Source of the DNA: Priapulus caudatus
Taxonomy: Eukaryota
Reading direction: 5' to 3'
DNA: 14,340 nt
Assembly: GCF_000485595.1 (NCBI RefSeq)
Contig: NW_014577163.1
Span: 313,156 to 327,495, forward strand
Part shown: positions 1 through 14,340 of the stretch, in pieces
How positions within the stretch are numbered: the first letter of the stretch is position 1
Layout of the letters: the number at the start of each line of letters is the position of its first letter
The notes under the pieces: generated by a model
Told to the model about the DNA's origin: nothing
The model's database searches: none
What the model saw: only the letters and a program-made list of their open reading frames with translations
Position numbers and translations under genes: made by a program

Positions 1-34
1 GAGACATGGGCAGACATTGGAGACATGGGCAGAC
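1..34. repeat. 15-bp direct repeat x2 (gagacatgggcagac, attg spacer)
   Basis: Positions 1-15 and 20-34 are identical. Confidence 0.9.
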
Positions 35-83
35 CTAAATCATTTCAATTACTGCAGGGGCGTGTACAGGGGGGGAGGGGTCC

Positions 84-101
84 AGGGGGTCCGGACCCCC
101 T
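84..101. repeat. 18-bp perfect palindrome agggggtccggaccccct inside a G/C-homopolymer block (61-110)
   Basis: The sequence equals its own reverse complement. Flanks (gggggggagggg / ccctccc) are roughly complementary too. Confidence 0.9.
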
Positions 102-143
102 CCCTGCTCGCGCAGAAAACGCATCTGAGGGGGTCTAATTTCA

Positions 144-186
144 AAAAAATTCGGGGGGAGGGCCCCCCAGACCCCCCCTTCGCGTG
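144..186. repeat. A7-TTC-G6AGGG-C6-AGAC7 motif; second copy at 1484-1517
   Basis: aaaaaaattcggggggagggccccccagaccccccc (144-186) versus aaaaaaaattcagggggagcatgcccccggacccccc (1484-1517). The two share order and homopolymer runs 1.3 kb apart. Confidence 0.7.
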
Positions 187-286
187 ATCATCCCCCCCAC
201 TCCTCGGTACGGATTTACGCCCCTGGTTTGTGGGTCTGTGGGGATGTGTACAGCCTAACTGGAAATGTTATGGACGGATTGTCATA

Positions 287-710
287 AAATTTTCAGGATA
301 CGTCAGAAATGGGCTAACTTAGAATTGATGAGATTTTGGCGGTGATCCGGATCCAATTAATTCATTAATTAATTCATTAATTAATAAAATTTTCAGGATA
401 GGTCAGAAATGGGGTAACTTAGAATTGATTACATTTTGGTGATGATCCCGATCCAATTAATCAAATTTTCAGGATAGGTCAGAAATGGGGTAACTTAGAA
501 TTGATTACATTTTGGTGGTGATCCGGAGCCAATTAATTAATTAACTAATTAATTAATTAATAAAATTTTCAAGATAGGTCAGAAATGGGGTAACTTAGAA
601 TTGATTACATTTTGGTGGTGATCCGGATCCAATTAATTATTTAATTAATTAATTAATTAATTAATTTTTTCACTTAATTAATTAATTAATTAATAAAAAT
701 TTTTACAGTG
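287..710. repeat. Minisatellite: 4 tandem copies of a ~75-bp unit (aaattttcaggataggtcagaaatggggtaacttagaattgattacattttggtggtgatccggatccaattaa) separated by (TTAA/AATTAATT)n spacers
   Basis: Unit copies start at about 287, 386, 463 and 563 with over 90% identity. Spacers are pure ttaattaa runs of growing length. Confidence 0.9.
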
Positions 711-1091
711 AGAGAATTCAGCTGCCTTGGCGGAGGTCTGCGCTCTCCGAGTGCTCTAGTTTTGTTTTATTATACTTTTAATGTGGGGTTTTTGGGTGAG
801 AAATTGTTATTTGTGTAATGTTATATGTGATAAATCGAATGATATATGCAGGGATGAAATTCTTCCGCGGATCCGCAGAAATCCGCGGATTTGACAGTCC
901 CAGGGGTCGATTTTGTGAAACGTCTAAATTCGTTGAGAAAATTGGGAGGGGGGTAACAATGTAACAATTTAAATTATATACCCTCAACAGCACCTGACTG
1001 TAGACTGTAGAGTGTAGACAGTAGTAGGCTGACAGCGAAGTATACAGTGTATCTGTTTTTGCGTACCAGAAAAGAAAATCCTCGTTCACAG

Positions 1092-1130
1092 GCTGCAGTA
1101 GAGGGGCAGACATTTGAGATAGCTGATCAC
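1092..1130 (+). CDS. MVP: Possible MVP micro-exon (AAVEGQTFEIADH), speculative
   Basis: Acceptor ttcacAG at 1090-1091 and donor GTAACG at 1131. The translation TFEIADH resembles the human MVP segment TIETADH just upstream of the region encoded by the next exon. No following exon encoding the expected ~10 residues was found, so this is weak. Confidence 0.2.
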
Positions 1131-1600
1131 GTAACGACCATGCCTGGCCTGGGGGCCGGGTTTACATGTTGCTGCGTTCATGTTGTGTGCATGACTATGC
1201 ACTGATTCTTCCATTCGCATTGTGTTTTTTTCATTCAAATCTGGTCGCAGCAAGGCAGCTTATGTCTGAGTAAAACAATGCAAGTGACGGGTGGAAACAG
1301 AAAAATATCATTATGTCTAGACATTTAATCAAAAAACTTGCCCTATTTTCAGCCCCCTCATTTCCTATTATAGTTCGTTTGTTCCTTTTGACAACTTGAA
1401 AAGGTGATTCAAGAGTCTCCTATAATTTGTTCAGAATAGCTTAGAATGCACCAAATTGCACCATTCTTTTAAAAAAAATTCAGGGGGAGCATGCCCCCGG
1501 ACCCCCCTAGCATGGCCATGACCTACGGTCCTCGCATTGCTCGCTCCTTTGTTTGCTAATTAAAATTTCAGCTGAAAATTAAATTATCCAATCTCATCCC

Positions 1601-1640
1601 TGTATATGTGATAAATCTAATGCTATATGTGATAAAGTCA
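1601..1640. repeat. Repeated motif atgtgataaatc-aatg-tatatg (also at 826-847)
   Basis: tatatgtgataaatctaatgctatatgtgataaagtc carries two copies. 826-847 (atatgtgataaatcgaatgatatatgc) carries a third. Confidence 0.6.
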
Positions 1641-1909
1641 ACCATAAAACAAAAATTATGAAACATAAAACATGCCATACTAATGCGTAACTTTTAGACT
1701 GCATTCGATTGCTTGAAAGCAAGTGATATGACGTGCAGTTTAATGAGAGGATGGTGTGATTAGTAGATCTTTTTTTATAATTATAAAAACAGGATTATTA
1801 TTTTAATTAAATATTATAATTATAAGAATTAATGTAGTGCCTGTAGTCTGATGAGGCGAGCGGAACACGCCACCTTACCATCATGCCTTCACCCGTTCTT
1901 GCCCCGCAG

Positions 1910-2048
1910 GCATTTTGATCTTCCGGAGGAGGAGACCCAGAAGAGCCGGCTGTTCAGTGTCGCAGATTTTGTCGGCGATGCCTGCAAAGTGATCGCTTCA
2001 CGCATCCGCGGTTCCGTCATCAGCATTCCGTTCGACGACTTTCACAAG
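1910..2048 (+). CDS. MVP: Major vault protein exon (…[46 protein letters not shown])
   Basis: Acceptor ccccgcAG at 1908-1909 and donor GTGAGA at 2049. The translation aligns to human MVP …[48 protein letters not shown] (alignment recalled from memory). The ORF upstream of 1910 loses all similarity, which marks the exon boundary. The exon enters in phase 2. Confidence 0.85.
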
Positions 2049-2433
2049 GTGAGAGACGAGTGTGTGTATGAAACAGCATCGCCCATCAGCATGTCGTAAT
2101 CACGCACAAACGTTGAATGACATTCGTGGCGGTCAACGTGCGTGCATGTAAGGATGAGCTTGTTAAGACCTGTTTTGCTTAGTATTCTTAAAGCGTTGGC
2201 CACCGGCTGGATGTGTGTGTGCATGTGCATGTGAGCCACTGTCCTTAGCTACTATACTTCTTTCATTCGTGTTCCTTCTTTATCTTCTTTAAGTCTTTGT
2301 GGAATTCAAATTTGTAATGACAATTCTCAAACCTAAAATGCAACGTCATTTTACTGCATAATAGTAATTTTTCGTTTAACGTGAACGTCACGTGTCATCT
2401 GCATTAACTCTCACTTGCGCCATCTTTTGGCAG

Positions 2434-2645
2434 AATTCGGCGAAGATCATCCGCGTAGCGGTGTTCGGCATGGATGCTGAGATGAATGTGCGCAAGCACC
2501 TGTGTTTTGAGCAGAACTCCCTGTTCATCACAAGTGTAGACATCCAATCTGTGCAGCCCCTCGACCAGTGTATACGCGATTCACTCATGAAGTCTGAGCA
2601 GCTAGCGATAGAAATCACCACCAGCTCGCAGGAGGCAGCAGCCAG
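2434..2645 (+). CDS. MVP: Major vault protein exon ([12 protein letters not shown]…[37 protein letters not shown])
   Basis: Acceptor ttttggcAG at 2432-2433 joins in frame to the previous exon (phase 0). Donor GTCAGG at 2646. It aligns to human NSARIIRTAVFG…[37 protein letters not shown]. The six-frame ORF runs on into the intron, losing similarity and turning low-complexity. Confidence 0.85.
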
Positions 2646-3003
2646 GTCAGGAGCGACAACACGTGCTCACCTCGTGATTTGGCACGCTGTCCATCTGCTC
2701 ACTTTCTTCTACGTCAGTTCCGACCATACCCTCGCTGGTTTGCCTGTTCACTCATTTGCTCATTCACTCATTCGCTCCCTCGCTCGTCTGCATTTCACTA
2801 ATTTATTCGTATCCTTCCTTATTTGTTTAATCACTCGTTGATTAGTCTGCTCGATGTTTTGTAGTCTTACACATTTGCTAATTTGTTTGTTTTCTCCCTT
2901 ACTTTATTGTAAGGATTTAAGGAATGTAATTCAGCATGACTGCTCATGTTGAATTATTGAGATATAAGAGATGTGATAATGAAGAGGGTTTACCTCATTG
3001 CAG

Positions 3004-3112
3004 GCATGAGGCACAGCGTCTAGAGCAGCAAGCAAAGGGCAAGCTCGAGAGACAGAAGATCATGGACGAGGCAGAGGCAGAGAAGTCGAGGCGAAACCTG
3101 CTGGAACTACAG
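3004..3112 (+). CDS. MVP: Major vault protein exon ((R)[36 protein letters not shown])
   Basis: Acceptor cattgcAG at 3002-3003. The split codon ag|g gives R, matching human K at that position. Donor GTGAGC at 3113. It aligns to human [37 protein letters not shown]. Confidence 0.85.
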
Positions 3113-3410
3113 GTGAGCTCACTGCTTGTATTCCCTCCTACGTTTCTGATGTCCCATCTGTACAGACTTGTCACTCTGTAAACCCAACAAATTGGCTCAA
3201 TATCTGCTGATTCCCTGTGGATTCGAACAAGTGGGGTCCAAAGAGAGAAAGATACACTGGGTGTAACACTGAGAAGTGTCAGTGTAACTCAATCTATGAG
3301 TGATGTCTCGAGGGTTGTCAGTCTGTTACTCCTGTATTGTAATCTCATGAAATCTCGTCCAATAATTGCTGCGTATGTGTGTGACATCCCTGTACTTTTA
3401 CCTCTCATAG

Positions 3411-3530
3411 GCAGTCAGTGCAGCAATTGAGAGAACCGGCCAGGCGCAGGGTCGTGCAGAAGCTGAGAAGATTGGGGAAGCTGCAGTACAGCAGGCGAGA
3501 CTGAAGGCTGAAGCCATATCAATAGAGGCC
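3411..3530 (+). CDS. MVP: Major vault protein exon (AVSAAIERTGQAQGRAEAEKIGEAAVQQARLKAEAISIEA), cap-helix coiled coil
   Basis: Acceptor ctcatAG at 3409-3410 and consensus donor GTAAGT at 3531. It is 120 nt in phase 0 and aligns to human [47 protein letters not shown]. Confidence 0.8.
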
Positions 3531-3738
3531 GTAAGTAAACTCACTAGTGTACACCTGCGATGTTCTTAATGCCTTGCGTTAATGTAATAATGTATCAGTG
3601 TATATCTATTATAGCCAGCTTGCATTTCTCTTTTCAAATAATTGTGCGGAACGTAACTGGGTTCGCAAGGTTAAATGGGTACACTCTGCCGGTCGTACAA
3701 ACTCGTGTTTTTTTCTGGTGTTTAAACATGCACTGTAG

Positions 3739-3864
3739 ACATCAGAGCTGCAGCGTCTACAGAACGCCAGACAAGCTGAGGTCCATTATGTTCGTGAGCA
3801 GAACGCTCTTGAGGTGGAGAAGAGCCGCATTCATAGCAACATCAAAGTGGAGGAGTTTAAATAG
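3739..3864 (+). CDS. MVP: Major vault protein last recognisable exon (TSELQRLQNARQAEVHYVREQNALEVEKSRIHSNIKVEEFK*), in-frame TAG at 3862-3864
   Basis: Acceptor cactgtAG at 3737-3738. It aligns to human [39 protein letters not shown]. The stop comes directly after the VEEFK/VKKFK position, and no strong donor precedes it. Confidence 0.7.
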   Translation, partial: TSELQRLQNARQAEVHYVREQNALEVEKSRIHSNIKVEEFK

Positions 3865-4078
3865 ACATTTTTTCAGAGCAACATCAAACAAACAGAGAAA
3901 AAGAAACAAAAGGTGGACGACGACGAATCGGCCTGCGAGTAATTAAGGACGTGAAGAGAATGTGTGGTCTATGCCCTCGATGGCTCTTGGTCTGTAGTCG
4001 TTATGGCATTCAGAGTGGAAGGATTGGTTGGAAGGGCTTCACAGAAAATAATGTGTTAGATAAGAGAATGCATTACAT

Positions 4079-4196
4079 GGGGGATGTCGTACAAGAAAGA
4101 AGACTGTGTCACGTGAGGAAATTTGTAAGATGAGGGGATGTCACAGGAAGGATTGGACACACACAAGAAAGTGTCACATGAAGGAATGTATCAGAT
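4079..4196. repeat. Tandem duplication of a ~55-60-bp unit in the MVP 3' flank
   Basis: gggggatgtcgtacaagaaagaagactgtgtcacgtgaggaaatttgtaagat and gaggggatgtcacagg…caagaaagtgtcacatgaaggaatgtatcagat share a gggatgtc…aagaaag…gtgtcac.tga.ggaa.tgta.gat skeleton. ggaaggattgg also occurs twice (4017, 4146). Confidence 0.55.
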
Positions 4197-4572
4197 AATT
4201 ATATATAAGTGATTGTACTGGTAAGATATTACTATATTTTCCAATGGTCTGGAGTTTATGGGTTTTTCTTACTGATGATTAAGTTTCGCCACTGATGATT
4301 TTTTCTGTCACTGCTTGAAAGGAAGCTGCCTGGTTAGCATTTAGTCAGCATATATACTAATCGTATATATGAGCAAATTTGTGTACCTATCAACATAAAA
4401 CTACAAACAACAAATTAGTATACTGCAAATTCATTTACTTTCTCTTAAAGTTTATACTGAATAGAACTGATTATGATCAATGATTTCTTTGGAGTAGGTA
4501 GCAGGTTCTCCGAGACACATGTAAGATGTAGGTATTAGAAACGTGTATGTGGAACAGACTATAGTGTATCCA

Positions 4573-4767
4573 GGCAAAAACTATCCCATTATTTGACAAA
4601 TACTAGCATATTATTTGGCAATACAAATATTACCATACAATATACAATATACAATATATACAATATACAATATACAATATATACAATATACAATATTACA
4701 TTACAATATACAATACAAATATTGTTTGGCGAAAACTATCCCATTATTTGACAAATACTAGCATATT
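4573..4767. repeat. 40-bp direct repeats (ggc[a/g]aaaactatcccattatttgacaaatactagcatatt) flanking a (TACAATATA)n minisatellite
   Basis: DR copies at 4573-4612 and 4728-4767 differ at one position. Between them lie about 12 copies of tacaatata. Confidence 0.85.
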
Positions 4768-5295
4768 GCAGACGAGAGCCGGCCCTTTTGTTTAGCAGGA
4801 AGTGGCCCTTTGTTCATTCTGATTCAAAGTTCTGTTGTTTCGAAGAGTGTAGCCGATTGTATAGGTGGGCAGATCATTTTTGCTCACCAGTCGATTGTCA
4901 GTGCACCGATGTGGGCGGGCACTTATAGTAATCGTGTGTGACATAGATGTTTCACTATCGATTGAAGTTGTTGAGGTGTTGTCACACTGTTCTAGATGTC
5001 GCGTGTGTGAGGGAATAATAACTGGAATTAAGAGGTCAGCTGTAAAATGTTTCATTCGTGTTCAGAAGCCACAGCTTTCGTGATGCCTCGTGTACACGCA
5101 CGATTTTCGGTCACGCAACTACAATGTCAATGATTCGTAATTTACTTTTACCATTCAATACAAATTATGGAGAATATATTCATATATAATAAATAAAATA
5201 TTAAACAGCATATCTAACTGAAGTTTTTTAAATGAAAGAAAACATTCTGTATATATATAAGCAACATTTTCTGTATGCTATTAAGATGCTTTGTA

Positions 5296-5420
5296 ATATA
5301 TAATTAACGACATGCGTAACGACACATATATGACGTATATGCATATACATCATACGCACGAACAATACGCACATACACGCACACACATACAAACACGCGC
5401 GCACGCATCCATGCACGCAC
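5296..5420. repeat. Alternating purine/pyrimidine (ACGCAC / CA-rich) low-complexity tract
   Basis: Runs of acgcac, acacgc and cgcgcgc. This is Z-DNA-prone sequence. Confidence 0.7.
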
Positions 5421-5744
5421 AAATTGCGCCACTGCCACGATAGGCTTTTACACAATCATCGTTATATGTCCATTTCCTTATTTTCTATGACACGGCGCAT
5501 GTAGGTGCAATCACTTTATATTTTCAGCTGATCATACATACTTATGCCACGTCAGCGTCATTTTTCTGATATACACCCAGAGAACAGCGATAAGTATAAT
5601 GAAATGTTAATATTTTAAAAGCAGCCCACGTATAGAGTGGGTATTCTATTCACGACGGCAGGATGTGACCAGCCTTCATTCATAAAATCGCGTGCCTCGC
5701 TGGCATACATATTTCGTAGTTTCTTAAGTTATGAATGCTTACAT

Positions 5745-5890
5745 GTAAGCACGCGTGTAAGCACGCGTGTACATGAACGCACGCGCGTACACACGATGGT
5801 CACACACCTGCACATCCTTAGCTGCGGCTTAGCAGACACGCACGCGCGCGTGTATGCACGCACGCACGCACGTACACGTGCACAAATGAA
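5745..5890. repeat. Alternating purine/pyrimidine (GCACGC/GTGT) low-complexity tract with an internal 16-bp tandem (gtaagcacgcgtgtaa x2)
   Basis: Read from the sequence. The ORF at 5637-5966 is a translation of this tract. Confidence 0.7.
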
Positions 5891-6059
5891 GCCTAGCTAT
5901 GTCTCAAGTTATCTTCTTACCCTAGGAACCGAAAATCGAATCGAGGCCGCAAGCCGTTCCTCATAGTTTATTTACAGATTGCATTTAACACCCGCTACGT
6001 CGAATTTGATTCGGTGTAGAGTCAGTCCTGTCGCGCAATCACACACAGCAAACGCTGTA

Positions 6060-6250
6060 ATGCCAATGTAATGCTATAACTAAGGGCACGCGAGCGCGTA
6101 CGAGTGGCGTGTGAGCAGGTGCAGCTGTGCCTGCATGTGCGCGTGTGCATTCGTTTACATGTTTGCGCGTGTATATACAAGCGTAGTAATGAGTGTGTGT
6201 GCGCATACACGCATGTGTGTACGCGCGTGTACATGTGTGGTGCTTCAAAC
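6060..6250. repeat. GT/GC-rich alternating purine/pyrimidine tract (opposite polarity to the 5296-5890 tracts)
   Basis: Motifs gtgtgcgc, gcgtgtac and gcatgtgt. Two overlapping minus-strand ORFs are artefacts of this tract. Confidence 0.7.
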
Positions 6251-6845
6251 CGCATATAATCATATATACTAGAATGTAGTTTCTGAACAGTGTATGAGCA
6301 CGTGTTTACTTGAGGATTGTACGCACGAGTACTTATCACACATCTCTTGGCTCCCATTCCCACCGTCACGCAGTTAAACTGAATATCGTTAGCATGCAGG
6401 CCAACGACTTAAAGTGATTACGTCACCGAAAATAGTAAAAGTAAAAATGTCTACTTTTTCTCAAAATGCAAGCGATTACATTGTACAATCTTATCAGGTA
6501 AAAATTCGAGGATAAATTTAGCGCCGTTAGTACTTACTTTTCCTGTAAAAAATTGCAACAAACATTTTACAAATGTACACCATAGAAAATTCGTGACGTA
6601 GTCAATTTAAAGCTGGGAAAATCTATGATCAAAACGGATTTAGATCATCAACACGAATGACATGAATTATCAAGTAAATAAACGATGACATATTGTACAC
6701 ACATGTTACAATATTCAATGTTACGCCGGTGTACATCTTCTGGTTTCATCTGTACACTAGCTCTAGATTAATTCGCAGAAAATGAGCGCACATTGACATC
6801 ACATATGCGGCTTTCCCCCATTACATGGCTCAGCGCGCTCTCTTT

Positions 6846-6861
6846 GTATATATGTCCCGTG

Positions 6862-6940
<79 letters not shown>

Positions 6941-7052
6941 TCTCTCTCTCTCTCTTCTCTCTCTTCTCTCTCTTCTCTCTCTCTCTCTCTCATCTCTCTA
7001 TCTCGCTCTTTCTCTCTCTCTCATCTCTCTATCTCGCTCTTTCTCTCTCTAG
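6846..7052. repeat. (CT)n microsatellite, over 80 units with interruptions
   Basis: The sequence is ctctctct… throughout. The SLSLSL and RERERE ORFs are its translations. Confidence 0.95.
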
Positions 7053-7254
7053 CATCCGTCGGGGGTGCGGATGTTTCACTATGCATGGCACTGCTCCCTT
7101 CTCATTTTCGCTCGTTCTCTCGCTTTCTCTCGCGCTCTCTCCGCTTTACCCTCGTTTCCTTCTCCATGTCTCTCATTCTAGCTCTCTTGCTCTGTTCTGT
7201 CCTATCTCCCACCTTCAGTCCCCACTCCTTTCTGTTCCTTTTGCTCTCACGACT

Positions 7255-7255
7255 T

Positions 7256-7307
<52 letters not shown>

Positions 7308-7320
7308 TCTCTCTCTCTTT
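7255..7320. repeat. (CT)n microsatellite, second block
   Basis: Runs of ctctctct… read directly from the sequence. Confidence 0.95.
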
Positions 7321-7439
7321 ATTTATCCTTTTATTTGTTGTGTCGCTCCGCACATTCGAGCAGAGTAACTTTCCCCCGGGCGTAGATTGAGGGTGCCGCT
7401 ACGTGGCAGCACCAGTGTTAAGATTAAGTAAGATCAGTT

Positions 7440-7500
7440 AGTGTTAAGATTAGTGTTAGTATTAAGGGTTAGGGTTAGGGAAATAAGGGTATAATAATAT
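7440..7500. repeat. Degenerate telomere-like repeats (gttaag/ttaggg), with an exact (TTAGGG)2 at 7469-7480
   Basis: gtgttaagattagtgttagtattaagggttagggttagggaaataagggtataataatataggg. Confidence 0.75.
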
Positions 7501-7912
7501 AGGGAAATTATTATAAACGCCTTGTGCAGTGACGTCATAAGACGTGATCACGTGCCCTCGATCTACGCCCGAGGGAAAGTGACACCCAGTAACACGCTGT
7601 AACCACTACATGCACATCTTGATGCACATACATATGTAACGACATGATGCCGTATAGTACATAGCTGCGGTTAGTAGTCAATACATGGGGTGAACGCACA
7701 TGCGGCTAGTAGCCAGTACACAGTACACATGGCGACGAACGCGCGCGCTATGTGTAAACATCTCACGAACGGACATGCTGTATGCTTTAACATCTTGCTA
7801 TCTATTCGCCGGATTGCTGCAGACAACGGCAACCGCCATGTTGGAGGCCATGTCTGGCACGAGTACGCGTGACCTACCTACGTCACGTGATGCGTCACGG
7901 TGTATGTTTCAG

Positions 7913-8112
7913 GCAGCCGGCTGAAAGGGGTGGTAGGATATGTTTACTAAGCACTTCTAATTTTAACATATATTTTAAATTTAATTAGGGTCAGGGTTAG
8001 GGTTAGGGCACTTTTTAGGGGTTTTTGCATCATTCTTTAATATATCGTAAAATATATGTTAAAATTAGAAGTGCCTAGTAAACATATCCTATCACCCCTT
8101 TCAGCCGGCTGC
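7913..8112. repeat. 200-bp foldback: ~65-bp inverted-repeat arms with a loop carrying ttagggtcagggttagggttaggg
   Basis: Left arm 7913-7977 (gcagccggctgaaaggggtggtaggatatgtttactaagcacttctaattttaacatatatttta). The reverse complement of right arm 8049-8112 differs at about 3 positions. The loop 7978-8048 holds TTAGGG-type repeats. Confidence 0.85.
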
Positions 8113-8224
8113 ATGTTTCGGTCGAGGTACGTCACTTGACACAACATCCGCGCTTGCTTACCGCATGCAGTTATCTACCCAAACATCGCCGCACACTCAC
8201 CTCAACCCCTTACACGCCCGCCAC

Positions 8225-8290
8225 CCGCTGACGGGGGAGTGGGAAGGTAGGAGGGTAGGGGGTGTAGGAGGGTAGAATGGTAAGAGGGGC
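8225..8290. repeat. G-rich (GGGTAGGAG-like) tract on the + strand, G-quadruplex-capable
   Basis: gggggagtgggaaggtaggagggtagggggtgtaggagggtagaatggtaagagggg. It lies directly 3' of the minus-strand tRNA-like unit and may be the body of the same SINE-like element. Confidence 0.5.
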
Positions 8291-8340
8291 TCATCGTCGA
8301 GAAACAGCAGCAGCATTATTGTGTGAAACGGTAAAACTTT

Positions 8341-8435
8341 ATGCTCCGCCCGAGAGGGATTCGAACCACCCGGCTCCACCTCTCCAGCGGGTTTTCCGAA
8401 GGCGTCCAGAGGCTTCACCATTCAGTAAAATGGCG
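8341..8435 (-). ncRNA. tRNA-derived pol III unit (degenerate tRNA or SINE head) with a perfect B-box GGTTCGAATCC
   Basis: Minus strand reads …ggtggagccgggtggttcgaatccctctcgggcggagca then ataaagTTTT (terminator at + 8333-8336). An exact 11-mer B-box is unlikely by chance in 14 kb. I could not fold a canonical cloverleaf; the T-stem ggtgg/ccctc has a mismatch and no acceptor partner was found. Confidence 0.45.
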
Positions 8436-8483
8436 CGATTGCTTTACCTCACACTGCAATGCTACCGACGGACGAGGTAAGGC

Positions 8484-8491
8484 AAAAAAAA
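8484..8491 (-). terminator. Pol III terminator T8 (A8 on the + strand)
   Basis: It immediately follows the 3' end of the upstream tRNA-like unit on the minus strand (…gaggtcgaatcgcaca-TTTTTTTT). Confidence 0.5.
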
Positions 8492-8565
8492 TGTGCGATT
8501 CGACCTCTCGAGTTCCCGTCTTCCAGTCTACCAGTCGTGCGCTACCCGTGTAGCCTCAGGCACTT
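8492..8565 (-). ncRNA. Second tRNA-like pol III unit (B-box variant GGTCGAATC) ending in T8
   Basis: Minus strand reads gcctgaggctacacgggtagcgcacgactggtagactggaagacgggaactcgagaggtcgaatcgcaca + T8. It shares gag.gg…ggtcgaatc with the unit at 8341-8435. No canonical acceptor or D-stem pairing is present. Confidence 0.35.
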
Positions 8566-8842
8566 GGAGAGTTTCAATAAAACATAATGCTAAATAACTA
8601 CGAAATATATTTACTACCAGTCTTAATGTTTCTCTACTCTCCTTCACCTATTATTGCCGACAAACCGTGCTGCAAATGCTTCAGCCACTGCAACACACGC
8701 CCACCGCACGCACGCTGCTACGCGCTACTGGCAGTACTGCACACTTACACATAAATATAGAGTACTTAACACTTACACACATATCTATTCAATATTGATA
8801 TATATATATACAATATTGATAGACTCCTGATTATATATATAT

Positions 8843-8900
8843 CAGGAGTAGATAATAGGGAATTATTATTAATAGGGAATTCCCTATTATCTACTCCTGA
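8843..8900. mobile_element. 58-bp mini-hairpin (MITE-like) carrying the same termini as the 11246-12015 foldback element
   Basis: tcaggagtagataataggg-aattattattaataggg-aattccctattatctactcctga. It sits inside (TA)n. An extra truncated terminus agactcctga lies at 8821-8830. Confidence 0.7.
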
Positions 8901-8914
8901 TGTATATATATATA

Positions 8915-9112
8915 TGTGTGCGTGTGCGCGTGCGCGTGCGCGTGTGCGCGTGTGTGTGCGTGTTTGCGGGTGTGTATGTGTTTGTGTTTGTGTGCGTGTG
9001 CGTGTGCGTGCGTGCGTGCGTGCGTGTGTGTGTGTGTGTGTGTGTGTGCGTGCGTGTGTGTGTGTGTGTGTGTGCGCTCACTGTGTGCGCGTGCTCGTGC
9101 CGCGTGCGTGTG
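8915..9112. repeat. (GT)n/(GTGC)n/(GCGT)n compound microsatellite
   Basis: Runs of tgtgcgtgtgcgcgtg… Four overlapping ORFs (CVCVCV, THTHTH) are its translations. Confidence 0.95.
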
Positions 9113-9308
9113 TAACGCAACATAACGTTGTAATAACGTTTTCGTGTTAGCTAGCTGTTATCTAAACGCTGCTAGTGATAGGATATATGATGTTATACAA
9201 ATAACGATATAAGTAGATTATTCTAAACAAATATGTTTCATATATTTTGTATTATTATAACATATTCCATTATATTCACGTATTATCAAGAGCTTATAAT
9301 ATTTATAT

Positions 9309-9448
9309 ATTAATGCCTGCTGTTGGGGGCACTATGCTCTCATAGTGTTGCTGAGGGAAGGAATAGTGCCCGAGCGGTAGCGAGGGCACTATTCCTTCCC
9401 AAAGCAACACTATGAGAGCATAGTGCCCCCAACAGCAGGCATTAATGT
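9309..9448. repeat. 140-bp near-perfect palindrome (60-bp arms, 13-bp loop gagcggtagcgag)
   Basis: attaatgcctgctgttgggggcactatgctctcatagtgttgctgagggaaggaatagtgccc | loop | gggcactattccttccc-aaa-gcaacactatgagagcatagtgcccccaacagcaggcattaat. The arms differ only at ctca/aaa. Confidence 0.9.
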
Positions 9449-9653
9449 TTTTAGTGCATCACATGACTATGCAATCTACTTTTCATGCGTATATACCTTC
9501 TTTATACTCCCTAATTTGCCGGTGCATTCGATGTAACAAAACGCTCGACACAAACACAATCGCCATTAATTCCAAAATCTTGCGTGGCGCCCAGACGCAG
9601 GAGATTCGTGACGTAAACACAATGCGTTATAATAACAATGCGTCGCGCAAGCG

Positions 9654-9679
9654 ATAGTGCCCGCTAAGGCGGGCACTAT
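9654..9679. repeat. 26-bp hairpin atagtgcccgc-taag-gcgggcactat sharing the atagtgccc/ggcactat motif with the 9309-9448 palindrome
   Basis: Perfect 11-bp stem. catagtgcc occurs again at 9686-9694. Confidence 0.8.
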
Positions 9680-9884
9680 CTCTTCATAGTGCCTGCTGCG
9701 TTATCCAATGAGATTGCAGCGATTTATCACGTCATGCACTAATTGCTTATAATAGTATTATTAGCTATTGGTACATATTATGTATACTCTTAGTCTATTA
9801 CCAGGGCAGTCCCGGTGACTGACTCACTGGCAGTGGCACCCATATTACAGTTTTCTATATCACATCAATGATCCTTGAACACAT

Positions 9885-10040
9885 CATATTACAATCTACT
9901 ACTATTATTTATCATTATTATTATTATATTATTTCTATGCTGGCAACCGAGCTCTATCTATATTATATCACATCATTATATTACATCATAATATTACAGT
10001 CTCCTACTAAATTATTTCTATGCTGGCAACCGATCCAAAG
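9885..10040. repeat. Tandem duplication of an ~85-bp AT-rich unit (marker atttctatgctggcaaccga at 9931-9950 and 10014-10033)
   Basis: The same 20-mer occurs twice, and the preceding attacaatctactact / attacagtctcctact are also matched. The ORF at 9868-10191 is an artefact of this unit. Confidence 0.75.
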
Positions 10041-10050
10041 AGCTTATAAT

Positions 10051-10196
10051 GATTATGATATGAGCATCTTGACCACTGATCTCTATAATATAATCGATTA
10101 TATTATATTATATTATTATTATATTATTATATTATTATATTATTATATTATATTAATCGATTATATTAATATAATCTCGATTATATTATAGAGATC
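10051..10196. repeat. Inverted repeat (arms ~35 bp, cactgatctctataatataatcgattatatta) around a (TATTA)n core
   Basis: The reverse complement of 10160-10200 (cactgatctctataatataatcgagattatatta) matches 10072-10105. The aagagct motifs lie outside the arms at both ends. Confidence 0.8.
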
Positions 10197-10220
10197 AGTG
10201 ATCTTGACAGCTCTTTGACC

Positions 10221-10251
10221 GATCTCACTAGATCTCACTCTAGATCTCACT
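10221..10251. repeat. 3 tandem copies of agatctcact
   Basis: gatctcactagatctcactctagatctcact. Confidence 0.85.
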
Positions 10252-10309
10252 TGTTGACAGCGCCACCAATTGGCAAGAATAGAAGATAATGTAATAAAAT
10301 GTCGAGCCC

Positions 10310-10416
10310 CACACCTGCCCTAGACTGGTACTCGCTCCCACCTCGATTACTCGACGGTGTAGCCATCGAGTAACTAAGCCGAGAGGTGGGAGCGAGTACC
10401 AGTCTACACCTGCCCT
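10310..10416. mobile_element. 83-bp palindromic MITE-like insertion (10322-10404) flanked by an 11-bp direct duplication ACACCTGCCCT
   Basis: acacctgccct|agactggtactcgctcccacctcg-attactcgacggtgtagccatcgagtaactaagc-cgagaggtgggagcgagtaccagtct|acacctgccct. The outer stem is 25 bp with a nested 11-bp inner stem (ttactcgacgg/ccatcgagtaa). The direct repeats sit at 10310-10320 and 10405-10415. Confidence 0.6.
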
Positions 10417-10480
10417 GGCACACCTGGGCGGTTACATTCTTCTGTATTGAAAACCAGTAGCGGCGTGACGGCGTCGATGC

Positions 10481-10490
10481 TTTATACATT
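10481..10490 (+). promoter_or_regulatory. TATA-like element (tttatacatt) ~15 bp upstream of the putative Ly6 exon-1 ATG
   Basis: gctttatacattcacatttaaagATGG gives a strong Kozak context (A at -3, G at +4). The spacing to the ATG is short, so the TSS and TATA assignment is tentative. Confidence 0.25.
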
Positions 10491-10501
10491 CACATTTAAA
10501 G

Positions 10502-10553
10502 ATGGAGGATGTTTCTACAGTTGTTGTCGTGTTACTGGCGTTGTGTCATACTG
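10502..10553 (+). CDS. Putative signal-peptide exon (MEDVSTVVVVLLALCHT+g), phase 1, proposed exon 1 of the Ly6/uPAR gene
   Basis: ATG in good Kozak context, a hydrophobic core, and a consensus donor GTAAGA at 10554. It ends in phase 1, exactly what the 13215 acceptor needs; g+gt gives Gly, producing …CHTG|LAIRCYSC. The implied intron is 2.66 kb and contains the foldback element. Confidence 0.35.
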
Positions 10554-10720
10554 GTAAGAACCGAGATCGTTAATTATTCGCGCGTGCATTTATACGGTGA
10601 CAGTGTTTAATAGCGTACCTTTTCGGTACATTATTCACACATAAATTGGACACAACTGTTGCAGGTCACACAAAAACAGAAGTCGGGGACGTGTATGACT
10701 CAACTTGTAGTCGGTTCAAG

Positions 10721-10879
10721 GATAGAGAACATGGGTCCCAATAAAACCAATGTCATTTACATCAATATAAATTATTAAATATAATATTAATTATTATATC
10801 AATATAATAGGTTAGGGTTATGGTTAGGCCTTAGGGTTAGGCACATTGGTTTTATTGGGACCCATGTACGTTCTCTATC
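10721..10879. repeat. Foldback: 32-36-bp inverted arms (gatagagaacatgggtcccaataaaaccaatg) with a loop carrying ggttagggttatggttaggccttagggttagg
   Basis: The reverse complement of 10843-10879 equals the left arm with a 4-bp insertion (gtac). The loop is AT-rich followed by TTAGGG-type repeats ending …ggcac, as in the 7913-8112 element. Confidence 0.85.
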
Positions 10880-11078
10880 ATTTGGGCCTGTAGTCTACGT
10901 CTACGTCTACATCTGACACAGGCACTTGGGACAGAGTCAGTAAAAACTGAAAATAATATGAACGCACATTCACAAATACTACCGTACCTCTCAATTACAG
11001 TTCCACTGTTGTGTCACTGTATATCAACTTTCCTTCATAAAAACAAACACCGAACGCTCCCGCACTCGCCGCTGCGAG

Positions 11079-11215
11079 TGTGCTGTGTCGCCATTAGTTC
11101 TAGTACTATAGCCCGCTTACATTAATTGCCACTGCCAGCGGCAACTGTACGCGGGCTATAGTACTAGAGCTATGTCGCCATTAGCTCTAGTACTATAGCC
11201 CGCGTACAGTTGCCG
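11079..11215. repeat. S-shaped repeat: three copies of ctagtactatagcccgc in + / - / + orientation
   Basis: gtcgccattagttctagtactatagcccgc…gcgggctatagtactagagctatgtcgccattagctctagtactatagcccgcgtacagttgccgc. The middle copy is inverted relative to both outer copies. cagcggcaactgtacgcggg / cccgcgtacagttgccgc are also inverted. Confidence 0.8.
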
Positions 11216-11245
11216 CTTTGAGACCAAATTGTATATATATATATA

Positions 11246-12015
11246 TCAGGAGTAGATAATAGGGAAGGAGTGTGACATCAATAAACAAGGGAAATTCGTC
11301 ATTTACTAGCCTTAGAATACCTACGATTTACTACGCGTAACGCAACCAACTTGAGCTCAAATCGTACACAGTACATTTGCCTAGCATCGTGCTAAATCGT
11401 TTCCTCGTATACACCCGCAATCCGGAGATAGAGACTAAAACGTACGACACGATTATCCATTCTGTTGCCAGCACACAGAATCCAATAGACGCAAAACTTG
11501 AAACAAAAGGCAGCTACTAACGCGCTATTGCTAACTCGGCGAGGCATGTGGCTCGCTGGGAGATTAGGCATCAACGCAACACTCGGCGAGATAACCTTTG
11601 ACCCGGTACACAGCTACATACCGGCATACCGACATACAGCTGGCATGCCCCCACGCACGCACGCCAACCGCAATCAGCAGCAGATCGGGCTCAAATCTCC
11701 CAGCGAGCCACATTGCCCGCCGAGTTAGCAATAGCGCGTTAGTAGCTGCCTTTTGTTTCAAGTTTTGCGCCTATTGGATTCTGTGTGCTGGCAACAGAAT
11801 GGATAATCGTGTCATACGTTTTAGTCTCTCTATCTCCGGATTGCGGGTGTATACGAGGAAACGATTTAGCACGATGCTAGGCGAATGTACTGTGTACGAT
11901 TTGCGCTCAAGTTGGTTGAGTTACGCGTAGTAAATCGTAGGTATTCTAAGGCTAGTAAATGACGAATTTCCCTTGTTTATTGAAGTCACACTCCTTCCCT
12001 ATTATCTACTCCTGA
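11246..12015. mobile_element. 770-bp foldback / long-TIR element: terminal inverted repeats of ~320 bp (11246-11565 and 11694-12015) around a 128-bp unique core, inserted in (TA)n
   Basis: Termini are tcaggagtagataatagggaaggagtgtgac … gtcacactccttccctattatctactcctga. The arms are roughly 93-95% identical. The mirror-image ORFs at 11392-11574(-) and 11598-11930(+) translate to near-identical peptides (SNLPASH.ARRVSNSALVAAFCFKFC.YWILCAGNRMDNRV) only because they read the two arms. No transposase ORF is present, so it is non-autonomous. Confidence 0.8.
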
Positions 12016-12030
12016 TATATATATATACAA

Positions 12031-12069
12031 TCAAGAGTAGATAATAGAGTCTCTATAATCTACTCTTGA
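12031..12069. mobile_element. 39-bp mini-hairpin variant of the same TIR terminus (tcaagagtagataatagag / ctctataatctactcttga), flanked by TACAA on both sides
   Basis: It lies 16 bp 3' of the big element inside the same (TA)n tract. Direct tacaa occurs at 12026-12030 and 12070-12074. Confidence 0.65.
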
Positions 12070-12075
12070 TACAAT

Positions 12076-12146
12076 GTATATATATATATATGTATATTAT
12101 ATATATACATTGTATATATATATATATATATATACATATATATACA
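12076..12146. repeat. (TA)n microsatellite with interruptions
   Basis: Runs of (ta)n interrupted by tgtata and ttatat. Confidence 0.95.
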
Positions 12147-12342
12147 CTAGGGGTCAGTGATACATATGGTATTTTGTTCTAAAGTAAAACAATGTGGCTA
12201 TCTTTGTCAGGCTGCAAAGATATATGATCCCAGTTATTACCTAGGTAATGCTATTTATTGCATTCATAAGGTTGCATTCATTCTGGCTATTTCATTTTTT
12301 CACTGGGTGTGGGCCAGGGTGCATCTTGGTTGATAAGAGAGG

Positions 12343-12418
12343 TGCTTTGTTGTTGTTGTTGTTTTTTGTGGCTAATGCTGCTGCTGCTTCTGCTGCTGTT
12401 GCTGCTGTTGCTGCTGCA
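12343..12418. repeat. (TTG)n followed by (GCT)n trinucleotide repeats
   Basis: ttgttgttgttgttg…gctgctgctgcttctgctgctgttgctgctgttgctgctg. Overlapping ORFs give poly-L and poly-A. No splice or gene context supports coding. Confidence 0.85.
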
Positions 12419-13214
12419 GTACCGAAGTTATTGTCGTAGATTACAGGGAGGAAAATCTTTTGCAGTTTCATGGATTTCTGATTTTTTTAGCTGTTAGTAC
12501 TGATTTGGATAAATTCAAAGAGAAAATTTAGGTGGGGTTAGAATACCTTACGTGATTTAAAGACCAGACTTAGCCCGATGTCTCATAAACTATAGTCATG
12601 GGAATTGGTTGGAATTCCATCATCAATCATCGGTTGCACGCAACCGATCGATGATTGAAGATAATCAGTTGAATGTTATTGATCGCGGCTACCAGATGTT
12701 GAAATATATTATATATCATATAATACAGTATTTTTTTATAATACAATATTCGAAAAGCTATATGACAGTATTATGCATGCTTATGTTTGGTGCAGGTTAT
12801 ATTTACTGTCTTCATGCTGTATAGTAACCAAACTAAACACAATAATAAAATTAAGTGTCATTTCATCAGTGTTTGCAAATTTTATTAAAAAATGTGAAAA
12901 AAACTTTTTTGATTGATTATTTATTTTCATAATCAAGCGCTTATACGTATAGTCGGTTGCTGCAAACGACTGACTTTCGATTATAATCGATCATCGGGAC
13001 ATCACTATCATAAAGTCGGATCACATTGTTAGAGAGCAACTTGTTTAGTTTAGTAAAACTATGGAGTATTAACTAAGTCGAGTGTATTCCAGATTGTGAC
13101 TGTAGGTATTTTGTACACCATTTGTCGTTGCAATTTTTTGTTCAATTATGATTTCAGATTTTTTTGTCGGTCATTCTCATCCCTGATCCTGAGGTCATGA
13201 TTGCTTGTTGACAG

Positions 13215-13361
13215 GTCTAGCCATAAGATGCTACTCATGTACAGTTCCTCCATATCCAGGAGCGGATCTTCATACAAATAAACGCAACATCTGTCCAGAC
13301 ATTAGTTGTCCGGGACCAAAGGAGGAACAAGTATGTGTGAAGATTACTGATAACAGAGGAA
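13215..13361 (+). CDS. Ly6/uPAR (three-finger) domain exon: (G)LAIRCYSCTVPPYPGADLHTNKRNICPDISCPGPKEEQVCVKITDNRG
   Basis: Acceptor ttgttgacAG at 13213-13214 and consensus donor GTAAGT at 13362. It opens with the LU-domain signature L-x-C-Y-S-C and has 5 cysteines with family-typical spacing. It enters and leaves in phase 1. Confidence 0.6.
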
Positions 13362-13374
13362 GTAAGTATCACAG

Positions 13375-13411
13375 TAATATTAATAATAATAACAATAATA
13401 ATAATAATAAT
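13375..13411. repeat. (AAT)n microsatellite in the Ly6 intron
   Basis: aataataataacaataataataataataat. Confidence 0.95.
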
Positions 13412-13464
13412 TTAGAATGGATATTCTGGTGTAAACTGTATGTATTTCCCTCCAGAGTACTCAG

Positions 13465-13468
<4 letters not shown>

Positions 13469-13495
<27 letters not shown>
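13469..13495. repeat. (TA)13 microsatellite
   Basis: Read directly from the sequence. Confidence 0.95.
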
Positions 13496-13640
13496 TGTGT
13501 GTCGGAGATTATTGTCACAGAGACAATTAGGAATCACCATCATGGGAGAGAAAAACCACCCAGTCTGAAATAGGCTTGAATAATATATTTACGGTGACCT
13601 GTTGTGCAGACGTGTTTCATAGCAGTTTTGCACATGAATA

Positions 13641-13662
13641 AGAGAGAGAGAGAGAGAGAGAG
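13641..13662. repeat. (GA)11 microsatellite
   Basis: Read directly from the sequence. Confidence 0.95.
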
Positions 13663-13746
13663 CTAATTTTGTCTATTACGTATTTACCTTTGTCACTTTT
13701 TGTCATACTGGGTTTTGTCATGAAAGTATGTACACATTGTTTCTAG

Positions 13747-13830
13747 GCGAAGAGGTCATCGTAAGAGGGTGCCTTTGGGACCTCAGATCAAGTAACTGGG
13801 CTCCTCTGCTCCCTGGAGATGTATTTACAG
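13747..13830 (+). CDS. Ly6/uPAR domain exon: SEEVIVRGCLWDLRSSNWAPLLPGDVFT(G)
   Basis: Acceptor ttgtttctAG at 13745-13746 and donor GTATGT at 13831. It is phase-1 compatible with the neighbouring exons (a|gc gives Ser, g|ga gives Gly) and contributes one Cys (RGC). Confidence 0.55.
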
Positions 13831-13976
13831 GTATGTGACTTACTTATTTAACAGTGAAAATAAATCATGCTTAGGATATGCGCATTAAAACAGTTCTTTG
13901 TCTCCATGGAATCTTTATTAATTTATATATGTTTACAGCTGATTCAGTCCTCCAATCTTTAACATTATCTTCGCAG

Positions 13977-14176
13977 GATGCCGGAAACCAGCTGTCGATA
14001 AATACCTAACGCCTAATGACTACTATCTGAACGTGTACAAGCAACCACACGAATCCATAGACTTCTGCTTCTGCAATGACTGGATATGGTGCAATGGCGC
14101 ACCACAACTGGTGAAGTCGGCCATCCTGCCTGGTTTACTATTGGCTTTGTCGCTGTGGCATTTATTGTACGCATGA
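13977..14176 (+). CDS. Ly6/uPAR terminal exon: (G)CRKPAVDKYLTPNDYYLNVYKQPHESIDFCFCNDWIWCNGAPQLVKSAILPGLLLALSLWHLLYA*
   Basis: Acceptor tcttcgcAG at 13975-13976. It holds the family's C-terminal signature: a near-adjacent Cys pair FCFC, then x5, then C-N (CNDWIWCN). A small-residue omega region (NGA) follows, then a 17-residue hydrophobic tail, which is a typical GPI-anchor signal. TGA at 14174-14176. The mature domain has 10 Cys in total. Confidence 0.6.
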
Positions 14177-14340
14177 TGTTAGATCATGTCTTTTGGGTGT
14201 ACAATCCCTAATAACAGTGAGTTTTAGGAATCTCAATAATTTGTGGTCCCTTCCAATGTCGTTTGGACACCATTGTTGTGTATACATGTGTACATTCCTG
14301 TACAGTCACTATCAAAGATAGAAGCATGTCATTGCATTTG

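Follow-up and report, generated by a model that had tools for sequence, protein, structure and literature searches.

Does the gene for the major vault protein (MVP) of Priapulus caudatus end directly behind the cap-helix, or does the locus on contig NW_014577163.1 that gives this impression represent something other than the functional gene? The cap-ring, the conserved C-terminal region of MVP comprising about 60 residues (PMC3595041), shapes a beta-barrel pore at each end of the vault particle, in its tips (PMC13347060), and its consensus (IG..TI..IA..GPEMQ.K.LQ.LG..STLITDG..PINLF) is absent from the reading frame described here. In the following, the window refers to the whole stretch of 14,340 bp that was analyzed.

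Exon structure of the MVP copy

Analysis of the plus strand revealed five MVP exons with canonical AG/GT borders, referred to as exons a (1910-2048), b (2434-2645), c (3004-3112), d (3411-3530), and e (3739-3864). With canonical sequences at each of the five acceptors and four donors, the splice sites are intact, and the four introns between the exons range from 208 to 385 nt. Translation resulted in a product of 234 aa comprising shoulder and cap-helix, with 233 codons open before a TAG. A match to the Pfam domain MVP_shoulder (PF11978, E = 4.4e-31) covers profile positions 28-118 of 118, and the start of the shoulder domain consequently falls upstream of the first MVP exon in the window. The product also aligns to residues 594-796 of the solved human and rat MVP chains (E ~1e-49), with five residues deleted, and its frame ends with ...SNIKVEEFK, followed by the in-frame TAG (3862-3864) that closes the open reading frame on the plus strand. 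The observation in an earlier note on this DNA that the frame stops after the cap-helix is thus borne out, as exons, translation, and the alignment to residue 796 of the human and rat chains all agree.

Only 1.9 kb of sequence lie upstream of exon a. Using tblastn with the P. caudatus protein XP_014662129.1 described below, no upstream MVP exon was found in 1-1909, nor was there any match in the window to its residues 1-551, which comprise the vault repeat domains R1-R9. A tblastn alignment that ran past the first acceptor into upstream sequence (1833-1909) was not repeated with XP_014662129.1 as query and was discarded as noise. To account for the missing upstream exons, insertions may have swollen the upstream intron, or else the duplicated segment starts within this intron and the copy is a 3' fragment.

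Search for cap-ring sequences in the window

The C-terminal region of MVP was searched for in the window via tblastn, as the earlier note had proposed, and neither 12 MVPs of other organisms nor the species' own MVP gave a cap-ring match. In addition, an HMM of the cap-ring was built from 119 full-length MVPs and run against all six frames of the whole window with filters switched off and E-values of up to 1000 allowed, which resulted in a single noise match with a score of -5.3.

The complete MVP of P. caudatus

Using a 769-aa chimeric query, composed of the N-terminus of an MVP from a JGI metagenome contig and the exons of the window, we retrieved XP_014662129.1 (UniRef A0ABM1DQA8), annotated as major vault protein-like [Priapulus caudatus]. 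This protein of 865 aa possesses every Pfam MVP domain as well as a complete cap-ring and tail. Judged by this protein model, P. caudatus keeps a complete MVP with cap-ring, and the implication of the earlier note that the MVP of this species lacks the cap-ring has to be abandoned.

Comparison of XP_014662129.1 with the window via tblastn revealed matches only for its residues 552-789, with identities of 80-97% per segment, some segment ends reading into introns. Over these residues, 220 of 238 positions are identical and 18 differ. A RefSeq model without a 'low quality' flag is a direct translation of the genomic sequence; XP_014662129.1 differs from the exons of the window and is therefore encoded by other exons. 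Since the window contains no match to residues 1-551 or 790-852, the exons of this gene, referred to as the parent, are located outside of it, and the window therefore holds a second, different MVP copy.

The second gene of the window, LOC106805155, is located on the plus strand at 10502-14175, in agreement with the earlier note, which had placed the next plus-strand gene near 10.5 kb. Its coding exons (10502-10554, ~13213-13364, ~13747-13830, and ~13977-14175), spliced by eye, encode a product of 160 aa that exactly matches P. caudatus XP_014662136.1, a Quiver/Ly-6-like protein (Pfam QVR, E = 7.4e-07), which has a signal peptide and whose hydrophobic C-terminus is of the GPI type; by this match, the window is priapulid genomic DNA. 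XP_014662129.1 and XP_014662136.1 are each located on a scaffold of 597,058 bp and their accession numbers are only seven apart, and the intact MVP gene appears to sit elsewhere on the same 597-kb scaffold as the copy.

The deletion junction and the retained C-terminal end

Downstream of the TAG, the end of the parent coding sequence is retained. The last 13 residues of the parent (853-865) and its TAA stop codon are found identically at 3901-3942 on the plus strand, in the same frame as exon e, so that the parent's own stop is kept 78 nt downstream of the TAG. Between this tail and the last codon shared with the parent protein lies a filler of 42 nt (3859-3900, plus strand), which takes the place of the 63 cap-ring codons of the parent (790-852) and is in frame at either end. 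The filler reads AAA TAG ACA TTT TTT CAG AGC AAC ATC AAA CAA ACA GAG AAA; translated in the same frame, the sequence behind the TAG yields T F F Q S N I K Q T E K, followed by the parent tail of 13 residues and the stop. The presence of the parent tail and stop just past the TAG therefore indicates an internal deletion and not a natural gene end after the cap-helix. The statement of the earlier note that nothing MVP-like follows the stop holds for the cap-ring, which was detected neither by tblastn nor by HMM, and fails for these last 13 codons and the TAA; the tail is lineage-specific and, therefore, could not have been revealed by the comparison with vertebrate MVPs on which that statement was based.

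The filler itself contains one half of a direct repeat of 17 nt. The first copy, TTCATAGCAACATCAAA, is located at 3830-3846 on the plus strand and provides the codons for ..IHSNIK, while the second copy, TTCAGAGCAACATCAAA, is found 42 nt downstream inside the filler (3872-3888, plus strand) with 16 of 17 positions identical. Short templated insertions at deletion junctions are known as products of template-switching or polymerase-theta-type end joining, and the second repeat copy looks like such a templated insertion. The acceptor-like motif 'ttttttcag' in the filler overlaps this second copy and represents copied exon sequence and no intron end, since TTCAGAGCAACATCAAA is a copy of TTCATAGCAACATCAAA with a single mismatch. 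As a remnant acceptor of the last intron, acattttttcag (3865-3876) was rejected, because TTCAGAGCAACATCAAA is an exon copy and the sequence that follows is unlike AKLLQSLG, with which the last exon begins.

The counterpart of exon e in Lingula and Saccoglossus is about 20 codons longer and reaches ...GPEMQ, and the last exon extends from VKLLQ to the stop. The homologous exon runs on to ...GPEMQ, and therefore the TAG is located inside expected exon sequence and away from an exon boundary. If the parent gene is structured like those of Lingula and Saccoglossus, the deletion would have started within the penultimate exon, removing its 3' part, and would have continued across the entire last intron and through ~43 codons at the beginning of the last exon.

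Another reading takes the locus for the genuine gene end, with long-range splicing to cap-ring exons that are situated at a great distance downstream or are missing because of a gap. It would be compatible with the finding that no polyadenylation signal is obvious close to the stop, AATAAA occurring for the first time at 5188, and nothing else in the data favors it. Several results speak against this explanation: the annotated MVP differs from the exons of the window at 18 positions and is encoded by other exons, the remaining 10.4 kb gave no cap-ring signal on either strand, the parent's stop and last 13 codons are already present at 3901-3942, and the region of 10502-14175 is occupied by the unrelated plus-strand gene. 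As candidate donors ahead of the stop, the earlier note had named GTGGAG and GTCCAT only; this list is incomplete, as it omits GTGAGC (3794) and another GTGGAG (3814). None of these sites in exon e is evidence for onward splicing, because all of them are situated inside codons kept by the parent protein. Altogether, we assign long-range splicing to a distant terminal exon an almost vanishing probability.

Concerning the last intron of MVP genes in other animals, we observed that the one in Lingula anatina (~6384-6616 of the locus) uses a GC-AG donor (ATGCAG|gcaagt). Furthermore, one sequence in an alignment of 120 MVPs, probably the 1,022-aa isoform of Apostichopus, revealed a large insertion exactly at the position of the Lingula last intron, so that this model may include an unspliced intron or an additional exon.

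Divergence of the copy and loss of constraint

The 18 positions that differ between the copy and parent residues 552-789 result from 13 substitutions and two small in-frame deletions in the copy. Exon a (shoulder domain; parent residues 552-597) carries A578V and A588I, while exon b (end of the shoulder and start of the cap-helix; residues 598-668) revealed E638Q, V640L, R643C, T644I, and V652E, four of these five being located in columns invariant across the MVPs compared. The cap-helix exons c (residues ~668-704) and d (residues 705-749) displayed L688M and L706V, S712R, and T745I, respectively, and exon d has additionally lost 12 nt encoding the invariant AKAE (716-719) and 3 nt encoding E730. 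The retained part of exon e (3739-3858), which encodes cap-helix sequence corresponding to residues 750-789 and ends with ...SNIKVEEF, harbors A750T and E761Q. Wherever one of the 18 differences falls into a conserved column, the conserved residue is kept by XP_014662129.1 and lost in the copy, e.g., in A578V, A588I, E638Q, R643C, T644I, V652E, S712R, and the deletion of AKAE.

For an estimate of constraint, we used 120 full-length MVPs, including those of sponges, cnidarians, molluscs, echinoderms, and cephalochordates, across which 94 of the 238 columns are invariant. The copy breaks 11 of these 94 columns by seven substitutions and four deleted residues, whereas the 120 other MVPs revealed no break in 104 cases, one in 12, two in three, and three in a single case. 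At the protein level, seven of the 13 substitutions in the copy fall on invariant columns compared to 39% expected at random (p = 0.21). Substitutions are not depleted at invariant columns, and therefore the pattern is the one expected without purifying selection. It points to a copy under relaxed constraint, on which purifying selection would no longer act.

One position behaves differently. The codon following EEF (3859-3861) is AAA (K) in the copy, while residue 790 of the parent is A; K is found at this site in 97 of 119 MVPs, and residue 790 is the sole position where the copy and not the parent has the family consensus. This lysine could be an ancestral residue, or it could have arisen by coincidence as part of the filler; in any case, the codon is poorly explained by a simple copy of the present-day parent and counts against that notion.

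The open frame, the intact splice sites, and the in-frame indels could indicate a copy whose frame was maintained for some while, or else a paralogue that is young or still in use. The lengths of the three indels, the large replacement at the junction among them, are all divisible by three, for which the chance is roughly 1 in 27. This is mildly surprising, and less so in a codon-periodic, Ala/Glu-rich helix. Based on the amino acid changes, we estimate the neutral divergence at ~2.8%, which corresponds to ~20 expected substitutions per 700 nt and, by our estimate, to a ~45% chance that none of them creates a stop codon; the open frame is therefore unremarkable.

Annotation and possible expression of the copy

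Three homologue searches in a collection of 15 billion sequences, with targets of up to ~1,345 aa, resulted in no protein with the variant residues of the copy, and an exact look-up of an open reading frame from the window in the protein collection gave no record. The collection includes other RefSeq models of P. caudatus. The best match to the 234-aa copy was 68% identical (targets of at most 409 aa), while a longer chimeric query of 486 aa resulted in 70% (targets of at most 851 aa). No Priapulus transcript-derived open reading frame of either MVP copy was found in the collection, which holds no priapulid transcript open reading frames, and none of the papers searched mentions Priapulus together with MVP.

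With 233 open codons, intact splice sites, indels that are all in frame, and a filler that holds the parent tail in frame, the locus might represent an expressed MVP paralogue without a cap-ring, which would use upstream exons beyond the window or a promoter of its own. Its protein would either end with EEFK, or the TAG would be spliced out. The latter variant draws on three phase-0 GT sites (3781, 3814, and 3847) and a phase-0, acceptor-like CAG (3874-3876) that flank the TAG; splicing from one of these GT sites to the CAG would bypass the TAG and keep the native tail of 13 residues. Such introns would measure only 30, 63, or 96 nt and use weak donors, whereas the real introns of this gene are 208-385 nt long and have good donors, and the 'acceptor' consists of copied exon codons. 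The shortest of them, at 3847-3876, was rejected as a functional mini-intron of 30 nt, being too short compared to the real introns of the gene and resulting in the product SNIK|SNIK. Further results are at odds with an expressed paralogue: 11 of 94 invariant positions are broken by changes that are random with respect to constraint, no protein with the variants of the copy is present in the collection though other RefSeq models of the species are, and no upstream MVP exon was found within 1.9 kb. We therefore regard an expressed paralogue as unlikely. If expressed, its product could be built into vaults together with MVP, and their cap would then be altered or open; that a living paralogue of this kind exists, which lacks the cap-ring, ends with EEFK or splices across the TAG to keep the acidic tail, and enters vaults with an altered or open cap, seems highly improbable to us.

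A different origin would be an uncollapsed second haplotype, i.e., a decayed or null allele of a single MVP gene that was placed beside the real gene during assembly. False tandem duplications are common in short-read-era assemblies of wild marine invertebrates, and both loci are apparently located on one scaffold of such an assembly and display high identity to each other. Set against this, XP_014662129.1 and XP_014662136.1 are each the sole member of their 90% cluster, which argues against a duplicated or haplotypic neighborhood, since neither the Ly6-like protein nor the MVP has a visible second member with at least 90% identity. Moreover, a dozen changes at invariant residues together with three deletions are far beyond the allelic damage expected in a constrained gene, and the window is free of N gaps. 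An assembly artefact consequently strikes us as quite improbable.

Type of duplicate and proposed origin

The introns of the copy are retained, and four of five boundaries match those of Lingula MVP in position and phase, namely W|HF (phase 2), FHK|NS (phase 0), AAR|HE (split codon), and IEA|xSEL (phase 0). At the first of them, the 5' boundary of exon a (1910), the codon for W551 is split (TG|G) in the same way as in Lingula. Based on its retained introns, the copy was classified as a duplicate at the DNA level and not as a retrocopy; a processed pseudogene, which would be intronless and display poly(A) and target-site duplications, was dismissed because four introns are present.

Taken together, we consider it probable that 1910-3942 is an unprocessed, lightly decayed duplicate of MVP (a pseudogene or fragment of a gene) from which a complex internal deletion has removed the cap-ring. 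The earlier note had left a choice between a naturally truncated paralogue, a pseudogenised copy, and a terminal exon far downstream. Among these, the pseudogenised copy is supported by the intact parent, the lost constraint, and the parent tail past the TAG, while the far-downstream exon is excluded within the window.

The origin of the copy can be outlined as follows. A duplication at the DNA level would have covered the final third or more of the P. caudatus MVP gene, with the functional parent (XP_014662129.1) remaining elsewhere, apparently on the same 597-kb scaffold. After the duplication, constraint on the copy would have ceased, and the copy would have gathered missense changes at otherwise unvarying MVP positions as well as the two short cap-helix deletions. 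A single complex deletion would have removed the 3' end of the penultimate exon, presumably the last intron, and most of the last exon, altogether 63 codons with the whole cap-ring, leaving behind the 42 nt of filler with the TAG, followed by the parent's last 13 codons and stop, which would have remained untouched. The junction itself might have been formed by template-switching or end-joining repair. Under this scenario, which we infer from sequence comparisons, the copy would be neither functional nor expressed.

Compared to the P. caudatus MVP, the copy shares 220 of 238 residues in 552-789, the last 13 residues with the stop, and apparently the scaffold, but it lacks residues 790-852, carries an in-frame TAG, 13 substitutions, and five deleted residues, and has no N-terminal exons in the window. 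With unprocessed pseudogenes it has in common introns at ancestral positions, a close functional parent in the genome, a premature stop, an internal deletion, and substitutions blind to constraint. In contrast to typical unprocessed pseudogenes, it shows no frameshift and its splice sites are intact, and it is therefore of recent origin or has decayed only slightly. A genome with more than one locus related to MVP is also known from Dictyostelium, whose MVP alpha and beta are functional paralogues (cited in PMC3595041). While these two proteins are full length and co-assemble into vaults, the P. caudatus copy lacks the cap-ring and has lost invariant residues.

Relevance of the truncated copy

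The truncated MVP sequence is real but ordinary if read, as preferred here, as the slightly decayed second copy of a conserved gene in an ecdysozoan that has been little studied. It is of relevance to annotators and to studies on vault evolution, as the MVP-like fragment of P. caudatus could pass for a truncated MVP. To our knowledge, insects and nematodes lack MVP, in contrast to P. caudatus, which, going by its protein model, retains a complete MVP with cap-ring. The junction, with its templated copy of 17 nt in a filler of 42 nt, provides a clean example of complex repair. If the copy were expressed, it would bear on the open question of the role of the vault cap-ring, and a true paralogue without this region would represent a natural experiment on the purpose of the conserved cap-ring.

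Further features of the window

No tRNA genes or Rfam families were found in the window. Upstream of exon a, within the 1.9 kb mentioned above, a tandem repeat of ~176 nt (284-735), whose copies display identities of 93% and 66%, is interrupted by (AATT)n stretches, and G/C-rich palindromic motifs at ~60-190 recur at ~1470-1510. Microsatellites of the types (CT)n and (GT/GC)n at 6840-7320 and 8900-9100 gave spurious low-complexity matches on the minus strand in tblastn.

The intergenic region of 6.6 kb is rich in near-perfect hairpins and palindromes, which were identified at 7910-8115, 9309-9446, 10071-10203, 10296-10420, 10700-10870, and 11137-11217. Some of them harbor TTAGGG-like telomeric repeats in or near their loops (~7985-8010 and 10800-10850), and such repeats were also detected at 7455-7480. 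A foldback element of 794 bp (11234-12027) revealed inverted arms of 201 nt with 98% and 141 nt with 95% identity; (TA)n tracts flank the element, which terminates in CAGGAGTAGATAATAGGGAA (see also 12000-12070). The termini of this element also form a miniature palindrome of 79 bp at 8832-8910, and together the two look like members of a MITE or foldback transposon family inserting in TA repeats.

Follow-up and report, generated by a model that had tools for sequence, protein, structure and literature searches.

Does the 6.5-kb intergenic stretch between the exons of a major vault protein (MVP) copy and a Ly6/uPAR-type gene of Priapulus caudatus harbor pol III units derived from tRNA, and if so, of what kind? 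We addressed this question in a window of 14,340 nucleotides (the whole stretch of DNA analysed), which carries the signature of eukaryotic nuclear DNA (short exons, GT-AG introns, microsatellites, palindromic MITE-like elements and TTAGGG tracts) and in which the Ly6/uPAR-type protein (10502-14176) is 100% identical to the product of the NCBI locus LOC106805155 of Priapulus caudatus. On the strand opposite to the two genes, the preliminary description had singled out two tandem, related units with B-boxes and oligo-T terminators, and had read them as a dimeric tRNA-derived SINE or a pair of decayed tRNA genes. The observation is partly confirmed, and the interpretation is partly supported, for one of the units only; this one is denoted here unit 1, and the one that lies upstream of it on the minus strand, unit 2 (Table 1).

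Table 1. Positions of the genes, motifs, repeats and predicted hairpins discussed in the text
Feature	Positions	Strand	Description
MVP exons (n = 5)	1893-3864	+	encode the shoulder and cap-helix part
G-rich tandem repeat (GGAGGGTA)n	8233-8288	+	TRF period 8, 5.8 copies, and period 25, 2 copies; direct-repeat family D1
TTTT, minimal pol III terminator	8333-8336	-	9 nt past the acceptor-like end at 8346
tRNA-minihelix-like hairpin, 45 nt	8346-8390	-	CCGCUGG-AGAGG ... CCUCU-CGGGCGG
pol III B-box / tRNA T-loop consensus GGTTCGAATCC	8357-8367	-	0 mismatches
tRNA-Gln-like segment AATGGTGAAGCCTCTGGAC (AATGGTGAAGC-CTCTGGAC)	8404-8422	-	resembles tRNA-Gln positions 13-32
Internal TTTT in the 147-nt unit 1	8427-8430	-	equal in strength to the proposed terminator at 8333-8336
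5' hairpin of unit 1 (GCCUUACCUC ... GAGGUAAAGC)	8439-8485	-	inverted repeat, 12-nt arms, 92% complementary
T8 run between the units	8484-8491	-	read from the sequence
B-box look-alike GGTCGAATCG	8496-8505	-	one deletion and one substitution relative to the consensus
8-nt tandem repeat GACTGGWA	8513-8536	-	GACTGGTA GACTGGAA GACGGGAA; TRF period 8, 3.0 copies; middle of unit 2
Ly6/uPAR-type gene (PF17064)	10502-10553, 13215-13361, 13747-13830, 13977-14176	+	intact, four exons, 160 aa

The B-box of unit 1 is exact and is the single match to GGTTCRANNCC in the whole window; the preliminary description had placed it correctly on the minus strand, albeit 3 nt off (8360-8370 rather than 8357-8367). 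The minus strand 3' of the B-box reads CCCTC TCGGGCG G, followed by nine bases and TTTT, and the distance of 9 nt between the putative 3' end (8346) and this terminator (8336-8333) is likewise as originally described. Unit 1 stands above the chance level because an exact B-box (with the NN positions left free) that is followed by T4 or a longer T-run within 40 nt occurs in just one of 200 Markov shuffles of the window. A chance B-box match, the objection that had been raised from the outset, applies to unit 2 but probably not to unit 1.

The likeness to tRNA extends beyond the B-box. A 21-mer that spans the T-loop, T-stem and acceptor (GGTTCGAATCCCTCTCGGGCG) was found exactly in five bacterial genomes in one prokaryotic genome scan, and in two of the five, it makes up these same parts of tRNA-Arg genes called by ARAGORN. 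A 19-mer of unit 1 that includes the imperfect 5' strand of the T-stem recurs unchanged within a phage tRNA-Cys, and the prokaryotic and viral scans with the 3' string returned only genuine bacterial or phage tRNAs sharing the string. One phage contig (IMG/VR UViG_3300015607_002611) has, at 605-830, a tRNA-Cys between two tRNAs with the anticodon CTA, to which ARAGORN assigns the label tRNA-Pyl; so compact a group of tRNAs of the amber-suppressor type hints that TAG is recoded in this phage. Immediately 5' of the T-arm, CGCTGGA (8389-8383, minus strand) pairs with the 3' acceptor strand at six of the seven positions. The statement in the preliminary description that no matching 5' acceptor strand exists is hereby corrected, with the proviso that the strand closes a minihelix, not a cloverleaf. 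In the predicted hairpin (8390-8346), the acceptor-like stem is stacked on the T-stem and the B-box falls in the loop region; RNAfold assigns it -27.3 kcal/mol (z = -3.70, with none of the 200 shuffles as stable), for a window chosen after the folds had been seen. A custom tRNA covariance model, R1, was built from 24 tRNAs, three of which had been fetched via the string of unit 1 itself, so that the model is partly circular. Its top match in the whole window is 8389-8346 on the minus strand (10.2 bits, E ~0.17, values inflated by this partial circularity), and the alignment consists of the acceptor stem and T-arm, with the D and anticodon arms deleted (34 positions replaced by 5 nt).

These findings bear on the possibility that the B-box and the T-runs arose by pure chance in a sequence that was never related to tRNA. 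Many windows were read, so that an event with a frequency of 1 in 200 is expected somewhere; in addition, unit 2 is at the chance level and no tRNA model gives a significant match. Nevertheless, we regard this explanation as quite unlikely, given that the match reaches past the 11-mer to a 21-mer that is found unaltered at the 3' ends of real tRNAs and that the complementary acceptor strand is correctly placed.

By predicted fold and sequence, unit 1 resembles tRNA minihelices and tRNA-like 3' modules, such as the tRNA-like domain of tmRNA and mascRNA-type structures, with which it shares a 7-bp acceptor-like stem (with one mismatch) on a 5-bp T-stem, as well as the UUCGAAU motif. It differs from these in that the loop is 21 nt long and the UUC of the T-loop is sequestered in an inner helix.

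Upstream of the minihelix-like hairpin, the segment 8422-8404 agrees at 17 of 20 positions (z = 4.9, with none of 300 shuffles scoring equally) with positions 13-32 of tRNA-Gln, which comprise the D loop, the 3' strand of the D stem and the 5' strand of the anticodon stem. Among the 28 tRNAs of the comparison panel, tRNA-Gln, the sequence of which agrees with that given in PMC5159642, is the best match. When multiple testing is taken into account, this likeness holds up only marginally and is suggestive at most. Likeness to tRNA-Lys or tRNA-Arg upstream of the B-box was not significant with the same panel. Farther upstream, no tRNA similarity was detected in the 5' hairpin (8439-8485, minus strand), which is also seen in the predicted fold of the whole unit 1, and the 5' third of unit 1 (8483-8437) is an unrelated hairpin.

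The features of a canonical tRNA that are present in unit 1 are the exact 11-mer of the B-box/T-arm and the 3' acceptor strand. ARAGORN found no tRNA genes in the window under the default settings, nor when introns were allowed. Rfam searches at gathering thresholds identified no family, and there was no match to the tRNA, tRNA-Sec, Vault or other pol III families at E<=10 in a 601-nt or in a 261-nt sequence. Thus, as had been stated originally, the units do not fold as canonical tRNAs, and the Rfam results for tRNA and tRNA-Sec agree with the lack of a canonical cloverleaf. The A box (TRGCNNAGTGG), to be expected 30-60 nt upstream of the B-box, had no matches with up to one mismatch in the whole window. 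Having neither a D arm nor an anticodon arm nor an A box, unit 1 is unable to make a tRNA.

The resemblance of the 3' part of unit 1 to tRNA-Sec that had been reported exists, with the T-arm and the 3' string of the acceptor resembling ...GTGGTTCAATTCCACCTTTCGGGCG, but is not specific: bacterial tRNA-Arg genes and a tRNA-Leu sequence match equally well or better. The minus strand of 8436-8346 contains no TCA that could represent a UCA anticodon, and unit 1 further differs from tRNA-Sec in lacking the 9/4 fold, an in-register 6-bp D stem and a match to the Rfam model. Accordingly, tRNA-Sec was rejected for unit 1 on account of the missing UCA anticodon and model match. Neither unit appears to be a tRNA, a tRNA-Sec or a vault RNA.

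Could unit 2 and unit 1 be, respectively, the 5' and 3' halves of one tRNA gene split by an insertion? Under the settings -ps80 -i, ARAGORN does call a 'tRNA-Ser(cga)' with a 105-nt intron at 8541-8346, and UGCCUGA (8562-8556) can pair with the 3' acceptor when G-U pairs are allowed. However, with these relaxed settings there are 1.4 calls for each shuffled sequence of 601 nt, and in the real window the 23 tiles account for 31; the called tRNA has poor stems, and a 7-nt partner with G-U pairs is expected ~0.4 times per 220 nt. When a 5' acceptor strand was sought at a greater distance, again with G-U pairs allowed, four sites emerged in 3.6 kb, approximately the number expected by chance. The tRNA-Ser(cga) call was rejected, being effectively refuted by the false-positive rate of relaxed ARAGORN, and we give the split-gene scenario hardly any credence.

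We now turn to unit 2. The preliminary description had placed it about 130 nt upstream of unit 1, running straight into T8; GGTCGAATC is indeed found at 8505-8497 on the minus strand, 138 nt upstream, with T8 five bases on, but the claimed relatedness of the two units did not withstand scrutiny, as 30 of 500 shuffles align equally well, so that the similarity is not significant. B-box sites with two edits followed by a T-run are about as common in shuffled windows (6.3 per window) as in the real one (7), and once unit 1 is given, the chance of another such site on its strand within 250 nt is ~8%, as estimated from the shuffle rate. The predicted folds of unit 2 are no better than those of shuffled sequences (z from -0.01 to +1.07). 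What resembles the anticodon arm of tRNA-Phe in unit 2 (TAGACTGGAAGA) was discounted because this stretch is the 8-nt tandem repeat. Unit 2 is therefore indistinguishable from chance and only unit 1 carries a signal, given the frequency of such sites in shuffled sequences, the dissimilarity of the units, the tandem repeat and the poor fold of unit 2. The C-rich minus-strand tract at 8225-8290, originally proposed to be the body of a SINE, is the (GGAGGGTA)n repeat, a simple tandem repeat by TRF that is situated past the T4. We read both unit 2 and the C-rich tract as unrelated, low-complexity DNA, the resemblance of which to a B-box with a terminator is coincidental.

Under the SINE hypothesis, each unit would correspond to one monomer and the C-rich tract to the body. 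What speaks for it is that one strand carries two B-box-like motifs, spaced by 138 nt, with a T-run after each of them. Against it, pol III would be stopped by the T8 that separates the monomers, the units have no significant similarity to each other, there is no A box, and the supposed body consists of a simple tandem repeat situated past the T4; altogether, the proposed element contains one T8 and two T4 runs. No k-mer of at least 8 nt is common to 8430-8600 and 8094-8346, as would be the case for a target-site duplication; no SINE tail was found at the locus, and no second copy of any part of the proposed element was found in the 14-kb window. The JGI metagenome and IMG/VR viral collections yielded 0 matching copies. 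In view of these results, we abandon the description of the locus as two tandem related units forming a dimeric SINE, which we deem very unlikely. With no copies, target-site duplication or tail found, membership of unit 1 in a SINE family is unproven. The other original proposal, a pair of decayed tRNA genes, suits unit 1, with its T-arm, B-box, 3' acceptor strand and the suggestive tRNA-Gln-like segment, but not the chance-like unit 2.

Alternatively, unit 1 could be a functional gene, driven mainly by the B-box, from which pol III would transcribe a novel, tRNA-like small RNA ~85-105 nt in length that folds into three hairpins and has a single-stranded tail. The perfect B-box followed by T4 is compatible with this possibility, as is the three-hairpin fold predicted for the 104-nt stretch 8436-8333 on the minus strand (z = -2.5, for a window picked after the folds had been seen). 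Moreover, the 3' module is better kept than uniform neutral decay would leave it: the combination of a near-perfect 3' module with an unrecognisable 5' part disfavours such decay and hints at either rearrangement or selection on the B-box. Several observations count against a working gene. There is no A box and no known family matches; the z-scores come from windows defined post hoc, and the fold of the whole 147-nt unit 1 attains just z = -1.45. The T4 at 8430-8427 lies at or just past any plausible start, and because it is as strong as the proposed terminator, a pol III transcript that began near 8483 should end there. All told, we consider a working gene to be unlikely.

The location of the units, 4.4 kb downstream of the MVP fragment, raises the question of whether they could be highly divergent vault RNA genes. 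The MVP exons match the Pfam MVP_shoulder domain with E = 4e-31, and the encoded sequence is 65-68% identical to its best relatives in the databases. This copy of MVP ends at ...VEEFK*, so that the last ~70 residues of the homologues are absent, and no exons for these C-terminal residues were found anywhere in the window; it is possibly a truncated or decaying gene in an ecdysozoan. The MVP copy did not turn up among the annotated P. caudatus proteins. Vaults have been mostly lost in Ecdysozoa.

Besides the nearby MVP exons on the plus strand, the vault RNA hypothesis can draw on the spacing between the B-box and the terminator and on the 3' part of unit 1, both of which resemble those of human vtRNA1-1. 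Vault RNAs are pol III transcripts of 80-150 nt with a box A, a weakly conserved box B and a T-run at the end (PMC8824774), and unit 1 would fall in this size class, with its internal B-box ~20 nt before the T-run. The best conserved feature of vault RNAs is box A with the flanking TTACTTCG (PMC8824774, after Stadler et al. 2009); the motif that combines box A with TTACTTCG, taken from Lottia gigantea and Helobdella robusta, served to recover the vault RNAs of Fasciola hepatica (PMC8824774), and the 5' and 3' ends of vault RNAs pair as a panhandle (PMC8824774). In contrast, the conserved box A with TTACTTCG is absent here: the 19-mer TAGCTCAGCGGTTACTTCG of the vault box A has 0 matches in the whole window even with up to three mismatches. 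No 5'/3' panhandle is seen in the minimum-energy folds, which consist of independent hairpins and a free 3' tail, and the Rfam covariance model (Vault, RF00006) is silent at E<=10. The truncation of the neighbouring MVP copy also counts against this hypothesis, and no comparable unit was found at two other MVP loci, on metagenomic contigs. The vault RNA candidate was rejected for want of the box A motif, a panhandle and an Rfam match, and its resemblance to vault RNA comes down to proximity and a generic B-box; that the units are vault RNA genes, however divergent, appears extremely improbable. We attach equally little weight to the variant in which the stretch ~8436-8333 on the minus strand would be an expressed, tRNA-like pol III RNA with three hairpins and the B-box in the minihelix, that is, a priapulid vault-associated RNA devoid of box A and panhandle.

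The intergenic DNA around unit 1 is rich in transposons. Two long, palindromic MITE-like elements with perfect stems and internal TTAGGG-type repeats are located at 7933-8093 and 10722-10878, the former nested in a larger, imperfect palindrome (~7897-8120). Copies of the terminal motif CAGGAGTAGATAATAGGGAA, with (TA)n on the flanks, are present at 8831-8913, 11240-11262 and 11990-12075, and the pair at ~11240 and ~12010 encloses an inverted-repeat structure of ~770 bp, the arms of which join near 11630; these elements seem to represent a family of DNA transposons or MITEs that target TA. Near-perfect hairpins of 80-130 nt at 9305-9440 and 11138-11216 give spurious, sub-threshold matches to Rfam miRNA families. 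Long (CT)n and (GT/GCGT)n microsatellite tracts (6850-7320 and 8915-9095) lie on either side of the intergenic units. Elsewhere in the window, positions 270-700 are occupied by a tandem array of ~60-120-nt units (...aaaattttcaggataggtcagaaatggggtaacttagaattgattacattttggtg...) with (TTAA)n-rich spacers in between, and two similar motifs that combine an A-run with a G/C-palindrome (aaaaaaattcgggggga...cccccc), at 100-180 and 1470-1510, are probably members of a dispersed repeat.

On balance, we favor, with due restraint, the interpretation of unit 1 as a solitary, rearranged relic of tRNA type, be it a tRNA pseudogene or part of a repeat related to tRNA, in transposon-rich intergenic DNA. What would have survived is a tRNA 3' module, namely, the T-arm with its perfect B-box and the 3' acceptor strand, which a nearby complementary strand may close into the minihelix-like hairpin, and perhaps, upstream, a short stretch resembling the D-loop and anticodon stem. 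Both the D and anticodon arms would have been lost, together with the A box, leaving no tRNA product. The intact B-box could still bind TFIIIC and might, at most, sustain weak transcription by pol III, giving an RNA ~85-105 nt long with its 3' end at the T4. Such a relic could have originated through internal rearrangement or by descent from a tRNA-related repeat that was already chimeric. With known tRNA pseudogenes and tRNA-related repeat fragments, including the heads of tRNA-derived SINEs, unit 1 shares the intact B-box, T-arm and 3' acceptor, the T-run shortly thereafter, the repeat-rich intergenic setting and, possibly, the remnant of the D-loop and anticodon stem. In contrast to them, it lacks an A box and a cloverleaf, and its 5' acceptor-like strand abuts the T-arm, resulting in the minihelix.

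Animal genomes commonly contain isolated, tRNA-derived relics whose B-boxes have survived and that serve, at most, as TFIIIC binding sites. As what is most likely an ordinary tRNA-derived relic, unit 1 matters little at this time, and the useful outcome is negative: the 'dimeric SINE' had been built on one real motif and one chance look-alike, and the link to vault RNA fails its defining tests. A parent tRNA gene carrying GGTGGTTCGAATCCCTCTCGGGCGG, if present, would point to the tRNA from which unit 1 derives. Should RNA data show a discrete transcript, a B-box-driven minihelix RNA beside MVP in an ecdysozoan would bear on the evolution of vault RNA.

Follow-up and report, generated by a model that had tools for sequence, protein, structure and literature searches.

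The locus LOC106805155 of Priapulus caudatus raises the question of whether a very short exon, separated by 2.7 kb of repeats from three exons encoding a cysteine-rich domain, belongs to the same gene, and to which family the product of that gene should be assigned. Analysis of a window of 14,340 nucleotides around the locus indicates, with high confidence, a complete four-exon protein-coding gene whose product is a Ly6/uPAR protein with a single three-finger (LU) domain and belongs to the Quiver (QVR) family. The four exons proposed in a preliminary description of this DNA are all present on the plus strand with canonical AG/GT boundaries, and their reading frame continues across three introns, all of phase 1. 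Coding exon 1 (10502–10553, 52 nt) carries the initiator Met and most of the signal peptide (MEDVSTVVVVLLALCHT plus the first base of the Gly18 codon); its ATG lies in the context AAAG-ATG-G (A at −3, G at +4), is preceded by an in-frame stop at 10466–10468, and the exon ends at the donor CTG/GTAAGA. Intron 1 (10554–13214, plus strand, 2661 nt, phase 1) leads to coding exon 2 (13215–13361, 147 nt; acceptor TTGACAG, donor GTAAGT), which completes the signal peptide, spans the predicted cleavage region (GLA/IR), covers LU loop 1 together with the first strand of loop 2, contains Cys23, 26, 44, 49, and 58, and finishes with ...KITDNRG. Coding exon 3 (13747–13830, 84 nt; acceptor TTTCTAG, donor GTATGT) supplies the second strand of loop 2 and the beginning of loop 3 (Cys75) and stops one codon before Cys96 at the next phase 1 intron. 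Coding exon 4 (13977–14176, 200 nt with the TGA stop counted; acceptor CTTCGCAG) provides Cys96 and the long loop 3, together with the CFC...CN motif (Cys125, 127, 133, and Asn134) and the predicted GPI-attachment signal. Together the exons comprise 483 nt, and the spliced translation is a precursor of 160 aa (the 146 aa given previously was an arithmetic error) with a signal peptide of ~20 residues, a ten-cysteine LU domain of ~114 residues, and a C-terminal hydrophobic signal of ~26 residues. The LU domain proper extends from I21 to N134 and is thus shorter than the ~130 residues first estimated. Searches with 30 homologues (tblastn) gave matches in the window on exons 2–4 only, and neither a second Ly6 gene nor a stray Ly6 exon was found there.

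The 160-aa product is the same as RefSeq XP_014662136.1 (“uncharacterized protein LOC106805155”, Priapulus caudatus; 100% identity, 100% coverage), a computational (“PREDICTED”) model, and this identity implies the same four coding exons, including exon 1 lying 2.7 kb upstream. The gene model is correct but already known: the public RefSeq prediction differs from it in no respect, and a Pfam QVR domain has already been precomputed in the database for this record, which is named merely “uncharacterized protein”. Exact-sequence look-ups of the protein returned the RefSeq/UniRef record only, an index of assemblies held no exact match to the protein or to its Priapulus paralogue, and a literature search on Ly6 and Priapulus found nothing relevant. 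The value of the result lies mostly in annotation quality; the gene belongs to a well-described family and points to no unusual mechanism. A four-exon gene, whose first exon of 52 nt is set apart by 2.7 kb of repeat-bearing sequence, was rebuilt from the sequence alone and equals the model of the NCBI pipeline, and a Quiver-family Ly6 gene is documented in a priapulid.

Membership of the Ly6/uPAR family, as proposed in the preliminary description, is borne out by the Pfam profile QVR (PF17064, Quiver family u-PAR/Ly-6-like domain), which matches residues 21–134 over profile positions 1–86 of 86 with an E-value of 7.4e-07 and 30.5 bits against a curated cut-off of 27.3; the Pfam CD59 model stays below threshold (14.2 vs. 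33.9 bits). This score and the RefSeq identity are far beyond chance. Ten cysteines are found in the mature part (residues 23, 26, 44, 49, 58, 75, 96, 125, 127, and 133), with one further Cys in the signal peptide, and the expected C-terminal C-x-C-x5-C-N signature reads C125-F-C127-NDWIW-C133-N134. At the N-terminus the sequence is I-R-C-Y-S-C preceded by G-L-A and not a literal LxCYSC. The domain conforms to the three-finger fold of the Ly6/uPAR (LU) superfamily. LU domains share a consensus disulfide connectivity of 1-5, 2-3, 4-6, 7-8, and 9-10, and by analogy with this consensus and with CD59 the Priapulus protein would form five disulfides: 23–58, 26–44, 49–75, 96–125, and 127–133. In the alignment with 30 homologues, Cys49, 58, 75, and 96 are invariant and Cys23 and 26 nearly so, while the third cysteine is displaced relative to the arthropod members.

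QVR proteins of the same layout—a signal, CYxC...CVKI...C...GCR...CFC...CN, and a hydrophobic tail—were found in insects, mites, an isopod, a nematomorph (Gordionus), a rotifer (as a fragment), and in Priapulus itself as a paralogue. The nearest relatives are insect, mite, and crustacean QVR proteins with 26–34% identity; the Priapulus paralogue (P0002) is 68% identical over exon 3. The same features recur in PF17064 at large, the Quiver/Sleepless family of Ly6 proteins from insects and other invertebrates (among them Drosophila Sleepless/Quiver, Boudin, Crooked, Coiled, and Belly roll): a single LU domain with ten cysteines that starts with CYxC and closes with CxC...CN, preceded by a signal peptide and followed by a GPI-type tail. 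In the arthropod relatives the third cysteine falls in C-x2-C-x6-C (“PGC”), whereas this “PGC” cysteine is missing from the Priapulus protein, from its paralogue, and from the homologue of Gordionus, all three of which instead carry a Cys 17 residues after Cys26 (“ICPD”). If the displaced cysteine pairs according to the LU consensus, the loop closed by the loop-1 disulfide would be much longer. The enclosure of ~17 rather than 6 residues, combined with a proline-rich loop 1 (“TVPPYPG...CPDISCPGP”), might mark a distinct, possibly ancestral QVR/Ly6 subtype of non-arthropod ecdysozoans, a suggestion that we make tentatively and consider rather doubtful; were it true, a different loop-1 binding surface would point to a membrane partner different from that of the arthropod clade. 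Vertebrate Ly6/uPAR proteins and snake toxins (Lynx1, Lypd6b, CD59, PSCA, GPIHBP1, uPAR, TEX101, and alpha-neurotoxins) are much more distant at 10–20% identity, and their LU domains are shorter, at 60–90 residues compared with ~114 in Priapulus, the difference residing mainly in loop 3. A profile search of the PDB gave only a marginal match to a three-finger toxin (beta-cardiotoxin, E 0.034).

The topology predicted earlier, a secreted precursor that becomes GPI-anchored, agrees with hydropathy and residue inspection, which identify just two hydrophobic stretches in the precursor (residues 3–19 and 142–158). Signal cleavage and the GPI signal were both judged by rules. The predicted signal peptide has a hydrophobic core at residues 4–17 (Kyte–Doolittle up to 3.6) and a cleavage site with G18 at −3 and A20 at −1, directly ahead of I21-R-C-Y-S-C; its n-region is acidic (M-E-D) and not basic, which is a point against the model. 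The predicted C-terminal GPI-anchor signal (14096–14173, plus strand), delimited by hydropathy, coordinates, the model helix, and homologue C-termini, consists of a candidate omega site at N134-G135-A136, an 8-residue spacer (PQLVKSAI), and a hydrophobic tail of 16 residues, LPGLLLALSLWHLLYA, with which the precursor ends. An alignment-based structure model places helices at residues 2–16 and 144–159 with a low-confidence linker at 136–141, and predicts a long loop 3 (residues ~100–120), also of low confidence (pLDDT ~56). A single-sequence AlphaFold model (pLDDT 38.7) was unusable and was superseded by the alignment-based run.

Instead of carrying a GPI anchor, the protein could be secreted in soluble form as a SLURP- or toxin-like three-finger protein, or be held as a type-I membrane protein by its C-terminal helix. 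GPI addition is deduced from rules only, and N134, the candidate omega site, coincides with the conserved Asn right after the last Cys, leaving little linker; both points speak for such a reading. We nevertheless regard it as improbable, as the hydrophobic tail reaches the very C-terminus with no cytoplasmic residues after it, the small residues N-G-A and the 8-residue spacer precede it, and the homologues end in the same way (CN[SGA]A..., a spacer, and a hydrophobic end). A C-terminal arrangement of this kind is what Ly6 proteins have as their standard GPI signal (PMC6600238). For the GPI-anchored form, the precursor would enter the ER, the signal would be removed after Ala20, and a GPI anchor would replace the C-terminal tail at about Asn134–Ala136, so that the mature protein would be displayed on the outer leaflet of the plasma membrane. 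Like other Ly6/QVR proteins it may then bind other membrane proteins in cis and serve as their non-enzymatic partner. The targets of Drosophila Sleepless/Quiver are Shaker K+ channels and nicotinic receptors; Boudin, Crooked, and Coiled take part in the assembly of septate junctions in the fly. No close Drosophila orthologue was recovered among the homologues found, so that the functional analogy holds at family level only and an experimentally studied counterpart cannot be named.

The assignment of exon 1 was addressed by an exhaustive scan of the 13.2 kb upstream of 13215 for ATG...GT exons of phase 1, in which 10502–10553 ranked first for both its hydrophobic core and its donor quality, in line with the original proposal of this distant exon. 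The same gene with the same LU domain could also start at 12762–12795 (MTVLCMLMFGA, phase 1), in which case 10502–10553 would be a chance ORF and the signal peptide would have ~14 residues (MTVLCMLMFGAGLA followed by IR...). The scan lists this segment among the phase 1 ATG...GT exons, its peptide being moderately hydrophobic (2.56), and places it only 420 nt ahead of exon 2, nearer to the intron 1 sizes of the insect orthologues (123 and 419 nt). We consider this start very unlikely on several grounds: its donor (CAG/GTTATA) has neither a purine at +3 nor a G at +5, compared with GTAAGA at 10553, its start context is poor (TAT-ATG-A vs. AAG-ATG-G), and its leader is shorter than that of all full-length homologues aligned. 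Moreover, the NCBI model uses 10502 and not 12762, and the peptide encoded from 10502 resembles the signal core of one homologue, its VVLLALCH aligning with the VVVLALCH in the signal peptide of this independent protein, which comes from a sequencing-run assembly. ORFs at ~8900–9055, also considered as a first exon, were rejected as low-complexity artefacts of dinucleotide repeats. The preferred, predicted exon 1 at 10502–10553 draws its support from the RefSeq model, the quality of the signal, the splice and start context, and the architecture of the family. That the locus is a non-expressed or decaying copy merely keeping an open frame is most improbable: its start exon is split from the rest by a very large, transposon-laden first intron, and no transcript-derived twin of the protein was found in the 15-billion-protein collection (cluster of one), but all exons are open, six of six splice sites are canonical, none of the ten structural cysteines is lost, the CN motif and the two predicted targeting signals are intact, the Pfam score exceeds its threshold, and divergence from the paralogue (44% identity by BLASTP, 49% by phmmer) has left every shared family motif in place.

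The intron positions of the Priapulus gene recur in its homologues. Introns 1 and 2 of the orthologue in the hornet Vespa velutina are placed as in Priapulus: intron 1 is of phase 1 and interrupts a Gly codon located four residues ahead of the first Cys, just as in the priapulid, and intron 2, also of phase 1, follows ...KIIERKG. The planthopper Nilaparvata has intron 2 in common and another phase 1 intron inside the signal peptide. An intron after ...KIIEKIEG is found in the Gordionus homologue, whose public model appears chimeric and was used solely for this position. The signal-exon intron and the loop-2 intron of the QVR family are thus conserved between priapulid and insect; in Priapulus the latter splits codon 67, which lies between strands 58–65 and 68–75 of the alignment-based model. 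Intron 3 is not shared by either insect orthologue examined (Nilaparvata and Vespa), and the corresponding intron before Cys96 is also an addition with respect to vertebrate Ly6/uPAR genes. In the archetypal LU gene (PMC6600238) a signal exon is combined with phase 1 introns, and loop 2 is interrupted at its tip by an internal intron; the layout of the Priapulus gene matches this archetype, plus one extra intron just before Cys96.

Intron 1 is rich in repeats: besides a foldback element it contains several short hairpins as well as TA microsatellites and runs of GTT/GCT. Such sequences, including the non-autonomous foldback element of 768 bp, have inflated it to 2.7 kb. An inverted-repeat search located this long inverted-repeat element at 11247–12014, between exon 1 and the remaining exons as initially reported, with arms at 11247–11565 (319 nt) and 11694–12014 (321 nt) around a loop of 128 nt (11566–11693). 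The arms are complementary at 312 of 322 aligned positions (96.9%), TA repeats flank the element, and convincing coding capacity is absent. In its long near-perfect inverted repeat, short loop, and want of a convincing ORF it resembles foldback or MITE-like non-autonomous DNA elements. An Rfam scan of the whole window gave no match, so that the foldback and the hairpins correspond to no curated Rfam RNA family. The terminal 16-mer of the element occurs six times in the window against 0.18 expected, and within these 14 kb it forms three inverted pairs (8843–8899, 11247–12014, and 12032–12068). Every copy has (TA)n on both sides, and a target-site duplication of TA or longer is indistinguishable from this microsatellite. 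Upstream of the gene, a search for direct-repeat families identified a mini-copy of 57 bp (8843–8899) in which two perfect terminal repeats stand face to face between TA-repeat flanks. Directly 3′ of the foldback, a degenerate mini-hairpin (12032–12068) contains two copies of the terminal motif in inverted orientation, with one and two mismatches to the 16-mer, and is probably a remnant or an internally deleted copy of the foldback.

The four exons proposed in the preliminary description for a Ly6/uPAR gene are each bounded by canonical splice signals: exon 1 at 10502–10553 (52 nt; beginning at the ATG with no acceptor, donor CTG/GTAAGA), exon 2 at 13215–13361 (147 nt; acceptor TTGACAG/, donor GTAAGT), exon 3 at 13747–13830 (84 nt; acceptor TTTCTAG/, donor GTATGT) and exon 4 at 13977–14176 (200 nt; acceptor CTTCGCAG/, ending at a TGA stop). 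Joined, they give 483 nt in one open frame, interrupted by introns of 2661, 385 and 146 nt that are all in phase 1, and translate into a product of 160 residues (MEDVSTVVVVLLALCHTGLAIRCYSCTVPPYPGADLHTNKRNICPDISCPGPKEEQVCVKITDNRGSEEVIVRGCLWDLRSSNWAPLLPGDVFTGCRKPAVDKYLTPNDYYLNVYKQPHESIDFCFCNDWIWCNGAPQLVKSAILPGLLLALSLWHLLYA), not the 146 originally stated. A single-sequence search of ~5.8 billion proteins returned one match, XP_014662136.1 of Priapulus caudatus (LOC106805155; 160 aa), with 100% identity and 100% coverage, which places the window in this species. The proposed gene model, including its distant first exon, coincides exactly with the one predicted by NCBI. The Pfam QVR domain is already precomputed in this record, and the gene is an ordinary, already annotated one. 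The initial observation is thus confirmed and its interpretation supported, apart from minor arithmetic corrections.

Assignment to the Ly6/uPAR family was borne out by an HMM search against Pfam-A, in which residues 21–134 matched QVR (PF17064, “Quiver family u-PAR/Ly-6-like domain”) over the full profile, scoring 30.5 bits (E-value 7.4e-07) against a curated cut-off of 27.3 bits. The vertebrate CD59 model and DUF753 stayed below threshold in the same search of the 160-aa protein. Among 1.84 billion representatives, a full HMMER scan picked out 21 relatives, and a profile search identified QVR-domain proteins in insects (Hymenoptera, Coleoptera, Hemiptera, a cockroach and a louse) and beyond them in trombidiform mites, an isopod, the nematomorph Gordionus and a rotifer fragment, as well as a Priapulus paralogue, LOC106811024, with 44% (BLASTP) or 49% (phmmer) identity to the Ly6 protein. 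The aligned homologues have a common layout: a short signal peptide, (L/I)xCYxC, CVKI, R.C, GCR, CFC....CN and a hydrophobic end.

Within this layout the third cysteine differs. Arthropod QVR members carry it in a “PGC” motif six residues past the second (C-x6-C), whereas in the Ly6 protein, its paralogue and the Gordionus homologue the “PGC” cysteine is missing and another stands 17 residues past the equivalent of Cys26. In the Ly6 protein the alignment places it at Cys44, in “ICPD” (C-x17-C), with the total still at ten; the region concerned spans residues 26–49 (13238–13309). Judged from the alignment, the displaced cysteine may mark a non-arthropod ecdysozoan subtype. Two of the homologous models appear to be imperfect. 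The RefSeq model of the paralogue begins in the middle of the LU (Ly6/uPAR three-finger) domain (MQKNLCPEQPCPGPE...), without signal peptide or CYxC motif, probably through missed upstream exons. The public 204-aa model of the Gordionus sp. homologue (OX940784.2, locus positions 2001–23891) looks chimeric: its first exons (2001–2499) encode a good QVR N-terminal half, and its last exons, 15–21 kb distant, do not encode the CFC...CN motif and overlap with a LIM-domain gene.

A scan for the first exon yielded 279 ATG...GT phase-1 candidates upstream of 13215, among which 10502–10553 ranked first for hydrophobic core (3.75) and had one of the best donors. Positions −3 and +4 around its ATG are A and G, respectively, and there is an in-frame stop 36 nt upstream of it. 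A short exon at 12762–12795 would place the start closer to exon 2 but has a weak donor (GTTATA) and a weak start context, and candidates near 8900–9055 were discarded as dinucleotide-repeat artefacts. Gene structure also agrees with a start at 10502: LU genes characteristically place the signal peptide on an exon of its own, with phase-1 introns after it (PMC6600238). Exon 1 of the Vespa velutina orthologue (73 nt) ends in phase 1 inside a Gly codon four residues ahead of the first cysteine, so that intron 1 matches in position and phase (“...IIKE/G ESLL CYRC” in Vespa versus “...LCHT/G LAIR CYSC” in Priapulus), and the signal peptide of the Nilaparvata orthologue is likewise split by a phase-1 intron. 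The BLASTP alignment to a homologue assembled from a sequencing run reaches into the peptide of exon 1 (VVLLALCH versus VVVLALCH), which lends this exon weak but independent support. Intron 2 (phase 1, after ...KITDNRG) is common to both insect orthologues and, in the predicted structure, would fall in the turn between strands 58–65 and 68–75; this is the loop 2 tip, where the LU archetype also carries an intron. Neither insect orthologue shares intron 3, which precedes Cys96.

Structure prediction from the single sequence was unusable (pLDDT 38.7). The model built from a 31-sequence alignment (pLDDT 79.5, pTM 0.67) contains β-hairpins at 22–28, 58–75 and 95–97/122–127, and helices at both targeting signals; residues 100–120 are modelled with low confidence. 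Comparison of this model with known folds listed TEX101 (6.2), Lypd6b (6.1), uPAR, GPIHBP1 and Lynx1 (6.0 each), CD177 (5.9), the TGF-β and activin receptor ectodomains and bungarotoxins (both about 5) and CD59 (4.3). The Foldseek list likewise consisted of three-finger proteins throughout, headed by Lynx1 (probability 0.97). Because these comparisons rest on a predicted structure and all Foldseek E-values exceed 1e-3 (lowest 0.054), a three-finger fold is supported rather than proven.

Only residues 3–19 and 142–158 form hydrophobic stretches. By rule-based reading, a cut after G18-L-A20 fits the −3/−1 small-residue rule and would leave I-R-C-Y-S-C, the usual type of start for mature Ly6 proteins. 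N134-G135-A136 provide small ω, ω+1 and ω+2 residues as a candidate site, after which come a spacer of 8 residues and, closing the protein, a hydrophobic tail of 16. The gene has coding capacity, a domain family, a predicted fold and two hydrophobic ends of the targeting type. From established knowledge of the family, the precursor would enter the ER, form five disulfides and exchange its C-terminal tail for a GPI anchor, and could then associate with other membrane proteins on the cell surface, serving them as a small binding subunit without catalytic activity. Among the Drosophila members of the family, Sleepless/Quiver modulates Shaker and nicotinic receptors, and Boudin and Crooked are required for septate-junction assembly. 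So is Coiled (PMC3058042), and Belly roll modulates neuronal excitability (PMC10264074). Our homologue searches returned no close fly orthologue.

Intron 1 contains the foldback of the preliminary description, a palindromic element of 768 bp (11247–12014) with arms of 319 and 321 nt, 96.9% complementarity and a 128-nt loop. Six occurrences of its terminal 16-mer, CAGGAGTAGATAATAG, are present in the window, where chance would give 0.18, and they form three inverted pairs: in the element itself, in a 57-bp mini-copy (8843–8899) and in a degenerate 37-bp hairpin (12032–12068). Long inverted repeats and repeated termini fit a non-autonomous foldback or MITE-like family, and the two mini-copies suggest one that is active or recently active, with internally deleted derivatives. 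Target-site duplications are unreadable because all three lie in TA microsatellites. Rfam gave no family match anywhere in the window. The first introns of the insect orthologues measure 123 and 419 nt compared with 2661 nt here, and the 2.7-kb intron appears to have been inflated by repeats, without any apparent functional significance. Four more short hairpin repeats lie just upstream of exon 1 and in intron 1 (10071–10203, 10321–10406, 10729–10867 and 11095–11217), some with perfect arms of 24, 25 and 36 nt; unrelated in sequence to the foldback, they are possibly other MITE-like insertions.

The window is eukaryotic genomic DNA (GC 32–50%), with many microsatellites and short hairpin repeats, and holds no second Ly6 gene. 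At 2031–3861 on the plus strand lie 3′ exons belonging to a gene for the major vault protein (MVP), recognised by a Pfam MVP_shoulder match at 2425–2646 (E-value 5.6e-13) and by tblastn with the C-terminus of human MVP, which matched 2425–2646, 2999–3130, 3411–3554 and 3742–3861. As these exons lie upstream on the same strand, the Ly6 gene is a separate downstream gene. A tandem repeat at 287–669 has nested periods of 76, 100 and 176 nt (~2 copies, 93–95% identity) and terminates in an (AATT)n run (631–694). Long microsatellites at 6862–7318 ((CT)n, ~95 units, plus a second block), 8915–9074 ((TG/GC)n) and 12340–12420 ((GTT)n then (GCT)n, within intron 1) yield spurious long ORFs in candidate scans.

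Follow-up and report, generated by a model that had tools for sequence, protein, structure and literature searches.

The window analyzed here is a 14,340-nt stretch of DNA whose source organism is Priapulus caudatus. It contains 3' exons of the major vault protein gene (1907-3865) and the Quiver/Ly6-like gene LOC106805155. The product of LOC106805155 is of the Quiver/Ly6 type (Pfam PF17064). The introns of this gene are all GT-AG, and the translation of its spliced coding sequence is 100% identical to P0121, 'uncharacterized protein LOC106805155 [Priapulus caudatus]'. Three inverted-repeat structures with common termini are found at the locus: a 770-bp foldback element (BIG) and two mini-hairpins, m58 and m39 (Table 1). 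Because the spliced coding sequence reproduces P0121, BIG and m39 are intronic and lie in intron 1 (10554-13214). m58 is located 1.6 kb upstream of the LOC106805155 start codon, in the spacer past the 3' exons of the major vault protein gene. The features had been listed before in a reading made from the letters of the DNA (the sequence-only reading), and all of them are present within 1 nt of where that reading had placed them.

Table 1. Features of the locus and of two metagenome contigs that carry the family terminus. Positions are those of the window. Flanking dinucleotides are read with the terminal T/A counted as element.
Feature	Position or contig	Strand	Flanking dinucleotides (left/right)	Description
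Isolated right-end 8-mer	8823-8830	+		ACTCCTGA; abuts TA tract
m58	8842-8900	.	TA/TG	59-bp mini-hairpin, 23-nt arms, 13-nt loop
LOC106805155 exon 1	10502-10553	+		Quiver/Ly6-like gene
BIG left flank	11228-11245	.		ATTG(TA)7; last TA = putative target-site duplication
BIG	11246-12015	.	TA/TA	770-bp foldback, non-coding; termini TCAGGAGTAGATAATAGGGAA / TTCCCTATTATCTACTCCTGA
BIG left arm	11246-11565	+		320 nt
BIG loop	11566-11693	.		Unique 128 nt, non-palindromic, not adapter-like
BIG right arm	11694-12015	-		322 nt
BIG right flank / spacer to m39	12016-12030	.		(TA)6CAA; first TA = putative target-site duplication
m39	12031-12069	.	AA/TA	39-bp mini-hairpin, variant termini TCAAGAGTAGATAATAGAG / CTCTATAATCTACTCTTGA, 1-nt centre
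TA-rich palindromic tract right of m39	12070-12145	.		Begins with second TACAA
LOC106805155 exon 2	13215-13361	+		
LOC106805155 spliced coding sequence	10502-10553 / 13215-13361 / 13747-13830 / 13977-14176			
L031 (metagenome copy)	LXNI01021616.1		TA/TA	42-bp hairpin TCAAGAGTAGATAATAGAGAG-CT-CTCTTTATTATCTACTCTTGT, CAAGAG variant
L041	Ga0315899_10158776			(TA)15 directly abutting TCCAAGAGTAGATAATAGGG
Family tip string				YCAGGAGTAGATAATAGGG

BIG is a near-perfect foldback with sharply bounded inverted termini. The left arm and the reverse complement of the right arm are ~97% identical and differ by 7 substitutions and 3 small indels. Folded as single-stranded DNA, the element reaches -409.5 kcal/mol (z = -49.6 against shuffles). 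The earlier description of a foldback with inverted arms of about 320 bp is thus borne out. The arms were searched for tandem subrepeats and for an internal repeat of the terminal 19-mer, with up to 6 mismatches allowed, and contain neither. The architecture is therefore unlike that of IR/DR elements, and a Tc1-like element of the IR/DR type (Sleeping Beauty, Minos type), which would carry an inner copy of the terminal repeat in its arms, was rejected.

BIG was also said to be non-autonomous, and the searches agree in finding it non-coding. A Pfam scan of its stop-free translations in five of six frames returned no family, and a chimeric six-frame translation, compared with 5.8e9 proteins, returned no relative. 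No transposase ORF is present within the window, and no Rfam families or tRNAs are found anywhere in it. For the interior of BIG, neither the rest of the window nor the collections searched gave a match.

The three structures are joined by their ends. The exact 18-mer CAGGAGTAGATAATAGGG is found at 8843(+), 8882(-), 11247(+), and 11997(-), which are the ends of m58 and BIG. Two variants of it lie in m39, at 12032(+) with 2 mismatches and at 12051(-) with 3. The window thus holds 6 terminus matches against 0.02 expected, a number reached in 0/200 shuffles. The outer 21 nt (TCAGGAGTAGATAATAGGGAA) are identical in BIG and m58, and farther inward the two have nothing in common. Since the termini are shared, the mini-hairpins and BIG belong to one TIR family, as had been proposed.

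The mini-hairpins are compact. m58 folds at -22 kcal/mol (z = -10.2) and m39 at -12.5 kcal/mol (z = -6.6). m58 had been described as a collapsed copy of 58 bp; the copy is there, but it measures 59 bp from 8842 (58 if counted from 8843). m39 had been described as a 39-bp variant with TACAA on both sides, 16 bp from BIG. The variant and its TACAA flanks (12026-12030 and 12070-12074) are present, but the spacing is 15 nt, with m39 to the right of BIG. The label 'solo-terminus' does not apply to either hairpin, as each has both ends, facing outward, in the manner of a Made1-type internal deletion. Microhomology-mediated joining was considered from the self-complementary centres of the mini-hairpins (AATT, AGCT) and dropped. 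Every gapless palindrome has such a centre, so these are uninformative on microhomology.

An isolated right-end 8-mer is found to the left of m58. The window has five occurrences of ACTCCTGA, where 0.44 would be expected, and apart from this one they are the four canonical ends. The site had been read as a further truncated end. The 8-mer does stand at a TA tract, but on extension toward a full diverged terminus the similarity is weak beyond 8 nt. It may mark the end of a diverged copy truncated on the left, a hairpin at 8784-8830 with (TA)6 at its centre. In all, three to four copies within 3.3 kb of the window carry a sharply bounded TIR of ~21 nt.

Insertion in TA tracts, another claim of the sequence-only reading, was confirmed. 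Tracts of (TA)n with at least four repeats account for 1.2% of the window; positions at most 10 nt from one account for 2.5%. At all three insertion sites (BIG, m58, and m39), such a tract lies no more than 10 nt away on either side. The flanks of BIG mirror each other, as ATTG(TA)7 on the left and (TA)6CAAT on the right. To the left of m58 stands (TA)5, and to its right TG(TA)6.

Among the four complete copies (the three window copies and L031), TA stands at 6/8 flanking dinucleotides. The duplication is perfect in 2/4 copies, in one of them trivially so because BIG is surrounded by (TA)n; at m58 and m39 it is imperfect. The mirror-image flanks of BIG and m58 allow only even-length, palindromic duplications, and a single TSD longer than 2 bp for all four copies is ruled out by this parity. 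The flanks of L031 permit TA, TTAT, or a heptamer at 6/7. With one mismatch allowed, the sole duplication length that suits all four complete copies is 2 bp, a pattern that is compatible with Tc1/mariner but is no proof of it.

m39 departs from the pattern. The direct repeat around it is 5-7 bp long, (A)TACAA(T), and does not fit a TA duplication. The repeat looks genuine, since TATATACAATGTATATA without interruption is present close by, inverted, at about 12100-12120 in the tract that follows m39; this copy has the look of an empty-site paralogue.

Other hairpin elements, unrelated to this family, lie nearby at 10074-10200 and 10321-10406. They are bounded by clean duplications of 8 bp and 9 bp, respectively. 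Duplications of this size are therefore readily visible in the window when present.

The sequence-only reading took the TA context as a pointer to Tc1/mariner and could name no family for the terminus. The first point is supported and the second has to be corrected. The ITRs of the mariner element Mos1 are printed as TA/CCAGGTGTACAAGTAGGGAATGTCGGTT and TA/TCAGGTGTACAAGTATGAAATGTCGTTT (PMC2642840). The family end TCAGGAGTAGATAATAGGGAA matches the Mos1 5' ITR CCAGGTGTACAAGTAGGGAA at 16/20 positions with one gap, in the form TCAGGAGTAGATAATAGGGAA against CCAGGTGTACA-AGTAGGGAA. The alignment starts at the tip beside the TA, and the best alignment begins exactly at the element tip, that is, in register. 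When the Mos1 ITR was scored against all 28,638 21-mers of the window, the four canonical ends were the top four. Shuffling gave p = 5e-5 for the outer 21 nt and p = 2e-4 when 29 nt were compared, for a comparison element picked after the TA context was known. The ITRs of Himar1 and Hsmar1 showed no significant similarity to the family end. The likeness to Mos1, an element of Drosophila mauritiana, is confined to the ends and fades past nucleotide 21, and the family element differs from Mos1 in having no transposase gene.

Copies were also sought outside the window. A scan of metagenome contigs with the terminus gave 54 exact hits, 52 of which were chance or coding matches. Two eukaryote-like contigs from other samples, L031 and L041, carry the family terminus. 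The L031 copy does not lie in a microsatellite, and a possible second end is found 361 nt off, inverted, with an 18/20 match and TA flanks. In prokaryote genomes, used as a negative control, there were 120 chance hits, and 0/120 had either a partner in inverted orientation or flanking (TA)n. A scan of IMG/VR with the terminus gave 2 hits, both chance. The motif was absent from an unrelated 2.7-kb Logan contig reached via P0122. An exact look-up of P0121 and two window ORFs, intended to reach other copies, returned no records, and a full-text literature search with the terminus sequence returned nothing relevant. L031 and L041 lend thin support to a dispersed family.

BIG, m58, and m39 very probably form a family of non-autonomous TIR transposons. 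The assignment of this family to Tc1/mariner, and specifically to the mariner-like elements, stands at slightly better than an even chance. We lean, with the same reserve, toward a foldback MITE family of the Tc1/mariner type that has collapsed derivatives and is inserted in (TA)n. It is probably a MITE family of P. caudatus that has not been described previously, ordinary in kind and no new type of element.

Under the mariner-type reading, a DD34D transposase of the mariner type, encoded elsewhere in the genome, would act in trans and bind the terminal 21-28 bp. The transposase would excise the element and reinsert it at a TA by cut-and-paste, duplicating the TA. (TA)n tracts would be favoured as targets because they offer runs of the target dinucleotide in bendable DNA. 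The related transposase of Sleeping Beauty favours ATATATAT as a target, and in its point mutants the insertions become concentrated in simple repeats rich in TA (PMC8934666).

For the 320-nt arms of BIG, the best explanation is template switching in post-excision gap repair, by which a single subterminal region would have been duplicated in inverted orientation. A template-switch model has been put forward for the mosquito MITE Goblin, and it would be consistent with Tc7, Tc6, Cele1/2, and Milord, which are Tc1/mariner MITEs with unusually long TIRs (PMC3814204). m39 and m58 would be internal deletions produced by abortive gap repair, with only the transposase-binding ends retained. Continued mobility of the mini-hairpins is doubtful because their arms of 19-23 nt are shorter than the full 28-bp mariner ITR.

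The family could instead belong to the P superfamily (Galileo-like), to hAT, or to another foldback group with a TSD of 5-8 bp, the terminal T/A then lying outside the element. We consider this unlikely. Long TIRs that fill most of an element and a TIR start of CA are compatible with Galileo/P and hAT. If the boundaries are placed at CAAGAG...CTCTTG, ATACAAT stands at either side of m39 (7/7), and L031 lies between TTATTAT and TTATCAT (6/7). The mirror flanks of BIG and m58 (...TATAT/CAGGAG...CTCCTG/ATATA...), however, exclude an odd-length TSD for a symmetric element. The 8-bp TSD of hAT fails at m39 and L031, no TSD longer than 2 bp fits all four complete copies, and the in-register similarity to the Mos1 ITR is left unexplained.

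A microsatellite-targeted TIR element of another superfamily is, in our estimate, distinctly improbable. Such an element would be an animal analogue of the plant Mutator-like MuTAnT, SaTar, TAFT, and Micron, directed to (TA)n, perhaps through a recombination-like process that leaves no regular TSD, and arranged in non-nested arrays. Every window copy is in or beside (TA)n, in tracts that occupy only 1.2% of the window. BIG and m39 stand side by side with (TA)6CAA between them and neither interrupted, as in an array. Arrays of this sort are known from SaTars, whose flanking sequence frequently cannot be reconciled with a TSD (PMC5907723). The form in which MuTAnT was discovered is a foldback of 292 bp, with TIRs of 144 bp and TA repeats on either side, often in introns (PMC4486113). 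Long TIRs are typical of MULEs. Against a MULE, m39 and L031, the sole two copies without pure (TA)n flanks, show no 8-11 bp duplication, in a window where the neighbouring unrelated hairpins show theirs plainly. The terminus matches a mariner ITR and not a Mu-type end, and L031 lies outside any microsatellite.

MuTAnT (Medicago), SaTar (guayule and rice), TAFT (maize), and Micron (rice) do share several features with the present family. They are non-autonomous foldback or long-TIR elements with (TA)n on both sides. They are often intronic or near genes and at times lie side by side in one microsatellite. They differ in being Mutator-like elements of plants whose TSDs, outside microsatellites, are 9-10 bp long, whereas this family is without such a TSD and its termini are mariner-like. 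It is unlikely that the family is an animal counterpart of SaTar, MuTAnT, and Micron in which insertion is steered specifically into (TA)n by a transposase of the mariner type or by an accessory route of recombination, copies stack side by side without nesting, and hairpins of 39-59 bp are mobile. If this were true, such hairpins would be among the smallest transposable units of eukaryotes. Targeting of (TA)n would then also account for the flanks that break a simple TA duplication.

Immobile local palindromes, formed by breakage and repair at cruciform-prone (TA)n and spread as inverted duplications within this locus only, are a very unlikely explanation. The window copies all fall within 3.3 kb in palindrome-prone TA tracts, the flanks of BIG are themselves mirror images, and its interior is unmatched elsewhere in the window or in the collections searched. 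Yet one tip of 18-21 nt bounds three structures whose interiors are wholly different, and random inverted duplication would not recreate identical end points. The tip is also found in two unrelated contigs, once as a hairpin and once at the edge of (TA)n, and it matches a known transposase-binding ITR.

An assembly artefact, such as a fold-back chimeric long read in gap filling, is scarcely credible even though the arm differences are partly small indels, the error type of early long reads, because the 128-nt loop is unique and non-adapter, both ends of the palindrome coincide exactly with the family terminus, and the flanking TA tracts are unequal (7 vs 6 repeats); small independent copies have the same tips as well.

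The mariner-type foldback MITE reading can be set beside known systems. Tc7 of Caenorhabditis elegans and its long-TIR relatives are, like BIG, non-coding, shorter than 1 kb, and made up of two long arms with a short unique centre. Tc7 is 921 bp long with 345-bp arms. Tc7-type MITEs use TA targets, and only the last few tens of bp at each of their ends correspond to the termini of an autonomous Tc1/mariner element. Tc7 and BIG have no sequence similarity, and their hosts are a nematode and a priapulid, respectively. The autonomous partner of Tc7 (Tc1) and its mobilisation are known, whereas the partner of BIG is putative.

The Foldback (FB) element of Drosophila and Galileo resemble BIG in consisting mostly of very long inverted arms. 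FB duplicates 9 bp of target and Galileo 7 bp, and neither length fits BIG or m58. The arms of FB are built of tandem subrepeats, and those of BIG are without any. An element of the Drosophila FB type was rejected on this difference and on the mirror flanks, which exclude an odd-length TSD.

Made1 is an 80-bp primate MITE derived from Hsmar1. It consists of two 37-bp TIRs and 6 bp (PMC1784062) and was formed from Hsmar1 by internal deletion (PMC3814204). The 39-, 42-, and 59-bp hairpins follow the same design of barely more than two TIRs. They are even shorter than Made1, with arms of 19-23 nt. The Made1 transcript folds into a hairpin.

For the host gene, the near-perfect 320-bp hairpin in intron 1 means that the pre-mRNA of LOC106805155 would carry long double-stranded RNA. 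The hairpin is thus a possible source of dsRNA and may cause trouble for assembly or PCR.

Priapulids are a slowly evolving and little-studied ecdysozoan phylum, and in the searchable literature a single paper was found that names P. caudatus alongside mariner and transposase. The current understanding of transposons is unaltered by the BIG, m58, and m39 family. This single locus displays steps already proposed for the origin of MITEs, namely the formation of long TIRs and the collapse to bare ends. Repeat annotation of P. caudatus would gain from an entry for a mariner-like MITE family that has both a foldback member and collapsed members of the Made1 kind.

Within the 14 kb of the window there are at least eight palindromes that are MITE-like and unrelated to one another. 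Clean target-site duplications flank two small palindromic elements in exon-1-proximal DNA. The 8-bp duplication around the first is hAT-like, and the 9-bp duplication around the second is Mutator-like. A TTAA target is possible for the hairpin element with 63-nt arms because it is bounded by ATTAAT.

The loops of three different MITE-like hairpins contain degenerate telomere-type TTAGGG repeats, all in the same orientation. The arms of these hairpins are mutually unrelated. At no more than one mismatch, TTAGGGTTAGGG gave 7 matches against 0.01 expected.

Features of the window
Feature	Position	Strand	Details
176-bp tandem repeat	284-735		~2.5 copies, of which copies 1 and 2 are 93% identical
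Major vault protein gene, last five exons	1907-3865	+
Hairpin elements with telomere-type repeats in the loops	7365-7583, 7913-8112, ~10690-10880
Telomere-type repeats in hairpin loops	7463-7480, 7985-8008, 10812-10842	+	Motif match
Hairpin element	7913-8112		68-nt arms; flanks ATGTTTCAG / ATGTTTCGG, 8/9 agreeing
Hairpin element	9309-9446		63-nt arms, 97% complementary; 12-nt loop; ATTAAT at bounds
Palindromic element CACTGATCTC...GAGATCAGTG	10074-10200		ATCTTGAC on both sides, 8 bp
Palindromic element TAGACTGGTACTCGC...CCAGTCTA	10321-10406		CACCTGCCC on both sides, 9 bp
Quiver/Ly6-like gene LOC106805155	10502-14176		After the major vault protein gene

Directly left of the TA tract of BIG, the 770-bp foldback element, lies a three-armed repeat (11088-11217). 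The motif GTCGCCATTAG(T/C)TCTAGTACTATAGCCCGC is present there in two direct copies and one inverted copy, and the repeat includes two 36-nt segments that match perfectly in inverted orientation, 9 nt apart. A 47-bp hairpin, TCTATTCAATATTGA-(TA)6-CAATATTGATAGA, is located at 8784-8830, then CTCCTGA; this hairpin is also a 21-bp tandem duplication. CAAT/ATTG motifs are found at the bounds of several TA tracts (8793-8814, 11228-12031, and 12070-12114).

Simple repeats are also found elsewhere in the window. At 6860-7320 and 8915-9080 there are long runs of (CT)n as well as a (GT)n/(GC-GT)n compound tract, and the compound tract is the direct continuation of the TA tract right of the 59-bp mini-hairpin m58. 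Each unit of the 176-bp tandem repeat ends in (AATT)n. The best database relatives of the major vault protein gene are just 65-68% identical.

Two metagenome contigs carry the terminus of BIG's family. Ga0315899_10158776, where the terminus is solo, has a (CA)35 microsatellite between two direct repeats of ~45 bp (615-777), and the repeat reads CCTAGCGCGxGGGTAACTTCAACTGGGTGGAAxGTGTCGCCATGGA. LXNI01021616.1 contains a 42-bp hairpin of the terminus with TATCATA directly to its right (1126-1132). Read post hoc as TA+TCA+TA, this sequence would have the form expected of a mariner excision footprint left by an element starting TCA. A second terminus-like sequence in this contig, TATCTACAATTGA followed by TAATAAT (1457-1476), is inverted and is located 361 nt away. 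This second terminus would mark off an element of ~390 bp with TA flanks.
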